A stretch of DNA of 64,000 bases from NCBI GenBank assembly GCA_963693115.1, contig OY843750.1, positions 252,680-316,679 on the forward strand, given 5' to 3'. Source of the stretch: Spirochaetia bacterium. Its GTDB lineage: Bacteria; Spirochaetota; Spirochaetia; WTKD01; G963693115. The translations under genes were made by a program, and so were the position numbers. Shown piece by piece: positions 1-64,000 of this stretch; within the stretch, counting starts at the first letter, position 1, and each line of letters starts with the position of its first letter. The notes beneath the pieces were generated by a model. The model was not told the DNA's origin. It worked only from the letters and a program-made list of their open reading frames with translations, and made no database searches.

Positions 1-343
1 TCAACATTTTCTGCCCTTAGATAAGAAAAAGCATATTGAGCATATCTTGCCACAGAATTTGAACGATAATAATGGCTGGAATGAAATCTTTACACCAGAA
101 GAACGAGAAAAGTACACCAATTGCTTGGGCAATTTAACTCTGTTATCTATGAGAAAAAATATTCAAGCACAGGACAAGAATTTTAAAGAAAAAAAAGCGA
201 TATATACTAATGGAGATAATATAGCTACCTCTTTTGAACTGACAAGGCGAATTTTTGAAAATTCAGTTTGGACAATAGAAGAAATACAAAGGAGACAACA
301 ACAGATGATTGAGGATCTAAACCAAGAAATTAAAATTTTCTGA
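1..343 (+). CDS. GmrSD-type (DUF1524, His-Me/HNH-like) type IV restriction endonuclease, C-terminal fragment; 5' end outside the window
   Basis: The frame is open from nt 2; the ORF-track M at 47 is an internal TTG. KHIEHILPQN ... NCLGNLTLLSMRKNIQAQDKNFKEKK fits the (D/E)H-x2-P ... GNL-x-LL ... N nuclease core of DUF1524. Confidence 0.6.
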   Translation, partial: QHFLPLDKKKHIEHILPQNLNDNNGWNEIFTPEEREKYTNCLGNLTLLSMRKNIQAQDKNFKEKKAIYTNGDNIATSFELTRRIFENSVWTIEEIQRRQQQMIEDLNQEIKIF

Positions 344-527
344 TTTGTACTAAATATGCCAATATCTAAAAAACCAATAATCAGTAGAGGCAAAGTTAAA
401 AAATCACAGATGCGCCTACTAGCAAACACAAACAAAATATACAACTCTTTTATTGGCGATAAAGCCAACAAACTTAAAATTGACTTAATAGACCTAGAAG
501 CCTCTTATAGCCGATATAAGATACATT

Positions 528-1115
528 ATGCCACAAATAGAAACGCTATTGACCCAAGTTAGGGCGTGTACGGTATGCCAAGAGCACCTTCCCCTGGGGC
601 CACGACCTGTTATTCAACTGCACCCTAAATCTAAAATTTTGATAGCTGGACAAGCACCCGGAATAAAAGTGCACAAGTCCGGCGTACCCTTTGACGATGC
701 AAGCGGTAAACGATTGCGAGACTGGTTGGGACTTTCTCGTGAAGAATTTTACAACGCCAAATTAGTATCAATTCTACCTATGGGATTTTGCTATCCCGGC
801 ACAAGCTCTTCGGGCGATTATCCGCCACGCCCCGAATGCTCAAAAAAATGGCGCCATACATTATTATCCCAACTAAAGGCTTTGCAACTAACTGTGGTCA
901 TCGGTCAGTACGCTCAAGCATATCATCTTGATAAATCCCAGCGTTCTGTCACAGAGAATGTTCAAGCTTGGAAACAGTATTGGCCTAAGATCATACCCCT
1001 GCCCCACCCCAGCCCTAGAAACAATCCTTGGTTAGTGCGCAATCCTTGGTTTGAACAAGAATTGTTGCCAAAATTAAAAAATAGAATCAACGAAGTACTA
1101 GAGCGTGATGCCTAA
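528..1115 (+). CDS. uracil-DNA glycosylase superfamily protein (family 4/5-like)
   Basis: 195 aa. CTVC near the N-terminus, motif A GQAPG, motif B HPSPRN near the C-terminus. A small GC hairpin (ctgcc..ggcag, 1137-1152) lies downstream. Confidence 0.7.
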   Translation: MPQIETLLTQVRACTVCQEHLPLGPRPVIQLHPKSKILIAGQAPGIKVHKSGVPFDDASGKRLRDWLGLSREEFYNAKLVSILPMGFCYPGTSSSGDYPPRPECSKKWRHTLLSQLKALQLTVVIGQYAQAYHLDKSQRSVTENVQAWKQYWPKIIPLPHPSPRNNPWLVRNPWFEQELLPKLKNRINEVLERDA

Positions 1116-1433
1116 CAAACACTTTCCGCTTGATAACTGCCCGCGAAGGCAGACTTAAATCGTTAAAAGAGACACCTGCTCTTGGCAAGTTCCTCCTTCA
1201 TCAATCTCAACAAAAAAAACAGGTTTTCTGTTAAACTACAACTAAGATGCAGATTAACTACCACACTAGGCAAAACAAGTCGCAAAAAAACTGCAGGAAC
1301 ATAGCAAAAACAATATGAAAAACAAAAATCTTACCATTGCCAAAAAGACGAAAATCAGCCTACGCTGAAATAATTTTTCCTTTTAAAGTAAAGTGAATTG
1401 TAATTAAGAGGTTAAGATTAATAGTATAAAAAC

Positions 1434-3416
1434 ATGCAAATAAAAATACCTACGATAGACAATCAAAATTCTGAAATAATAAACATCTCTAATCAAAAAT
1501 CTTGTATATTGGTTGGAGCAAGTGGCGCTGGGAAAACAAGACTCAGTATTTATATTGGTGAACAAATAGAAGCAACTTATAAACGTCACCTAGAGTGTAA
1601 AAATGAAATTGGAAGATTAAAAGAAAAATTAGAGGAATGGGAAAACAAAAAAGATGATGATGTTGAAAATAACATTGCACCATATGTGAGTATAAAATAT
1701 AACATTTTTAACAAAGATAGGAAACAAGAAGTTCAGGTTAGTTTATATGAGTTTATAAATATTTGCTTAAAAAGCAATTCGATTACCCAGTTTAATGGAA
1801 CCACTTCTATTACTGCTCCACCGCAAAGTCTTGAAGATATACAAGGGGGAACATTATCACATCCAAGTTTCGGTACAAAAGGAATTGATGTAGATTTATT
1901 AAAGTACTCAGAAAAATACCGTACAGCAGACAATAAAGAAAATATTATTAAGGATTACATTAATTACAATAAAAACAGAATTAAAAAACGCATAGAAACC
2001 AACGAGGAAGAACTAGAGGCATTTGGTAATCCTATTTTTGAGAAAGTACACCGTATCTCTGCTCATAGACAACTTACCCTCAATCAAAATTTATCTCCAA
2101 CAAGACTGGAGCAAGCAAAGCCTCAATTAGTAAATCCGAATAGTGGACAGTGGCAAAAATCTATCACAGCTATACAAAACGACTTTGGTAAATTGATAGT
2201 ACTTCTTTACTCTGAAGAGGCAGAAATATCATCAGAATATACTCAAAAAATCCGAGAAAAGAAACAAGCGAAAACACCTCAATCTGCATTAAGTAGTTTA
2301 ATCAAATTTTGGAATGATATTTTGCCCCACAGACAACTTACTCTAAAAAAGTTAACAATAGAAGTTCAAAATATAAATGACACAAACACCTACGCCCCCT
2401 CTGAAATGAGTGATGGAGAAAGAAATATTTTTTATATTTTAGGACAATGCTTACTTGCTCCCAAAGATTCTTTATGCATTATTGATGAACCAGAATTACA
2501 TATAAATCGCTCTATAGCCAATGATTTTTGGAATTACATTAAAGAAAAGCGTCAAGATTGTGCTTTTCTATTCATTACTCACGATATTGATTTTGTCAAT
2601 GCTAACTCAGACGCTCAAAAATATTTTATTAAGAAATACCAGCATCGAAACAAATGGCATATAGAAAACATAGATAAAAAAAATGAAAGAGGCTTACTGG
2701 AAAACATTAAACTGATTGTATTGGGATCTAGAAAAGATGTCATTTTTGTTGAAGGAGGATATGACTCTCTGGATTTTATAATTTATAGTAAGGTTTATAA
2801 CGATTATTTTATTATACCCGTTGGTTCATGTCAGCAGGTAAAACAACAAGTTAATGCGATTGCTCAAAACAAACAATTTCACCATATTAAAGCTTATGGA
2901 ATTATTGATGGCGACAGTTTAAATAATGAAGAAAAACAAAATAATCAAACAAATCAAATATATGCTTTGTCGGTTGCTATCATTGAAAATATTTTTCTGT
3001 TGGAAGAGGTTATCAATAAAATATGTAAAATAGAAAATATTGAATTAGATAAAAATTATAAAGATAAAATTTTTAATTTTGTAACGGAACATCAAAAAAG
3101 TGATTTAAAAAAGAAAACAAAACATAGACTTGGCAGTGAAATACAAGCATACATAAACGAGAAAGAAATAGATAGTCTAGAGCTAGAAAAATTTGAACCT
3201 AAGAAACTTTATAAAAATTTTGAAAATGAGTTAAAGGGGTTTATTGAAACAAAAGATTTAAATAAAGTTTTATCTTTTTGTCAGAATAAAGGTTTATACC
3301 AAACAATATTAAAACAAGTTTTAAATTGTAACGATGTTAAATTAAAAATAATATCTTTATTAAGACAAGAAGATGTTTTAGATTGCATACGAAAACATTT
3401 ACCATCTATAAGGTAG
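1434..3416 (+). CDS. ABC-type ATPase fused to a DUF4435/OLD-type Toprim nuclease domain (PARIS AriA-AriB-like single-chain protein)
   Basis: 660 aa. Walker A GASGAGKT, long helical insertion, signature-like SDGERN, Walker B LCIIDEPELH, H-loop FITHD. The C-terminal ~200 aa (VIFVEGGYDSLDF ... IIPVGSCQQV ... GIIDGD) looks like DUF4435/Toprim. Very AT-rich codon usage compared with the rest of the window. Confidence 0.65.
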   Translation: MQIKIPTIDNQNSEIINISNQKSCILVGASGAGKTRLSIYIGEQIEATYKRHLECKNEIGRLKEKLEEWENKKDDDVENNIAPYVSIKYNIFNKDRKQEVQVSLYEFINICLKSNSITQFNGTTSITAPPQSLEDIQGGTLSHPSFGTKGIDVDLLKYSEKYRTADNKENIIKDYINYNKNRIKKRIETNEEELEAFGNPIFEKVHRISAHRQLTLNQNLSPTRLEQAKPQLVNPNSGQWQKSITAIQNDFGKLIVLLYSEEAEISSEYTQKIREKKQAKTPQSALSSLIKFWNDILPHRQLTLKKLTIEVQNINDTNTYAPSEMSDGERNIFYILGQCLLAPKDSLCIIDEPELHINRSIANDFWNYIKEKRQDCAFLFITHDIDFVNANSDAQKYFIKKYQHRNKWHIENIDKKNERGLLENIKLIVLGSRKDVIFVEGGYDSLDFIIYSKVYNDYFIIPVGSCQQVKQQVNAIAQNKQFHHIKAYGIIDGDSLNNEEKQNNQTNQIYALSVAIIENIFLLEEVINKICKIENIELDKNYKDKIFNFVTEHQKSDLKKKTKHRLGSEIQAYINEKEIDSLELEKFEPKKLYKNFENELKGFIETKDLNKVLSFCQNKGLYQTILKQVLNCNDVKLKIISLLRQEDVLDCIRKHLPSIR

Positions 3417-3420
3417 CCTA

Positions 3421-3624
3421 ATGAAAACTTACGAAGTGCTTTTAACAAAATCTTACATTGTCACCATTAAGGCTGACAACAAAGATCTAGCAAAAGAATT
3501 TGCACAACTATATACGAGTGATATATCTGACATTTCTTATCTAAAAGAGAAAGAAGAATATTTTGAAATTGAAGATATTGATTGTAAAATCAATGAAGTT
3601 TTTGAAGTAATAGAAGCACAATGA
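3421..3624 (+). CDS. small acidic hypothetical protein (67 aa), operon partner of the ATPase-Toprim gene
   Basis: It starts 4 nt after the upstream stop, and its stop overlaps the next ATG (ATGA). E/D-rich, with no recognisable motif. Coding status is supported only by this tight coupling. Confidence 0.45.
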   Translation: MKTYEVLLTKSYIVTIKADNKDLAKEFAQLYTSDISDISYLKEKEEYFEIEDIDCKINEVFEVIEAQ

Positions 3625-3780
3625 GAACAATCGAAGTAAAAATATCTGAAGGAGACAGCAAAGATGTCTTAAAACAATTAGATGATAATTCTATTGATCT
3701 AATTGCCACATCACCACCCTATGCAGACGGATGAAAGCAAACTTATGGCAGTGTAAGACCTGAAAAATAGGTTTAAATCG
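3622..3780 (+). pseudogene. remnant of an N6-adenine/N4-cytosine DNA methyltransferase (truncated and frameshifted)
   Basis: Encodes MRTIEVKISEGDSKDVLKQLDDNSIDLIATSPPYADG, then TGA. The next frame continues KQTYGSVRPEK, then TAG. SPPY is catalytic motif IV. The >200 aa needed for a functional enzyme are missing; only scattered short frames follow up to ~3950. Confidence 0.6.
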
Positions 3781-4114
3781 TACAATCCAGATCCTGCTGA
3801 TATGCCTTTTCAAAAAATCAGGCGCCCATATAAGCGAAAAAGCTCAATATGAGATTCAAAAAATTATAGATAATTTAGGCTCAGCCACCGACAAACCAAA
3901 CCAAACAAAAGAAATTGAAGTTATTAGGAATGGCGCAGAAGGCATTTAATCAGACTGGCAAAATCACCTCAAAATTCGCCCCTAAAATCTTCAGTGGGCT
4001 TTTTCAAGCCCACTGACCAAACCTACTATGCTCTATGTGCTCTCAATGCCCCTATAGTGTTTCTCAAACGCACTATAGCGCCTTGCGGTGCCTTTTTTGT
4101 ACTCCTGTAACATC

Positions 4115-6301
4115 CTAAGGTGCGGTATAAGGCTTCTGCGCTTCTGCGCTGTTTGGTATATCACCAAAGTCGGGGAGTTTTTGACTATCATTAGAATTGC
4201 TAACAACAGCTATAAACGCTGGCCATTGCCCTGCGGTAAAACTCCATTGGAGTCCAGTAAGTCCTATAAACTCTGCCTTTATCGCATCCCCGGTATCGCT
4301 GCTCGCTACGCTCACTTTTTTCCCAGGCTCAGTGGACGCGCGGTAGTTTGTTGCACTTTCGTCAGTAGTAGGGCTATAGGCGATCCGTTTGCCATTACTC
4401 AGCTGGTACAATCCCCCTTCATCATCCTTAGCCGAATAATAAAAACTAGCTGTACTAGTGCTAGTATCTTTTCCTATTGTGAGACCAAAGTCGGTAGCAT
4501 TACTAGGAACACTCGCCGTACTGATAACATTGCCCCTAAAATATCCTGAGCCAGTAGTAAAGTTATCGGAAGCATATCCTACTAGTCCTCCCACGCTATC
4601 TGCTCCTATCACATCTCCTGTGGCATAACCATGTAAAGAAGATTGACCTATACTACTCACAAGCCCTCCTACGTTTTCATTACCCCGTATAGTGCCAGTA
4701 GAAAAGCCGCTCATACCACCACTCTCTACATATCCAGACAATCCCCCCACGTAGTCCCCGCTCGCACTAACATCTCCAGTGCTATAACCCCTCGCAAAAT
4801 TTTCAGTGCTATAGCCTGCCAGCCCGCCTACATACTTGGTACCCTGTATAGTACCTGTTGCATAACCAATCCCACCATACGCATATCCCGATATGCCTCC
4901 TACATACTCCTCACCAGTTATATCTCCGCTCGAATAGCCATATATTGGACCTCTATTTTGTCCTGCGATACCTCCCACATAGTTCTTTCCTGTTACATTG
5001 CCAGTGGTATAGCTCTTTGTTATTTCACCAACTCCGGATCGCCCCCCTATCAAACCTCCTACATAGCTCCCTAAGGCCTCCACTGCTACCGCTGATGAGC
5101 TCTCTGTCACTGCTGGGTCTGTATCACTATCCATATGCCCCACAAGCCCTCCTACATTAACATCACTGTCAGCTGCTGCTGTGCTCTTCACCGATCCCTT
5201 GCCTTCCTCATCTTCTGTAATATGGACATTGCTTATTGCCCCTCCAGTATACTTGCCTACCAGTGTTCCTACGTTCTTTCCTCCTATTATCTCTGCTCCC
5301 TCTATCCTTACATCATTGATATTACCACTCGCTACTCCAAATAATCCTATATCATCTCCACTACTCTCTATCCTTAAGCCTCGTATCGTATTGTCTCCCC
5401 CATCAAAACTCCCACTAAAACCTGTGGTACTGTCTCCTATAGGGTCATACCCTGCTACTGTTTCTCCCCGCTCATTACAGGACTGATAGGGTAGTTCTAT
5501 GTCTTCTGTCATCGTATAGCTACTCGCTAAGCTTGCTCCTGTTGCTGCTGTTCCTGCTTTCCTCGCTAACCACTCTAACTCTCGCCATCCTTCTATCGTA
5601 TACCATGTTTCTCCTGTCTTCTTCGTTGGTACTACGGTCCCGCTATCCTTGCCTACTACACCGCACCAACTCTCTATATCTATTACTATGCTTACACTCG
5701 CTACTCCTACTGCATCAGTTGCTCTCGCTTGTACTGCTATTGTATAGCCTTCGGTGTATTCTTTATGGAGTCCTCTCCCTATGCTGATTGCTCCACTACT
5801 CTCATCTACTTGTACATGCTCATTGGGTTTGCTCAATGTGTATGCTACTCCACTGGGGGCACTCCCTCCTTCCCACTCGGGTGCTTCTGTTGTGTGCTTT
5901 GTTTGTTCTAATATACTCAGTTCTGTTCCTGTTGTTTTATACTCAAAACTCCCTATCAAGGTTCCTACTTCTAGTTTGATGTTTAGGGTGTAGGTTCCTT
6001 TGTAGTTTCCTGTTCCTGTTGCTTTTATGGTGTATACTTTGTTGTGTTGCCCTGCGTCTACTTCGGTTATCGTGAGTATGCCTTTTTCTTTGTCTATGCT
6101 TAGACCTTCTCCTTCTTGTTCTAGGCTATAGCTTATGCTTTGTCCTGCTTTGCTCCATTGGGGGTAGAGTGTTATGCTTGTTCCTTCTACTATTCCTATG
6201 ATCATTGAGGCTATTCCCTCTACTTCTTGTAAGGGTGATATTACGATACCCTCTGCTTGGCTGGCTTGGTTCTCTAGGCTATAGCTTAGTTCTCCACTCA
6301 A
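4115..6301 (-). CDS. GLUG-motif repeat surface protein with N-terminal Ig-like repeats; probable lipoprotein whose signal peptide is out of frame with any start codon
   Basis: 728-aa ORF starting at TTG. At least 8 repeats of (N/Y)VGGL(V/I/A)G = GLUG motif. Upstream, the same frame encodes LVLISLALTCILGGLFLTC (lipobox) but has no start codon; see findings. Confidence 0.75.
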   Translation of the reverse strand: MSGELSYSLENQASQAEGIVISPLQEVEGIASMIIGIVEGTSITLYPQWSKAGQSISYSLEQEGEGLSIDKEKGILTITEVDAGQHNKVYTIKATGTGNYKGTYTLNIKLEVGTLIGSFEYKTTGTELSILEQTKHTTEAPEWEGGSAPSGVAYTLSKPNEHVQVDESSGAISIGRGLHKEYTEGYTIAVQARATDAVGVASVSIVIDIESWCGVVGKDSGTVVPTKKTGETWYTIEGWRELEWLARKAGTAATGASLASSYTMTEDIELPYQSCNERGETVAGYDPIGDSTTGFSGSFDGGDNTIRGLRIESSGDDIGLFGVASGNINDVRIEGAEIIGGKNVGTLVGKYTGGAISNVHITEDEEGKGSVKSTAAADSDVNVGGLVGHMDSDTDPAVTESSSAVAVEALGSYVGGLIGGRSGVGEITKSYTTGNVTGKNYVGGIAGQNRGPIYGYSSGDITGEEYVGGISGYAYGGIGYATGTIQGTKYVGGLAGYSTENFARGYSTGDVSASGDYVGGLSGYVESGGMSGFSTGTIRGNENVGGLVSSIGQSSLHGYATGDVIGADSVGGLVGYASDNFTTGSGYFRGNVISTASVPSNATDFGLTIGKDTSTSTASFYYSAKDDEGGLYQLSNGKRIAYSPTTDESATNYRASTEPGKKVSVASSDTGDAIKAEFIGLTGLQWSFTAGQWPAFIAVVSNSNDSQKLPDFGDIPNSAEAQKPYTAP

Positions 6302-6486
6302 TGTGCTTATTACGGGACTTGTTTCTCCTGGTTCTGGGTCGCTACTACAGGTGAGGAAGAGTCCTCCTAGTATGCATGTAAGAGCTAGGGAGATGAGGAC
6401 GAGTCCCCCTGTCCGATTGTTTGCTCGGCAACTCCTTGCTTGGTTGGTGGCTTGGTGGTAGCTTTGGTGCTTGCCTTGCTACTATG

Positions 6487-6535
6487 ACTTTGTTTGAGGT
6501 CTTGTTTGAGGTCTTGTTTGAGAGTCTTGTTCTTG
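6487..6535. repeat. 12-bp tandem repeat (gtcttgtttgag), about 3.5 copies, in the 5' leader of the GLUG gene
   Basis: Read directly: gactttgtttgag gtcttgtttgag gtcttgtttgag agtcttgtt. Confidence 0.85.
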
Positions 6536-6823
6536 GTGTGATATTGTATTGTAATGCATGGCATTCTCCTTTGACCACTATTTACTTGGCCTTAGTGTTT
6601 GGTCTTTTTTGACCTAATCGGGGTTATTACTGCTTCCTTGTAGCTCTAGTTTTTCTGGTTTTCTCCATGGTTTTTGCCTTGGCTATTGTTCCTTGGCTTA
6701 TACCCTGTCTACGATCTACGAGGCATAAGGATAGAAAACAGTACTATAATTAATATAGTATATTATAATATTTTTACTATGTAGAAACACGGTATGTATC
6801 GATATGGGTTTGTAAAAAAATTC

Positions 6824-8227
6824 TTAAATATGCCGAATTGCGTCAACAATTTTAAGCCTAAGCGCCTTAAAAGCAGGTATACTACTTGCAACAACAGAAA
6901 GTCCAATAACTGAAAACATAGTTATCAACGATAGCATAAGCGTTTCTTTGTCGAAAGGTGGTATGAGGTAAAGCGAGTAGGGCTTATTATAGGTTGGGGG
7001 AGGAGGAAGGATAATATCGAGCGAAGTAATAAATCTCCCAATTATATGAGCAAGTACAAACCCCACAACAGAACCTATGATACCAAGTACTATTCCCTCA
7101 TTAATAACCATAAAATATAGCGATGTTCTCTTAAGCCCTATCGATCGCAATGTTCCAAACTCAGAGATACGCTCAAATACACTCATACTCATAGTATTTA
7201 AAACCAAAAAGATAACAAGAAAAAACAATATGGTGCTCACCATCGAAAAAATATTGCTAAATAACTGTACTATGGGTTTGTAGACTTCGCTAAGATCAAA
7301 CCAGTGATATAACTCAAGATCTGCACCATAAGTCGCATCGTTCAAAAAATCATCAATAATAGTATAGGCTTGTTCCGTATCGCCTGTATCTTTGAGGTAG
7401 ACGATAATTCTATTAACAGAATCTGTACCCATTATCTCTTGAGCAAAACGCATATCGGTCTTTAGCAAGACATTACCATATTGACGCGAAAAAGTAGATA
7501 AGGTACCATTTACCTCTGCATCAAGAATATCAAAACTACCATACCTATTGACCGCTAAAACCGTTACATAGTCTTCTGGCTGTATACGTAGCTGCGTTGC
7601 CAAGCCTTCACCCAAAACCACTGCATAGGGGTTATCCGGGTCAAGCGCCGAACCATCACGTATGATATCATAACCCGCAATCTCATTGTCTATATCAGAT
7701 ACTACTCCTCTTCCTAAAAAGTTGAGTGATTCGCCACCAGAAGCAGAAGTAAGCGTGCCAGTAAAACTAAGCTCAAATGTAATAAAATCGAGCAACTCAT
7801 TTAAATCTTGGTCTGACTGCAAGCCTTCTACTATACGCTCATAGTCGGATATAAGATATTGCATAGGAGAGCCCGAACCATAGTCAAAAAATCCCTCTTT
7901 CATTATCTGAATATGACCAGTGGTTGAGCGTATCCCTATCTCTCTAACATTAAAAAAATTTCTGTTAAAGTAAACCCCAATAAGAATACTTCCTGTGACG
8001 GCACTTATAAGTGCAAGCAATGTGATGGCTGTTCTCCGTGTATTTTTGACCACATTTCTACATGCAAGACTCACATTTGACCTATCAATGCATAAGAACC
8101 AGATAAAAAATATACACGCACAGAGACCAAGACCCGCTACTATCCAATACACAAACGGAAAAGTCACTCCATACGGTATGCTTGCAAAATCAAAGTACTC
8201 CGCATTGGAGATATTTATATCGTTCAT
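6824..8227 (-). CDS. ABC transporter permease, MacB/LolC-E type (N-terminal TM, large periplasmic domain, C-terminal FtsX 3-TM bundle)
   Basis: 467 aa. One N-terminal TM, ~250 aa extracytoplasmic domain, and a C-terminal FtsX-like segment (VLNTMSMSVFERISEFGTLRSIGLKRT...). Confidence 0.8.
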   Translation of the reverse strand: MNDINISNAEYFDFASIPYGVTFPFVYWIVAGLGLCACIFFIWFLCIDRSNVSLACRNVVKNTRRTAITLLALISAVTGSILIGVYFNRNFFNVREIGIRSTTGHIQIMKEGFFDYGSGSPMQYLISDYERIVEGLQSDQDLNELLDFITFELSFTGTLTSASGGESLNFLGRGVVSDIDNEIAGYDIIRDGSALDPDNPYAVVLGEGLATQLRIQPEDYVTVLAVNRYGSFDILDAEVNGTLSTFSRQYGNVLLKTDMRFAQEIMGTDSVNRIIVYLKDTGDTEQAYTIIDDFLNDATYGADLELYHWFDLSEVYKPIVQLFSNIFSMVSTILFFLVIFLVLNTMSMSVFERISEFGTLRSIGLKRTSLYFMVINEGIVLGIIGSVVGFVLAHIIGRFITSLDIILPPPPTYNKPYSLYLIPPFDKETLMLSLITMFSVIGLSVVASSIPAFKALRLKIVDAIRHI

Positions 8228-8236
8228 CGCATAGCC

Positions 8237-8962
8237 CTACAAACTAGAAAGTTGTAAATACACACTCGCAGCATTATCGATATCTTTATCATCAAGATTT
8301 GTAAAAATACGTATAAGCGTTGTATGCAAGAATACATCGCTCTTTAAGCGAGCTGTATACTGCTTGTCGAGTAGCAGTGTCTTGATAAAGACGATGTCTT
8401 CTTGTACCGTGTCCTCGGTCTCAAATAGTTTTGGGAGATTTGCATAGTTTATTGCACGGTATGCGCGGACAAGGATGCTCTGAGAAAATTGCTCCACTAG
8501 GGTTTCAAAATGCTCAAAGCCACGCTCTACCTGCTTTGATGCCTCAAGCAACTGCCCCTTAGCATTGTATATGGATGCCCTAAAAAAATGCGCCTGCGCA
8601 TGATAGGTGGCAACATATAGTGAGTCATCATCTTTATTAAGTTCCTGCGATTGTAGATAGGCTTCGCCATACAAAAGAATAGACTCAATAATCTCAACAT
8701 TAGCACGAGACGCTTGCTTTAGCTGTTGCTCACGCATCGCCTGAGTAATAAAGCTAGCTACGAGTGCCATATTATCCGAATCTGCCTTCACTTTTTCTTG
8801 GAGTTCGAGCACTTCGCGAGATACAGGTGTTGTTCTCTGACAAGCACTCAATGACAAAAATGCCAGCATACTCAACAAGAGATACAGAAAAAAATGTGAT
8901 AAAAATTGAAAAAAGCCAAATATAGAAAAACCAAATTTAGAAAAATCAGCTATATGCTTCAT
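8237..8962 (-). CDS. hypothetical all-helical (TPR-like) lipoprotein
   Basis: Preferred start is ATG 8962 (GGAG 9 nt upstream, 2 nt after the upstream stop). Signal peptide ends in the lipobox LSLSAC. The remainder is helical repeat-like with no catalytic motif. Confidence 0.6.
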   Translation of the reverse strand: MKHIADFSKFGFSIFGFFQFLSHFFLYLLLSMLAFLSLSACQRTTPVSREVLELQEKVKADSDNMALVASFITQAMREQQLKQASRANVEIIESILLYGEAYLQSQELNKDDDSLYVATYHAQAHFFRASIYNAKGQLLEASKQVERGFEHFETLVEQFSQSILVRAYRAINYANLPKLFETEDTVQEDIVFIKTLLLDKQYTARLKSDVFLHTTLIRIFTNLDDKDIDNAASVYLQLSSL

Positions 8963-8964
8963 AA

Positions 8965-9657
8965 TTATTTTCTCCAATGATCTACAATGATACCATCTTT
9001 TATCGAATACACATTTTCCACAAATTCGGCAATCATGTTGTCATGCGATGCAAAAAGCAGACTCGTTCCTCTTTTTTCTTGTAAATCCCTGAGCAAGGTA
9101 AGAATTTTTTCTCCGGTTTTGCTGTCTAAGTTGGCAGTGGGCTCATCCGCAATGATGAGTTTTGGCTCTATTACCAACGCACGTGCTATGGCTACTCGTT
9201 GACGCTGACCACCCGAAAGCTCATTAGGCTTATGTCGTGCATGGCTCAGTATTCCCGTGGATTCGAGGGCTGCGTGTACTCTTTTTTGTATTTCCTTTTT
9301 TTTAAACTTACTAATGGTAAGCGGGTACGCTACATTTTCAAATACATTGAGCACTGGGATAAGGTTAAAATTCTGAAAAATAAATCCTATGGTTCTACTT
9401 CTAAACTCGGTCAGTTGATCCTCCCGCATAGTAGCCACCTGTTGATTATCAACTTCGACGTAGCCTGACGTTGGTGTATCAATGCAACCAATCAAATTTA
9501 AAGTAGTAGTTTTGCCACACCCCGAAGGACCAACGATACTATTTGAACTCCCCTTTGCAATTGTAAGAGTGAGCCCCCTCAGAGCTGGGATAGTGACCTT
9601 ACCTAGCTGATAATTATGAACAACATCCTTCAATTTGATAATGTCCTGTGAGTCCAC
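8965..9657 (-). CDS. ABC transporter ATP-binding protein (MacB/LolD-type)
   Basis: Walker A GPSGCGKTT, signature LSGGQRQRVAIARAL, Walker B IIADEPTANLD, H-loop ASHD. Confidence 0.9.
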   Translation of the reverse strand: MDSQDIIKLKDVVHNYQLGKVTIPALRGLTLTIAKGSSNSIVGPSGCGKTTTLNLIGCIDTPTSGYVEVDNQQVATMREDQLTEFRSRTIGFIFQNFNLIPVLNVFENVAYPLTISKFKKKEIQKRVHAALESTGILSHARHKPNELSGGQRQRVAIARALVIEPKLIIADEPTANLDSKTGEKILTLLRDLQEKRGTSLLFASHDNMIAEFVENVYSIKDGIIVDHWRK

Positions 9658-9658
9658 G

Positions 9659-10459
9659 CTATAGTTTCTTTTCTTTTCTGTACTGAGTGATAATCAGACG
9701 CAAATCGGCATTGCTCACAAATGTCTCTGCCTGATCTAGATTTTTTCGAGCAAGGTCTGTTTTTTTACTCGTCAAATAAAACTGGGCAAAGCTAAGATAG
9801 ACATTTGCAATGAGGTTATTATAGTCCTGCTTATTATCCAAACGGTTGAGATCTTTGATGGCATCCTTGAGATTATCTTCACCTTCACGCGAGACTTTTA
9901 CAAAACGTGGTACATTACTCAACGAGGTGCCCCGTAAAAACAAAATAAAACCCGACAATAAATAGTCTTTTGAACCATCTTCAGTCTTCCGGTTTTGAGC
10001 CTCGACAAGGGCCTCATCCATATACTCTAAGCCTTTTTCTAAGTACTCTGTTTTCTTTCCTACTTTTCGTAAGGGCAATGCTCCTCCCCATAGTGCAAGA
10101 GAACTCCCCATGTAAGCCTTGATAAAAGGGTGCTTAAACTGATCCCCGCTTTTATACATAGACTCCCAGTACAGGTAATTTTTTTCTGCTTTATCCTTAT
10201 CAAAGGTAAAAAGTGCATCACGAAAGTACAATAGACCCAACTGAACCTGCTCTTCTTGGCTTGCAGGAGAACCACGCCCACTGATTTCCTTGAGCACCGT
10301 TTCATGACTCATAATATTTTCAGGAAGCATAATTAAATCTTGCGTAGCAAATATAGTTTGAGCATGAGCCCGAGTAAATCCATCACCTTGTCCTGTACGG
10401 TGAGCAAAAAATAACATGCACAGTAGCACGTAGATTAATATATGTCTGTTCTTTTTCAT
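9659..10459 (-). CDS. hypothetical exported all-helical (TPR-like) protein
   Basis: 266 aa. Signal peptide MKKNRHILIYVLLCMLFFAHRTGQG...AHA-Q. Its stop lies 1 nt from the ATPase start. No recognisable enzymatic motif. Confidence 0.6.
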   Translation of the reverse strand: MKKNRHILIYVLLCMLFFAHRTGQGDGFTRAHAQTIFATQDLIMLPENIMSHETVLKEISGRGSPASQEEQVQLGLLYFRDALFTFDKDKAEKNYLYWESMYKSGDQFKHPFIKAYMGSSLALWGGALPLRKVGKKTEYLEKGLEYMDEALVEAQNRKTEDGSKDYLLSGFILFLRGTSLSNVPRFVKVSREGEDNLKDAIKDLNRLDNKQDYNNLIANVYLSFAQFYLTSKKTDLARKNLDQAETFVSNADLRLIITQYRKEKKL

Positions 10460-10629
10460 AATAGCTCCTTTATCGCTAAGTATTAAATGTCTTAAATATA
10501 TGTTATTACTATTCTAAATTTTCTATTGCTAACATTGTATCACGATACTCTAATATATACCATATAAATTTGGCACAGAGTTTCAACGTATATCCACTAC
10601 TGTACCACATGTCGTGTCGCCTTCTGTCA

Positions 10630-10660
10630 TCACTAACCTAGTACGTCACTAACCTAGTAC
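10630..10660. repeat. direct repeat tcactaacctagtac x2 (16-bp period)
   Basis: Read directly. It lies in the 207-bp gap between the Omp85-like gene and the ABC cluster. Confidence 0.8.
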
Positions 10661-10666
10661 AACAAT

Positions 10667-12229
10667 CTACCAAAACACCTCGTTAAAACGAATGTCAATA
10701 AAATACCCCGTACTTATCGCCTCTTGTAAAGAGTGTTGAACAAAGCCTACCCCAATTTTTACACGGATATTCACGGGATTCGCTATATCGACATACAGAC
10801 CAGGTCCAAAACCCAACATAAAGATATCCTGCATGCCCGTCTCTCCATAGCCTTTGGGCGTATTCTGTAAAAATGCTATATCAGAATAAAACAAGGCTCC
10901 CAATACAAGCATATTACCAATAGGCCAGGCTCCATAATATTCTAACCCTGTAACAAATGCATCGACACCCCTACTTGGACGATTACCGTCAATGACACGC
11001 ACATACAACATACTACGCATATGTTCTTCGGCATAGTATACGTGCTCAAGGTTTGTTGCAAGCCCATCGGGTAAGTCGCTATTACCATTTAATGCAAGTT
11101 GACCAGCAATCCTTGCATGAATTGCATGATCATAGAGCGCCCTAAACCCTACCTGTCCCTCAAGATCAAAAGCGAGCCAGTACAGCGTATTCGTAACATC
11201 ATTAGTCTCGTTTTCATTTAAATCGCTTAGGTCGCTCACACTCACTTTTGTATGCAAGCCATAGCGTACATAGGATCGAAATACATCGGTACCAGAAAAG
11301 TTATTCTCTCCCAATAATGACACTCTTGAAAGACTACTCCACTTTGCAAGTTCTTCGTATTCACTTCTGTTAGAATTCAACTGTAGTCGTTGTGACACCA
11401 TAAGTTTGTACGCAGGACTTATTACAAATCCCCCATAACCATCAACGGAGCCCTGTGCATAGTGCAGGAACTCGTCAACAGAGTTTCTTAAGGTTGGAAC
11501 CACCCACAAAAATTCGCCTGTAATACCAAACTCAAAGCGCCACAATGGCTGTAACTCAATACCAAGAGGGATAAAATTACCATGATAAAAACTCCCCACT
11601 CGAGTTGCTCCCACATGAACACCCGTGGTTGCACCATTACGAAGCAAAAAGTACATGGAGGCATATGCGTTTCCTCCATTCCAGCCATAAGGAAAAGCTA
11701 CATCAGAAAATATACGTACTATCACGTCTTGTGTAGTAGCATCCTCAGCTATGATCTCATACTCGACAAATATACTTTTACTATCAAGATGACCGACATT
11801 CTTGAGAGCTCGCTCAGTAATTTTGATTCTCCGCAATAATACATCCACAGATATTTCTTGTTTTTCTCGTAGGGGAGAATACGTAAGAATCTCTTTTCTA
11901 TGCATGTATCCATTATCTTCAATACGCTCTTCTTGCACCACATTATCTACGTACACTATTATCTCACGTATTATAACTGTTTTTTCTACTGAGAGCACAT
12001 TGGACGATGCCTCACTAGCATCATTCGCTAGGGAACCATCAATAATAACAAGATCACCGGTATTCCCTGAATCAGGCGATTGTGCAAAAGATCGAAATGG
12101 AGATATAGCTACAAAAAGAATCGACGTTACAAGCATACCCACATACGCCATCACGAAGCATGCTAGTTTTATACGTATCCTGTTTTCTGTACTTATTCTT
12201 GTGCTTATTTTTTGGAGATTTTTTGTCAT
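10667..12229 (-). CDS. putative outer-membrane beta-barrel protein, Omp85/TamA-like with one POTRA-like domain
   Basis: 520 aa. N-terminal signal/anchor ending AQS. A ~90-aa beta-alpha-alpha-beta-beta-like segment (KTVIIREIIVYVDN...DVIVRI). Then a long alternating-hydrophobicity region rich in G/Y/F, ending in the aromatic terminus FNEVFW. Confidence 0.55.
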   Translation of the reverse strand: MTKNLQKISTRISTENRIRIKLACFVMAYVGMLVTSILFVAISPFRSFAQSPDSGNTGDLVIIDGSLANDASEASSNVLSVEKTVIIREIIVYVDNVVQEERIEDNGYMHRKEILTYSPLREKQEISVDVLLRRIKITERALKNVGHLDSKSIFVEYEIIAEDATTQDVIVRIFSDVAFPYGWNGGNAYASMYFLLRNGATTGVHVGATRVGSFYHGNFIPLGIELQPLWRFEFGITGEFLWVVPTLRNSVDEFLHYAQGSVDGYGGFVISPAYKLMVSQRLQLNSNRSEYEELAKWSSLSRVSLLGENNFSGTDVFRSYVRYGLHTKVSVSDLSDLNENETNDVTNTLYWLAFDLEGQVGFRALYDHAIHARIAGQLALNGNSDLPDGLATNLEHVYYAEEHMRSMLYVRVIDGNRPSRGVDAFVTGLEYYGAWPIGNMLVLGALFYSDIAFLQNTPKGYGETGMQDIFMLGFGPGLYVDIANPVNIRVKIGVGFVQHSLQEAISTGYFIDIRFNEVFW

Positions 12230-12416
12230 TGTCTTTGGACCATTCTTAAGGCTACTTGCAGTATGTCATTGTATACCATGATAATATTCTAAAAGCAGAA
12301 TAGACCTTTTTATTATAGTCACTTAATACTTACTTTGTAACTTTGTAAAAAATATTGTTTAATCTTTTTTCCTTATATTTTACTATGCTTATTTACATGC
12401 ACTCAAACACCCCATT

Positions 12417-12481
12417 CATTACTTGAGGCTTTCCTTGAGGCTTTCCTTGAGGCATTACTTGAGGCATTACTTGAGTACTTT
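12417..12481. repeat. 12-bp tandem repeat (cttgaggctttc / cttgaggcatta), 5 copies
   Basis: Read directly in the divergent intergenic region between the Omp85-like gene and recQ. Confidence 0.85.
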
Positions 12482-12566
12482 GCTCCTTCTATACGACCAT
12501 CACTCTGCATATTATCAACACAACATATTGCAGAATTGAAGAAATCATTACATTGCATAAGTATAT

Positions 12567-14240
12567 ATGAATATGATTATGCATGAAACAATACACACCA
12601 TAGCAAAACGCTATTTTTCTGTTTCATCGTTGTTACCAGTGCAAGTACTCATTATTACTACAATCCTGGAGTCATTGCATGGCTCCAAAAACATAAACCA
12701 ACTCCATGGTAGCACCGAAGAACCAAAAGAAGCATCAAAAAAGGTACTAAATAAAAACATAAAGCAAGACACAGAAGACATCATTCATCGCAACATATGT
12801 GTTTTGTTACCAACAGGCACGGGAAAAAGCATTTGTTTTCAACTTCCCGCAATTATATTTCCTTCGGTACATATTTTTATTTACCCACTTACGAGCCTCG
12901 TACAAGACCAGTATCGCCGTATGAGTAACTTTCCTATCCCCGTATACTTATTGCAGGGTGGAATGAGCCCACAAGAACGCACGACACTCTTTACAAATAT
13001 CTCAAAAGAACAACATGCCATAATAGTAAGCACTCCAGAAGCCCTCCATGCACATTGTGCACGACTTGCAGCTATTTCCATTGGATTATTTGTCGTTGAT
13101 GAAGCCCACTGCGTAAGCAAATGGGGCACGACATTTAGACCAAGTTATCTTGCTTTACAAAACGTACGAAAAACACTTAGCCCAAAGACCACCTTCTGCT
13201 GTACCGCAACTGCGACTCATACCATCGTAAAAGATATTGCATCGTATATTTTCTCTAATCAGACGTATTATGGCTATTTTGGAAATCCCGATAAAAAAAA
13301 TATCGTATACCGCGTACTACACACACTTGATACGGATACCTGTCTCATTACCATGCTCAAGGAACATTCAAAGACCTATACAGAGTATCCTTCTAAATCG
13401 CTGTCTGATCTCTTATACCCTAGACTAGCCTATCCCATCTTAGTATTTGCACGTACTCGAAAAAGTTGTTACAAACTTGCTCATTTACTACGACTAGTAC
13501 TAAGGAGGGACGATATATATTATTATCATGCTGGTATGAGTCGTGACGAACGAATCAGCATAGAAAAATGGTTTTTTACAAGCAAGCATGGCATTCTTGT
13601 GTCGACCAGTGCTTATGGTATGGGAATAGATAAAAAAGATATACGAACAGTTATTCACTACGGCGGTTATACCGATGAAACTGACTATCTCCAAGAAACT
13701 GGACGTGCAGGAAGAGACGGCAAAACATCACAGGCACTTCTGCTCAATCAAATCGATATAGAAGATCTTAAGATAGACACAAAAGAATTACATAGCACCT
13801 CAAAACACTATGCGCATTTTTTAGAATGTAGACGATCGTACTTACTACGAGAACTCCTTGGTAGCCAAAAAGAGGAAAAAAATAGTAGTGAGCACAAAAT
13901 ACAAAAAAATGAAGTACAAAAAAACAATGTACAATGTAATGCCTGCGACAACTGTATGCAAGCACTGACTCAAAAAACACTCTGTTCTTATACGTCTCTT
14001 GTAACTAGACTACTCCGCTGTTTTCCCAGAACTTTGACCATACGAGAGATAGTACAATCACTCCTCACTCTATGCAATATCAAAAAGGACGAGTACCTAG
14101 GTCAATTTTTCTTTGACCTACTACAGAAACGCTATACGCAACTAGTAAATAGTGGAGTTCTGCGTCAGGGTACATTGCTGTGGAAACATAAAGTATCACT
14201 CTCTAAACAATTCAAAAAATCTTTTATAAAAGTTATTTAA
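12567..14240 (+). CDS. recQ: ATP-dependent DNA helicase, RecQ family
   Basis: Walker A LPTGTGKS, DEAH box VVDEAHCVSKWG, motif VSTSAYGMGIDK, arginine finger QETGRAGRDG, and a C-terminal Cys cluster CNACDNC. Contains two K/N/Q-rich insertions. Confidence 0.85.
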   Translation: MNMIMHETIHTIAKRYFSVSSLLPVQVLIITTILESLHGSKNINQLHGSTEEPKEASKKVLNKNIKQDTEDIIHRNICVLLPTGTGKSICFQLPAIIFPSVHIFIYPLTSLVQDQYRRMSNFPIPVYLLQGGMSPQERTTLFTNISKEQHAIIVSTPEALHAHCARLAAISIGLFVVDEAHCVSKWGTTFRPSYLALQNVRKTLSPKTTFCCTATATHTIVKDIASYIFSNQTYYGYFGNPDKKNIVYRVLHTLDTDTCLITMLKEHSKTYTEYPSKSLSDLLYPRLAYPILVFARTRKSCYKLAHLLRLVLRRDDIYYYHAGMSRDERISIEKWFFTSKHGILVSTSAYGMGIDKKDIRTVIHYGGYTDETDYLQETGRAGRDGKTSQALLLNQIDIEDLKIDTKELHSTSKHYAHFLECRRSYLLRELLGSQKEEKNSSEHKIQKNEVQKNNVQCNACDNCMQALTQKTLCSYTSLVTRLLRCFPRTLTIREIVQSLLTLCNIKKDEYLGQFFFDLLQKRYTQLVNSGVLRQGTLLWKHKVSLSKQFKKSFIKVI

Positions 14241-14345
14241 AGATTAGTAAAGTTTTATAAAATATTAGTAAAGTAATACGATATTAATCCGATACTTATT
14301 ATGCATACTTTTTGTGATATACTAAAATTTATAAAAGGATTTATT

Positions 14346-15002
14346 ATGAGAAAACTATTTATTTTTTCACTGTTGGTTTTTTTCGCTGTGTTTAACTACG
14401 CGCAGACTAGCGCTGGAGTGAACACAAGTAACCCGGTACTTGATGTTATTCAACTCGAAAACTATTGGGCAGAAGACTGGATTGTAATTGCTCAGATTCA
14501 GAATAACCTTTCTGTTACCATTGGTGACGTCCGCGTTGGCCTTGCAGCAAGAAATTCAGACGGAAAACTCGTGTATACTGACTCGACTCACGTACAGTTT
14601 CCCGTATCACCAGGTGGTTCTCAGCCTTTCATGTTTATAGTGCCAAAAGCGCAGGCTGTGGAGATAAGTAGATTTGCTATTGATATCGAAGACTACAAGA
14701 GAGGTCCTTATGGATCGTTTAACTTTGAAGTTATCGAGATGGGCTTTACTGAGAAAAACGAGGAAACTTGGAAGATCTCAGGCTATGTCAGAAATACTGG
14801 TCAAGAATTTCAAGAAAATGTAATGATTGGATTTACCGGATATAACGAAGGTGGTGAGTTAACATATTTTGATACCGTCCCTGCCAACAAATCTGTACTT
14901 CAAGCAGGTGAGCAATCTTTGTTTGAACTCTACATCCCTTTACCCATCGCTACAAGAAAAATATCTCGCTATGGTGCTAATGCATATTCAGACATGCGCT
15001 AA
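14346..15002 (+). CDS. hypothetical secreted protein with two internal ~90-aa repeats (FxLYD-like)
   Basis: Start chosen at MRKLFIFSLLVFFAVFNYAQT (AAGGA 8 nt upstream). The two halves share a pattern ending PFMFIVP / LFELYIP. Confidence 0.6.
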   Translation: MRKLFIFSLLVFFAVFNYAQTSAGVNTSNPVLDVIQLENYWAEDWIVIAQIQNNLSVTIGDVRVGLAARNSDGKLVYTDSTHVQFPVSPGGSQPFMFIVPKAQAVEISRFAIDIEDYKRGPYGSFNFEVIEMGFTEKNEETWKISGYVRNTGQEFQENVMIGFTGYNEGGELTYFDTVPANKSVLQAGEQSLFELYIPLPIATRKISRYGANAYSDMR

Positions 15003-15046
15003 ATAAAAAAATCTATCCAACTTTTTTTAATTTAATGTTAATACAC

Positions 15047-15077
15047 AAAAAGGATACGTACCTACGTATCCTTTTTG
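15047..15077. terminator. bidirectional intrinsic terminator
   Basis: aaaa-aggatacgta-cc-tacgtatcct-ttttt: a perfect 10-bp inverted repeat flanked by an A-run and a T-run, between convergent genes. Confidence 0.75.
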
Positions 15078-15098
15078 TATTAGTAGAGCGAAAAAGCT

Positions 15099-15202
15099 TT
15101 CTTTACTGGCCTTCTTTACTGGCTTTCTTTACTGGCCTTCTTTGCTGGCTTTCTTTACTGGCTTTCTTTACTGGCCTTCTTTGCTGGCCTTCTTTGCTGG
15201 CC
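15099..15202. repeat. 13-bp tandem array, 8 copies (ttctttaCtggcY / ttctttGctggcc)
   Basis: Read directly. The unit length is not a multiple of 3. The array lies between the terminator and the stop of the SRPBCC gene. Confidence 0.9.
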
Positions 15203-15226
15203 TTCCCTTAGCTTTTTTTACGACTC

Positions 15227-16321
15227 TTAGTGCTTTCTTTTCTTAGCAGTTCCCTTAACAGGAAGATATATCTCGGTGACCGGTTCTTGTCCGACACCAT
15301 CTACTGTCTCATCTGTTTTAATATATACTTCGTATGACTCTCGGCTATAATCGGACCGCATACCTACTGCCTTTGGATGAGCCATCAGTACATTCCAAGC
15401 CTCTGGTATAAGTGAATAATTACCACGGAGAACAAGTTTATGGTACGCACCTCCCTTTGTAGTTGCGGTACCAAACTTACCCGAACTATTACTATTGCTA
15501 TGACTGCCTCCTGTCGAACTGCCTATCGAACTACCTGAGGAGCGATCTGCAGAAATCTTATAGCCTGCACGAATCTTCATGGTTTTAGTAAAGATATTGT
15601 AATGTGAATACACCCCCACGCCCTGCCCTACGGCATTTTTTCCAAACTGTTCTTCTAGTGTTTTTCGAATATCAACCGATGCATCAAAATGATTTTTGAT
15701 CGCCTGCGTGTTTGTGACATTCAGTCGAGCTTCTAAATAAGCAAAATCAAAAGGAGACTCAGTGATATCCTCGTCAATAATCATCTTATGCTCGTCCGTG
15801 GGGTAGAGCACCTGTTGTTCTAGGATCTTAAGTCCTAAGGTATAATCTTTTTTCAGCATCTTCTTTAGAATAGGAATAAAAAAACGAGAAGAGAAAGACA
15901 TACTTCCTTTCATTGTCCACGTAACACTTGTCTTACCATTCTTTGCATCGCTAAGACTCATAGACGTTTCGCAAGGGGTACTCTTGGGGTGCGCAAATAA
16001 AAGCTCATGGGTCACTGAGTGTGGAGATTCAAGTCCAATTATTTTCATTGAACCTCCTCCTATTATTTTACTGTCCCAAGAATATGAACTCCCTATTACA
16101 TCGGTTACCTCTGAAAAAACCCATTTTGTATCCTTATCATTAATTGCCCACGGTATCCATGTCAGCCATTTTCTTAAATCGACAATATAGGGAAAGATAG
16201 CTTCCTTACTCGTAGCTATATCATGACTCACTGCAATATCGTACTTACTCGGCATGACAGCATTGATAAGAATAAAGATGCATACTATTGCTAATAATAC
16301 ATAGATAATGATTTGAATCAT
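15227..16321 (-). CDS. membrane-anchored SRPBCC-domain plus GyrI-like (small-molecule-binding) fusion protein
   Basis: N-terminal TM MIQIIIYVLLAIVCIFILINAV, an SRPBCC-like ~140 aa, and a C-terminal GyrI-like half (GAYHKLVLRGNYSLIPEAWNVL...EIYLPV). The C-terminal half is interrupted by an S/G/N low-complexity insert. Confidence 0.6.
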   Translation of the reverse strand: MIQIIIYVLLAIVCIFILINAVMPSKYDIAVSHDIATSKEAIFPYIVDLRKWLTWIPWAINDKDTKWVFSEVTDVIGSSYSWDSKIIGGGSMKIIGLESPHSVTHELLFAHPKSTPCETSMSLSDAKNGKTSVTWTMKGSMSFSSRFFIPILKKMLKKDYTLGLKILEQQVLYPTDEHKMIIDEDITESPFDFAYLEARLNVTNTQAIKNHFDASVDIRKTLEEQFGKNAVGQGVGVYSHYNIFTKTMKIRAGYKISADRSSGSSIGSSTGGSHSNSNSSGKFGTATTKGGAYHKLVLRGNYSLIPEAWNVLMAHPKAVGMRSDYSRESYEVYIKTDETVDGVGQEPVTEIYLPVKGTAKKRKH

Positions 16322-16498
16322 AGTACCTCCTTAGTATAAGACCATGTATTTTTAAGTATACTTGACTGTAATATAGAGGGTTAAATTTGGAAGTTAGAGA
16401 TTGGTGGTTAATCTGATTAATGTTCTCTGATTAACTTTTTCTGTGGAATGCAATAGTCTCGGTGGAATACGATAGTCGATAGTATTGAAAAAATACGC

Positions 16499-19339
16499 CT
16501 AGTGTTTCCAACAGTCAAACAGTGAATACAGTTTATAATACCCCGCTTCAATATCTGATCGTGTGAGCCCATGAACGTGATATTTTTTATGTGGAAAGAG
16601 AAAAAAATTATTTTTTGAGAGTATGGGATTGTTGTTTTTTAGCTGGTTTCTTATTTGAGAATTTTTTGAATGACCATATGATTGATCCTGCGACTGAGTA
16701 TTGTTGCGCGCAGGCATCAATGCAACATTAAACGCCAGTGCTGAACTTGTAAGCTCTATACCCTCCTTGATATCTTGTATATCTATTTGTGGATGCACAA
16801 GCTCTATCGACTTTGGTTTGACGAGCCAGAATATATTACTATATATGCATCCAGCTAATTCCATCTCAAGCATAACGACATGCGCATGTTCTCCTAAATC
16901 GCGCACTGATACCGTGGCAACACAAGAAGAGGACTGGGCATGTAACAGGCTATTAACAACCTGCGTACAAAGAATTTCTGCCCTTGAGGACATCACCGTA
17001 TATCTTACACAGACCTCGTGAGTAAATCTCGTATCATTGACTGCAAATATTTGTATTTCTTTCCAAGCATTGTGCGACGCAAAGGTATCCAAGACCATCT
17101 GTGACTGCGCATGCGCACGATTGATATGCTCTTGAATTTCTGATTGTGCTGGTATTGCACAAATCATTAGAGGGCTAAAAAATTCTCTTGCACTGTAATG
17201 TAGTAGCTTCCATGTGTGGGGATATTCAATAGATGACCAAGAAGAAACAGGCCATACATCATGTAGCTGCCAGTATAACATTCCCGAACATATACTACGG
17301 TGACAACGCCAGTATTCTACTGCCGTTTTTATTGCCTGTGCCTGCTGTACTTGACTCAAATAGAGCATGGATTCAAAATCTTGGGGAACCCTATAATAGC
17401 GAGCAAAGGTTTCCAAGATGATACTGTTTCCACGTGGGTTCTTTTGATGGTGTTCCATAGAAGGACTCGCAATATTGTATTCGTCTTCTTCGAGATATTC
17501 GGACACTCCTGCAAGACTCGGATATGACTGAAACCCAAACTCAGAACAAAATCGAGGAATAACCTCATAATATGACTCAAACGACTTTCCCTCGTGCCAC
17601 ACACTCCAATAGTGCATGTCACCCTTGCTATCATCGTGCCAATTATCAGAATATTCACCTGTCCCCGCAGAAGGCGAGCTTGGCCAGTACACCCTCTGAG
17701 GATCCAATGACCTCACTCTATTGCCTATCGTCTCCTCAGTGAGCCTATCATAGTCAACAAGATAACGATCCCGATCAGTTTGTGATTCTTTGAACCACTT
17801 TAAAGCACCAAGATTTTCATTGTTTCCACACCAAAGGGCAATGCATGGATGTGTTTGGAGCCTGTTGAGCTGATACTGTATTTCTTTATCAACAAGTGCG
17901 AGAAAATTCTTATCGCTAGGATACAGAGCACAAGAAAACATAAAATCATGCCACAAAAGTATTCCACGTTTATCACAGAGCTCGTAAAAACTATCTCGTT
18001 CGTACTGTCCCCCACCCCAGACACGTATCATGTTCATATGAGCAGCTACAGCCGAGTCTATACACCGTACATATCTATCGTCGGTTTGCATGGCAGGCAA
18101 GGCATCGGTAGGAATCCAGTTTGCACCCTTACAGATTACTCTTAATCCATTAAGATAAAGGCTCATAGATTGCCCCCACTCATCTTTCTTTATGCTCCAC
18201 TCTAGGGTTCTAAAACCTACGATACGCGTATACCTACAACCTCCTATCATAAGATCTAGTAAATAACATGTAGGAATGCCGAGGTCATGCGTCCACCATC
18301 GGGCAACATGTGTCACCTTCGCCACAATGCGATAAGTAAATCCTTTGTCTTTCATCGTGATATCGCACTCTTGAACCGCTATCTTAGGCTTTGTACTCAT
18401 CACATCTCGTATTTCGTCGGATATGTCGGTCATATATCCCTTATCGAGATCCATCTTAAGCCCGAGCGAAACTGAGTCTTCCAGCGCCTTTACCTCTGTT
18501 TGCATATCTGTTTGCTTACAAAATCCTTTGCCTTCGATTACGAGATTCCATTCTTCATCTTTTTCTTTTTTAAAGAGATCTTGATTGGCTTTTGCAGAAC
18601 CTACCTCTAAGGAGCTAGTATGTGCCAACACTCTTGTATGCACCCTTATGCTATCAAGACATATTCCTTGCTGTGCAACAATAGCAACCTCGCCATACAT
18701 GCCCATGCACATGATGCACGGACCCCAATCCCACCCACTATGACACTGCACCTTGCGCACAAAATTACGATGCATGCTTTGGACTGGAGACGTAGTATGA
18801 GGAACACTATAAGGGTATGTAGCAGACTGGTGTGCCGCTACTTTGACTGGGCTTTTAAGAATTACCTCAATGACGTTTACCTCTTCAAGTTTGTGCAGTG
18901 CTATCTTGAGAGGTATAAACGCACTTTTGGAAACACCAAGCAGCTTGCCATTCACTCTCACCTCACCAACAGAATCAAAAACTTCTACAAAAAAATATAA
19001 CACCGCTACATCAAGAAAACTCCGACTCACAGAGCGAGAACTATAGGTTTGTTTTGCACTGAGGATATCCTTACATAAAAATTCACAGCCTAGCTTCCAA
19101 TCACAATAGGCCACCCATTGGCAGTCTAGTTCATTTTTTTTATTGTAAGGATGTTCAATTATATTGTGCCTGATAAGCGTGCTATGAACGTCGTCGGGGA
19201 TGCTGTGCTCAAATTCTTGGTTTGAGTCAAAGCTGTCTGGAATTATGCATTTACATTCCTCTGCATAACTACTATCGTACAGAGAAAGGCGCCAACTTGA
19301 AAGATTCAAGAACGAATGGTGCCATCCAGAAAATATCAT
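16499..19339 (-). CDS. beta-mannosidase, glycoside hydrolase family 2
   Basis: 946 aa. KGANWIPTDA, WHDFMFSCALYP, WCGNNENL, YWPSSPS, GDMHYWSVWHEGKSFESY and CSEFGFQSYPS are the GH2 beta-mannosidase signature blocks. Confidence 0.85.
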   Translation of the reverse strand: MIFSGWHHSFLNLSSWRLSLYDSSYAEECKCIIPDSFDSNQEFEHSIPDDVHSTLIRHNIIEHPYNKKNELDCQWVAYCDWKLGCEFLCKDILSAKQTYSSRSVSRSFLDVAVLYFFVEVFDSVGEVRVNGKLLGVSKSAFIPLKIALHKLEEVNVIEVILKSPVKVAAHQSATYPYSVPHTTSPVQSMHRNFVRKVQCHSGWDWGPCIMCMGMYGEVAIVAQQGICLDSIRVHTRVLAHTSSLEVGSAKANQDLFKKEKDEEWNLVIEGKGFCKQTDMQTEVKALEDSVSLGLKMDLDKGYMTDISDEIRDVMSTKPKIAVQECDITMKDKGFTYRIVAKVTHVARWWTHDLGIPTCYLLDLMIGGCRYTRIVGFRTLEWSIKKDEWGQSMSLYLNGLRVICKGANWIPTDALPAMQTDDRYVRCIDSAVAAHMNMIRVWGGGQYERDSFYELCDKRGILLWHDFMFSCALYPSDKNFLALVDKEIQYQLNRLQTHPCIALWCGNNENLGALKWFKESQTDRDRYLVDYDRLTEETIGNRVRSLDPQRVYWPSSPSAGTGEYSDNWHDDSKGDMHYWSVWHEGKSFESYYEVIPRFCSEFGFQSYPSLAGVSEYLEEDEYNIASPSMEHHQKNPRGNSIILETFARYYRVPQDFESMLYLSQVQQAQAIKTAVEYWRCHRSICSGMLYWQLHDVWPVSSWSSIEYPHTWKLLHYSAREFFSPLMICAIPAQSEIQEHINRAHAQSQMVLDTFASHNAWKEIQIFAVNDTRFTHEVCVRYTVMSSRAEILCTQVVNSLLHAQSSSCVATVSVRDLGEHAHVVMLEMELAGCIYSNIFWLVKPKSIELVHPQIDIQDIKEGIELTSSALAFNVALMPARNNTQSQDQSYGHSKNSQIRNQLKNNNPILSKNNFFLFPHKKYHVHGLTRSDIEAGYYKLYSLFDCWKH

Positions 19340-19394
19340 GGTAACTCAAGTATACCTTATTTAAAAAAATGTTATAATATGGTACGGAGGTTTT

Positions 19395-20687
19395 ATGAAA
19401 AAAACATTAACGTTCCTATTTATTGGAATTCTTTCGATTTGCCTATTTGTGAGTAGTGGCGAACTCGAAGAAAGTCCCGATGTCATTACTCTTAGCGTGC
19501 TTCATTATCTCGACTTAGCAGATGACGTCTCAAATCAGAACTTTGAAAAATTGGTTGCAGCATTCGAGGCATCCCATCCAAACATACGGCTGATGTTTGA
19601 CTACCTTGTAAATGAACCATATCACAATAAATTACAGACCCTAAACATAGCCGACGAACTCCCCGACTTGATGTTTCTGTGGCCAGGAAAAAGGACGGGA
19701 AACGTCACCGGTAGCGGAAAAATAAAGGACTTGCGTCCTTGGCTTGAGGGTAAGGAGTCAATGTTTGCCCCATCTGCCATGGCACCACAAGGTCCAAATG
19801 GTGAAATATATGAACTACCAGAACAAGTCACTGCAACACACGTCATGTACGTCAATACCAAATTGCTAGACGAACTCGGTCTTTCTTTTCCAAGTACCCT
19901 TGACGAACTCCTCGATCAAAAAGACACGATAATAAACGCAGGCTATATTCCCATAGCAATGGACAACAAAGACGGATGGCAAATGCAATCCACGTTCCTC
20001 AGTGCATTAGTAGAACGAACCGGAAGTCGTGAGTGGCTCATCGAAGCACGTGATGGTGATGCATCATTTTCTGATCCAGAATTTGTAAACGCAGTTGCAG
20101 TTGTAGAAGATCTCAGCGATGCCGATATGTTTTCGCCAGGGATCAATCAAGCAGAGTATGGCAGAGCCCTCACTGATTTTAATACAGGCAAGGCCGTTTA
20201 CTTTATCGACGGTGGATGGAGAGTTTCAAATATCGTAGGTGAAATGGCTGCCGAACTACAGCCCTCAATAGAACTTTACTCATTCCCCGATATTCCAAAC
20301 CAAAAAGGAAAAACACAGTCTACCGCTATTGTGGCAGGAACGGGCTTTGGCATGAACGCGAATCTCACAGGGGAAAAAGCAGAGGCTGCTTGGAAATGGA
20401 TATGGTTTTTTTCTGGACCAGAAGGCTCAAAAATCAAACAAGAACAAGGGTGGCTTCCTGCTGTCAAACTTCCCCCCACTGATGACACACCTGAACTACA
20501 AAAGAAACTTGCCGTATTTCTTTCTGAAAAACCAGGCGGATACGTCATAGACGCGGTCATGGACGGCGAAGGAATGGGAACACTGCACCCACTCTTACAA
20601 CAAATGATGTTGGGCGAAATTACTGCACAACAGGTTGGAGACAGGTACGAAAACTGGGTGGCAGAAAACGATTCTGGCAGAAAATAA
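19395..20687 (+). CDS. sugar ABC transporter substrate-binding lipoprotein
   Basis: 430 aa. Signal peptide with Cys (ILSICLFVSSG), family-1 SBP-like. GGAGG upstream of the ATG. Confidence 0.8.
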   Translation: MKKTLTFLFIGILSICLFVSSGELEESPDVITLSVLHYLDLADDVSNQNFEKLVAAFEASHPNIRLMFDYLVNEPYHNKLQTLNIADELPDLMFLWPGKRTGNVTGSGKIKDLRPWLEGKESMFAPSAMAPQGPNGEIYELPEQVTATHVMYVNTKLLDELGLSFPSTLDELLDQKDTIINAGYIPIAMDNKDGWQMQSTFLSALVERTGSREWLIEARDGDASFSDPEFVNAVAVVEDLSDADMFSPGINQAEYGRALTDFNTGKAVYFIDGGWRVSNIVGEMAAELQPSIELYSFPDIPNQKGKTQSTAIVAGTGFGMNANLTGEKAEAAWKWIWFFSGPEGSKIKQEQGWLPAVKLPPTDDTPELQKKLAVFLSEKPGGYVIDAVMDGEGMGTLHPLLQQMMLGEITAQQVGDRYENWVAENDSGRK

Positions 20688-20832
20688 CGCGTAATTACTA
20701 GGTAATTACTATAATTACTTAGTGCCCTATAGGGTTTACTTTTGCCTATAGGAAACATTCTATGGGGGACATTGAGCAATGTTCCCCCATCATAATATTG
20801 TTTGATGTGCTATTTATAGTACTTCTTTTATA

Positions 20833-21714
20833 ATGAGACTGATAAATCGCAAACGAGACTACGCCTTTTTCATTCTTCCTGCGCTCATTATATATACAAG
20901 CATTATACTGTTTCCGATTATATACAGTTTTGTGCTTGGTTTTTTTGAATGGGACGGATCAAGTAAGGCTCGCTTTATAGGGCTACAAAACTATGTAAAG
21001 ATGTTTCGCGAACCAGTATTCTGGATTGGACTACGAAACAACCTCTTAATCGTATTGGTATCCGTCTTAGGTCAAATACCACTCGGCTTTATTTTGGCAT
21101 ACCTCATCTACCGCAATTTGATAAGAGGTACGCAGTTTTTTCAGGCAATGATATTTCTCCCTATCACCATCTCTGCAATCGTGGTGGCTATATTATGGAA
21201 TCAAATCTTTGCTCCAGGGGGTATCTATACAAGCATCATTCGGTCAATAACAGGAAATCCCCGTTATATACTAGAAATTTTTCAAAGTCGCCGATGGGCA
21301 ATAGTCCCCATATTGTTTGTAATACTATGGTTTTATACTGGAATATACATGGTAATTTTTATAGCAAATATGAAAAAAATCCCGCAGAGTCTCATTGAAT
21401 CAGCTTTTATAGATGGTGCAAAAGAAAGTCAAGTAATGACTCGCATCGTCCTCCCTAACCTGCTCCCCGTTGTTCAAACAACCATGATATTTGCCATAGC
21501 AGGTAGCCTCAAGAGCTTTGACCTCATCTTTGCAATGACAGGAGGAGGCCCAGCAAATTTTACAGAAGTCATCGCAATATTTATGTACATAAATACATTT
21601 AAGTATTACAATTATGGGTACGGCAGTGCAATATCCATAATAATAGTAGTGCTAAGTCTAGGACTCATCACTATTTTGCAGTACGTGTTTTCCCGTCTCA
21701 TGAGGCGATATTAA
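20833..21714 (+). CDS. sugar ABC transporter permease (MalF/UgpA-like)
   Basis: 293 aa, 6 TM. EAA loop ESAFIDGAKESQVMTRIVLP. Confidence 0.85.
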   Translation: MRLINRKRDYAFFILPALIIYTSIILFPIIYSFVLGFFEWDGSSKARFIGLQNYVKMFREPVFWIGLRNNLLIVLVSVLGQIPLGFILAYLIYRNLIRGTQFFQAMIFLPITISAIVVAILWNQIFAPGGIYTSIIRSITGNPRYILEIFQSRRWAIVPILFVILWFYTGIYMVIFIANMKKIPQSLIESAFIDGAKESQVMTRIVLPNLLPVVQTTMIFAIAGSLKSFDLIFAMTGGGPANFTEVIAIFMYINTFKYYNYGYGSAISIIIVVLSLGLITILQYVFSRLMRRY

Positions 21715-21736
21715 AAGTAATGTAAAGGATAAAACA

Positions 21737-22579
21737 ATGATAGTAAAAAGCAATTCTGAAAGCCTAATCTGGAAAATCGTAACCTATACGATGTTAGTTT
21801 CGTTCACTATACTTACCATCACACCACTGGTATGGTTGTTTTATAGTTCACTTAAGTCTAATGCTGAAATAGTACAGAATGCGTGGGCACTTCCTCAGAG
21901 TTTTAATTTTTCTAATTTTACCCGTGCTTGGAAACTAGGAAACATGGGTACGCTTATACTCAACAGTATTTTTTATTCACTTGTATCCACGATTATTACT
22001 GTGTATCTCGCATCCTCTGCGGGCTATGCGTTTGCCACCTTTAGCTTTAAGATTAATAAATTTCTTTATTCATTTTTTCTTATGGGATTGCTCATAACTG
22101 TGCACGCCGTTCTTGTTCCACTATTTCTAATGGAAAATGCTGTTGGGCTAGACAACACCCGATTGGGAATCATTCTGCCCTACGTCGCATTTGGTCTCCC
22201 ATTTCTCATATACCTTGCAACCAGCTATATCAAGGGAATACCCCTTGCACTTGTAGAGGCTGCTACGATAGACGGGGCTGGACATATAAAAATTTTTCAT
22301 AGCATTATTCTCCCCATGTCCAAGCCTATAGTCACTACCATGGCTATTTTTTCATTTTTGGGAAATTGGAACGAGTTTGTATTCGTTTTTGTGCTTACAA
22401 ACAAAGAGTCACTTCGTAGTCTTCCTGTCGGAGTTAATGCCTTTGCTGGTGGTCTTGCCCGTAATTTTGGGCTTCTTTTTGCTGCCTTGGTTATCGCAAT
22501 TATTCCCATGCTTGTCTTTTACGCAATATTTTATAGAATGATTATTGAAAGTTTTGCATCTGGTGCACTAAAAGAATAA
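21737..22579 (+). CDS. sugar ABC transporter permease (MalG/UgpE-like)
   Basis: 280 aa. EAA loop EAATIDGAGHIKIFHSIILP. Confidence 0.85.
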   Translation: MIVKSNSESLIWKIVTYTMLVSFTILTITPLVWLFYSSLKSNAEIVQNAWALPQSFNFSNFTRAWKLGNMGTLILNSIFYSLVSTIITVYLASSAGYAFATFSFKINKFLYSFFLMGLLITVHAVLVPLFLMENAVGLDNTRLGIILPYVAFGLPFLIYLATSYIKGIPLALVEAATIDGAGHIKIFHSIILPMSKPIVTTMAIFSFLGNWNEFVFVFVLTNKESLRSLPVGVNAFAGGLARNFGLLFAALVIAIIPMLVFYAIFYRMIIESFASGALKE

Positions 22580-22785
22580 TATACTAGTCAAATTATAACT
22601 TTAACATTATATTCTTAGCAAAATACAAAAAAATAATAAAAAAACAAAAAAAACATTCCTTAGAATAATATTTGCATACTATAATATATATATATGATAC
22701 TAAAATATATATTTGAGTAGCAAAAAATAAAATATACCATATTTTTTGTACCATCGCTTATATATCCTTAGCAAATGGAATAATT

Positions 22786-24105
22786 ATGTTAAAAAAAGAT
22801 TTTATATGGGGATGTGCAACGTCTTCTTACCAGATAGAAGGCGCAGCAAGCCAAGATGGACGAACTCCATCCATTTGGGATACGTTTTCGCATCAACCCG
22901 GAAACGTGTTCGAAGACGAGAACGCCGATACATCATGCGACCACTATCATAGGTACAAAGAAGATATAAGACTACTGGATGAGCTAGGAGTCGATGCCTA
23001 CAGATTTTCAATCTCATGGTCGCGTGTACTCCCCGCACTTACTCAAAAAAGCAAAAAGGGACTCGATTTTTATAATAGACTCGTAGATGAATTACTAGAG
23101 AAAAATATTCTCCCATTTATAACACTTTATCACTGGGATCTACCACAGTATTTACAGGATAAAGGCGGATGGGAGCAACGCGACACGGCTTATCATTTTG
23201 TAGATTATGCTAGGACAATGTTTGATACGCTTGGTGATAGAGTCGATAATTGGATAACGCTAAATGAACCATGGTGTAGTGCTGTACTCGGCCATATGCT
23301 GGGTACTCATGCTCCAGGAAAAACCGATATACAAATAACCCATACGGTTATACATCATTTGCTACTTGCACATGGTCTTGCTATGCAAGCGCTACGTTCA
23401 GAACTCCCAAATGCCCAAGGTGGTATCACAGTCAATCCCTTTACTCCTTTACAAGGCGAAGAGGGACAAGAGCATACAGAAGCCCTAGAGTCATACGTAA
23501 ATTTTCACACGTGCATGTACCTTGATCCAATATATGGACGTGGCTATCCACAAAAGCATCTTAGTCAAAATCCAACAATAACCCTCCCAATAAAAGACGG
23601 TGATATGGACATCATTGCCAGCCCTACTGATTTTATAGGAGTCAACTACTATACCGAACAAATACTTGTTGCCCCAATCAATAATATGTTTTTTGCAGAA
23701 ACACTAGAAACCAGTGCCGATAAAACAGAAATGGGATGGGATGTCGTACCAGATGGTCTGCTGAGACAATTACACTGGATAAACAACCGCTATGCTCCCA
23801 AGACAATCTATATCACAGAAAACGGTGCTGCATTTAATGACCTCAAGAACAATGATAGGGTCAAGGACTCAAAACGCGTAGACTACATACAAAAGCATAT
23901 TTCAAAAACGCTACAAAGCGCTCGCGAAGGAGTTCCTGTACGTGGCTATTTTTTATGGTCATTGCTCGACAATTTTGAGTGGGATAAAGGGTATAGCAAG
24001 CGTTTTGGAATAGTATATTGTGACTATTCTACCTTAGAAAGAACAAAAAAAGACTCATTTTTTAGCTATAAACAACTCATTTTAGAACATTCTAGCAAAA
24101 CTTAG
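22786..24105 (+). CDS. GH1 beta-glucosidase / beta-mannosidase-type 6-phospho-independent glycosidase
   Basis: 439 aa. Acid/base TLNEPW, nucleophile ITENGAA, N-terminal WGCATSSYQIEGA. Confidence 0.9.
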   Translation: MLKKDFIWGCATSSYQIEGAASQDGRTPSIWDTFSHQPGNVFEDENADTSCDHYHRYKEDIRLLDELGVDAYRFSISWSRVLPALTQKSKKGLDFYNRLVDELLEKNILPFITLYHWDLPQYLQDKGGWEQRDTAYHFVDYARTMFDTLGDRVDNWITLNEPWCSAVLGHMLGTHAPGKTDIQITHTVIHHLLLAHGLAMQALRSELPNAQGGITVNPFTPLQGEEGQEHTEALESYVNFHTCMYLDPIYGRGYPQKHLSQNPTITLPIKDGDMDIIASPTDFIGVNYYTEQILVAPINNMFFAETLETSADKTEMGWDVVPDGLLRQLHWINNRYAPKTIYITENGAAFNDLKNNDRVKDSKRVDYIQKHISKTLQSAREGVPVRGYFLWSLLDNFEWDKGYSKRFGIVYCDYSTLERTKKDSFFSYKQLILEHSSKT

Positions 24106-24208
24106 CTCCTCGAACGTAGTCCCGCGAGCTTAGCTCTCCAAAACGTAATTCCTAGCCGAGCCATACTCCGAACATTAATGATACACTATTTACAATGTTC
24201 AAAACGAC

Positions 24209-25315
24209 TTAGGGGCTAAATCGATACTCGATTGCGCTGGACCACTTTTGTTGTGGAATTACAAAATTACTTGTAAAATTATTGTTGTTTTGGTAGTGTA
24301 CAAAATTTGGTGCCATCTGACATTCTATACACAGCCCCTCATATCTACCAAAATTTTGGTTAGCTACGCGAAACTTATCTAGGGTGTTACCAGTATAAAA
24401 CACTACTACTGGATAGTCTGTATACACTTCTAGGGCTATACCCGCCAAGCTTGCTACCTGTGCTGCTAGACCTAACTTTCCGGGAGTCCATTTATCTAAG
24501 AGATAGGGATGATCATATCCCCCTCTGTCCTTTAACAATGGGTTACTGATAACCTCATTTAACATGCGATCGGTACGTAAATCAAATGCTGTATTATCAA
24601 CCCGATAAACTTTGCCTGTAGGAACTCCATTCTTATGTAATAAAAACACATGAGACGCGGGAATATGCACTTTGTGTTCTAAAATGGTATTGTTTTTTTG
24701 TACATCTTCCTGCTCAGGATTAAGATTAAAGTAGGTATGATTAGTGATGCTAATGGGCGTTGTTTTATCTGTATCAACAATATATCTGATAAATACTGTA
24801 TGTGCTGTCTTGCTAATTCCCGTAATCACCTTAATTGTTACATTACCGGGATACGAATCTTTTTTTTCAGGCGAATAGTAATCATGAATTATACCAAGGG
24901 CATGCTCTGTCTCAAATTCTTTTGCTTTAAAGAGTTTATTATGAAATCCCTCTTTTCCCCCATGAAGCGCTAAACTACTGCTAGGATCAGGAAAAGGATC
25001 AACAGCTATAGTGCTCTCGAGTTCGCCATGCGTGCCAGGGATAGTGAAGGGCTGAATATCCACTCTTCCTGCCATTCTTCCTATGGTGCTTCCAAAATAA
25101 GGAAAATCATCTCTAAATATAGCCGATACATCACGAGGAAATACAGTGCATTCGCCTGCCATCGGATGATATATAGATGTTATTGTTGCTCCAACATCAA
25201 GAACAGTAGCAGAAAATCCCAGCGAATTTTTAAGCCTATGCGCATATATAGGTTTTTTCAACGAAGGGTGTTCGCCGATAACCCTCGATTCAATAGCTCC
25301 CATATTTTCGCTCAC
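24209..25315 (-). CDS. galM: aldose 1-epimerase (mutarotase)
   Basis: 368 aa. ITNHTYFNL and LHGG blocks typical of GalM. Confidence 0.8.
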   Translation of the reverse strand: MSENMGAIESRVIGEHPSLKKPIYAHRLKNSLGFSATVLDVGATITSIYHPMAGECTVFPRDVSAIFRDDFPYFGSTIGRMAGRVDIQPFTIPGTHGELESTIAVDPFPDPSSSLALHGGKEGFHNKLFKAKEFETEHALGIIHDYYSPEKKDSYPGNVTIKVITGISKTAHTVFIRYIVDTDKTTPISITNHTYFNLNPEQEDVQKNNTILEHKVHIPASHVFLLHKNGVPTGKVYRVDNTAFDLRTDRMLNEVISNPLLKDRGGYDHPYLLDKWTPGKLGLAAQVASLAGIALEVYTDYPVVVFYTGNTLDKFRVANQNFGRYEGLCIECQMAPNFVHYQNNNNFTSNFVIPQQKWSSAIEYRFSP

Positions 25316-25342
25316 TAATCATTTTTCTCTTATAGACAGACG

Positions 25343-25981
25343 TCATACATCCACCGCTATTTGCTTTAGGGCAAAACGGCTAAACAAATCCTGTTTTGCC
25401 GCTATATCCACTGCTGCACTTGCCCGTGACAACACTCTCGTCTTGTACCCCAAGGCAGCCGCATCAAAAGCAGTCGCCGCGACACAGACATCAAGTGCAA
25501 GACCACACACGTCAAGTGTTTGTATTTTTTTGCGAGAAAGAACATTGTGTAGCCCAGTAGATTCTTGTTTATCATTATCAAAAAAAGCACTATAGCCATC
25601 CATATGTACCTTTTGTCCTTTTTTGATCAGTTCATACTCCCTTGGAAGCTTAAGGGCTTCACTGATTTGCGCACCACGAGTATGCTGCACGCAATGATCA
25701 GGCCATAATCGCTGTTCTATTCCACCTAAAAGCATGACTGTTTCTCCCGGCTTTTTATTATGATAGCTCGCAAAGCTTATATGATGTTTTGGATGCCAAT
25801 CTTGGCTTACCACTACTGTTGAATACTGTGGCAAGATGCCATTTATTTCTTCTATTACAAATTCAGCTTCAGGAACTTCGAGACTACCTCCTGGCAAAAA
25901 ATCGTACTGAACATCAATAACTAATAATGCACAATTTTTGTTGTATGAATATACTTTATGTATTTGTCCTGTCATATCCAC
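25343..25981 (-). CDS. pncA: nicotinamidase/pyrazinamidase (isochorismatase family)
   Basis: ALLVIDVQYDFLPGGSL, DWHP..H metal site, catalytic Cys in LDVCGLALDVCV. Confidence 0.85.
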   Translation of the reverse strand: MDMTGQIHKVYSYNKNCALLVIDVQYDFLPGGSLEVPEAEFVIEEINGILPQYSTVVVSQDWHPKHHISFASYHNKKPGETVMLLGGIEQRLWPDHCVQHTRGAQISEALKLPREYELIKKGQKVHMDGYSAFFDNDKQESTGLHNVLSRKKIQTLDVCGLALDVCVAATAFDAAALGYKTRVLSRASAAVDIAAKQDLFSRFALKQIAVDV

Positions 25982-26040
25982 CTTTACTAAAATAGTATAC
26001 TATATTTTTCTTTTATTGTCATCGAATATACTTAGTAAAT

Positions 26041-26754
26041 ATGGCTATGTTTGTCAGTTTTTTTGTAGTGGCAACTGTCGCTGCCTTTACTCCTGGTCCA
26101 AACAATAGCATGCTTATGCAATCAGGAATGTATTTTGGTATAAAAAAAACTATCCCACATATGCTGGGAGTAATATTTGGATTTAACCCACTTTTCCTTG
26201 GAGTCAATATGGGACTGGGAGCCTTGCTACTACGTTATCCTACGATAACTATTTTCTTAAAGATACTTGGGTCAGCGTATTTCTTATACCTTGCGTATAG
26301 AATGGTACTGCTCAAACCGCCTGCTCTCAGCCCTACCAGCAATTTAGACATCAATACCCACACAAATTCTACCCCAGAAAAAAACCATATGGAAAAAATC
26401 GGTATCACATATGACAATTCGAAAAAGAAACAAGAGATACACACAAGAGATACGTTACAACAGACTACCTCAAAACCTCTAAGTTTTTTTATGGCGATGT
26501 TATTTCAACTTGTAAATGTCAAAGCTTGGTTTTTTGCTATTAGCGCGGTAGCGGTTCTTCCAGATCCTAAAACCATGGAAGTAATTGTTGGAGCCCAAGT
26601 CATAGTACTCTTTGTTACGGCTTGCTCAGCAAGTACATGGACTTTAGGAGGATATGCTTTGGCAAAACTCTTTAAACATACACTCTATTTTCGTATAACA
26701 GGCGTATTACTTGCCCTCTCGCTTGTGTACGCAATAATCTTACAGTGGACATAA
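26041..26754 (+). CDS. LysE/RhtB family amino-acid exporter with a central hydrophilic insertion
   Basis: N-terminal FTPGPNN motif, 5-6 TM segments, and a ~60-aa polar insert (PTSNLDINTHTNSTPEKNHMEK...). Confidence 0.75.
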   Translation: MAMFVSFFVVATVAAFTPGPNNSMLMQSGMYFGIKKTIPHMLGVIFGFNPLFLGVNMGLGALLLRYPTITIFLKILGSAYFLYLAYRMVLLKPPALSPTSNLDINTHTNSTPEKNHMEKIGITYDNSKKKQEIHTRDTLQQTTSKPLSFFMAMLFQLVNVKAWFFAISAVAVLPDPKTMEVIVGAQVIVLFVTACSASTWTLGGYALAKLFKHTLYFRITGVLLALSLVYAIILQWT

Positions 26755-26801
26755 AGACCTATCTATGACTTATGTCCGATATAACCCTTACTTGTAAAGT
26801 C

Positions 26802-28214
26802 TTATAACATATATTTTATATCTGATCCCATAGTCGGATACGCCCATATAGCTGACTTGAGTTGCGTACGTGTGATGTTCTGCCCTATGGCAAGCGCACA
26901 TACATTAATACTTTCCCCTGCCTCATGGCGAAAAAGATGCGCGCCTACGAGTTCGTCATGGTAATACAGCATCTTATACCAGCCGTGCGTTTCGCCTACA
27001 CGTTTAGAAGAAGGCCACGAAGCCGTACTCCCAGACCTTATTGTTACTTCGTTGCCGTAACGTTCGCGCGCTTTTTGTTCGGTCAATCCTACCATTGCTA
27101 ATTGAGGATGAGTGAATACAACAGAAGGAATAATGGGATATACCAAGGGTTTAATTTCGTCACCAAGCAAACTCTCTGGTTTCCTATACGCTGTGGCAAG
27201 AAGACGTTCTAGTAAGGATGCAATATAGCTACCTTGCACATCTGCCACTGGAGCGAGCTGTGGCGAAGAGGCAACAACATCGCCGATTGCAAATACTGTG
27301 TTGTGCACACCTGCATCAGCAATACACCGTAAATACGGGTCAACCTCTATCCCAGATTGTGATACTGGTATACCTATGTGTTCAAGGCCGAGGTCATCTG
27401 TATTGGCTACACGGCCACTCGCGTTTACAATCCTATCTGCTGTGATAGAAGCACTCTTACGCTCGATACCTGAATCAAAGTTAAGAACATAATGTTTTCC
27501 TCTCTGTTCTATGGATGTGGGAACACTCATAACATGTTGCTGTAAGCCTAGCTCACGACCATGTTCTACCAAATGACCAACCATTTCCTCGTCAAATTGT
27601 CTAAGCATGCGTTTACTTCGTTGTAATATTGACACGTTTACATCAAAACTAGATAGCAGATATGCAAATTCATACGCGATATAGCCTCCTCCAATAAATA
27701 CACACGACGAGGGTTCTGATTCCATAGACAAGAATGCCTCACTATCAATGGCATATTCTTGACCTTTTATATTGAGCGATGCAGGTCGTGATCCCGTTGC
27801 AATAACAAAATACTTTGACGTAATTCTGGCATCACCAACCTCGACGGTACGGCTGTCAAGAAATCGCGCATGACCATGAAAGAGTGTAGCACCAGCTTCG
27901 ACAAAACTATTCTCCGTACTCTTTGGCACATAATCGGTAAAACTATTTTTAAAGTCGAGAATTTGCTTCCAACTAGAATGGAGCGACTCTGTAGAACCAA
28001 AGCCTTTACCACGCAAAGAGCGAACAAGTGCACGAATTTCGGCGTGTGTCACAAAAAACTTTTTTGCCTGACATCCGCGCAGTGCACACGTACCCCCATA
28101 TTCTCGCATATCTACCACTCCCACCGAGTACCCAGACCCTGCTAAGGTAGATACTATGTGATACGCTGCTGTCCCTGTTCCAATTACAAATACTTCAAAA
28201 GAAAACTGTTCCAT
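26802..28214 (-). CDS. class I pyridine nucleotide-disulfide oxidoreductase (glutathione reductase / dihydrolipoamide dehydrogenase family)
   Basis: FAD fold VIGTGTAAY, redox-active GGTCALRGCQAKK, C-terminal dimerisation motif YPTMGSD. Confidence 0.8.
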   Translation of the reverse strand: MEQFSFEVFVIGTGTAAYHIVSTLAGSGYSVGVVDMREYGGTCALRGCQAKKFFVTHAEIRALVRSLRGKGFGSTESLHSSWKQILDFKNSFTDYVPKSTENSFVEAGATLFHGHARFLDSRTVEVGDARITSKYFVIATGSRPASLNIKGQEYAIDSEAFLSMESEPSSCVFIGGGYIAYEFAYLLSSFDVNVSILQRSKRMLRQFDEEMVGHLVEHGRELGLQQHVMSVPTSIEQRGKHYVLNFDSGIERKSASITADRIVNASGRVANTDDLGLEHIGIPVSQSGIEVDPYLRCIADAGVHNTVFAIGDVVASSPQLAPVADVQGSYIASLLERLLATAYRKPESLLGDEIKPLVYPIIPSVVFTHPQLAMVGLTEQKARERYGNEVTIRSGSTASWPSSKRVGETHGWYKMLYYHDELVGAHLFRHEAGESINVCALAIGQNITRTQLKSAIWAYPTMGSDIKYML

Positions 28215-28270
28215 GTCTCTTGCATTTCTCCATTATACGTGTACCATCATATGTATGACGATATCACAAA

Positions 28271-29698
28271 CTACAAAACCCTGATTTGCAACGTAGGTAC
28301 AAAGGTATTGTCCACCAAAAAGTCACTAATCAGTATATAGGTACTTCCTTTCCACTGTGGAAATCGATTAAGAAAATGCTCCTGCGCACGCTGTATGGTA
28401 GTCTGGGGTACAGATGAAAAATATATGCGATAGGCAGTAACGCCCCAGTAGAGTTGAATTTTTCTTCTTGTGGGAGGCTCATTGGTAAATGCTATAATCG
28501 GAACATTTGGTCTCAGAGCAGATGTCAGTTTAGCCATATGTCCACTCCGCGTCACCACAAAAATCGATCGGATTCCTTTGTCGTGTCGTAAACAACTTAT
28601 TGCAGCGCGAACTATATTCTCTCTTTGGTTTTGTACTGGGAGATCGAGTGGTATTTTTGTAGCTCTCAGCTGTACCTCGGTCGCACGCACAACAGAATTC
28701 ATAACTTCTACCGATTTTTTTGGCCATGCACCGCCGGCAGTTTCGCCCGAAAGCATAACTGCATCAGCGCGTTGCCACACCGCAAGCGATATATCCGAAG
28801 CCTCGGCACGCGTAGGTATGGGGTTATGAATCATAGACTCTAGCATGTGTGTTGCCACTATGACAGGAGTACGCCTTTGGTGACACATCTCGATTATCTC
28901 CCTCTGGATACGTGGTACATCTTCGAAAGGAATTTCGGCACCGAGATCACCTCGAGCAACCATAATCATATCCGACTCATGTATAATTGCTTCAAGATTT
29001 TTTGTAGCTTCGTGACTTTCAATCTTGGCTATGATGCTCATATTTGATTGTTGTTTCTTGAGATAATCGCGCACAAGGCGAATGTCATCAGCACGCCGTA
29101 TAAATGAAAGCGCAACATAGTCAACGCCATTTTTTATACCAAAATCTATGTCTTCCCAGTCTTTTTGGGTGATTGAATCAAGGGATACGTCCTGTCCGGG
29201 AATATTAATATGTCTCCTTGAACCGATTATACCCCCATCAAGCACTGTACAGATAACATCTGTCTTACTCTTCTCTTTTACTAATAGGTTTATTACCCCA
29301 TTATCGATGAGTACCTTTTGTCCAACTTCAACATCGTCAACAAATGTATCATAACTCACGCCGAGTTTTCCGCTCTGCTCGTACTCTACGCGTTCCGTAG
29401 TCAATATAAGGCTTTGATTTTTTTTTAGCTGTATGGTTGTGTGTAGGTCGGCTGTTCTAATCTCCGGTCCCTTAGTGTCCATAAGAATTGCAACATTGCA
29501 TCCAATTTTTCTGTTGAGCCGTTTTACTAGATTAATCATTTTATCATGGTATTCATGAGTACCATGCGAAAAATTGAGTCTAAATACCTTTACTCCCGCG
29601 TCTACGAGACTCGAAAGTGCGTCATAGCTCGCACAGGCCGGACCGATAGTTGCAATTATTTTACTCTGATTTTGTATTTCTAACAACGATGATTTCAA
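28271..29698 (-). CDS. pyk: pyruvate kinase
   Basis: 475 aa. IIATIGPA, FRLNFSHG, MVARGDLG blocks. Confidence 0.92.
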   Translation of the reverse strand: MKSSLLEIQNQSKIIATIGPACASYDALSSLVDAGVKVFRLNFSHGTHEYHDKMINLVKRLNRKIGCNVAILMDTKGPEIRTADLHTTIQLKKNQSLILTTERVEYEQSGKLGVSYDTFVDDVEVGQKVLIDNGVINLLVKEKSKTDVICTVLDGGIIGSRRHINIPGQDVSLDSITQKDWEDIDFGIKNGVDYVALSFIRRADDIRLVRDYLKKQQSNMSIIAKIESHEATKNLEAIIHESDMIMVARGDLGAEIPFEDVPRIQREIIEMCHQRRTPVIVATHMLESMIHNPIPTRAEASDISLAVWQRADAVMLSGETAGGAWPKKSVEVMNSVVRATEVQLRATKIPLDLPVQNQRENIVRAAISCLRHDKGIRSIFVVTRSGHMAKLTSALRPNVPIIAFTNEPPTRRKIQLYWGVTAYRIYFSSVPQTTIQRAQEHFLNRFPQWKGSTYILISDFLVDNTFVPTLQIRVL

Positions 29699-29742
29699 AC
29701 CTTGTTCCCCCTATATGCCACTGCCTTATACCTTCTTATACC

Positions 29743-30810
29743 TTATAGGCTAAGACTTCCAAAGAGCCGCTCCTCTAATTTGTGAATTTGATCTCTATAC
29801 AGATTGAGAATATTTTGGCCATAGTTAGCTATGAGTTGCATTACATTCCGTGGGCTTGCGTCATTGTCGACTCCATTTATCCTGTCTCCTGCATCTCCCA
29901 ATCCGGGCAATATATACGCTTGCGTATTGAGGGCCGGATCCATCCAAAGAGTGTACATTTGCAAATTGAGATCCTCATGCGCACGAATCAAGCGCAAAGC
30001 TCCCTGTATAGCACTTATTATATGAAACATTTTTATTGAACGTGGCTTGGCTCCTCGCTCATAAATAAATTTGAGTACAGAATCTATGCTACCAGCAGTA
30101 GCATTCATTGGATCAGCAATAATTACATCTTTGTCATGCAACTGTTCTATGTCATAAAATGAATGTTCTTCATGAAGAATGTACTCCATATTACTGGCAT
30201 CCTTGCGTTCATCACGCTTTATTCGAAAGAGTGCAAAATTTGGCACATAGCCTATGGATGAATACTCCTGTATCTCCTTAGCCATGATAAGTGACGGCAA
30301 GAGCGCTCCTCTAAGCATTACACACATCACCGTATTGTGTATTTGCTCGTCTAAATCGGGTAATTTATGAATCGCGTAGTTCTGTGTTGGCGACGTGACA
30401 GGAGTGGGTATGACAAAATAATTTTTTTTGCTTCGTATGCTCTCCTGAAATCCATAGGCAAAAAGAGTCTCAAATGCTCGCTGTGTATAATACACAAATT
30501 CTTCGTTATGAGTCTCTACGTTTCTCAATTTTGCTATCATTCTTGATACGGTACCATGAGTTTCGCGTGGTTGTTCAAATGAATAAACATGTAGCTGAGG
30601 AATTTCAGACAAATGTTCTTTCATAACCTGCCCCATTCTATTTGAAGCATCGACTAAGAGGTCACGCTCTTTTGTACTAGATACATCGTTGCGCGAGTAA
30701 CGACGAAATATGTCTGACTGTTCAGTATACATTTTCTGCAACTGATTAACAAACTGCTTGTCTTTCTCTGAGAAACGTGTCTGTATCTCTCGTAAATGTG
30801 TTACTATCAT
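29743..30810 (-). CDS. uracil phosphoribosyltransferase homologue with ~130-aa N-terminal extension
   Basis: PRPP loop VIIADPMNATAGS and C-terminal YILPGLGDAGDR are UPRT hallmarks. 355 aa is well above the roughly 200-aa size I recall for typical bacterial Upp. No SD before ATG 30810; the next in-frame ATG is codon 27. Confidence 0.7.
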   Translation of the reverse strand: MIVTHLREIQTRFSEKDKQFVNQLQKMYTEQSDIFRRYSRNDVSSTKERDLLVDASNRMGQVMKEHLSEIPQLHVYSFEQPRETHGTVSRMIAKLRNVETHNEEFVYYTQRAFETLFAYGFQESIRSKKNYFVIPTPVTSPTQNYAIHKLPDLDEQIHNTVMCVMLRGALLPSLIMAKEIQEYSSIGYVPNFALFRIKRDERKDASNMEYILHEEHSFYDIEQLHDKDVIIADPMNATAGSIDSVLKFIYERGAKPRSIKMFHIISAIQGALRLIRAHEDLNLQMYTLWMDPALNTQAYILPGLGDAGDRINGVDNDASPRNVMQLIANYGQNILNLYRDQIHKLEERLFGSLSL

Positions 30811-30975
30811 TTTTTATTGGCATTTTTTATTGGCATTTTCTATTGGCATTTCTATTGGTATTCTTTATTGGCATTTCTATTGGCGCTCTCTGCTGGTGTT
30901 CTTTATTGGCATTTCTATTGGCGCTCTCTGCTGGTGTTCTTTATTGGCACCCTTTATTGCCACCCTTTATTGCCA
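30811..30975. repeat. 12/13-bp tandem array, ~13 copies (ttctttattggca family)
   Basis: Read directly: ttttttattggca x2, ttttctattggca, tttctattggta, then (ttctttattggca tttctattggcg ctctctgctggtg) x2, ttctttattggca, ccctttattgcca x2. It abuts the start codon of the UPRT homologue. Confidence 0.9.
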
Positions 30976-31082
30976 TAGTAATGTCATCCATCAAAACAAC
31001 AAACAATTTCCTTTAAGTTGTGGCATGCGTGATACACATAACAAAACAACTTCAGTATGGCACATTCATACAGCATAATTAT

Positions 31083-32249
31083 TTAGCTAGAAATCTTCTT
31101 CATTTTTTCTTCAAGACTAGAGAGCAATACTCCAAAGGGTTTAATAAATTTGTCTATTCCCTCCTCTAGTAGCGTGTTCATTACTATGTCTACATCAATA
31201 TTAATTGGTGCAGACCCAAGACGAGAAAAAACCTCGCGTTCACTATTGATATTTTCTTCCACCCTATCGGGCAAGGGTTTCGAAGACGTAAGCGTTGCTT
31301 CTACCGTTGCAGGTGGCATGGTATTGACGGTATTCTTTCCTACAAGAGTATCCACATACATCGTAGAACTATAACTGGGATTTTTAGTACCAGTACTTGC
31401 CCACAAAAGACGCTGTGGACGAGCCCCGATCGTAGCAACACTCTCCCATTCCTTTCCAGAAAATATCGCTAGATAGCTTTGATATGCAAGCTTTGCATTT
31501 GCTATGGCAGCTTTTCCTAGTAGAGAACGTATTGCTTTGCTATCTGTAGATTCTTCTTGACTAGACTCCCTGTGTTCGTTGGAAGAAAGTACGCTCAGTT
31601 TTTCCTCAAGCATGGCATCAATCATTACATCTATTCGACTTAAGAAGAAGCTAGCTACAGACGCAACCTTATGTACGTCTTGACCACGACTTGCACGCTG
31701 TTGTAATGCTCTCACATATGTTCTTGCTGTTTTTTCATATGCATCAATAGAAAAAAGTAAGGTTACATTGACATTAATGCCTTGCTGTAAAAGTTCTTCA
31801 ACAGCTGGGAGTCCTTCGGGTGTGCCAGGAATTTTTATCATTACATTTGGATAATCAATTTCTTTGTAATATCTTTGTGCTGTATCAATACTCTCTTGCG
31901 TTTTGTCTGCAAGATCGGGGGGAACTTCGACGCTGACATACCCATCTCGCCCCCCTGTTCTTTCATATACGGGCATAAATTCGGCACAGGCATCTCGTAT
32001 GTCTTGAAATACGAGGGCCTCGTATACCCCTCGCACTGCAAGCCCATCGCGTACAAGCGAATGAATCGCATTATCATAGCTCGTATTACCTTTTATTGCT
32101 TTTTCAAAAATAGCGGGATTGGATGTCAAACCAAGTATACCTTTTTCATGTATAAGCTCTTTGAGTTCGCCACTCACGATCATATCTCGACTAAGATTAT
32201 CTATCCATACGCTTTGACCTAATTGCTCTAATCTTTGCACAGTATTCAT
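31083..32249 (-). CDS. tal: transaldolase (long form)
   Basis: 388 aa. SVWIDNLSR N-terminal block and catalytic-Lys block VMIKIPGT. Confidence 0.85.
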   Translation of the reverse strand: MNTVQRLEQLGQSVWIDNLSRDMIVSGELKELIHEKGILGLTSNPAIFEKAIKGNTSYDNAIHSLVRDGLAVRGVYEALVFQDIRDACAEFMPVYERTGGRDGYVSVEVPPDLADKTQESIDTAQRYYKEIDYPNVMIKIPGTPEGLPAVEELLQQGINVNVTLLFSIDAYEKTARTYVRALQQRASRGQDVHKVASVASFFLSRIDVMIDAMLEEKLSVLSSNEHRESSQEESTDSKAIRSLLGKAAIANAKLAYQSYLAIFSGKEWESVATIGARPQRLLWASTGTKNPSYSSTMYVDTLVGKNTVNTMPPATVEATLTSSKPLPDRVEENINSEREVFSRLGSAPINIDVDIVMNTLLEEGIDKFIKPFGVLLSSLEEKMKKISS

Positions 32250-32356
32250 AACATTCCTCGTTTTTACATGTTTTATTTCTTATTATAACGTATTGATTCT
32301 TATAGTAACTCACTATTTTTTCTTTAAATTAAGTTATCCCGTATATACTTAAAGAC

Positions 32357-33016
32357 ATGCAAGACTGGCGCCATCTTCATCCCCAGTTTGAACATACCGA
32401 ACTTACTGATAATGTCCCCCCATCTCCTTGGGAATTATGGTCAATGTGGACTCAAGCAGCAGAGGCACATCTACAAGATAGTCCATTGTACATAAACGAA
32501 ATAGCGATTGCCACATGCGGAAAAGATCTCATACCAAGTGTACGTATGGTGCTCTTAAAAGAAGTAAGCCCAGAACGTGGCTTTTGCTGGTACACAAACC
32601 GCAAAAGCGAAAAAGGAGTCGACCTCAGTCAAAATCCACGTGCAGAAATACTTTGGTACTTTGTATACTTTCACCAACAAATACGTATCAAAGGAACCGT
32701 CAGTGAGGTCTCCCAAGAACAGAGCGTTCGCTACGCACAATCCCGTCCACTCAAGAGCCAACTAAGCGCTTATATATCACAGCAGAGCAGAAGTGTTAAA
32801 AGCAAGCAATACCTTAACGAGCTCTACAAAAAAGAAGAAGAAAAAATTATTCAACAAGGAACCTGCCCCGTTCCTTCTGACTGGACAGGCTATTCACTCA
32901 GTCCAACGTACTTTGAATTTTGGCAGGGTCGTCCCGATAGGCTTCATGACAGGATTACCTACACTCAAACTTCTACTATGCCTGACTCATGGCACAGTGA
33001 ACGACTGTTTCCCTAG
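32357..33016 (+). CDS. pdxH: pyridoxamine 5'-phosphate oxidase
   Basis: 219 aa. C-terminal FEFWQGRPDRLHDR signature. Confidence 0.88.
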   Translation: MQDWRHLHPQFEHTELTDNVPPSPWELWSMWTQAAEAHLQDSPLYINEIAIATCGKDLIPSVRMVLLKEVSPERGFCWYTNRKSEKGVDLSQNPRAEILWYFVYFHQQIRIKGTVSEVSQEQSVRYAQSRPLKSQLSAYISQQSRSVKSKQYLNELYKKEEEKIIQQGTCPVPSDWTGYSLSPTYFEFWQGRPDRLHDRITYTQTSTMPDSWHSERLFP

Positions 33017-33046
33017 CTGGTTTTGTTACTGGATTCTGTAGCAATC

Positions 33047-34564
33047 CTAGACCACGGACTCTTGTACACTTCTGCAACGCGACACAGCGTCGTGCCATCC
33101 TCGTACTAGTGTCTTTCTTTTTTCACTTGACATATTGGGTCTATATGTTTTCTTAGTAGCAACAATGCTACGTATCACATCTAGATTTTCATACACCCCA
33201 ACAGCAAGACCCGCTAAGTATGCTACTCCTAAGGCGGTTACTTCTGCATTGCGAGGAATCACAACTTCCGCATCCAAAACATCAGCTTGAAATTGCATTA
33301 AAAAGTCATCCCCTATTGCACCACCATCTACACGTAGTATGTGTATGGGAGTTTCGGAGTCTTGCTCTATTGCTTTTACTAAATCATAACATTGGTAAGC
33401 AATCGCTTCATTTGCCGCACGAACAATATGTGCCCGCTCCGTACCACGCGTAAGACCCATAATAATTCCACGTGCATCAGCATCCCAATAAGGTGAACCC
33501 AATCCCACAAGTGCAGGAACAAGATATACTCCTGCGGTGTCTTTCACGCTTGCACTAAGCGACGCAACCTCCGATGCCTTTTCAAAGAATGCTAGCTTGT
33601 CTCTTAGCCATTGTATGATTGCTCCTGCGATAAATACGCTTCCTTCTAAGGCGTATTGTATCTGTCCTTTTTGTGTCGCTGCAACCGTACTAAGCAAACC
33701 ATGTGAGGAATGACGTATTTTATTTCCTGTATTCGTCAAAAAGAAACACCCTGTGCCATAGGTGTTTTTTGAGTCACCCGCATCAAAACAGGCATGACCA
33801 AAGAGTGCCGCTTGTTGATCTCCTGCAATACCCGCAATGGGATATAGTGAGTCACGATAAGGGTATTCGGCAACTACCTCAGACGATGAGCAAAGCGAGG
33901 GCAGTGCTGAGCGGGGTACCCCAAAAAGCGTCAATAACTCATCATCCCATTCTAAACTATGGATATCAAACAACAGAGTTCTCGATGCATTAGTGTAATC
34001 AGTTACATGAACACGACCCTTTGTAAACGTGTAAATGATCCATGAGTCAACCGTGCCTATACGTAATGTATGTTCTCTTGCTTTTTGCTGTATATTTTCA
34101 ACATTCTGCAATGCCCATGCTATTTTTGAACCAGAAAAATAGGGATCAAGCAACAGGCCTGTTTTCTGCTTAATAAGAGTTTCATACCCTTGCGATTTTA
34201 ATTGCCGACATATCTCGCTAGAACGCCGACACTGCCATACTATGGCATGATAAAGCGGGACACCTGTTTCTGCATCCCAGAACACGAGGGTTTCGCGCTG
34301 ATTACAAATGCCTATGGCACTAATATCCTTTGGAGCTATCCCCCGTCTTTCTGTTGCTTCTTTGAGGACAGACTCGAGCACCTTTCGTTGCCCGCTTATT
34401 ATCTGATTGGCATCTTGCTCAACCCATCCCGGCTGTGGAAAAAAAGACTCTAGAGGAGTATAATCACTCAGGACTACAGTCCCTTCGTTATCAATGAGCA
34501 GTGCTCGAGAACTCGTAGTGCCTTGATCCAGCGATATTATATACTTTTTTGAGAAGTTACTCAT
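33047..34564 (-). CDS. glpK: glycerol kinase
   Basis: 505 aa. DQGTTSSR, FPQPGWVEQD, GDQQAALFG blocks. Confidence 0.93.
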   Translation of the reverse strand: MSNFSKKYIISLDQGTTSSRALLIDNEGTVVLSDYTPLESFFPQPGWVEQDANQIISGQRKVLESVLKEATERRGIAPKDISAIGICNQRETLVFWDAETGVPLYHAIVWQCRRSSEICRQLKSQGYETLIKQKTGLLLDPYFSGSKIAWALQNVENIQQKAREHTLRIGTVDSWIIYTFTKGRVHVTDYTNASRTLLFDIHSLEWDDELLTLFGVPRSALPSLCSSSEVVAEYPYRDSLYPIAGIAGDQQAALFGHACFDAGDSKNTYGTGCFFLTNTGNKIRHSSHGLLSTVAATQKGQIQYALEGSVFIAGAIIQWLRDKLAFFEKASEVASLSASVKDTAGVYLVPALVGLGSPYWDADARGIIMGLTRGTERAHIVRAANEAIAYQCYDLVKAIEQDSETPIHILRVDGGAIGDDFLMQFQADVLDAEVVIPRNAEVTALGVAYLAGLAVGVYENLDVIRSIVATKKTYRPNMSSEKRKTLVRGWHDAVSRCRSVQESVV

Positions 34565-34685
34565 TACGTCCCACTAGACAAGCAAGCAAATTAGTTTCTT
34601 TCCTGAATACTAACTTGCTTGAATACCAAAATATAAAACCCAAATGCTAAAAACCAGGTTCTAAAAAACCAAATACAAAAAAAAT

Positions 34686-34795
34686 GCTTGGCAACTTCCT
34701 ACTCTCCCGCTTGCGCAGTACCATCGGCGTAGAAGGGCTTAACTGCCGTGTTCGGAATGGAAACGGGTGTTACACCTTCGCTGTTATCACCAAGC
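34686..34795 (-). rRNA. rrf: 5S ribosomal RNA (stand-alone)
   Basis: The reverse complement reads gcttggtgataacagcg...cccgtttccattccgaacacggcagttaagc...gccgatggtactg...gggagagtaggaagttgccaagc (110 nt). The ends form helix I (gcttgg/ccaagc). Confidence 0.92.
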
Positions 34796-34801
34796 TCTTT
34801 A

Positions 34802-34831
34802 ATTATAACACATATTATAATCTTGTGTCAA
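34802..34831 (-). promoter_or_regulatory. sigma70-type promoter for the 5S gene: TTGACA-N18-TATAAT
   Basis: Minus strand: ctcTTGACAcaagattataatatgtgtTATAATtaaagag-gcttgg. The -10 ends 6 nt before the mature 5S 5' end (34795). Confidence 0.6.
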
Positions 34832-34862
34832 GAGATTTTTATAATCTTGCGTTGAGAGATTT
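34815..34862. repeat. 24-bp tandem duplication spanning the 5S -35 region
   Basis: ttataatcttgtgtcaagagattt / ttataatcttgcgttgagagattt (21 of 24 identical by eye). The proximal copy carries TTGACA; the distal copy carries TCAACG. Confidence 0.8.
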
Positions 34863-34969
34863 GCGATATATCTTATCGACATCGCTACCTGTGCCTCGCA
34901 TGTACAGTAGACCTGTTACTAATGTCAATACACACGTACTGCTTGTATAGTATTGGGCATGCATACAAG

Positions 34970-35566
34970 CTATTTTGCTTTTAAAGAGACAAGATTACCG
35001 CTTGAGTCTTTTTGTGAAAATTCCCCAATAGGCAACAGGGTGGCATTTAGTGCATCCAAGCGCTCCTGCGATACATTTGTTTCAAATACTACTATAAAAT
35101 CTAACCTTCTTCCTTTACGCTCATTTATATCGATATATACGGGATCGTTCTCCAGTGCCGTCGTCGGATGGCTAAAGCGATACCACGCACCAGAGAATAC
35201 GTCAACTAATAACCCAATATACCCTGTTACCACATTTCCGATCACCCAGTACGAAAATTCGCTGTCTATTACGAGCGTTATGGTATCAGACTGTTCCGTA
35301 GGATACTCAAATACAATCTCATAACTATAGGGATCAAGTACATCAGCTCGCTTAAGTGTATAGCCAATGCTCGGCGTTGTTCCACTATCTACCATAGATC
35401 GTTTTCCTTCAAATAATTCATATAAGGTATAGTCGATTTCACCTGGTCTTGAATCAAAACTTGTCAAGGTATTTGTTCCTTCTATTATTGTTGCACACCC
35501 CAATACCAAAGCCACTGCAAAAGCTACTAGAGTAAAAAAAATAATGTGTATTACTGGTGTTTTCAT
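34970..35566 (-). CDS. hypothetical lipoprotein
   Basis: 198 aa. Signal peptide MKTPVIHIIFFTLVAFAVALVLGC (lipobox VLGC). No recognisable domain. Confidence 0.65.
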   Translation of the reverse strand: MKTPVIHIIFFTLVAFAVALVLGCATIIEGTNTLTSFDSRPGEIDYTLYELFEGKRSMVDSGTTPSIGYTLKRADVLDPYSYEIVFEYPTEQSDTITLVIDSEFSYWVIGNVVTGYIGLLVDVFSGAWYRFSHPTTALENDPVYIDINERKGRRLDFIVVFETNVSQERLDALNATLLPIGEFSQKDSSGNLVSLKAK

Positions 35567-35646
35567 AAATATACTATAACATAAACAAATATGCTTCGAT
35601 GTCTCTCATATGGTGCCTAGTGTAGTACACTAGTACCAGTAGATTG

Positions 35647-36249
35647 ATGAACACACAAGCTCATATACTAATAAATACAGTACTCCTTACCCGTAAACAT
35701 TCAAAAAAATACCTGTATAGCGCTGCGCTATGGGGAGCACTATTGCCTGACCTCCCTATATTTGTTTTTTTTCTCGTTGAAGGGCTACGAGTAGGGTTTG
35801 GCAATCCAATTATATGGAGAGAACTATATTTTTCTTCTCGTTGGACTACGGTGTTTGCTATATTTAATTCGATCCCTCTCTCGGTATGCATTGTAATTGG
35901 AGGGTATATAGTCAAACAACTGACGGCTAGGGTGCGAACTGGGGTGTGGCTTACTATTTTTGGGTGGAGCTTATTCTTGCATACGATCTCAGATCTTGTC
36001 TTGCACCACGACGACGGGCATCCACATTTTTTTCCATTTAACGACTTTATATTTTCGAGCCCTATTTCATATTGGGATCCAGCACATTATGGAACACTCG
36101 TAGGGAGCATAGAAACAGCGATAAGTCTTCTATGTACACTACTGCTTTTACTCAGAACAAAAAAACGCTCTATGCGCATATTTTTAGGTCTTGTAGCACT
36201 AATACTCATTGTACTTTTTGTCTTGCCCCTGCTCTTTGATTTCTTTTGA
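35647..36249 (+). CDS. hypothetical polytopic membrane protein with His-rich motif (possible membrane-bound metal-dependent hydrolase)
   Basis: ~200 aa, 5-6 TM, HTISDLVLHHDDGHPHFFPF. ATG 35647 is preferred over TTG 35644. Confidence 0.55.
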   Translation: MNTQAHILINTVLLTRKHSKKYLYSAALWGALLPDLPIFVFFLVEGLRVGFGNPIIWRELYFSSRWTTVFAIFNSIPLSVCIVIGGYIVKQLTARVRTGVWLTIFGWSLFLHTISDLVLHHDDGHPHFFPFNDFIFSSPISYWDPAHYGTLVGSIETAISLLCTLLLLLRTKKRSMRIFLGLVALILIVLFVLPLLFDFF

Positions 36250-36287
36250 GATTTCTTTTGAGATCTTTTTTGAGATCTCTTTTTTGG
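36238..36287. repeat. 12-bp tandem repeat (atttcttttgag family), ~4 copies
   Basis: tgatttcttttgag atttcttttgag atcttttttgag atctctttttt. It spans the stop codon of the preceding CDS. Confidence 0.8.
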
Positions 36288-36589
36288 AGGAGGCGCGAGA
36301 GATCGGGGAAAGAGCCGAGTGGCGAGAATAAAAGGAGATGAAAAAATCATCATCCTCTTTTTACCCCGCAACTCCTTTTTATCCTTGCTCCTACAGCAGA
36401 TTTTTTCAGCTTGTCCATGATTGCAGGTCTGTCAGAGGCGCTAGACCTACATCTATAATCAAAACCCCGTTACGCTGTGAATTTATACACTATAAATCTC
36501 TACATCGTGAATCTCTCTACAGAGTATACGAGGTAAACTTATGGTACAATTTATATAAAGATAATTTAATTTTTGGAGGTATAATTACA

Positions 36590-37843
36590 ATGAAATTATT
36601 CAAATATCTTGCTGTACTCCTCATTGGAGTAACAGTACTTTCAAACCTTTGGGCAGCTGCAGGGAGCGAAGAATCGGGCAAACCCGTTATCATTGCTCAA
36701 AATAAAGTTGAAATTGACGCTCAACTCAAAGCATTCGCCAAAAAGTTTCAAGAAGACACAGGGATTGAAGTCATCGTAAAAACCTGTGGTGGCGATTCCT
36801 GTAGTCTCACAACACAGATGCGTGCAGACTTTAATGCAGGCGAAGCTCCCGACATCTTTATTATCGATGGACTCGAAGGCTACCAAACCTGGTCTGACTA
36901 CATAGATGACTTATCGGGCGAATCGTGGGTATCGCTTACCGATCTTTCCTTTAAAGTTGACGGAAAAGTAGTTGGATTTCCTGTCGCTATCGAAGGCTGG
37001 GGAATGGGATACAATAAAAATCTCCTAGATAAAGCAGGCATAGACCCTGCAAGCCTCACAAATTACACGGCTTATAAATCAGCCTTTGAAAAATTAGATA
37101 GCATGAAATCAGAACTCGGCATAGACAGTGTTGTATCTATGACAGCAGGATCAGGAATGTATTGGGTGACAGGACATCATAACGTTAACTCATACCTTTC
37201 TAATGGGCTTGATAGAGATGATCTCTCGGTTGTAAATGCTGCCGCATCAGGACAACTAGATGAAAAACGCTACAAAGAATACGCAGAATGGGTCAAACTT
37301 CTTTTTGATTATTCTGATCAGCGTGTACTCAGGGCTGGCGACTACGATGCACAAGTAAATGCATTTGCAAACCAAAAAGCAGTCTTTATCCATCAAGGCA
37401 ACTGGATAGAGCCAAACCTCAAGAATGCAGGAGCTGACTTTGCACGTGCCTATGCACCACACGGCTCATCATATAGTGACACAGACGGAATTTTTATATC
37501 ACCACCAGCCTGGTACGTTGTAAACAAAGAAGGAAATTCTGCTGGTGCAAAAAAATTCTTAGCGTATATGGCCGAAACCGAGGCAGGACATGACTATATG
37601 GTTAATCAAATTCTTGCAGTTCCTGCATTTAAAAACGTTAGCCTGAAACCTGAGGCACCTTTGTCTGTTTCGCTCGTTGAGTGGGCAAATCAAGGAAAGA
37701 CCTATGCATGGAATCAATACCTGCTACCTGGTGATTTTAGAGATAATGTACTCGGTCCTCTCTACGACCAATTTGCTAAAAAAGAAATAACTCTAGAAGA
37801 ATTTATCTCGCTCTCAAAAGAGGCCTATGCTGGACTTAGATAA
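36590..37843 (+). CDS. sugar ABC transporter substrate-binding protein
   Basis: Start chosen at MKLFKYLAVLLIGVTVLSNLWAAAG (GGAGG 9 nt upstream). The 84 codons upstream in the ORF track have no coding character. Confidence 0.8.
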   Translation: MKLFKYLAVLLIGVTVLSNLWAAAGSEESGKPVIIAQNKVEIDAQLKAFAKKFQEDTGIEVIVKTCGGDSCSLTTQMRADFNAGEAPDIFIIDGLEGYQTWSDYIDDLSGESWVSLTDLSFKVDGKVVGFPVAIEGWGMGYNKNLLDKAGIDPASLTNYTAYKSAFEKLDSMKSELGIDSVVSMTAGSGMYWVTGHHNVNSYLSNGLDRDDLSVVNAAASGQLDEKRYKEYAEWVKLLFDYSDQRVLRAGDYDAQVNAFANQKAVFIHQGNWIEPNLKNAGADFARAYAPHGSSYSDTDGIFISPPAWYVVNKEGNSAGAKKFLAYMAETEAGHDYMVNQILAVPAFKNVSLKPEAPLSVSLVEWANQGKTYAWNQYLLPGDFRDNVLGPLYDQFAKKEITLEEFISLSKEAYAGLR

Positions 37844-37876
37844 GCAGACGCATTATCCTAGTACCGTATAGTACAT

Positions 37877-37910
37877 AAAAAGCCGTAACACTCCTGTTAC
37901 GGCTTTTTTT
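37877..37910 (+). terminator. intrinsic terminator
   Basis: aaaa-agccgtaac-actcct-gttacggct-ttttttt. Confidence 0.85.
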
Positions 37911-38048
37911 ATATATCCTTTCCCATTATAATACTCCCAACACACCTTGATGATATAAAAAATCTTTCAGTATACAGCATACATGGGTCTGCAGACAGGG
38001 TAGAATCATTCACCCCAAAGGGGCAATCTGATATATTTATAGGTAGAG

Positions 38049-38975
38049 TTGACCGTGAAAAAAATTCAACTATCCGCTACCAATAAAACCTATAAGCACG
38101 ATGTTGGGTTTTGGTTATTCATTCTGCCGGCTCTCGTTGCGTTTCTTTTAGTGATGATTGTACCATTTGTACTGGGGGTTTATTTTTCGTTAACAGATTG
38201 GGATGGCATAAAAACAAGCGCCTTTGTAGGGTTTAAAAACTACGGTCAAATATTTACCAGAGATCCGCGATTTTTATACACAATTATCATTACCGTTGTC
38301 TATAGCGCCCTCAATATTATAGTTATGAATATTTGTGCGCTTTCATTGGCCTTGCTTGTTACCCAAAGACTCAAGTTACAGGATTTCTATCGTTCAATAT
38401 TTTTTCTTCCTAATCTCATTGGCGGACTTATACTAGGATACATATGGCAATTTATATTTAATCGTGCACTCCCCAGTATTATGGAATCGAGTGCGTTCCT
38501 CATGCTCGCCGATCGAGACCTCGCGCTGCTTGCACTGGTTATTGTAGGAAACTGGCAATACGCAGGCTATTTAATGGTTATATATATTACCGGTCTCCAA
38601 AATATACCGCGCTCACTTTTCGAAGCTGCAATGATTGACGGTGCAAATATATGGAATAAGTTTAAAAAAATTACACTCCCTATGATGGCACCTGCTTTTA
38701 CCATTACTACATTCTTGACTTTGCTCTACTCATTTAAGCAATATGATGTAAATTATTCGCTCACGTTTGGGGGGCCTTCTACGTTATTTAAAAATATTGC
38801 AATGAATGGAACCGAACTCATTTCTATGCATATTGTTACCGAGTCAAATAAAATTCTCAAAGGCGAAAGTCAAATGGCAATAGCCCAGTCAAAAGCGGTT
38901 GTGTTTTTTGCAGCCTTGTTATGTATCTCTCTTGCACAAGTATACTTTAACAAAAGGCGCGAAGTAGAAATATGA
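38049..38975 (+). CDS. sugar ABC transporter permease (MalF-like)
   Basis: 308 aa. EAA loop EAAMIDGANIWNKFKKITLP. The start is TTG 38049 or GTG 38055. Confidence 0.85.
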   Translation: MTVKKIQLSATNKTYKHDVGFWLFILPALVAFLLVMIVPFVLGVYFSLTDWDGIKTSAFVGFKNYGQIFTRDPRFLYTIIITVVYSALNIIVMNICALSLALLVTQRLKLQDFYRSIFFLPNLIGGLILGYIWQFIFNRALPSIMESSAFLMLADRDLALLALVIVGNWQYAGYLMVIYITGLQNIPRSLFEAAMIDGANIWNKFKKITLPMMAPAFTITTFLTLLYSFKQYDVNYSLTFGGPSTLFKNIAMNGTELISMHIVTESNKILKGESQMAIAQSKAVVFFAALLCISLAQVYFNKRREVEI

Positions 38976-39889
38976 AACCCACGACTTCTAGCTCTAAGCC
39001 CATGCTCACGCTTCCTCAAAACGACATATCACTGACAAGGAGACGAGCCAAAATGGTATGGCTTGAGATAGTAGTCGCTCTTTTATGCGTTATCGTATTT
39101 CTTCCTCTCGTTTTAGTAGTTATTAACGCCGCAAAAAACCCTTTTGAGGTTACAAATCAGCCTCTTGCACTACCAGAACGGTGGATTACCTTATTTGAAA
39201 ATATTAAAACAATATGGACAAGTGAAAATATACAGTATAGGCAATCTGTTATATCATCGATAATAATCACAACGCTTTCGTTGATAGTCATTACAATAAC
39301 ATCTTCAATGGCGGCTTGGGCACTCGTGCGCACCAAAACCAAACTTTCTCTCATCTTGTTCATGATCTTTGTTGGAGCAATGGTAATCCCATTTCAAGTA
39401 GTAATGCTCCCGCTCATATCGTGGTTTAGAATTCTTGGCAATTTCACTGGCATTAAGATGCTACGCTCGTACACTGGTATTATTTTTGCTTATGCTGGAT
39501 TTGGCGCACCCTTATCTATCTTCCTTTTTCATGGCTTTATTAAAGCCATTCCCATAGAAATAGAAGACGCCGCTCGTGTCGATGGCTGTAATAGGCTTCA
39601 GACTTTCTTTCACATTGTCAGCCCATTACTCAAGCCAGTATACATTACGGTAATTATACTCAATGGTATATGGATATGGAATGATTTTCTCCTCCCCGTC
39701 TTAGTACTCGGAAAAGGAAACTCCATCCAAACTATACCGCTCGCTGTCGCTAATTTTGTGGGCGCCTTTGTTAAAGAATGGGGACTCATCCTTACTGCCG
39801 CATTGATGTCCATCATACCAATCATCATTCTCTTTATCTTTGCACAAAAATACATTATTCGTGGCATGGTAGAGGGATCAATTAAATAA
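38972..39889 (+). CDS. sugar ABC transporter permease (MalG-like)
   Basis: 305 aa. 4-nt overlap with the upstream gene. EAA loop EDAARVDGCNRLQTFFHIVSP. Confidence 0.85.
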   Translation: MKPTTSSSKPMLTLPQNDISLTRRRAKMVWLEIVVALLCVIVFLPLVLVVINAAKNPFEVTNQPLALPERWITLFENIKTIWTSENIQYRQSVISSIIITTLSLIVITITSSMAAWALVRTKTKLSLILFMIFVGAMVIPFQVVMLPLISWFRILGNFTGIKMLRSYTGIIFAYAGFGAPLSIFLFHGFIKAIPIEIEDAARVDGCNRLQTFFHIVSPLLKPVYITVIILNGIWIWNDFLLPVLVLGKGNSIQTIPLAVANFVGAFVKEWGLILTAALMSIIPIIILFIFAQKYIIRGMVEGSIK

Positions 39890-39993
39890 GATTACAGCAA
39901 GCTACACTACGCTACTAATAATGACACCAATGAAAGGCGATATACCGCAACAAACTGTAGTGTCACAAGCCATTCTTTTCATACTCAAGACTG

Positions 39994-40040
39994 TGCTTAC
40001 CTGAATAAAAAAATACCCACCGATAACGAATGTATCGATG
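39994..40040. terminator. bidirectional intrinsic terminator
   Basis: aaaaaaa-atacccaccgata-acgaatg-tatcgatgggtat-tatttt (13-bp stem, one mismatch), between convergent genes. Confidence 0.75.
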
Positions 40041-40124
40041 GGTATTATTTTACAGTACTACGATGTTAAGATCTACCTTTTGCTTGAAAGGATACTCACC
40101 CTATACCTGCAAAAAAGCATTGAC

Positions 40125-42581
40125 CTAATCATTCGCCGTCCGAGTTTTATACCATTCAGGGGGAACATCGTCGCATGATCCATGATTGTCGCCTGCCAGA
40201 TTAAACATCTCAGTTATAATGGTAGCTTGCTCTACCTCCCATGACTCAAGACTTTGACAAAACTCTTTCGCTTCAAAGAACATCTTAAACATGTTCGCTA
40301 CCTTTTTTACATCCCAATCATCGATAGGCTTGTTGAATACCTTCGCAAAAGCAAACATTTCGTACATATCGTCCACCTCACTCACAGTCCAGCCCCCGAT
40401 AGGTTGATCAAATAGATTGGCACCACGGAACATCCTCCTCATTGTAGTCACACTGCTTACATCCCAATCGCCGATGGGCTGGTTGAATGCATCCGCATTA
40501 TTGAACATATTGTTCATTGACTCCACACTGCTTACATCCCAAACACTAATGTCTTGGCTAAATGCTAGCGCATTCTGAAACATACTGTTCATACTAGTCA
40601 CCTTGCTCACATCCCATTGGGTAATGTCTCCGTTAAAGTTTTCTTTATCCTTAAATAAATTATTCATAATCTTGACATTACAGGTTTTTAGGTAATTAAG
40701 ATCTGGTGTAGGGTTGTCGTCTGTTATCACAGCGTCTATTTTTCTCTCAAGTTCTGTTCCGTCCTCCATTACGTTTGAATGAGCGGTGTGGACAAAGCAT
40801 ACTCTTGTTCCATCTGCTTTTTTCCATTCGGGAACCTCTACTACCGCTGCATTAGCAAACATAAACGCAGTATTTACTGTCAATGGTACATGATCGCCCC
40901 AGTCTGTGAGATCTTGGCTGAACGCCTCCGCATTAAAAAACATATAGCCCATATCTTCTACACTGTTCACATTCCATCCACTGATGTCTTGATCAAATCC
41001 CTTCGTATTCCAGAACATACCATACATATCTTTCACATTGCTCACATCCCAGCTACTGATGTCTTGGGTAAATACCTCCGCAGCATGGAACATAGATTTC
41101 ATAGTTTCCACATTGCTCACATCCCACTGGGTGATATCACCATTAAATTCTGTTTTGTCCCTAAACACCTCAACCATACTCTTGACATTACAGGTTTCTA
41201 TGTGATTGAGGTCGGCATTCGAATCGTTTGTTATATAGTAGGGTTCAATTGTAGTTTTTAGTTCAGCTATGTTTTCCATCACAAATTTGTGTGCAGTAGG
41301 GGCAAAACACACGCCCGCTTCTTTCCAGTCGGGTACTGTCGCCACCTTGGGGGCATTAGCAAACATAGACGCCGTACCTACCGTAGATTGTACATGTTCG
41401 CCCCATGCGGTGAGGTCTTGTTCAAATGCCTCTGCATCCTCAAACATGCTCTCCATAGTGATCACCGCTCCTACATCCCAGCTACTGATGTCTTGGGTAA
41501 ATGCTGTTGCACCTTTAAACATATTCGCCATTGTAGTCACTTTACTCACGTCCCAATTACTGATATCTTGTTCAAATGCTTTTGCACCTTCAAACATACT
41601 CTCCATAGTAGTCACCGCTCTTACATCCCAGCTACCGATGTCTTGGGTAAATGCTGTTGCACCTTCAAACATATTCGCCATTGTAGTCACCGCTCCTACA
41701 TCCCAGCTACTGATGTCTTGGGTAAATGCTGTTGCACCTTCAAACATATTCGCCATTGTAGTTACTTTACTCACGTCCCACTGGCTTATATCACCATTAA
41801 AAGTAGCTTTACCACTAAATAATCCGCTCATGTCTTTGACATTACAGGTTTCTATATTGTTGATGTTGCCATTTGCTATCAGTTCGTCTATTTTTGTCTT
41901 AAGTTCTGCTCCGTCCTCCATCACTGTAGCATGAGCGCTATGGTCAAAGCAGATCTTTGTCCCGTCTGTTTTTTTCCAGTTGGGTACCTTTGTCACCTTG
42001 CTTGCTCCAGCAAACATTGACGCTGTATTTACCGTCAATTGTACGTGTTCGCCCCAGTCGGTGAGGTCTGCTTCAAATGCTTCTGCACCTTCAAACATAC
42101 TCTCCATAGTAGTCACCGCTCCTACATCCCAGCCACTGATGTCTTGGGTAAATGCTGTTGCACCCTTAAACATGGCACTCATAGTAGTCACTTTACTCAC
42201 GTTCCAGCAGTGTATTGCACCGTCAAACGTCGCTCCTTCTTCAGTTTCAAATAGACTTGACATATCGGTGATACCTGAGGTATCAATATAGTTAAGGTTG
42301 ACATTAGCTCCTTGGGCTTCAATATCTCTTTGTATGAGTTGCCCTAGCTCTGCTGTATCTTTTGGCACGTGCTGTTTGCTTGCTTCTATATTGTCGCAAT
42401 TGTCACCCGCATTATAGTAAGTAACAGTGCCACCACCACCACCACCAGTGCCAGTGCCACCAGTATCAGATCCGCCAGAACTTCCGTCATCCGGATCACA
42501 CGAGACCATAATTCCTACTAGCACAAGACTCACTATACCTGCGCAGAACCAAAATATTACACGATTTATACGTTTGTTCAT
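40125..42581 (-). CDS. DUF285 / BspA-type repeat surface lipoprotein
   Basis: Start at ATG 42581 (GGAGGGG upstream). Signal MNKRINRVIFWFCAGIVSLVLVGIMVSC, a G/S/T linker, then >20 repeats of the ~25-aa unit F-x-GA-x-AF-x-QDIS-x-WDVS-x-VT-x-M-x-x-MF. Confidence 0.85.
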   Translation of the reverse strand: MNKRINRVIFWFCAGIVSLVLVGIMVSCDPDDGSSGGSDTGGTGTGGGGGGTVTYYNAGDNCDNIEASKQHVPKDTAELGQLIQRDIEAQGANVNLNYIDTSGITDMSSLFETEEGATFDGAIHCWNVSKVTTMSAMFKGATAFTQDISGWDVGAVTTMESMFEGAEAFEADLTDWGEHVQLTVNTASMFAGASKVTKVPNWKKTDGTKICFDHSAHATVMEDGAELKTKIDELIANGNINNIETCNVKDMSGLFSGKATFNGDISQWDVSKVTTMANMFEGATAFTQDISSWDVGAVTTMANMFEGATAFTQDIGSWDVRAVTTMESMFEGAKAFEQDISNWDVSKVTTMANMFKGATAFTQDISSWDVGAVITMESMFEDAEAFEQDLTAWGEHVQSTVGTASMFANAPKVATVPDWKEAGVCFAPTAHKFVMENIAELKTTIEPYYITNDSNADLNHIETCNVKSMVEVFRDKTEFNGDITQWDVSNVETMKSMFHAAEVFTQDISSWDVSNVKDMYGMFWNTKGFDQDISGWNVNSVEDMGYMFFNAEAFSQDLTDWGDHVPLTVNTAFMFANAAVVEVPEWKKADGTRVCFVHTAHSNVMEDGTELERKIDAVITDDNPTPDLNYLKTCNVKIMNNLFKDKENFNGDITQWDVSKVTSMNSMFQNALAFSQDISVWDVSSVESMNNMFNNADAFNQPIGDWDVSSVTTMRRMFRGANLFDQPIGGWTVSEVDDMYEMFAFAKVFNKPIDDWDVKKVANMFKMFFEAKEFCQSLESWEVEQATIITEMFNLAGDNHGSCDDVPPEWYKTRTAND

Positions 42582-42854
42582 ATACCCCTCCAAGGTATTT
42601 ATAGTATTATAAGCATATTACAATGCTCACGTTGAGACAATTATAGCATATTTTAATAATTCGTATTTAAGAAAATTATATATATTTTTACTAATACTGT
42701 GTAAATTTCTATAACTCAATACTGTTTTTGCATGTAATAAGTGATATAAACGACGTTTTGGGAAAGAATATAGGAGATATAATTTTTCAATAAAAAAAAC
42801 CTCATAAATAGCCTTCTGAGAAAATGTTTTCGACTCCCTCTATAATGCATCCAT

Positions 42855-42888
42855 TACAAAAAAAGCGGGTTTCGAAAAACCCGCTTTA
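42855..42888 (-). terminator. intrinsic terminator downstream of the 23S rRNA
   Basis: Minus strand: aaagcgggttt-ttcg-aaacccgcttt followed by T7. It lies ~165 nt after the 23S 3' end. Confidence 0.85.
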
Positions 42889-43047
42889 ACCAACTATAAA
42901 TACACAGACATCAGAACACATCACGTTTTATATGGCAGTGGTATTAATACACACACCCTACAAAACCACAATACGGATAAATTCTACGCAATGCCATATA
43001 CAATGACACTACACAGAAATTTGATAATACGCTTTATAATGCAATTA

Positions 43048-46023
<2,976 letters not shown>

Positions 46024-46323
46024 GTAGATTGCATTACAAAGAGTATTTGCAGTTATACTGCCATGTTTTTGGCGTATTCTGCGCTCGTATTGTTTTGTTG
46101 CCTAATGTCCTTCTCTAGTTGGTATAGCACCCAAAAATTTACTAATCACTTACATAAACATCATAAACACAAAGACTTTAGCCTACATGCAGTACATAGT
46201 ATGAAAGTGAATCTTTTTGAGTGACCATTTATAATAGTGTCATAATCATAATTTTTTGTCAAGGGGTATTAGTAATTTTTTATAATTTTTTTTAAGAAAT
46301 ATACCGAGGCATGCCCTACCAGC

Positions 46324-47322
46324 TTATGATCCAATAGATTTACCAATAATTTTACGTAAAAAAGCAAATGGCGCACGAACAAGTTTGCGTATACTCACCC
46401 TTCGTCTAAAATATTTCCATAGCTTTACCAGAAAGAATGAGGAATTATTCACCCTCACCCACGACCAATGGCAAAGATGAACGCCAAAGGTTTCATACAT
46501 GAGATACTTAGCCATTGTATCTATATATGTCTTCGAATACTGTATTAATATTGCACCAGGAAGTGGAGAAAAAAACGGTTTCGGAAGAGCTAAGATTTTT
46601 TGGTTTTGGTGTTGCGGGTTCGCTATATATTGAAAAATGACACTTCCAAATTTGACGGGGCCGGTTGTCTTAAATACATCATCTGGTCTTTTGACCTCTC
46701 GTGGAATTTGTATAGTCCGTAATAACTCTTCTGTTATGGGATGTGCTGGCATACTGGCAAGAAAAGCATTCCCCACCTTCTTTGGGTCTTTGCCATCATT
46801 CACCGTTACCACAAAATCAGCATTAACGATAATAGGGTCAATAGGTCGTATACACACAATATCGCAGTCTATATACACCCCACCACAGGTATTGAGTATC
46901 TGATATCTAAGGACATCACTTATAATCCCGTAGTTTTTTGTCAGTTTGATTTGCTTTCGCAAAGTCGGTTCTACAAGATCATATGCTTCTTCTCCCCAAA
47001 GCGTATACTGCCAATCGGGATGTTTTTCTTTCCACGCGTGGCAAAATTCTTTGTATACTCTTGGCATTTCTTTTCCTAGCCATATCTGGTGTATGTGTTT
47101 GGGAATCAATGTTGTATGTGATGAAGAAGCGGTGGAAGAAATGGAATTATCGGAAACATTAGCCTTCTCACGACACCACCTCGTAAAATTACGTTCTAAC
47201 ACCTGCCATTTTTGTTCAGAAAAATCAACTCCATCAAAATCGCCATTGTGATTGAGTAATTCAAAAAAATTTCTTACTCTGCTCTTATCAAAGTGATCGG
47301 GATTAAAATAAGACTCGTACAT
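46324..47322 (-). CDS. GT32-like glycosyltransferase (sugar-binding region with DXD motif), paralogue 1
   Basis: 332 aa. IPKHIHQIWLG, SDVLRYQILNTCGGVYIDCD (DXD = DCD), HLCHWSW. Basic amphipathic C-terminal tail. Confidence 0.75.
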   Translation of the reverse strand: MYESYFNPDHFDKSRVRNFFELLNHNGDFDGVDFSEQKWQVLERNFTRWCREKANVSDNSISSTASSSHTTLIPKHIHQIWLGKEMPRVYKEFCHAWKEKHPDWQYTLWGEEAYDLVEPTLRKQIKLTKNYGIISDVLRYQILNTCGGVYIDCDIVCIRPIDPIIVNADFVVTVNDGKDPKKVGNAFLASMPAHPITEELLRTIQIPREVKRPDDVFKTTGPVKFGSVIFQYIANPQHQNQKILALPKPFFSPLPGAILIQYSKTYIDTMAKYLMYETFGVHLCHWSWVRVNNSSFFLVKLWKYFRRRVSIRKLVRAPFAFLRKIIGKSIGS

Positions 47323-47431
47323 ACAGCTTTATGGTACTATATTATCTTTTCTGTCTTGGTTATTGTGTCTTTAAAAAAGGTCGTCAGTTATCAATACAAT
47401 CAATCTTTGACATGCTTTGTAGCGTAGCTGA

Positions 47432-48406
47432 TTACGAAACCCATCGTTTCCATTGTCGCCCAAACCATCGCATTATTCTTACACTCACCCCCCACGGATC
47501 TTTTATAAATCCGCGCATACCGACATTTTTCATAAATTTTTTCGTTGCTCCTAAAAATCCACGGTTTTCTGTATCCAGCCATGACATATCCCATAGATGC
47601 ACGGCAACACTCTCAGGGGTGATATACGATGCCAGCGAACGTAAAAACTTATTCCTATCCCCATGCGGATCACGATGCGAATTTGGAAGCGGTGTCAAAA
47701 ACTGTGAGGGAAGCCCAATATTTCTTGCATCGCTATACTGTGCTTGGGAGCTAATCGCAAAAAAGACTTCTGTTAGCTTTCTCGGTCCAGTGGTATTGAG
47801 CACAGTGTACAAGTCATCTATTGCTAGAGGAATATCAAGATTTTGAGTAAGATACTGAAAATTGGATGTTTGGGATGCTCGCAATAAAACTAGTTAATAC
47901 CTCGGCTTTAGGAGAATGCGTGGTGAGACTTGTCAGAAAATCTGCCCCAACAAGCAAGGAGTCAAGTTGACGTACACATACAAAATCACAGTCTATGTAG
48001 ACCCCACCATAATCATGCAAAATTTGATACCGAAGTACATCGGATGCTATTCCTAAGTTCTTGTTGTGAGAGAGGCGTACTTGAGTTTCTTTGGGAAGAA
48101 GACGATAGGCCTCATTGCCCCAAAGTGTGTATTGCCAGTCTGGATGTCGTATATTCCATTCATGACACATAGTTTGATATTCTTTTGGAATACGCCCCCC
48201 ACCCATATTTGATGTATATGTTTAGGAATAGTTATATCAGACCTTGTACCTACGTGTACGTGTCGCCATCGTTCAAAATTTCTCTCTAGCAATTTCCAGG
48301 AACTTGTAGAAAAGTCGGAATTATCAAAATGCCCCGACGATTGTATCATATCAAAAAAAGAAGGAATTTTTGCTTTGTCAAGTGGAGTAGGATTAAATAG
48401 CGACAT
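47432..48406 (-). pseudogene. GT32-like glycosyltransferase, paralogue 2, disrupted by at least two frameshifts
   Basis: Three overlapping ORF fragments (48406-48053, 48206-47835, 47884-47432) together align colinearly with the flanking paralogues: IPKHIHQIW | GGGRIPKEY...GGVYIDCD...FIAS | ASQTSNF...HLWDMSW. Confidence 0.8.
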
Positions 48407-48654
48407 TACCTGTCTCTCTATAACGCTGAATCAGTGAAGGAGGAATGGGTCAAACGCGGGTGCTGAGTCAATAAAAGCACATGCCATGCGACTCGTACGT
48501 GTACTATAATGATCACTTTTATATTGTACTCCAAAAACGGGGCGTGGCAGTAGTTTTTTCGCGTGATATGTACCCAAAAACGCCATTGCAAGATACCTTC
48601 TTACAAGAACAGGGTAGATACAAAAGATATGCTACTCGTTTCATGTTTTCAATT

Positions 48655-49629
48655 TCATATTTTTAGTAGGGTGCGGAGCACTCGTTTACCTGCATTCCAT
48701 GGAGCGCATATTACCCTACGCATACTCACGGTACGTCGAAACCGTCGCCATAGTCTCGTGACAAGATTTTTTTCAGAATCCACCCATGACATATCCCATA
48801 GGTGTATGGCAAAAGTATCTTTCGTAACATAGCTGTGTAGATTACGCGTAGAAACCGTCCTTATTTCTGTATTTGATATTGGAAAAAAAAACTGTACCGG
48901 AAGCACGACGTTTCGCAATGCGCGATATTTGGCTTGTGTTGCTATGTAAAAAAAAGATTCTGTGAGTTTCTTTGGACCCGTACTCTCAAACACAGAAAAA
49001 ACACTCTCTATTTTTTGGGGAATATGTATATTATTTAGTATGTGTGCGAGAATAGGGTGCTGTGGCTGGGATGCAATCAAACTATTAAGCACACCGCCTT
49101 CTTTGGCCAAATCTGACGAAAGTAGCAAATCAACTTCACCGATAAGCTCTCCGAAATTTCGTATACACCAAAAATCACAATCTGCATATATCCCACCATA
49201 GCTAAGCAATATATGATATCGTAGTATGTCTGAGGCTAGACCATAGTTTTTTATACTTGTAAGGTTCTTACGCATGCGCGAATCTAGTAAATCATAAGCC
49301 TCATTTCCCCAAAGGGTATACGTCCATCCGGGGTGTTGCTCTTGCCAGCTTTTACACATACCATAAAATCTCTTTGGAAGCTTTTTTCCAAGCCATATCT
49401 GATGTATATGCCTTGGTATTGTGCTTGGTACTGATTTCGTGGAATTTCTCCACTTTTCAAATCCCTGCGAAATACATTTCCATCGCTTTGTCGAAAAATC
49501 CACACCTACAAACGAGGTTGACTGTCTTTGAAACTCAAAAAAAGACATGAGATGCTTTCGCTCTTTACTCCCATAAGACTGAACAGCCCTGTTCGTGTTT
49601 TGCAATAATAGCGAATGTGGTGCTTTCAT
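48655..49629 (-). CDS. GT32-like glycosyltransferase (DXD motif), paralogue 3
   Basis: 324 aa. IPRHIHQIWLG, SDILRYHILLSYGGIYADCD, HLWDMSW. Confidence 0.75.
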   Translation of the reverse strand: MKAPHSLLLQNTNRAVQSYGSKERKHLMSFFEFQRQSTSFVGVDFSTKRWKCISQGFEKWRNSTKSVPSTIPRHIHQIWLGKKLPKRFYGMCKSWQEQHPGWTYTLWGNEAYDLLDSRMRKNLTSIKNYGLASDILRYHILLSYGGIYADCDFWCIRNFGELIGEVDLLLSSDLAKEGGVLNSLIASQPQHPILAHILNNIHIPQKIESVFSVFESTGPKKLTESFFYIATQAKYRALRNVVLPVQFFFPISNTEIRTVSTRNLHSYVTKDTFAIHLWDMSWVDSEKNLVTRLWRRFRRTVSMRRVICAPWNAGKRVLRTLLKI

Positions 49630-49933
49630 TTTTTATGATGGTACGAGCATAGAAAAGATCTTCTACTGTCAAAAGAAACAATATTCACAAACGTAAAGAC
49701 AATCATTCTATGCACGTTTACTTGTACAAAGACACTGTTCTTTTTGTATGTATACAACTTATTATAGCGTATGTTTGATACACTATAAATTGACATGCTC
49801 TTCGTTATAAAAGACATACAAAAAACCAAAACCATTCCATCAAGTCATGACATATAATGTGGTGATAGCGTGCCATGTAAAACTAGTATGGACTATATTT
49901 CCAATATAAAAACCACGACATGAACAGCACCGC

Positions 49934-51454
49934 ATGAAAACGATAGTCATAGGCGCAGGAATCGGAGGACTAGCGAGTGCAATACGATTGGCACTTCTTG
50001 GTCATGAGGTAGAAGTCTACGAGGCACAAGCAACTTATGGTGGCAAGGTAACAGAGCTATCGCTTGGCAAGTACCGTTTTGACGCAGGACCAAGCCTGTG
50101 CACCTTACCTCACCTTATCGATGAGCTTTTTCTTATTGGTAATAAAAATCCGAGGGAGTATATTAACTTTGACTCAATTCCTCTTTCACACAGGGCCTTC
50201 TTTAACGATGGTCAGACAGTAGATATCAGTACCGACTTTGAAACACTCATAGCTCAGTGTGCAGAACATTTTACAATCTCACAAACACGCATGCGTAAAT
50301 ATCTTAATTTTATTAGGAGACAGTATCAGCTCACTGCTCCCCATTTCTTGGACTCAGACTCGCTTACCCTCAGCTCTTTTTTTTCGGCAAAAATGCTCTA
50401 TGCTGCTTTGAGATATGGAATTATAAAACCACTTTCCACTGTACATTCGGTCAATGCTCGCTATTTACAAGATCCTAGGCTTGTACAAATTTTTGATAGA
50501 TTTGCTACGTATAATGGATCTAATCCCTATCGTGCCCCCGGTATACTTACCCTCATCGCCTATGTCGAACTTGGGCTTGGGGCATACATGCCCAAAGGCG
50601 GTATCATTGCTATTGCGAATGCATTATATACCTATGCCTGCGAGTTGGGGGTACGCTTTATATTTAATACAAAGATACATCGCATCGTCACAAAAAAAGT
50701 TTCAAGCACCATATGTGTACAAGGTGTTTGTAGCGATGATACGATGGTGTGTGCTGACGCTATCGTGAGCAATATGGATGTATCGCTAACCTATACTTTA
50801 TTGCTCAAAGAGGATTTTGCGCGGTTTCCTTTTCGGCTAAAAAAAGATATTCGCCGATGGCAGACCCAGGCCTCAAGCTCTGCCCTTGTGTTTTATTGGG
50901 CTATGAACAGATCCTATAAACAGCTCGATGTACACAATATTTTTTTTAGTTCGGATTACAAGGCTGAGTTTAGCCATGTCTTTGATTTTCATCCTACAGA
51001 TAGCGTGTTTCATGATCCTACTGTATACGTGCATGTGAGTTCAAAAATAAATTCAGAAGATGCACCAAAGGGCTGTGAAAACTGGTTCGTGATGCTCAAT
51101 GTTGCTTCTGACAGAGGCCAAGACTGGGATTCTATTGCACAGGATGCACGAGCACGCATAGTCACAAAGCTCTCACCCCACCTTGATCTCACGCTTGACA
51201 AGCATATAGTTGATCAAGCATATCTTACTCCGCGTGATATCGCAGGGCGTACGCTTTCTGCTGGAGGAGCATTGTATGGCTCAAACTCAAATACTATTCG
51301 CAATGCGCTTATACGCCATCCAAATACAAGCCCATACGTTAAAGGACTCTTTTTTTGCGGAGGAAGTGTACACCCTGGTGGAGGTATACCACTCTGCCTT
51401 GCATCGGCAAAAAGAGTAGCACATGCAATCTCACGAGGCTACCAAGGTCAGTAA
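49934..51454 (+). CDS. phytoene-desaturase-family FAD oxidoreductase (CrtI/CrtD-like)
   Basis: 506 aa. N-terminal VIGAGIGGLASA...YEA....GGK dinucleotide fold and C-terminal FFCGGSVHPGGGIP. Confidence 0.8.
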   Translation: MKTIVIGAGIGGLASAIRLALLGHEVEVYEAQATYGGKVTELSLGKYRFDAGPSLCTLPHLIDELFLIGNKNPREYINFDSIPLSHRAFFNDGQTVDISTDFETLIAQCAEHFTISQTRMRKYLNFIRRQYQLTAPHFLDSDSLTLSSFFSAKMLYAALRYGIIKPLSTVHSVNARYLQDPRLVQIFDRFATYNGSNPYRAPGILTLIAYVELGLGAYMPKGGIIAIANALYTYACELGVRFIFNTKIHRIVTKKVSSTICVQGVCSDDTMVCADAIVSNMDVSLTYTLLLKEDFARFPFRLKKDIRRWQTQASSSALVFYWAMNRSYKQLDVHNIFFSSDYKAEFSHVFDFHPTDSVFHDPTVYVHVSSKINSEDAPKGCENWFVMLNVASDRGQDWDSIAQDARARIVTKLSPHLDLTLDKHIVDQAYLTPRDIAGRTLSAGGALYGSNSNTIRNALIRHPNTSPYVKGLFFCGGSVHPGGGIPLCLASAKRVAHAISRGYQGQ

Positions 51455-51465
51455 ATAATGCGCCT

Positions 51466-52200
51466 ATGAACATACCATTAAAACATTACTTGCTTGGTCT
51501 ATTTTGCTTTTTGCTCTTTATAGGTATTGTGGGAGAATTTACCCCGCTTGCTCCTGTCGTACGAAGTGCAACTCCCTTGATTTTTATACTCTGCACTGCC
51601 CTGCTCCTCTTGTATGAGCAACCTTTTGGGTATGCTACCCTGCTGTATGTCGCTTTGATTGGTGCTATTGGCTTTGTTGCCGAGTATGTTGGGGTACACT
51701 TTGGAATATTATTTGGATTGTATCGCTACGGAGATGTGCTTGGTCCGCAAATCAAAGGCATTCCGCTGGTAGTGTCCTTGTTGTGGATTATCATGTCGCT
51801 ATGTAGCCACAGCATGGCAGTGCTTTTGCTACCACGTTCTATACATAGGCAGTCGGATACCCGGGTAAATCGTAGTTTTTCGCATAGTAACCCATCAGTT
51901 TATAAACACATGCAATATCGACGGGTAGTTCAGGTAGGCACGCGGGCATTGCTCGCAAGCGGACTCATGGTGTCTATGGATGTGCTAATCGAACCCATGG
52001 CAATACGCTCAGGATTTTGGAGCTGGGCTCAAGGCACTCCTCCGCTTCAAAATTATATTGGCTGGGCAATAGTTTCACTCTCCTGTCAACTAGTAATCGT
52101 CTTGTGTGCACCATCGCGTAAAAACGCAGTAGGATCAGCCTTGTTTTTGAGTCTGCTTGTGTTTTTTATTGTACATAATGGTATAACGTATATACTGTAA
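51466..52200 (+). CDS. polytopic membrane protein, carotenoid-biosynthesis (PF04240 / CruF-like 1',2'-hydratase) candidate
   Basis: Start at MNIPLKHYLL (ATG 51466, 11 nt after the crtD-like stop). ~7 TM. GVHFGILFGLYRYGDVLGP..GIPLVVSLLW resembles my recollection of the family core motif. The assignment leans on adjacency to the CrtD-like gene. Confidence 0.5.
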   Translation: MNIPLKHYLLGLFCFLLFIGIVGEFTPLAPVVRSATPLIFILCTALLLLYEQPFGYATLLYVALIGAIGFVAEYVGVHFGILFGLYRYGDVLGPQIKGIPLVVSLLWIIMSLCSHSMAVLLLPRSIHRQSDTRVNRSFSHSNPSVYKHMQYRRVVQVGTRALLASGLMVSMDVLIEPMAIRSGFWSWAQGTPPLQNYIGWAIVSLSCQLVIVLCAPSRKNAVGSALFLSLLVFFIVHNGITYIL

Positions 52201-52212
52201 ATAAACATTGTT

Positions 52213-53436
52213 ATGTCTTCGATATGTCTACACAACGCCCAACTCTTGACAGGCGAAACAAAATTTATACTAGGGGGAATACTAATTGAAGACGAAATCA
52301 TTGTCGATATATTTTTTGAAGATAGGCTTAAGGACAAAAAATTTAAACCCAACACTGAATTTATAGACTTACAGAATGCCGCCTATATTGCACCTGGCTT
52401 AATTGATACGCATATACATGGATTTGGTGGATACGGTGTCGAAGACCATGACACTGAGTCACTACTCCATATGGCTCTACAACTATCACATTATGGGGTA
52501 ACCAGTTTTTTCCCCACGATTTACCCCGAAACCCCTGCAGACTTTCTTACTGCAATACGTACCGTAAGCAACGCAATGGACGTACAAAATAGTGGTGCTC
52601 GCATATTAGGAAGCCACCTCGAAGGTCCTTTTATCTCGCCTCTGCAGTCGGGGGCACTTCCTCCCGAACATATGCAAGAAGTCAATATTGAGTTTCTCGC
52701 ACAGTGCCTTGAAAGTTCTCGCAACAGAATTTGTACTATGACGGTCGCACCCGAACTCAAGGGAATGCACGAGCTCGCACTCTACTGCCAACAACACGAC
52801 ATATGCCTACAAATAGGACATACAAACGCAAAACATAGGCACGTGCTCGAAGGTCTACAAGTAGGGATACGTCATGCTACCCATATGTTCAATGCTATGC
52901 GCCATCTCCATCACCGTGATCCTGGAACCGTAGGAAGCATACTCACGCACAACGAAATCTCATGCGAGCTCATAGCCGATACCCATCACGTAGCACCAGA
53001 AGTCGTCCGTCTTCTTCTTCAATACAAGCCTGCCGAGCAAATTGTACTGGTAAGCGACGCACTAAAGCCCACAAAACAAAAAAAAGGAACCCTGCTTGCA
53101 AACAACAAGCTTGTATATCGCGAAGACGGAGTTTTTAAACACGCCAGTGATGGAGTAATAGCAGGAAGTTGCCTCACTCTCATTGACGCACTCAAAAACA
53201 TTTCGTCACTGGATGTGAGTCTTACCGATGCCATCAAAATGGCAACGAGTAATCCTGCACGAATTTTTAAACTCAAGCGCCTGGGAGTATTGCGCCCTGG
53301 CTATCTCGCCGACATAATAGTATTTGACAAAGACTTTACGGTACTCTATACAATGATAAATGGGACTATTATAAATACCGAACTCCCCACACATCAAAAA
53401 GAAGGCAGTACTACATATATACATACAATGAAATAG
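52213..53436 (+). CDS. nagA: N-acetylglucosamine-6-phosphate deacetylase
   Basis: 407 aa. GLIDTHIHGFGG, HLEGPFIS, and the ATHMFNAM His cluster. Confidence 0.9.
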   Translation: MSSICLHNAQLLTGETKFILGGILIEDEIIVDIFFEDRLKDKKFKPNTEFIDLQNAAYIAPGLIDTHIHGFGGYGVEDHDTESLLHMALQLSHYGVTSFFPTIYPETPADFLTAIRTVSNAMDVQNSGARILGSHLEGPFISPLQSGALPPEHMQEVNIEFLAQCLESSRNRICTMTVAPELKGMHELALYCQQHDICLQIGHTNAKHRHVLEGLQVGIRHATHMFNAMRHLHHRDPGTVGSILTHNEISCELIADTHHVAPEVVRLLLQYKPAEQIVLVSDALKPTKQKKGTLLANNKLVYREDGVFKHASDGVIAGSCLTLIDALKNISSLDVSLTDAIKMATSNPARIFKLKRLGVLRPGYLADIIVFDKDFTVLYTMINGTIINTELPTHQKEGSTTYIHTMK

Positions 53437-53446
53437 AATATAACAT

Positions 53447-54226
53447 ATGAAAATCATTCGTGCTCAAGATTATAATGAACTCTCATCTGTCGTAGCAGGA
53501 GCAGTCATTACAAAAATTAATCATTTTTCTGACCTCGAAAAAGAATGTGTGTTGGGCTTATGCACGGGTTCGTCTATTGTTGGTACCTATGCATTGCTCG
53601 TCAAGGCCTACGAACAAGCACAGGTGCGCTTTACAAACGTCCAAGCTTTCAATTTGGACGAATACGTGGGATTGGATGTCGATAACCCACAGAGTTTTGC
53701 ATACTTTATGACACAACATCTCATACATAAGGTTGACTTTGGTAAAGGAATGTGGCATATCCCTTTCTTAACAGAGCAGTTACATGACAATGCGATAATA
53801 GAAGAATGCTATGCATACGAGCAAGCGATACGCACGACGGGTGGTATTCACTTACAGCTTCTTGGAATAGGACAGAATGGACATATAGGTTTTAACGAAC
53901 CTGGAACAGGTTTTGATAGCGCAACCCATACAGTGCGTCTGCACGAAGCAACGAGACAACAAAACGCCCAGTACTTTGGGGGTATAGAATACGTTCCTCA
54001 AGAAGCCATTACCATGGGACTCTCAACCATCTGTAATGCCCGCGAAATAATCTTGCTCGCCTCGGGTGTTGCTAAGGCACAGGCGCTTAAAGCTATGATT
54101 GAGGGACCAATTACACACTTGTTGCCGGCATCAATACTGCAATTTCACCCACAGGTAACGGTTGTCGCTGATACTGATGCCTTGAGCAAACTTTCTGCAT
54201 CTACGCTTGCTATGTTGGCTAGATAG
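53447..54226 (+). CDS. nagB: glucosamine-6-phosphate deaminase
   Basis: 259 aa. FNLDEY, LLGIGQNGHIGFNEPG. Confidence 0.92.
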   Translation: MKIIRAQDYNELSSVVAGAVITKINHFSDLEKECVLGLCTGSSIVGTYALLVKAYEQAQVRFTNVQAFNLDEYVGLDVDNPQSFAYFMTQHLIHKVDFGKGMWHIPFLTEQLHDNAIIEECYAYEQAIRTTGGIHLQLLGIGQNGHIGFNEPGTGFDSATHTVRLHEATRQQNAQYFGGIEYVPQEAITMGLSTICNAREIILLASGVAKAQALKAMIEGPITHLLPASILQFHPQVTVVADTDALSKLSASTLAMLAR

Positions 54227-54400
54227 CTTTTTTCTGTACGTGTTTTTTGAAAACTCTTCCACGTAAGGAGTAGTGACCCGAAGCGTAGATTTTTGTGGGG
54301 AGAAAAAATCACACAAAGCTGATTCGACGATTTTAAAAAATAAATTGCTTCTTCTTTACTTTTTGAAACTTTTTATCATTATTATGGTAATGAGGTTCGA

Positions 54401-55039
54401 ATGGTAGACTATGCATTTCCTTTTGAAGATGAACAGCGGGAGATCGCGTCATTGCTCCTGCAAAATGATTCGGTAACAATTACAAACGAAAACAACCAAG
54501 TACTCTCGCCCGGCATACAAGGACCGCTCGTGATTGATCTCAAAAAAATTTTTCAAACACCCTATCTCGTATCACGGGTATGTAGCCTTTTTTCTGAGTC
54601 GATAAACGAGTACCAACCTAGCACTATTGTGGGAGCAAATATCGTAGGCTCACTCTTGGCTGCAAATCTTTCTTTTTTGCTCAAGCTTCCTCTTGCATAT
54701 GCACATCGAATACAGTATACTCGAGGACTTCATACTCATATAGAAGGTGCAAACGTCTCTGAAAACCGAGTTATGATTATTACTGACCAAATGGTTACAG
54801 GAGAGAGCGTCTATGCCATTGCTGATGAATGCAAAAAACTAGGAGCTCATATCATACGAGTTGTCGCTTTATTTTCTTATCAGATGCGCGAGGCCTTACA
54901 GATTCTCCAACACTCAAACCTTCCACTGACCGCACTCACTACAATACAGGTGCTTTTTGACGAAGCATGCGATGCTAAGATGGTTAATTCGCTAAAACAT
55001 AACGCTGTCACCAAATGGATAAATGCAAACTGTATGTAG
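54401..55039 (+). CDS. type I phosphoribosyltransferase family protein (PyrE-like, divergent)
   Basis: 212 aa. PRPP-binding loop VMIITDQMVTGES. It lacks the usual OPRT N-terminal SGxxS block, so the substrate is uncertain. Confidence 0.6.
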   Translation: MVDYAFPFEDEQREIASLLLQNDSVTITNENNQVLSPGIQGPLVIDLKKIFQTPYLVSRVCSLFSESINEYQPSTIVGANIVGSLLAANLSFLLKLPLAYAHRIQYTRGLHTHIEGANVSENRVMIITDQMVTGESVYAIADECKKLGAHIIRVVALFSYQMREALQILQHSNLPLTALTTIQVLFDEACDAKMVNSLKHNAVTKWINANCM

Positions 55040-55079
55040 AAAATATTATGCCTTTCTAGGTTATCCATGAATGTGACAT

Positions 55080-56027
55080 ATGATTTCTATTTTGCTACAA
55101 TTAGGAATTGTGAACAATACAGCAACACATACGCGAAACATTAGCATTGCGGGAATCATGGCCGCTTTGGGGGGCTTTCTTTCTTTTACGGTTCTTGATA
55201 CCTTTATTAAATGGTATTCACAATACTATAGCTCTTTAGAACTCTCTTATATCTTTAGAATTTTTGTACTGCTACTCTCAAGCCTTGTACTCTTGCTTAT
55301 CTGCCTTGCAAGGCGTTCGTTTAGTATCATGCGCCCTCAACACATACGGTCTCATATCATTCGTGGTATACTCACGTTTTTTATGACGTATTGCTTTACC
55401 TATACCTTTGCAACGCTTCCTCTGAGCACGGCATATTCTCTCATATTTATGCTTCCTATATTTACCGCCTTGCTCGTGTCTTTTACTATTAAAGAAAAAA
55501 TACCACGACTTGTGTGGATGGCTATCGTTATCGGCTTTGTTGGTATGTTAATTGTTGTCCGTCCCGGAATCGCACCGTGGAATTGGGGATATGTTTCTGC
55601 ACTTGTTGCAGTACTGTGCGAGGCACCATTTTTTATCCTCGCACGCCGTTATCACAGAAATGAACATCCTCTCGTAGTTGTTTTTTATTCGCAGCTTATC
55701 GCACTCGTGGTGTACTTTATAGTATTTAGCCTTATCCTTGATATCAATATATCACTCAAAGAAATCAGTCATATATGGGCTATGATTATGATGGGAATAT
55801 TTAACATACTCGCTCAGACGTTGATTATATTTTCGCTCAAGTCAAATGATGCAAATATTTCTACTAGTATGCAGTATAGCCAGGTGATATGGGGAGCTCT
55901 GATCGGATACTTTATCTTTGGAGATCTCACCGCTTTTAATCCATTTTTTCTCGTGGGTACCTGCATAATCATAGTTAGTGGCTATGTGGTATCAACAGGG
56001 CGCTTACCTTTTCAAAAAAAATTATAG
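55080..56027 (+). CDS. EamA/DMT-family transporter
   Basis: 315 aa, ~10 TM in two homologous halves. Confidence 0.8.
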   Translation: MISILLQLGIVNNTATHTRNISIAGIMAALGGFLSFTVLDTFIKWYSQYYSSLELSYIFRIFVLLLSSLVLLLICLARRSFSIMRPQHIRSHIIRGILTFFMTYCFTYTFATLPLSTAYSLIFMLPIFTALLVSFTIKEKIPRLVWMAIVIGFVGMLIVVRPGIAPWNWGYVSALVAVLCEAPFFILARRYHRNEHPLVVVFYSQLIALVVYFIVFSLILDINISLKEISHIWAMIMMGIFNILAQTLIIFSLKSNDANISTSMQYSQVIWGALIGYFIFGDLTAFNPFFLVGTCIIIVSGYVVSTGRLPFQKKL

Positions 56028-56077
56028 TTATAAAAAGGGCAGTTATATAAAGGGCAGTTATAAAAATTGTAGTTATT
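56026..56077. repeat. 15-bp tandem repeat (agttataaaaagggc), ~3.5 copies
   Basis: Read directly. It starts at the stop codon of the EamA gene. Confidence 0.8.
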
Positions 56078-56298
56078 CGGCGCACTGTTCTCTAAGAATT
56101 ATCACAAAACATGGTCATCAGCATATCTGTGCACTCGTTGGTTATGTATGTACTGCGTACCTCTGCAGACCTTCTTACCGCACATTGGCACACTACACAC
56201 CACTGCTCGTTGGTATGCCTCTAATATGCTTTGGGTATGTTCGGCATGCTTTTAGCATGCTTTTATTTTGACAACACTTATTCTATTCGCTGTATATT

Positions 56299-57420
56299 CT
56301 ATTCATTGTCCGCTTCGTTACTTGTCTCTGCAGGGGCACTCCTATTATTTTTTATTCGTGAGGGGAGATACTGGAGACGTATGCCTGTTGATAGTGCAAC
56401 CGTACTGCTAACAACGTCGTAGCTTATACTTGCATCAAAATAGACCCAGTATATGCGTAGCGAATATCCTCCAAATACCCTAAAACCGGCGTCTGTTTGA
56501 TTTTCAGACGTGAGAGTAAGCCTATTTTCATTTGTCTTTGCACGCAACGCACCAAAGTTAGTACCTCCCTTAAATAAATCAACCAAAGATTTTGCCTTTC
56601 CATCTTCTATAAAATTAACCTTACCTCTAAAATCTGCATAATAATTGCTGACAACTATATAAGGCTCGATACCAAAATAGGGCTCAAAAAATCGTAAATT
56701 TTTGCTTATCTGCGACTTGAGTGCAATCGTATGCGTATCTCCTCCTAGGGCAAATCGAAGATCTCCATCAACATTTGCGTCTGATCCTAGATTAAACCCC
56801 GCTGGAAACTCATTTGACGAAACATACAATTCTTGACGACCATAGAGATAGGTAAACCCTACCGATATATTTGGCAGTGATTCATCTTCTTCCACAAAGG
56901 CATATCTAAAGTCAAAACCAAATTGCTGTGTCCAGAGTCCGCCTCTGATTCCTTGAAGGGTGAGTGAAATATCAAAGGGTATAAAAAATCCATACATAGC
57001 TACATCAAACGGAATTTTTGTACCACCAAAACGAAGCCCCAAAGAAGTTGGTGATAGCCCTAAAGCGAGGTTAGGATTTACTAGTTTGCCACTCGTAAGC
57101 GCGGTAGTAGCATCTCCAAGTTCTGCGAGATCATCAAGTGATGTAAATAGGTCTGTATTAAATGCATACCCAAACCCAGACAATACAGAAAAAGAGGGAA
57201 ACGCACCTAAATATGCCGTACTCGTATTAAGCGCAGTGAGGTTAGAGTGCGCCTGTGCTACTCCTAGTGCACGGGCCAATCCCTTAAAATTATTTGTCTG
57301 CTTGACAATATCATCTATGATTTCTCGAGAGGACTTAGTACCTTCTTCTTGTGAATACACACTTAGCAAAGCTAAGGCATAGAGAAAAACTAATAGTATA
57401 GTTAATACTACTTTTTTCAT
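56299..57420 (-). CDS. hypothetical outer-membrane beta-barrel-like protein
   Basis: Start at MKKVVLTILLVFLYALALLSVYSQ (ATG 57420, GGAG upstream). The body is rich in alternating G/F/Y/L strands. Polar C-terminal tail. Confidence 0.6.
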   Translation of the reverse strand: MKKVVLTILLVFLYALALLSVYSQEEGTKSSREIIDDIVKQTNNFKGLARALGVAQAHSNLTALNTSTAYLGAFPSFSVLSGFGYAFNTDLFTSLDDLAELGDATTALTSGKLVNPNLALGLSPTSLGLRFGGTKIPFDVAMYGFFIPFDISLTLQGIRGGLWTQQFGFDFRYAFVEEDESLPNISVGFTYLYGRQELYVSSNEFPAGFNLGSDANVDGDLRFALGGDTHTIALKSQISKNLRFFEPYFGIEPYIVVSNYYADFRGKVNFIEDGKAKSLVDLFKGGTNFGALRAKTNENRLTLTSENQTDAGFRVFGGYSLRIYWVYFDASISYDVVSSTVALSTGIRLQYLPSRIKNNRSAPAETSNEADNE

Positions 57421-57612
57421 GGTTAACTCCTGTATATCATCGGAAACAATTCCTACAATGTACAATGTATTATAACATAATACAGGGCAAGCATAGACCT
57501 TATGTTCCTCTTCATTTTACAGTTACTCACGCCTTGAGTGTACGATGTATATCTATGGTATGCACTATAAAGGTCTTCATTTAAAAAGGACATTATGCAC
57601 TGGTCATAATGG

Positions 57613-59325
57613 CTATGATTCTGTTATTAATCCTACAACTGCGTCGACTACATATCTGACAACATTGGGCGTTTTTTCATAGGCCCACAAAATATTTGTT
57701 ACCGAGTCTTGCTCACCTGACACCGGGCTAAACCGTTCATGATCGCAGAAAGAAATAAAGTACGGGCGACGTGATGATGGTATATGCAAGACAATATGTG
57801 AGTAGAGGCTCTGTATCTGCTTATCAAGCACGATTATGGTCCATGCGTCTTTGTCAATACAAGACAGTACCTCCTCTGCAGTGCTATGATGTTCTAGTTT
57901 ATGGTACGTGATGGGATATTTAAAACGATAGCGCGCAGCTGATACGGAACTTTGACGTAAGAGGAGTTGTAATTGTGTCATAAAGGCATATGTACCACTT
58001 ATCTGTTGTGCACAATGTTCTTGATGCGATGCAAGCTCTATTACCGTAAGGCTTGGCTGGTTGTTTTTTTGGTTGTTTTTTTGGTTGTTTTTTTGATTCT
58101 CTGCTTGTGGGTCCTCGTGTTCTGTGTTTTCTGGTAAGGTGTCTTTCGTAGAACTGGCTTTAGCAAACCATGTCTCTATAGAGCTATGGGCATGGATAGG
58201 AATGGCTTTTGTAATGCAACTGTGTATTGACGCTTTGACATCTTTTTCTTTGTAGTCGGTCATATTCCATGCACGGGTATGATAGGGGTTCATTCGTTCA
58301 CACGATTCGTCAAGTCGTTTCATGAGCATATCACTGTTTATTGACTGGGTTATTGACTGGGTTATTGTTTGGGTCTCTTTTTTTGTGGTATGCGTCATGA
58401 CGTCTTTGTCTAGCAAGGCTTGTTCTAAGGCCATATAGTTGGCGTCTTGGTACTCTAGCTCATGAGAAATAAGCAAGAGATCTGCACCTGCCGCAAGAGC
58501 ATCTAGTGCGGGTGTTTTGTACGAGTCTGATATAGCCTTCATACAAAGACAATCTGTCATTATTACACCAGAAAATCCTAGGGTATTTCTCAATAAATCT
58601 GTGAGCACTGCCTTAGAAAGCGTTGCAGGATATCGAGGATCCAAAGAAGAAAAAAGTATGTGCGCAGTCATAATAAGAGGAATAGCATCATCTATCAAGG
58701 CTTTGAACGGAACAAACTCTCGCTCGTGCAAACTATCGAGGTTCTGTGTAAGACGCGGTAAAGCGAGATGTGAGTCGACATCAGTATCTCCATGCCCGGG
58801 AAAATGCTTAGCGCATGCGCTTATCCCAGCCCGTGCTAGCCCTCGTACACATGCACGTGCATAGGTAATAACCTGATCAGGAACAAACCCAAAACTACGC
58901 TCGGCAATGACAGGATTCGCAGGGCTACTGTCAATATCTGCTATTGGCGCTAGCCCAGAGTTAAAGCCTAGGGCATGCAAAACAGCGCCATACTGATAAT
59001 ACAGCATTTCTGCAACTTCGGGATCTTGACTACGTGCAACGAGCCGTGCACCAGGAAATGAGATGTTCTCATTTGAAAGCCGTGATACCATTCCCCCCTC
59101 TTCATCAATACATATAAATGCTTCTATGCCTAGATGCTCTCTAACCATCGTACGTATCTCGTGAGTAAGCGTCTTTGTCTGCTGATAGTCGTGTATATTG
59201 CGCGAAAAAAGTATATAATTTGCTATTCTATATTCTTTTATTAGCTTTTCAATACCCGTATGTGCAAAGTTTGTTCCCTCAAAACCAAAGACCATGCACC
59301 TCCCTATTTTATCTCGTATTGTCAT
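57613..59325 (-). CDS. nagZ: GH3 beta-N-acetylhexosaminidase with long C-terminal extension
   Basis: KHFPGHGDTDVDSHLALP catalytic block. The ~230-aa C-terminal region contains in-frame tandem repeats (QSIT x3, NQKN x3). Confidence 0.8.
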   Translation of the reverse strand: MTIRDKIGRCMVFGFEGTNFAHTGIEKLIKEYRIANYILFSRNIHDYQQTKTLTHEIRTMVREHLGIEAFICIDEEGGMVSRLSNENISFPGARLVARSQDPEVAEMLYYQYGAVLHALGFNSGLAPIADIDSSPANPVIAERSFGFVPDQVITYARACVRGLARAGISACAKHFPGHGDTDVDSHLALPRLTQNLDSLHEREFVPFKALIDDAIPLIMTAHILFSSLDPRYPATLSKAVLTDLLRNTLGFSGVIMTDCLCMKAISDSYKTPALDALAAGADLLLISHELEYQDANYMALEQALLDKDVMTHTTKKETQTITQSITQSINSDMLMKRLDESCERMNPYHTRAWNMTDYKEKDVKASIHSCITKAIPIHAHSSIETWFAKASSTKDTLPENTEHEDPQAENQKNNQKNNQKNNQPSLTVIELASHQEHCAQQISGTYAFMTQLQLLLRQSSVSAARYRFKYPITYHKLEHHSTAEEVLSCIDKDAWTIIVLDKQIQSLYSHIVLHIPSSRRPYFISFCDHERFSPVSGEQDSVTNILWAYEKTPNVVRYVVDAVVGLITES

Positions 59326-59462
59326 ACGACCTCCTTAGACGTATACGCCTGATTGTTTACATGATGATGTCGCACCAATTTTTTCTGTGAAATCAAACAA
59401 ACACAACTCGGCACATGCGAGTAGTGGCGACGTACGTTTAGAACATGTTATTTGAGTATAGG

Positions 59463-60329
59463 TTATCCAAATATTTTTTTTGCACGAGCGAGCATCTCCG
59501 TTGCAATGTAGTGGTGATCTTGCTCCCATAAGGTATAGCCCAAAAATTCGCCCACTATCCAACCATCAAATCCCATTGCTATAAGCGCTTCTTTCCACTC
59601 ATTTAGAGGGATATCACCATCTCCAATAAGATAGTCACGCAAACGTACCTCATCCCATGGCTGTCCGGGTACGATAGCGTCATTCCGTTTACCATCAGAG
59701 CAATGTACTGAAAAAATCATCTCTTTTGATAGGGTCTTTAGATCACTTGGTGAACACTGTGCCTCGGCATCTCGTGACTGACCTGCAAACAAGTGCCAAA
59801 AATCAAGCACAATACCAAAGCGCGAATCACCAACCGCATCGCAGAGTTTCCTCAAATGTCCGAGGCTATAGAGCGGTGTCCACGCCGCGCCTTCGTACTG
59901 AAAACGCATATTATAGTGTGAAAGTATTGTCAATATTTGACGTATGTTTTGACTGATTATGCGTATATTATCTTGGACACTCAGTGCATCAAGCTTATTA
60001 AAAGCATTGAGCTGTATACATGGGGCACCTATATGAATCGCAATCTGAATCCATTTCTCGGCAGTAGAGTACAACATATCTCTTTCTCTCACGGTGCTCG
60101 CCTCAAGATTAGGAATAATATCTATACATGAGACTTCGAGCTTGGTCTGTGCAAGCGCTTCTTTAACCTTGGTAAGTGCCCAAAGTTCGTCTGAATGCGG
60201 AAGCGTGAGCATGCGCTGAAACTTTGAGGTATGTAATTCGATCCCGTCATAGCCTGTGCGACCAGCAAGCGCTATGTCAGAAAGTATGTTTGAGTGTTGG
60301 GTATTGCAACCGTGTAACGCGTATTTCAT
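59463..60329 (-). CDS. xylose-isomerase-like TIM-barrel protein (sugar phosphate isomerase/epimerase; IolE/IolI-like by context)
   Basis: 288 aa. Begins GYDGIEL. Located 9 nt downstream of iolB. Confidence 0.6.
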   Translation of the reverse strand: MKYALHGCNTQHSNILSDIALAGRTGYDGIELHTSKFQRMLTLPHSDELWALTKVKEALAQTKLEVSCIDIIPNLEASTVRERDMLYSTAEKWIQIAIHIGAPCIQLNAFNKLDALSVQDNIRIISQNIRQILTILSHYNMRFQYEGAAWTPLYSLGHLRKLCDAVGDSRFGIVLDFWHLFAGQSRDAEAQCSPSDLKTLSKEMIFSVHCSDGKRNDAIVPGQPWDEVRLRDYLIGDGDIPLNEWKEALIAMGFDGWIVGEFLGYTLWEQDHHYIATEMLARAKKIFG

Positions 60330-60338
60330 AGTGGCGTA

Positions 60339-61274
60339 CTACTTAAATTTATTTACCATGTCCATGATGCCTGGGATTGTTTGTAATTGATACGCATGCT
60401 GTGGCTGAAAATACTGTATGAGTGAATTAGAATAATGCCCACATAGTATGGTGAAGTAATACATAGCATATCCTGGCGCTACAACGACGGGATGGTATCC
60501 TTTGTCGATGAGAATAGTGCTACCGTTTTTGACGTGTTCTACAGGACCAAAGTCATTTTCTTCCTTGTATAAAAACTGAGCAGCAAAGCCTTCTTGGGGA
60601 TTAAATCTAAAGTGATATGCCTCGTCAAACTTGGTTTCTATATTTGGACGCTCTTCGTCATGCTTATGCGGAGGGAATCCCGACCAACCGCCTTCGCCTA
60701 CGGTAAATAGCTCGCTGACGAGTAAACGGCCATGGTGTTCTTTGTTTGCTTGCCCTAAGACATGGTGTATCTTTCGATGCGTTTTTGTTTCATCGGATCC
60801 ATATTGTACGGTATCAACATCCCTAGGACTGACTCTAAATGATTGCAAGGATTGTCCATAACGACCACCTGCTATAAAGATTTCGCTGAGATGATCAAGC
60901 CCGACTATGTCTACTTTTGCATTAAGTGGAATATACACTGAATCGGGCTTTCCAGAAAAAAGATCGGTTCGCTCTCCTACTTCTTGGTATACGTTTGTGC
61001 CACTCTCTTCTTGTACAGTGATTGTCACTTTTCCGTGCACTACTACGCATACCGACTCGTATTCGCTGAGACTATACGTATAGCTTTCTTTGCGTGTTAC
61101 CCGTACGTCGTTAAAGTAAATGGTAGGGAGTATGGGGTTGTCAACGTTTATGATTGGGCGATTTAGGTTATTGTGTGGGAGAATATGACGTTTTGGGTCT
61201 CTGCTTGCTTGACTTTTGGTCGCTTGATTGTTGCTTGCTTGGTTTGTAGGTGGTTTTATCTCGTTATCGCTCAT
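60339..61274 (-). CDS. iolB: 5-deoxy-glucuronate isomerase
   Basis: 311 aa. Cupin core GFPPHKHDEE...EAYHFRF and GYHPVVVAPGY. N/Q/S-rich 35-aa N-terminal extension. Confidence 0.75.
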   Translation of the reverse strand: MSDNEIKPPTNQASNNQATKSQASRDPKRHILPHNNLNRPIINVDNPILPTIYFNDVRVTRKESYTYSLSEYESVCVVVHGKVTITVQEESGTNVYQEVGERTDLFSGKPDSVYIPLNAKVDIVGLDHLSEIFIAGGRYGQSLQSFRVSPRDVDTVQYGSDETKTHRKIHHVLGQANKEHHGRLLVSELFTVGEGGWSGFPPHKHDEERPNIETKFDEAYHFRFNPQEGFAAQFLYKEENDFGPVEHVKNGSTILIDKGYHPVVVAPGYAMYYFTILCGHYSNSLIQYFQPQHAYQLQTIPGIMDMVNKFK

Positions 61275-61301
61275 GCTATATATGATAGCATAGCACGATG
61301 G

Positions 61302-62555
61302 TTATGTAGTATTTTGATGGTAAGAAATAAATGTTTTGAGTTCTTGTGTACTGGGACTCGCTGAAGAACAAGAGCGTTTTGAGACTACTATGGCTGCTGC
61401 TGCTGAAGCCATAGTAAGAGCCGACTTAAGTGTATTATCGTTGAGGAGCTCATAAAGAAGATTGCCTGCAAAGGCGTCACCTGCACCAAAAGGTTTGAGG
61501 ATAGTAGCAAGTCGAAAGGCGCTTCGTGATCCTGTTTTGATGTCTTTTGCGGTGTAACTACTTGTCTTGTTAGCATAGTAATACCGAAGTCCTTGAGCGC
61601 CTTGTTTTTCTATGATAAGACTAGGGCGACATCGTGAAAGTAAATGATGATACGATTCAATGAGGCGGTTGGTTCGATTATTGTAGTTGGTCTGGCTAGT
61701 TTGGTCGCTTTGCTCTGCATTCGATTGTTGCAAATCAGAATGCGCTACACCTTTCTGTTGCGTCTGTTGCGGTAAACCAACGAGTATTCCCATTTCTTCT
61801 TCGTTTCCAATAATGACATCACAGTGTTTTGCAAAATTCCAGTACGTTTTTTGTGCAACTCGTGTATTCACAAACCCGTCTTTTCTATAGTCAACATCAA
61901 GTACACATAGGGTATTGTTACGTTTTAAGAATGAGAGAACCGTCTTGAGTGCCTTCTTTCCTCTGCTACTCGAAAGCCCAGTACCCGAAAACACAACGCA
62001 CCGTGCTTGCATGAGCATCTGCCTCAATACTGTGCCCTTGGCAAACTGATCTTTGTGCATTTGCATATCAGAGGCGCTGTTTCTATATATCACGACCTCA
62101 CCGCTTTGGGGTTTTATTTCGGTAAGCGCAAGGCTGGTTTTTGCTATTCCATGGCTAAACTGTATCCCATCGCAGTTAATTCCCCAGCGACGTAGCCACT
62201 CTATGATGTACCGTCCCACCATGTCATCGGAAACTTTTGTAATCAATGCGGTTTGAAAATTGCTTTCGTTTCTGGCATCGTTTGCGTTCTGTGCGTTCTG
62301 TGTACTTTGTGCGTTCTGTGCACCTTCGATATCTTTAGTATCCTTGCCATTTTGGGAACGATGGGCAGCAGCAGCAATGGTGTTTGCTGAGCTACCGCCT
62401 ACATGTTTTTCAAATAGCGAGACATCAGCAAAGTCTTTGTTACTTTCTTGTGCATATAGGTCAAGACCAGCTCTTCCTATTGCTATAAGATCATATTGTT
62501 TTGTTCCCATTGGGCTATAGTGAGGGCTATGAGTAGAAAATCGATAATCAGGCAT
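61302..62555 (-). CDS. iolC: 5-dehydro-2-deoxygluconokinase (PfkB family) with two Q/N-rich insertions
   Basis: DLIAIGRAGLDLYA...VGGSSAN N-terminal block and GAGDAFAG C-terminal block. 417 aa is longer than the roughly 320-330 aa I recall as typical. Confidence 0.75.
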   Translation of the reverse strand: MPDYRFSTHSPHYSPMGTKQYDLIAIGRAGLDLYAQESNKDFADVSLFEKHVGGSSANTIAAAAHRSQNGKDTKDIEGAQNAQSTQNAQNANDARNESNFQTALITKVSDDMVGRYIIEWLRRWGINCDGIQFSHGIAKTSLALTEIKPQSGEVVIYRNSASDMQMHKDQFAKGTVLRQMLMQARCVVFSGTGLSSSRGKKALKTVLSFLKRNNTLCVLDVDYRKDGFVNTRVAQKTYWNFAKHCDVIIGNEEEMGILVGLPQQTQQKGVAHSDLQQSNAEQSDQTSQTNYNNRTNRLIESYHHLLSRCRPSLIIEKQGAQGLRYYYANKTSSYTAKDIKTGSRSAFRLATILKPFGAGDAFAGNLLYELLNDNTLKSALTMASAAAAIVVSKRSCSSASPSTQELKTFISYHQNTT

Positions 62556-62662
62556 ACATACCGCCGTTAAGGTTTCTCGTTACGCATCACGTACGGCAAA
62601 ACCCAAGAACAAAAAAAGAACTAGAGAGTAGGATAAGGTGGTTATGTTGTACTATATTCATA

Positions 62663-63679
62663 CTATAAAAGGTCAATGGGTCTTTTTTCTTTAAATGAGG
62701 TAGTGATAGCGTGTGCAACTTCGGTTGCCTTGGTACCATCAACTGCCGACATTGGTGCGCGACGACCATCTCGCACACATTGCACAAAGGTTGTTGCTTC
62801 TAATAAAAAGCCTTCTTCAAAGCGCTCGTAAAAGTCATCGACTCCTTCTGATCGCATTCCTTTTGAATCAAAAATTTCTAGTCTGTTTTTTGTTGGGCTT
62901 AGTCCAATTTTTAGCGTTCCTTTTGTACCAGTAATTTCGGCATGGGTATCATGACTATGAAACGCAGTTCGACTTGCACCTATCACTGCCATGCTCTTGT
63001 TGGCAAAAGTACACAATACTATGGCATTGTCCGCATCACCGAGTTTTTCAAAATCTTTGTGTACATAACTGCCACCTACTGCGTATACCTGTGAAAATTC
63101 TGACCCAAGTATCCATCGACAAAAATCTATATCATGGACGTTCATGTCTAAAAAAATTCCCCCTGCTGTTTTGACAAAATCAAGTTGAAACGGTGCGTAT
63201 TTGTCCATATCAACCGTTTGCGCTCGGACGAGAAAGGGAGTGCCTATGAGTCCCGATTCTATTTTTTTCTTGGCATCGGCATTGCTCGGGTCAAAACGTC
63301 TAACAAATCCGACAAAAAACACCTGCGTAGGGTGTGCGGCAGCTACTACTTCTATTTTCTTGCATTCTTGGACTGTGATACCCATGGGTTTTTCGCAGAA
63401 TACATGAAAGCCTTTTTCGAGCGCTTGACATATATGCGTGCAATGTTCTGCGCTTGTCGATACGATGAATATGGCTTCGGCGTCTGTTTTTTGTAGCATT
63501 TCGCTATAGTCAGTATATCGCTCGGTAATCCCTAGGGTGTGCTCTGCCCAGTCGAGTTCGTCCTTTACAAGACTACACGCCGCTACAATCTCGGCACCAG
63601 GGATCCGAGAACTGAGATTAAATGCATGCCTCTTTCCTAGACGACCCAATCCCACAATTGCGAGCTTAATTTTTTTCAT
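62663..63679 (-). CDS. iolG: Gfo/Idh/MocA oxidoreductase, inositol 2-dehydrogenase by context
   Basis: 338 aa. N-terminal Rossmann KLAIVGLGRLGKRH, and the EKP motif CEKPMG. Confidence 0.7.
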   Translation of the reverse strand: MKKIKLAIVGLGRLGKRHAFNLSSRIPGAEIVAACSLVKDELDWAEHTLGITERYTDYSEMLQKTDAEAIFIVSTSAEHCTHICQALEKGFHVFCEKPMGITVQECKKIEVVAAAHPTQVFFVGFVRRFDPSNADAKKKIESGLIGTPFLVRAQTVDMDKYAPFQLDFVKTAGGIFLDMNVHDIDFCRWILGSEFSQVYAVGGSYVHKDFEKLGDADNAIVLCTFANKSMAVIGASRTAFHSHDTHAEITGTKGTLKIGLSPTKNRLEIFDSKGMRSEGVDDFYERFEEGFLLEATTFVQCVRDGRRAPMSAVDGTKATEVAHAITTSFKEKRPIDLL

Positions 63680-63757
63680 ATATTATATTATAGCGGGTAT
63701 AATTATGTTATTTTGTTGTTGTGTTGCTTGGAATTGCTTGCCTTCTTTAGTTTGACT

Positions 63758-64000
63758 TTATAAAAGGAGCGTCAGCATATACATCATCAAAGTAAATAGA
63801 CCAGCAAGTCCTCCTCCCATTGCCCACCGTAAAGACCTAAATCCATTATTCATAGCGCGTATCAGGTCATCAAAGCGCTTGTCTACTGCTTCAAAGCGTT
63901 TGTCTACTGCCTCAAAGCGTTTGTCTACTGCCTCAGTGCGTGTATTCATATCATGGCGTAGATGAGTAATCTCTGTGCTCATATCATGGCGTAGTTGTGC
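63758..64000 (-). CDS. tail-anchored coiled-coil repeat protein (Bdr-like architecture); 5' end probably outside the window
   Basis: EAVDKRF x3 (21-bp tandem repeat, 63870-63932), then LIRAMNNGFRSLRW and the C-terminal TM GGGLAGLFTLMMYMLTLLL. The frame stays open to nt 64000 (…LRHDMSTEITHLRHDM repeat). Confidence 0.6.
   Translation of the reverse strand, partial: AQLRHDMSTEITHLRHDMNTRTEAVDKRFEAVDKRFEAVDKRFDDLIRAMNNGFRSLRWAMGGGLAGLFTLMMYMLTLLL

Follow-up and report, generated by a model that had tools for sequence, protein, structure and literature searches.

The window, by which we mean the whole 64,000-nucleotide stretch of DNA analysed, carries three forward-strand ORFs in close succession, of 660 aa (1434-3416), 67 aa (3421-3624) and 37 aa (3621-3734). 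The 67-aa ORF begins 4 nt past the TAG of the 660-aa ORF, and its stop shares an ATGA overlap with the start of the 37-aa ORF, which belongs to a methyltransferase stub. Direct reading of the translation confirmed that the ORFs, motifs and junctions of the original prediction all lie where it had placed them. GC content is 0.24-0.34 over 1250-3750 as compared to 0.42-0.47 in the flanks. Upstream, the frame of a GmrSD-family gene is open from base 2 and runs off the left window edge; this gene is a neighbour of the 660-aa gene, ariAB, in the same defence island. No terminator was predicted between ariAB and the 67-aa gene, orf67, or anywhere before 4078, where a terminator-like hairpin possibly ends an ariAB-orf67-stub transcript. 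Given the 4-nt gap and the lack of a predicted terminator within it, ariAB and orf67 probably still share a transcript.

Table 1. Features of the ariAB-orf67 region, in window coordinates.
Feature	Position	Strand	Evidence
GmrSD-family (type IV restriction) gene, 3' end	1..343	+	Pfam GmrSD_C, E 1.7e-19
ariAB, intact single-chain (merged) PARIS gene, 660 aa	1434..3416	+	PADLOC, Pfam, PHROG, conserved motifs
Walker A / P-loop GASGAGKT, aa 28-35	1515..1538	+	Direct sequence reading
Subclade-specific insert of ~150-160 aa, aa ~45-205	1566..2048	+	Comparison in alignment A1
ABC signature SDGERN (aa 326-331), Walker B and H-loop	2409..2585	+	Invariant columns in alignments A1 and A4
Predicted DUF4435/Toprim nuclease domain, aa 436-598	2739..3227	+	Pfam DUF4435, PADLOC AriB
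Junction of ariAB and cassette remnant	3404..3420	+	blastn start points
orf67, intact leader cistron of a type II R-M cassette	3421..3624	+	Family size, synteny, pN/pS
Methyltransferase pseudogene stub, first ~51 codons, beta-class N6/N4	3621..3776	+	tblastn, DNA homology
Terminator-like hairpin and T-run	4078..4101	+	Consensus scan only, weak evidence

The merged PARIS gene and its long-insert subclade

By sequence comparison, the 660-aa product is a merged PARIS protein, in which an ABC ATPase is fused to a predicted DUF4435/Toprim nuclease domain. The kinship to fused AriA-AriB that had been proposed for it is borne out by the PADLOC AriAB model (PDLC02982), which matches at E 6.7e-98 and 326.8 bits over aa 197-654 (profile positions 67-558 of 570); the separate PADLOC models of AriB (PDLC02983; E 7.9e-11, aa 433-599) and AriA (E 7.6e-9) also match, as does PHROG 25246 (E 4.5e-87). 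The C-terminal DUF4435/Toprim module, previously suggested from its motifs, was recovered both by the AriB model and by Pfam DUF4435 (PF14491; E 1.7e-10, 41.5 bits against a cut-off of 27, aa 436-598), and the complete ABC ATPase set holds up as well, with AAA_21 scoring 32.4 bits over aa 315-385 (cut-off 27) and all four motifs present and conserved. In alignment A1, from which the AriAB residue numbers are taken, the Walker A residues G28, G31, G33, K34 and T35 each show conservation of 90% or more. Walker B (IIDEPELH) spans aa 348-355 and includes D351/E352, and ITHD at 381-384 provides the H-loop residue H383. The motifs of the Toprim module are VIFVEGG (E440), IIPVGS (S465) and IIDGD (D492, D494), and conservation likewise reaches at least 90% at the candidate catalytic residues E440 and D492/D494, plus E518/N519.

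More than 2000 AriAB homologues were found, most of them fusions of ~535 aa described as 'DUF4435 domain-containing'. AriAB loci were gathered by an alignment-based metagenome scan, a single-protein AriAB scan of genome contigs having given no match. Merged AriAB proved to be a loner: the 115 genes immediately adjacent to it in 82 loci include no family seen more than 6 times. A single-gene ariAB fusion has been reported (PMC9122126), and merged forms fall into two clades ('merged 1/2') derived once from PARIS clade 9 (Burman et al. 2024, PMC11464382). As both domains lie in a single 660-aa ORF, we file the window protein under the merged form rather than under two-gene PARIS. It resembles other merged PARIS in combining an AAA_21-type ABC ATPase at the N terminus with a DUF4435/Toprim domain at the C terminus of a single polypeptide, and in having no conserved partner gene, but differs from them in carrying an extra insert of ~150-160 aa after Walker A, which makes it ~125 aa longer than the typical ~535-aa protein.

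The insert sits between Walker A and RISAHR, the segment aligned to RISAQ in the ordinary merged proteins. In alignment A1 it is found in P0002-P0008 and P0010 and is missing from the ordinary ~535-aa proteins. Its ends are coiled-coil-like in appearance, and its middle holds the conserved motifs SLxxIxGG and IDVDLLKFSEKYR; searched against PDB and Pfam, the insert alignment returned no significant match, only weak coiled-coil noise. The subclade is rare, with about 10 clusters sharing the insert, and the window protein, which adds a member to it, has the shortest C-terminal tail of all. We infer that the insert is a candidate trigger-sensing module and most likely the trigger-binding part of AriAB.

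Long-subclade relatives sit within type I R-M operons or behind an MmeI-type gene, an association in keeping with the 'guardian of restriction' idea. A search around ariAB in the window found no remnant of type I or MmeI-type R-M genes. The suggestion that the neighbouring methyltransferase is a guarded R-M remnant is only loosely upheld, in that relatives of the long subclade do lie in or beside R-M systems; the remnant present here is an unrelated downstream type II cassette.

The protein also resembles the two-gene PARIS of E. coli B185 (PDB 8UX9), with which it shares the ABC ATPase and DUF4435 Toprim families, conserved acidic catalytic residues and, presumably, the same logic of trigger sensing leading to tRNA cleavage and translation arrest. 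The mechanism of two-gene PARIS has been described (PMC10802264, PMC11464382, PMC12409363), and AriB of E. coli B185 is a Toprim effector that cleaves a specific host tRNA (tRNA-Lys) as a dimer (PMC12409363). Extrapolating the sensing and tRNA-cutting mechanism from that system, the ABC ATPase part of AriAB would sense a phage-encoded trigger, e.g. an anti-restriction protein, and ATP binding and hydrolysis would drive a conformational change unmasking the C-terminal DUF4435/Toprim nuclease. The unmasked nuclease would dimerise and then cut host tRNA, which would halt translation and abort the infection. In B185 the complex is AriA6:AriB3 and AriB is released, whereas the effector of the window protein is covalently tethered; release from an AriA hexamer can therefore not apply literally, and activation would have to occur in cis, by unmasking. 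Because a tethered effector cannot be released, the long-insert subclade lends itself to a test of activation by unmasking. The passages on fused forms in the PARIS papers (PMC9122126, PMC10802264, PMC11464382, PMC12409363) report no experimental test of merged AriAB.

An ABC ATPase is likewise paired with a Toprim nuclease in P2 Old, Gabija GajA, AbiL and MADS3-4. The 660-aa protein might be an OLD-like ABC-Toprim nuclease of a generic kind, comparable to P2 Old, AbiL or MADS, with a DNA target or a trigger other than an anti-restriction protein, for which the PARIS label would be little mechanistic guide. We regard this as improbable. PADLOC matches to mad3 (1.6e-10), AbiLi (1.1e-6) and PtuA point in its direction, yet all are weaker than the match to the merged AriAB model, whose lead amounts to about 85 orders of magnitude. 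The C-terminal nuclease is a DUF4435-type domain that fits AriB, with no Toprim_OLD match at E <= 1. Searched against the PDB, the profile of the window family did not retrieve the solved E. coli AriA and AriB chains by sequence, so kinship to characterised PARIS is distant; in addition, the sensor region holds a subclade-specific insert without known relatives, and published work describes poor conservation of the AriA pores that bind the trigger (PMC11464382). Set against these points, the published phylogeny puts merged AriAB inside PARIS, arising from clade 9 (PMC11464382), and the embedding of long-subclade relatives in R-M operons fits a role as R-M guardian. We accordingly retain the assignment to merged PARIS.

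orf67 and the type II R-M cassette

The product of orf67, correctly described at the outset as E/D-rich, has 16 D/E against 8 K, a net charge of -8 and a pI of 4.3. Its homologues form at least 239 clusters at 90% identity and 142 at 50%, an unannotated family of ~70-aa proteins spread from Bacteroidota to Dehalococcoidia and assigned to no family in Pfam, NCBIfam, PADLOC or PHROG. Mean pN/pS across the family is 0.38 (528 pairs), and the window copy retains all six invariant family residues (K10, T32, F48, I53, C55 and N58). Judged on these comparisons between homologues, orf67 is a real conserved gene under purifying selection, and not a chance ORF.

We examined gene order in 35 orf67 loci from many phyla. 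In 17 of them, orf67 lies directly 5' of a closely related N6_N4 methyltransferase gene, followed by an EcoO109I-family endonuclease gene (Pfam RE_EcoO109I), and in these cassettes a stop/start overlap between orf67 and the methyltransferase is usual. Reading frames are uninterrupted in 15 of the 17, the endonuclease frame running off the contig end in two of those 15. Gene neighbours at other orf67 loci are DpnII/BanI-like, Eco57I-like, C5-methyltransferase or HNH genes. orf67 heads a horizontally mobile type II R-M cassette that has been widely transferred.

No more than the 5' ~355 bp of such a cassette survive in the window, comprising an intact orf67 and 51 methyltransferase codons. The view that the methyltransferase is a dead remnant was correct, these codons containing two in-frame stops (TGA at 3732-3734, TAG at 3768-3770); the 37-aa stub ORF ends in SPPYADG, and the remnant thereby reaches the SPPY motif IV. 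By tblastn, the stub is 73% identical to residues 1-49/51 of the intact methyltransferases of two related cassettes (L004 and L005), and its best match to PADLOC type II methyltransferase models has an E value of 5.8e-8. At the DNA level, blastn homology to the same two cassettes extends from 2-17 nt before the ATG at 3421 to about 3773-3776. No endonuclease homology was detected in window positions 1-12000 at E <= 1e-4. Both the endonuclease and the remainder of the methyltransferase have been deleted, and what is left is a remnant, not a working type II R-M system. Cassette decay of this kind recurs, as separate methyltransferase stubs of 27, 66 and 79 aligned codons were found at three other loci (L023, L029 and L030, respectively).

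Since the cassette homology begins 2-17 nt before the orf67 ATG, it takes in the last ariAB codons with their TAG, as well as AAGG, the ribosome-binding motif of orf67. In L005, L013 and L014, orf67 is likewise preceded by the motif gtagc(c/a)ta-ATG. Flanking repeats that would mark an insertion were searched for and none were found. Lying within the stop-codon region of ariAB, the junction looks like a deletion or insertion scar.

Adjacency of orf67 and ariAB

A co-occurrence test with family profiles, whose positive control gave 38 matches, revealed no association between the two genes. The orf67-family profile had no match at E <= 10 in 84 AriAB loci (542 kb), and the AriAB profile had none at E <= 1e-3 in 36 orf67 loci. 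orf67 is also absent downstream of six long-subclade AriAB loci, and among the loci compared the two genes occur together in this window alone. A 48-aa ORF behind AriAB in L002 was considered as an orf67 homologue and rejected, as it shows no evident similarity and the orf67 profile has no match in that locus. orf67 is not a PARIS component. The three-cistron PARIS unit envisaged in the original prediction is consequently not borne out, and neither is the idea that the acidic mini-protein serves PARIS as a decoy, an antitoxin or a partner, orf67 being the leader of an R-M cassette. It had further been argued that absence of the 67-aa ORF from homologous AriAB loci would mark it as a chance ORF; the absence is what we found, but the chance reading is wrong, the gene being genuine.

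We therefore favour, as the likely explanation, that two independent defence elements abut here, an intact merged PARIS gene and the 5' stump of a decayed type II R-M cassette. As a junction of two separate elements, the apparent three-gene unit is not a new system, and the 4-nt spacing between ariAB and orf67 is a recombination or deletion junction rather than an evolved operon link. The locus is a known kind of system beside an R-M remnant, merged ariAB clades having already been published.

Alternatively, the retained acidic orf67, transcriptionally fused to ariAB, could have been recruited in this genome only as a modulator of AriAB, whether decoy, antitoxin-like inhibitor or trigger mimic. 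The 4-nt gap with no terminator predicted before 4078 speaks for such co-option, as do the integrity of orf67 next to a dead methyltransferase and its place among the more acidic family members (net -8 against a family median of -5). We nevertheless consider it very improbable: neither gene co-occurs with the other in the 84 AriAB or 36 orf67 loci, merged AriAB is without any conserved neighbour, and the junction falls inside the ariAB stop region and resembles a scar. Moreover, orphan copies of orf67 are also kept intact beside unrelated housekeeping genes, so its intactness needs no link to PARIS.

Abutment of two elements also bears on annotation, since decay of an adjacent mobile cassette can create tight spacing and ATGA overlaps in defence islands; close spacing or an ATGA overlap alone is insufficient to define an operon.

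Candidate functions of orf67

The orphaned orf67 in the window may keep a function of its own, related to R-M and independent of PARIS. One possible, if doubtful, form of this is that orf67 is an autonomous, protein-level establishment or restriction-alleviation factor of the R-M cassette, e.g. a transient endonuclease inhibitor or methyltransferase cofactor, with orphans kept against re-invasion by related cassettes; such a role complements the abutment of two defence elements and does not replace it. In intact cassettes orf67 is always directly 5' of the methyltransferase gene and overlaps it, and of 14 loci without a functional methyltransferase and endonuclease, 13 keep an intact orf67. 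An orphan pair (L034/L036) with shared dapB-orf67-lepB synteny shows an orf67 dN/dS of about 0.08, its dN of 0.035 being below that of the flanking housekeeping genes, and the mildly acidic character of the family, with no HTH detected, fits as well. In L037, however, orf67 is frameshifted while methyltransferase and endonuclease are intact, so it is inessential for cassette maintenance, and the variety of endonuclease families with which it is associated speaks against its being a specific endonuclease inhibitor. The family is also missing from phages, plasmids and IMG/VR, and no structural or sequence relative was found.

AlphaFold models of orf67 are of low confidence, with a mean pLDDT of 67.6 (7 sequences) or 62.1 (55 sequences), a point that likewise weighs against assigning it an autonomous role. 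A Foldseek search of the PDB with the model yielded nothing at E < 4, and the profile had no match among PDB sequences. The predicted topology, beta-beta-alpha-(alpha)-beta at low confidence, suggested an AbrB/MazE-like swapped-hairpin fold, for which there was no sequence support. The case for a strong DNA mimic is weakened by the spread of net charge across the family (-10 to +1, median -5). An origin as a phage or plasmid anti-restriction gene was rejected, there being no match in phages, plasmids or IMG/VR.

Controller (C) proteins of R-M systems are small HTH DNA-binding proteins encoded upstream in the R-M operon. The operon position of orf67 matches theirs; 55 family members searched against Pfam at E <= 10 gave nothing meaningful and no HTH family. 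As in C-protein type II operons, the orf67-M-R arrangement is compact and co-directional, and its small leading cistron is coupled in translation to the gene behind it. Unlike C proteins, orf67 is acidic, precedes the methyltransferase rather than the endonuclease, and persists as an orphan under strong purifying selection. The cassette shares its endonuclease family (RE_EcoO109I) with EcoO109I-family R-M and differs from C-protein and EcoO109I-family systems in its N6_N4 (beta-class) methyltransferase. orf67 deserves attention as a candidate for a new type of accessory factor in R-M systems. A bolder proposal, which we advance tentatively, is that orf67 represents a new non-HTH class of R-M accessory proteins, leading a pan-bacterial type II cassette and selected for a function of its own also as an orphan, the copy in the window included, and that the AriAB insert is a new trigger-sensing module specialised for guarding the R-M operons that harbour its relatives.

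'HTH-like' ORFs upstream of orf67 at several loci were considered as C proteins and rejected; they proved to be N-terminal pieces of another, larger N6_N4 methyltransferase, of which L035 has an intact copy.

A merged PARIS gene with an enlarged ATPase

Every sequence observation of the original prediction (ORFs, spacing, ATGA overlap, ATPase and Toprim-like motifs) was found in the region. The claim that the 660-aa gene encodes a fused PARIS was also supported, and corresponds to an already known kind of system: the product matched the PADLOC merged-PARIS model AriAB (PDLC02982; E 6.7e-98, residues 197-654), as well as AriB (7.9e-11, aa 433-599) and AriA (7.6e-9), whilst the C-terminal module (aa 436-598) scored 41.5 bits for Pfam DUF4435, and AAA_21 reached 32.4 bits, each above its threshold of 27 bits. 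Single-gene ariAB fusions were already noted at the discovery of PARIS (PMC9122126) and form two 'merged' clades with a single origin from two-gene clade 9 (PMC11464382). A protein search revealed more than 2000 relatives, nearly all of about 535 aa with AAA_15 or AAA_21 plus DUF4435, usually annotated as 'DUF4435 domain-containing protein'. Conservation is complete or at least 90% at Walker A (G28-T35), the signature (S326-R330), Walker B (D351/E352) and H383, and likewise at E440, D492 and D494 of the Toprim part; the ariAB gene therefore looks functional from its sequence.

In two-gene E. coli PARIS, AriB is sequestered by an AriA hexamer, Ocr binding and ATP hydrolysis free AriB, and AriB then dimerises to a form that cuts tRNA-Lys (PMC10802264, PMC11464382, PMC12409363). 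Fused AriAB may follow the same logic, with unmasking in cis replacing release; this mechanism is extrapolated from the E. coli system. A search with a profile of the AriAB family failed to pick up the AriA or AriB chains of known structure.

The window AriAB belongs to a small subclade (P0002-P0010, 38-44% identical) carrying 150-160 additional residues directly after Walker A. This insert, coiled-coil-like at its ends, contains SLxxIxGG and IDVDLLKFSEKYR as conserved motifs, and searches of Pfam and PDB revealed no relatives of it. Wherever flanking sequence was available, long-subclade genes lay within or beside R-M operons. Across 82 merged-AriAB loci, none of the 115 immediate neighbours was conserved, the commonest family being HsdS (6), followed by N6_Mtase (2), MmeI (2) and C5 methyltransferase (1). 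The split of the gene at locus L119 may reflect either a frameshift or a renewed separation of the two parts.

Features of the window and of homologous loci (L numbers; own coordinates)
Feature	Position	Strand	Remarks
GmrSD-family type IV restriction gene, C-terminal end	1-343	+	continues past left window edge; low GC like ariAB islet
UDG-superfamily gene	528-1115		host-like GC; between GmrSD end and ariAB
ariAB ORF, 660 aa	1434-3416	+	ORF reading
orf67 ORF, 67 aa	3421-3624	+	starts 4 nt beyond TAG of 660-aa ORF
Methyltransferase-stub ORF, 37 aa	3621-3734	+	ATGA overlap with orf67 at start; translation MRTIEVKISEGDSKDVLKQLDDNSIDLIATSPPYADG*
728-aa protein	4115-6301	-	convergent on ariAB islet; GLUG-type repeats, weak cadherin-like match
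MacB/FtsX-type permease + ABC ATPase	6824-9657		beyond the 728-aa gene
5S rRNA gene	34686-34794	-	~8.2 kb from 23S
23S rRNA gene	43047-46023	-
L001			hsdM-hsdS-ariAB-...-hsdR
L002			hsdS ... ariAB ... HSDR_N
L119, long-type AriAB	5968-8008		immediately 3' of MmeI-type enzyme gene; split into 395-aa ATPase ORF and 285-aa DUF4435 ORF, 38-nt overlap
L120, two merged AriAB genes	44-1840, 2599-4422		adjacent, convergent
L035, cassette	104-3465		528-aa N6_N4 methyltransferase, orf67, 275-aa N6_N4 methyltransferase, EcoO109I-family endonuclease
L034 and L036, orphan orf67	6001-6219 in each		between dapB and lepB (signal peptidase); gaps of 11 and 20 nt

The orf67 family and its restriction cassette

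The proposal that PARIS forms a three-cistron unit here, together with an acidic partner, was not supported. An orf67 profile gave zero matches at E <= 10 in 84 AriAB loci (542 kb), and an AriAB profile gave zero matches at E <= 1e-3 in 36 orf67 loci; the positive control of this search returned 38 hits. orf67 was also missing downstream in six long-subclade loci with downstream sequence. By these comparisons orf67 does not appear to be linked to PARIS, and the apparent unit is a merged AriAB gene lying next to what is left of a type II R-M cassette.

orf67 itself is a real gene, with a mean pN/pS of 0.38 and a family that numbers at least 239 clusters when grouped at 90% identity (142 representatives at 50%), whose members are nearly all stand-alone, 65-85 aa long and without annotation. 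We examined 35 loci from Bacteroidota, Ignavibacteriota, Spirochaetota, Atribacterota, Dehalococcoidia, Nitrospinota, Parcubacteria and others. In 17 of these, orf67 lies directly 5' of a closely related 268-296-aa N6_N4 methyltransferase, whose start its stop usually overlaps, and an EcoO109I-family endonuclease comes next. Frames are uninterrupted in 15 of the 17 cassettes, although two of these 15 endonuclease frames leave the contig end. At other loci, DpnII/BanI-like, Eco57I-like, C5-methyltransferase or HNH genes adjoin orf67. The fullest cassette version, L035, is a two-methyltransferase system; most loci keep its first methyltransferase as N-terminal fragments only, and small 'HTH-like' ORFs upstream of orf67 proved to be such fragments. 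In one 142-aa protein of the representative library (P0295), a single ORF runs from the C-terminal end of an EcoO109I-family endonuclease into an orf67 domain, which implies that some genomes have the endonuclease ahead of orf67, or the two fused.

The remnant, its junction and surroundings

DNA homology to the cassettes of L004 and L005 extends from 2-17 nt before the ATG at 3421 to about 3773-3776. The stub corresponds to methyltransferase codons 1-51 (73% identity) with in-frame stops at 3732 (TGA) and 3768 (TAG), and nothing is left at this remnant of the SAM-binding half or the endonuclease. Intact orf67 followed by a 5' methyltransferase stub also occurs in L023, L029 and L030 (27, 66 and 79 aligned codons), making four independent remnants of one pattern with different stub lengths. 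The left homology edge takes in the ariAB stop codon, a gtagc(c/a)ta-ATG motif at the orf67 start is shared with L005, L013 and L014, and the C-terminal tail of the window AriAB is the shortest in its subclade; taken together, these features make a scar of recombination or deletion the best reading of the 4-nt 'coupling'. Elsewhere, orf67 often lies 3-46 nt behind unrelated genes.

GC content is 24-34% across 1250-3750 versus 42-47% in the flanks, and this segment therefore looks horizontally acquired. The defence islet contains a GmrSD gene besides the merged AriAB gene and the R-M stump. The 64-kb window holds no 16S rRNA or tRNA genes, and its rRNA arrangement is unlinked. The source lineage is poorly sampled. 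In a 15-billion-protein collection, four window proteins are singleton clusters with zero members at >=90% identity, and four more, looked up with chosen start codons, were not found.

Possible roles of orf67

What is left as new is the long-insert AriAB subclade, together with the uncharacterised orf67 family, which is absent from Pfam, NCBIfam, PADLOC and PHROGs. No PDB relative was found, and the topology predicted by AlphaFold, beta-beta-alpha-(alpha)-beta, is of low confidence. Acidity is no more than mild in the family (median pI 4.7, median net charge -5, range -10 to +1), and searches for it in phages, plasmids and IMG/VR gave zero matches. orf67 is intact in 13 of 14 loci lacking a working methyltransferase and endonuclease. 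Between the orphan copies of two diverged Bacteroidia genomes (L034 and L036), dN is 0.035 and dS 0.44 (dN/dS about 0.08), a dN below that of both housekeeping neighbours (dapB: dN 0.092, dS 1.29; lepB: dN 0.168, dS saturated). The intact orphans and this low dN at dapB-orf67-lepB suggest a selected function belonging to orf67 itself. Very tentatively, orf67 might be a protein-level establishment or restriction-alleviation factor; counting against this idea, orf67 is frameshifted at L037 while methyltransferase and endonuclease are intact, which indicates that it is not essential for cassette upkeep.

Follow-up and report, generated by a model that had tools for sequence, protein, structure and literature searches.

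Which export system, if any, is encoded by five neighbouring minus-strand genes of a Spirochaetia bacterium, in which a MacB/LolCDE-type ABC transporter is interleaved with two helical exported proteins? The DNA analysed here (the window) is a 64-kb stretch of contig OY843750.1 (assembly GCA_963693115.1, positions 252,680 to 316,679). Its 23S rRNA shows only about 74% identity to each 23S sequence of the plasmid collection, Treponema saccharophilum having the best bit score by a very small margin. An earlier note had proposed that the two helical proteins replace the usual adaptor and, together with a neighbouring barrel protein, form an envelope-spanning device for lipoprotein or lipid trafficking. 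In the order of transcription, the features are:

10667-12229, minus strand: exported orphan protein of 520 aa, an ORF ending in FNEVFW
10460-10666, minus strand: intergenic gap of 207 nt between the 520-aa gene and the presumed four-gene operon
9659-10459, minus strand: TPR1, 266 aa, TPRup family (defined below); TPR-like, all-helical and periplasmic, with a signal peptide
8965-9657, minus strand: ABC ATPase, 230 aa, GTG start, of the LolD/FtsE/MacB nucleotide-binding type
8237-8962, minus strand: TPR2, a 241-aa lipoprotein with lipobox LSLSA|C at Cys41, TPRup family, paralogue of TPR1 by sequence comparison
6824-8227, minus strand: MacB/FtsX-type permease, 467 aa, with Pfam FtsX and MacB_PCD domains

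The sequence confirms the five genes and the distances between them, as well as the lipobox and the FNEVFW terminus. TPR1 and the ATPase gene are separated by 1 nt, the ATPase gene and TPR2 by 2 nt (if TPR2 starts at the ATG at 8962; the alternative start, a TTG at 8977, would overlap the ATPase gene) and TPR2 and the permease gene by 9 nt, and these gaps fit co-translation of the four genes. Within the 207-nt gap there is a direct repeat of 16 nt (10630-10660); promoter-like sites are at background level and nothing in the gap qualifies convincingly as a terminator. No polyketide synthase (PKS), fatty-acid or two-component-system genes were found in the flanks of the operon. The next gene downstream, encoding a 728-aa GLUG protein, seems to be disrupted by two in-frame stop codons.

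The assignment of the ABC pair to the MacB/FtsX type (type VII) is borne out. The ATPase matches Pfam ABC_tran (2.7e-33), retains intact Walker A (GPSGCGKT), signature (LSGGQRQR) and Walker B (LIIADEPT) motifs, and has MJ0796, YtrE, LolD and MacB as its best PDB matches. The permease matches FtsX (8.8e-16, residues 329-458) and MacB_PCD (1.8e-07, residues 66-289), and its hydrophobic segments delineate an extra N-terminal TM helix (about residues 22-46), TM1, a periplasmic domain of about 230 aa and TM2-4. Since there is a single permease gene, the permease is presumably homodimeric. A MacAB-TolC pump was considered and rejected: as the earlier note had stated, there is no MacA-like or TolC-like gene, the ORFs scanned between 528 and 16321 having no Pfam or NCBIfam match to HlyD/MFP or TolC/OEP families. 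The locus thus shares a MacB-type permease and ATPase with MacAB-TolC and DevBCA-TolC but differs from both in having neither a membrane-fusion protein nor a TolC duct, its partners being TPR-like proteins (with, in its relatives, a LolA-like protein as well).

Could the pair simply perform housekeeping lipoprotein release, as a LolDF-like, homodimeric equivalent of LolCDE to which the TPR proteins are lineage-specific additions? The best NCBIfam names are indeed LolD and LolC/E, a single permease gene is also found in LolF systems, and LolF and LolE are among the PDB matches. The architecture is likewise shared, that of a type VII ABC transporter with four TM helices and a periplasmic domain, and so, by analogy, would be the predicted transfer of lipid-anchored cargo from the inner membrane to a periplasmic carrier. 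However, the scores fall far below the equivalog cut-offs (TIGR02212, 61.6 bits against 362; TIGR02211, LolD, 217.6 against 307.75), no LolA is encoded nearby and Lol systems have no TPR partners. Moreover, the permease scores about 235 bits against the permeases of an accessory module found on plasmids and beside PKS genes, as opposed to 21-27 bits against LolE, LolC and LolF and 27-30 bits against LolE or YtrF in the PDB (about 25-30 bits overall against LolC/E/F or MacB), and Borrelia, which has a version of this module, possesses a separate chromosomal Lol system (PMC13078400). We therefore regard a housekeeping Lol function as very improbable.

The accessory module was surveyed at 127 single-permease loci from many phyla, gene order being counted at the 89 or 85 loci that could be compared. 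In its usual form it comprises a periplasmic TPR-like protein (TPRup), the ATPase, the permease, a LolA-like protein (PF17131) and an outer-membrane barrel of about 400-530 aa (HYP400). The ATPase gene lies directly upstream of the permease gene at 82/89 loci, and the full TPRup-ATPase-permease order is found at 35/89. Downstream, the permease gene is followed by the LolA-like gene at 67/85 loci and by both LolA-like and HYP400 genes at 63/85 (about 74%). That HYP400 is an outer-membrane barrel family is argued by its C-termini, which end in F, Y or W in 72 of 87 members as against 4.7% of background ORFs. Module members occur, among others, in Thermoanaerobaculia, Proteobacteria, a Spirochaetaceae metagenome-assembled genome (MAG) and an E. 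coli IncK2/Z plasmid. Type I PKS genes lie near the module at four loci (L012, L017, L071 and L044) and the plasmid copy is flanked by ACP, KS, SDR and crotonase genes; this adjacency of PKS and fatty-acid-type genes in the relatives suggests a lipid-type cargo. In its PKS neighbourhoods the module recalls DevBCA, an exporter of PKS-derived glycolipids.

The two helical proteins belong to this module. A profile built from the small TPRup proteins whose genes precede that of the ATPase in other phyla matches TPR1 (46.7 bits, E 1e-13) and TPR2 (19.3 bits, E 2.7e-5), and these are its only matches among the 675 six-frame segments of the window; in hhalign comparisons with TPRup, TPR1 reaches a probability of 97% (E 4e-11) and TPR2 one of 57% (E 1e-4). 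The closest relative found, and the only moderately close one, is a metagenome contig (L089) which carries orthologues of four of the five proteins. Identity with this contig is 51% for the ATPase, 46% for the permease (extra N-terminal helix included), 32% for TPR1 (BLASTP E 3e-27) and 22% over 161 aa for TPR2 (BLASTP E 4e-10), whose orthologue is membrane-anchored and encoded by the last gene of the L089 operon; the comparison covers TPR1 onward, the contig breaking off immediately before this gene. TPR1 has the conserved motif R..R..N....P..F, and TPR2 has the shared motif YRA.NY..LP.LF. By sequence comparison, TPR2 is a divergent paralogue of TPR1. The description of the 266-aa protein as helical is supported by its AlphaFold2 model (10 helices, pLDDT 60, pTM 0.57); a Foldseek search with this model returned TPR, 14-3-3 and Rap proteins as top matches, none of them significant, and the E. 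coli plasmid TPRup member has a weak Pfam match to TPR_Slam (E 0.0075). The synteny of the helical proteins with the ABC pair in relatives, documented by the TPRup profile and by the L089 orthologues of both, supports the view that this transporter subfamily has them as real, conserved partners and that they are not neighbours by chance. The suggestion that they replace an adaptor thus stands in part: they do appear to be transporter partners, but at about three quarters of the loci they do not act alone, a LolA-like protein and a barrel completing the set. Periplasmic TPR domains help to handle hydrophobic or lipidated cargo in Slam and in the TPATs (the TPR protein TatT with a TRAP transporter in Treponema pallidum). 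These resemble the present locus in combining a periplasmic TPR protein with a membrane transporter or barrel, but the transporters or barrels are different ones and no significant homology has been demonstrated.

The window copy departs from the common form in several ways. Neither the LolA-like (PF17131) profile, searched against the six-frame translation of the whole 64-kb window, nor the HYP400 profile, searched throughout the window, gave a match, and the export route is therefore incomplete as seen. No TPR gene lies between the ATPase and permease genes at any of the 89 comparable loci, whereas the order here is ATPase-TPR2-permease. The window thus has in common with the module, which has no name of its own, the permease subfamily, the ATPase and the TPRup family; it differs in lacking the LolA-like and barrel genes, in gene order and in having flanks devoid of PKS, fatty-acid or two-component-system genes. 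Such a locus might be a decaying remnant, its genes non-functional or repurposed after the loss of the LolA-like protein and the barrel, with the 520-aa gene as an unrelated neighbour. In favour of this, the locus lacks the two downstream components with the strongest conservation, the order is scrambled, the downstream GLUG gene is interrupted, and all three accessory proteins are extremely divergent. On the other hand, the five ORFs and the ATPase motifs are intact, the 1-9-nt spacing is kept, TPR2 has acquired a good lipobox and both TPR proteins keep the TPRup motif, which makes decay distinctly unlikely in our judgement.

We thus favour, with reasonable though by no means full confidence, the interpretation that the four genes (9659-10459, 8965-9657, 8237-8962 and 6824-8227) constitute a single operon and that it represents the accessory MacB-type export module in reduced and rearranged form. 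If LolCDE and MacB are a guide, motion of the permease periplasmic domain would be powered by the ATPase dimer on the cytoplasmic side (mechanotransmission) and would extract a hydrophobic cargo from the outer leaflet of the inner membrane. This cargo would most likely be a lipid or lipid-like product, an acylated protein being the less likely candidate. TPR1, presumably soluble, and TPR2, tethered to a membrane by its predicted lipid anchor, would serve as periplasmic partners that either bind to the transporter or take over the cargo. In typical members, the LolA-like carrier and the dedicated outer-membrane barrel may complete the route; since the locus has neither, further transfer would depend on components encoded elsewhere or, possibly, on the 520-aa orphan.

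The nearest described system is the BBJ23-BBJ29 cluster on plasmid lp38 of Borrelia burgdorferi, for which a purely computational study proposed that TPR proteins, a MacB-like ABC transporter and an Omp85-type barrel move a non-polar ligand or lipoprotein to the outer membrane, alongside the chromosomal Lol system (Nixon et al., Biosci Rep 2026, PMC13078400). On profile similarity, BBJ23-29 is a distant member of the module: the BBJ23/24 family matches TPRup (hhalign 79%, E 1.6e-5), BBJ28 scores 116 bits against the LolA-like profile and BBJ29, matching HYP400 at 31% (E 5e-4), is probably a HYP400-type barrel. Both loci encode two paralogous periplasmic TPR-like proteins, an ATPase and a presumably homodimeric MacB-like permease, with a β-barrel gene alongside (putative in the window) and neither a membrane-fusion protein nor TolC. 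They differ in that Borrelia has the LolA-like BBJ28 and BBJ29 while the window has neither, and in that the second TPR protein of the window is a lipoprotein encoded between the ATPase and the permease. In addition, the permease of the window resembles proteobacterial and acidobacterial members more closely (32-34% identity) than it does BBJ27 (77 bits, 23% identity). In the literature, we found no paper on the module outside Borrelia, the sole account being the computational one (PMC13078400); the kind of module has been described there already and what is new here is the reduced, rearranged variant with TPR2 as a lipoprotein. The locus bears on how lipids or lipoproteins are transferred to the outer membrane in diderms that lack LolB or have unusual envelopes. 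It represents a natural minimal version, with two TPR proteins, an ATPase and a permease but no LolA-like protein or family barrel, and the retention of the TPR proteins in this version argues that they are core partners of the transporter, for which the locus offers a simple system to probe their role. The broader finding probably outweighs the local one: the full module is present at more than 60 loci, several of which have type I PKS or fatty-acid genes as neighbours, and this points to a route for the export of hydrophobic products that has so far gone unrecognised.

What, then, is the 520-aa protein? Its codon usage correlates with that of the remaining window sequence (r = 0.82), and the ORF is therefore a real native gene. 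The protein has a long N-terminal signal-like segment, with a probable cleavage site read off the sequence at SFA|QS, a mixed N-terminal domain of some 130 residues and, over the C-terminal 340 residues or so, β-amphipathicity together with a high content of Gly and aromatic residues; it is probably an outer-membrane β-protein. Its putative link to the four-gene operon is one of adjacency only. A search of 1.84 billion (1.84e9) representatives found the protein itself and no homologue, there was no Pfam or NCBIfam match, PDB sequences gave nothing beyond a marginal P22-tailspike patch, and the probability against the HYP400 profile was 0.1%. The barrel slot of L089 is occupied by a HYP400-type protein with no sequence relation to it.

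According to the earlier note, this protein was a one-POTRA Omp85-like barrel that could form an envelope-spanning device with the TPR proteins and the ABC pair. In a full version of this model, it would be an insertase and the device would place lipoproteins or lipids in or on the outer membrane without a LolA/LolB step. Several observations are consistent with such a device: (i), the gene is adjacent and on the same strand; (ii), a signal peptide is present and the C-terminal residue is aromatic; (iii), residues 181-520 resemble the BBJ25 and BamA/TamA barrels in Gly/aromatic composition and β-amphipathicity; (iv), on visual inspection, the C-terminus looks like the Omp85-barrel motifs FxDxG and G.G...P; (v), against a profile of eight E. 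coli POTRAs, the N-terminal region (E 0.06) falls between true POTRAs left out in turn (0.0006-0.02) and negative controls (0.5-0.8) and, (vi), an Omp85-type barrel is paired with a like ABC module in Borrelia clusters (PMC13078400), while a weak BBJ25-like ORF ends the cluster in a Treponemataceae MAG (L083). Yet the label was not confirmed: no profile match to Omp85, BBJ25 or POTRA families is significant, and the single-sequence AlphaFold2 model is uninformative (pLDDT 32). In hhalign comparisons with the BBJ25 family and BamA/TamA, probabilities were about 1% or less, but the comparison with BamA/TamA lacks power because the BBJ25 positive control fails against them too. BBJ25 itself has 346 aa and no POTRA, whereas the window protein has an extra N-terminal domain and no detectable similarity to it. 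Without a homologue the 520-aa protein also has no synteny support, and the 207-nt gap leaves room for a separate promoter. We consider an Omp85 insertase of this kind unlikely. A more specific proposal, to which we give very little credence, is that the orphan, as a POTRA-bearing Omp85-type or new acceptor, replaces both the LolA-like protein and HYP400 in this lineage, the two TPR proteins, one lipid-anchored and one soluble, bridging the MacB-type extractor directly to the insertase; this would amount to a carrier-free, envelope-spanning route for lipoproteins or lipids.

The locus is a reduced, rearranged variant of an ABC transporter module that recurs across many phyla, a kind of system that is known but experimentally untouched. 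A check of the sequence found five same-strand ORFs where the earlier note had placed them:

10667-12229, minus strand: 520-aa ORF, C-terminus FNEVFW
9659-10459, minus strand: 266-aa ORF (TPR1), 207-nt gap from the 520-aa gene
8965-9657, minus strand: ABC ATPase ORF, 230 aa, GTG start, 1-nt gap after the 266-aa gene
8237-8962, minus strand: 241-aa ORF (TPR2), lipobox LSLSA/C with Cys41
6824-8227, minus strand: permease ORF, 467 aa, 9-nt gap after the 241-aa gene

The gap between the ATPase and 241-aa genes is 2 nt if the start is the ATG at 8962; an upstream TTG (8977) would create an overlap with the ATPase. The closely packed genes from TPR1 to the permease, four in all, are most likely a single operon. 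Promoter and terminator consensus scans stayed at background level and were uninformative about the 207-nt gap. In Pfam and NCBIfam, the ATPase matched ABC_tran (2.7e-33; top names LolD, FtsE and MacB) and the permease is of the FtsX type, carrying a MacB periplasmic core domain; the 520-, 266- and 241-aa proteins matched no family. Among the scanned ORFs surrounding the cluster, none matched an HlyD/MFP or TolC family, in agreement with the earlier note. The 241-aa lipoprotein gene ends in a TAG that is in frame with the permease ATG, three codons away (8227-8239).

The earlier note had suggested that two TPR-like proteins may replace the adaptor and, together with a barrel, could build an envelope-spanning extraction or insertion device for lipoprotein or lipid trafficking. 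Essentially the same proposal is already in print (Nixon et al. 2026, PMC13078400) for the BBJ23-29 cluster of Borrelia lp38, in which BBJ23 and BBJ24 are described as paralogous TPR proteins with SPI signal peptides, BBJ25 as an Omp85-type barrel without POTRA, BBJ26 as an ABC ATPase, BBJ27 as a homodimeric MacB-like permease, BBJ28 as a LolA-like protein and BBJ29 as an unknown protein. The window permease aligned with BBJ27 over 373 aa (77 bits, 23% identity), its scores against solved structures being far lower (YtrF, 30 bits; LolE, 27 bits). The window ATPase is 35% identical to BBJ26, and the 266-aa protein gave a weak, collinear alignment with BBJ23. The 520-aa protein showed no similarity to BBJ25 and was rejected as its homologue.

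Closer permeases (30-32% identity) were found by tblastn on proteobacterial plasmids, in the order ATPase, permease, 'outer membrane lipoprotein-sorting protein' (Pfam LolA_like, 2.4e-35) and a hypothetical protein of ~400 aa. An E. coli IncK2/Z plasmid has the module within an ACP/KS/SDR/crotonase cluster, and a small TPR-like protein is encoded there immediately upstream of the ATPase. As a single query against genome contigs the window permease gave zero matches, whereas an alignment query did give matches: a four-permease alignment (A1) run against GTDB genomes and JGI metagenomes yielded 160 further loci, including Thermoanaerobaculia, other Acidobacteriota, Proteobacteria, Cytophagia, Fibrobacter, Verrucomicrobia and Nitrospirae, as well as a Spirochaetaceae MAG (L057) and a Treponemataceae MAG (L083). 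Neighbouring genes were counted with iterated profiles over 127 single-permease loci. The ATPase gene lies immediately upstream of the permease gene in 82 of 89 loci, and is itself preceded by a gene of the TPR-like family TPRup in 35/89; downstream, a LolA-like gene follows the permease in 67 of 85 loci, and the full series permease, LolA-like, HYP400 is present in 63/85. HYP400 is an outer-membrane barrel family: 72 of 87 members end in F, Y or W with a G.R.YF-type β-signal (4.7% of background ORFs), and in the PDB its profile matched a single entry, named '50 kDa outer membrane protein' (E 0.024). No Pfam or NCBIfam family was found for the TPR-like protein or the barrel of the module, nor does any NCBIfam model cover the TPRup or HYP400 proteins.

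The module (loci L005-L168, e.g. L012, L017, L044, L071 and L003) was seen in more than 60 loci from many phyla, repeatedly beside type I PKS or ACP/KS genes. Every large ORF adjoining it in L012, L017, L071 and L044 is a type I PKS, and a histidine kinase and a LytTR regulator are added at many loci. This company of PKS, ACP and KS genes favours a lipid-like cargo over a lipoprotein for the family, while the cargo of the window copy is not marked by its neighbours. The conserved module has the appearance of a so far undescribed route by which lipidic products are exported; in the literature, the Borrelia paper (PMC13078400) was the only description found of it, with nothing outside Borrelia.

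In profile comparisons the Borrelia cluster fits the same scheme: BBJ28 scored 116 bits against the LolA-like profile, the BBJ23/24 family aligned with TPRup (hhalign 79%, E 1.6e-5) and BBJ29 with HYP400 (31%, E 5e-4). PMC13078400 presents the seven-gene cluster as restricted to Borrelia. Contrary to this statement, a BBJ-like cluster may exist in the Treponemataceae MAG, where L083 3722-9456 encodes a BBJ23-like TPR protein, an ATPase, a permease, a LolA-like protein and ORFs of 368 and 338 aa, the latter weakly but collinearly similar to BBJ25 (E 0.28). In 'group 2' Borrelia clusters, SagB/SagC/YcaO (streptolysin-S-like) genes and a CAAX protease gene directly follow the BBJ23-29-type genes, which hints at a possible cargo or co-function of the Borrelia clusters:

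L085 8400-11713: Sag/YcaO-linked cluster, Borrelia sp. RT5S lp25
L086 8335-11655: Sag/YcaO-linked cluster, B. afzelii PKo lp28-8

The two helical proteins of the window, previously left unassigned, belong to a conserved family travelling with this ABC subfamily. The TPRup profile, run against 675 six-frame segments of the window, returned exactly two matches, the 266-aa ORF (46.7 bits, E 1e-13, near full length) and the 241-aa ORF (19.3 bits, E 2.7e-5); hhalign to TPRup gave 97% (E 4e-11) and 57% (E 1e-4), respectively. Both proteins carry the family core R..R..N....(L/V)P..F, with its near-invariant proline. Modelled by AlphaFold2 without an alignment, the 266-aa protein formed ten helices (pLDDT 60, pTM 0.57), for which Foldseek returned generic TPR, 14-3-3 and Rap helical-repeat matches only, none with E <0.1. 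A degenerate LolA-like identity was rejected for either protein, as neither is similar to LolA-like. In a word-indexed search of 5.8 billion clusters, the 266-, 241- and 520-aa proteins each retrieved only themselves.

The closest relative is L089 (metagenome contig JACSEG010000075.1), whose permease shares 46% identity with that of the window. Both permeases share an extra N-terminal transmembrane helix (residues 1-50) that most family members do not have and that would put the permease N-terminus in the periplasm. The L089 operon starts with TPR1, truncated where the contig ends, and continues with the ATPase, the permease, a LolA-like protein (175 bits to the profile), a 526-aa barrel of the HYP400 type (86 bits to HYP400) and TPR2. 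BLASTP aligned the window 266-aa protein with L089 TPR1 (32% identity, E 3e-27), the 241-aa protein with L089 TPR2 (22%, E 4e-10) and the two ATPases (51%), while between the 520-aa protein and the 526-aa barrel the only match was a patch of 41 residues (E 0.5). A single L089 operon therefore contains orthologues of four of the five window proteins, and none of the 520-aa protein.

The window copy departs from the module in several ways. LolA-like and HYP400 genes were absent from a profile search of the entire 64 kb. TPR2 is encoded between the ATPase and the permease, an order seen in 0/89 module loci, and is anchored by a lipobox in place of the transmembrane anchor of L089 TPR2; the signal peptides of TPRup members are of the SPI type, and a lipobox occurs in none of them. 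The gene 207 nt upstream of the four encodes an unrelated exported protein of 520 aa. That TPR proteins are kept where the LolA-like carrier and the barrel are not argues that they act at the transporter itself. We propose that the locus encodes a type VII ABC extractor that acts as a homodimer, with two TPR-like proteins as its partners in the periplasm. If it works like LolCDE and MacB, ATP would power a motion of the periplasmic domain that pushes hydrophobic cargo out of the inner membrane. The onward route could be provided by components encoded elsewhere, or possibly by the 520-aa protein.

For the 520-aa protein, the Omp85/POTRA label and a part as the barrel of the system are unproven, but features of an outer-membrane β-protein are present: a signal-like N-terminus, a terminal Trp, the composition of residues 181-520 (Gly 11%, aromatic 14.5%, Lys 1.5%) and the highest β-amphipathic window fraction measured (0.15; BBJ25, 0.14). 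By eye only, there is a likeness between its final 80 residues and the Omp85-barrel strands FxDxG and G.G...P...R. The tests for Omp85 or POTRA membership all came out negative or lacked power. Against a profile of eight E. coli POTRAs, the N-terminal region gave E 0.06, compared with 0.0006-0.02 for true POTRAs (leave-one-out) and 0.5-0.8 for negatives. For the 520-aa protein, hhalign gave probabilities of ~1% or lower with the BBJ25 family, BBJ29, HYP400 and the BamA/TamA barrels of E. coli; BBJ25 likewise fails against BamA/TamA, which leaves that test without discriminating power. A divergent HYP400 or a LolA-HYP400 fusion was rejected: no similarity was detected, and such fusions occur in 0/96 family members. 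Pfam and NCBIfam gave zero matches, fragments included, even with the E limit raised to 10; exhaustive phmmer over 1.84 billion representatives returned only the protein itself, and an exact-sequence contig look-up no record. PDB phmmer found only a 52-residue P22-tailspike patch (E 0.025-0.17), and the AlphaFold2 model (pLDDT 32) was discarded. The codon usage of the ORF is that of the rest of the window (r = 0.82).

Intergenic regions around the cluster contain short tandem repeats with units of 12-16 nt, and the rRNA genes of the window are unlinked:

6490-6531: tandem repeat TTGTTTGAGGTC x3.4, downstream of the permease
10630-10660: 16-mer repeat x1.9, within the 207-nt gap
12417-12475: tandem repeat CATTACTTGAGG x4.9, intergenic, upstream of the 520-aa gene
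34686-34794: 5S gene
43047-46023: 23S gene

Downstream of the permease, a 728-aa GLUG/cadherin-like repeat ORF (4115-6301, minus strand) seems to have lost its start. Its upstream region (6302-6601, minus strand) contains an ATG with a good RBS (6559-6557). In frame after this ATG come 12-nt repeats and a pair of adjacent TAG codons (6484-6479), then a lipoprotein-type signal (…LFLTC/SSD, Cys codon 6349-6347) and, last, the listed TTG start at 6301. An unusual start, an error in sequencing or a pseudogene could each account for this. In the window TAG acts as an ordinary stop codon: its recoding, considered for this in-frame TAG pair and for the lipoprotein and permease genes in frame across a TAG, was rejected, as TAG terminates 20 of the 44 window ORFs.

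The lineage of the window DNA is clearly isolated. Its 23S rRNA is at most ~74% identical to those in the plasmid collection, Firmicutes and Treponema alike, with Treponema saccharophilum having marginally the top bit score. Between the 23S gene and the 5S gene, which is 8.2 kb further downstream, there are protein-coding ORFs, one encoding an 822-aa DUF285-repeat protein; the 18 kb preceding the 23S gene contain no 16S gene. Finally, positions 1-4000 have a low GC content (30-35% vs about 40% elsewhere) and encode a family-4 uracil-DNA glycosylase-like protein and a 660-aa AAA_21/DUF4435 protein (OLD/AbiEii-like ATPase); this segment may be a defence or mobile island.
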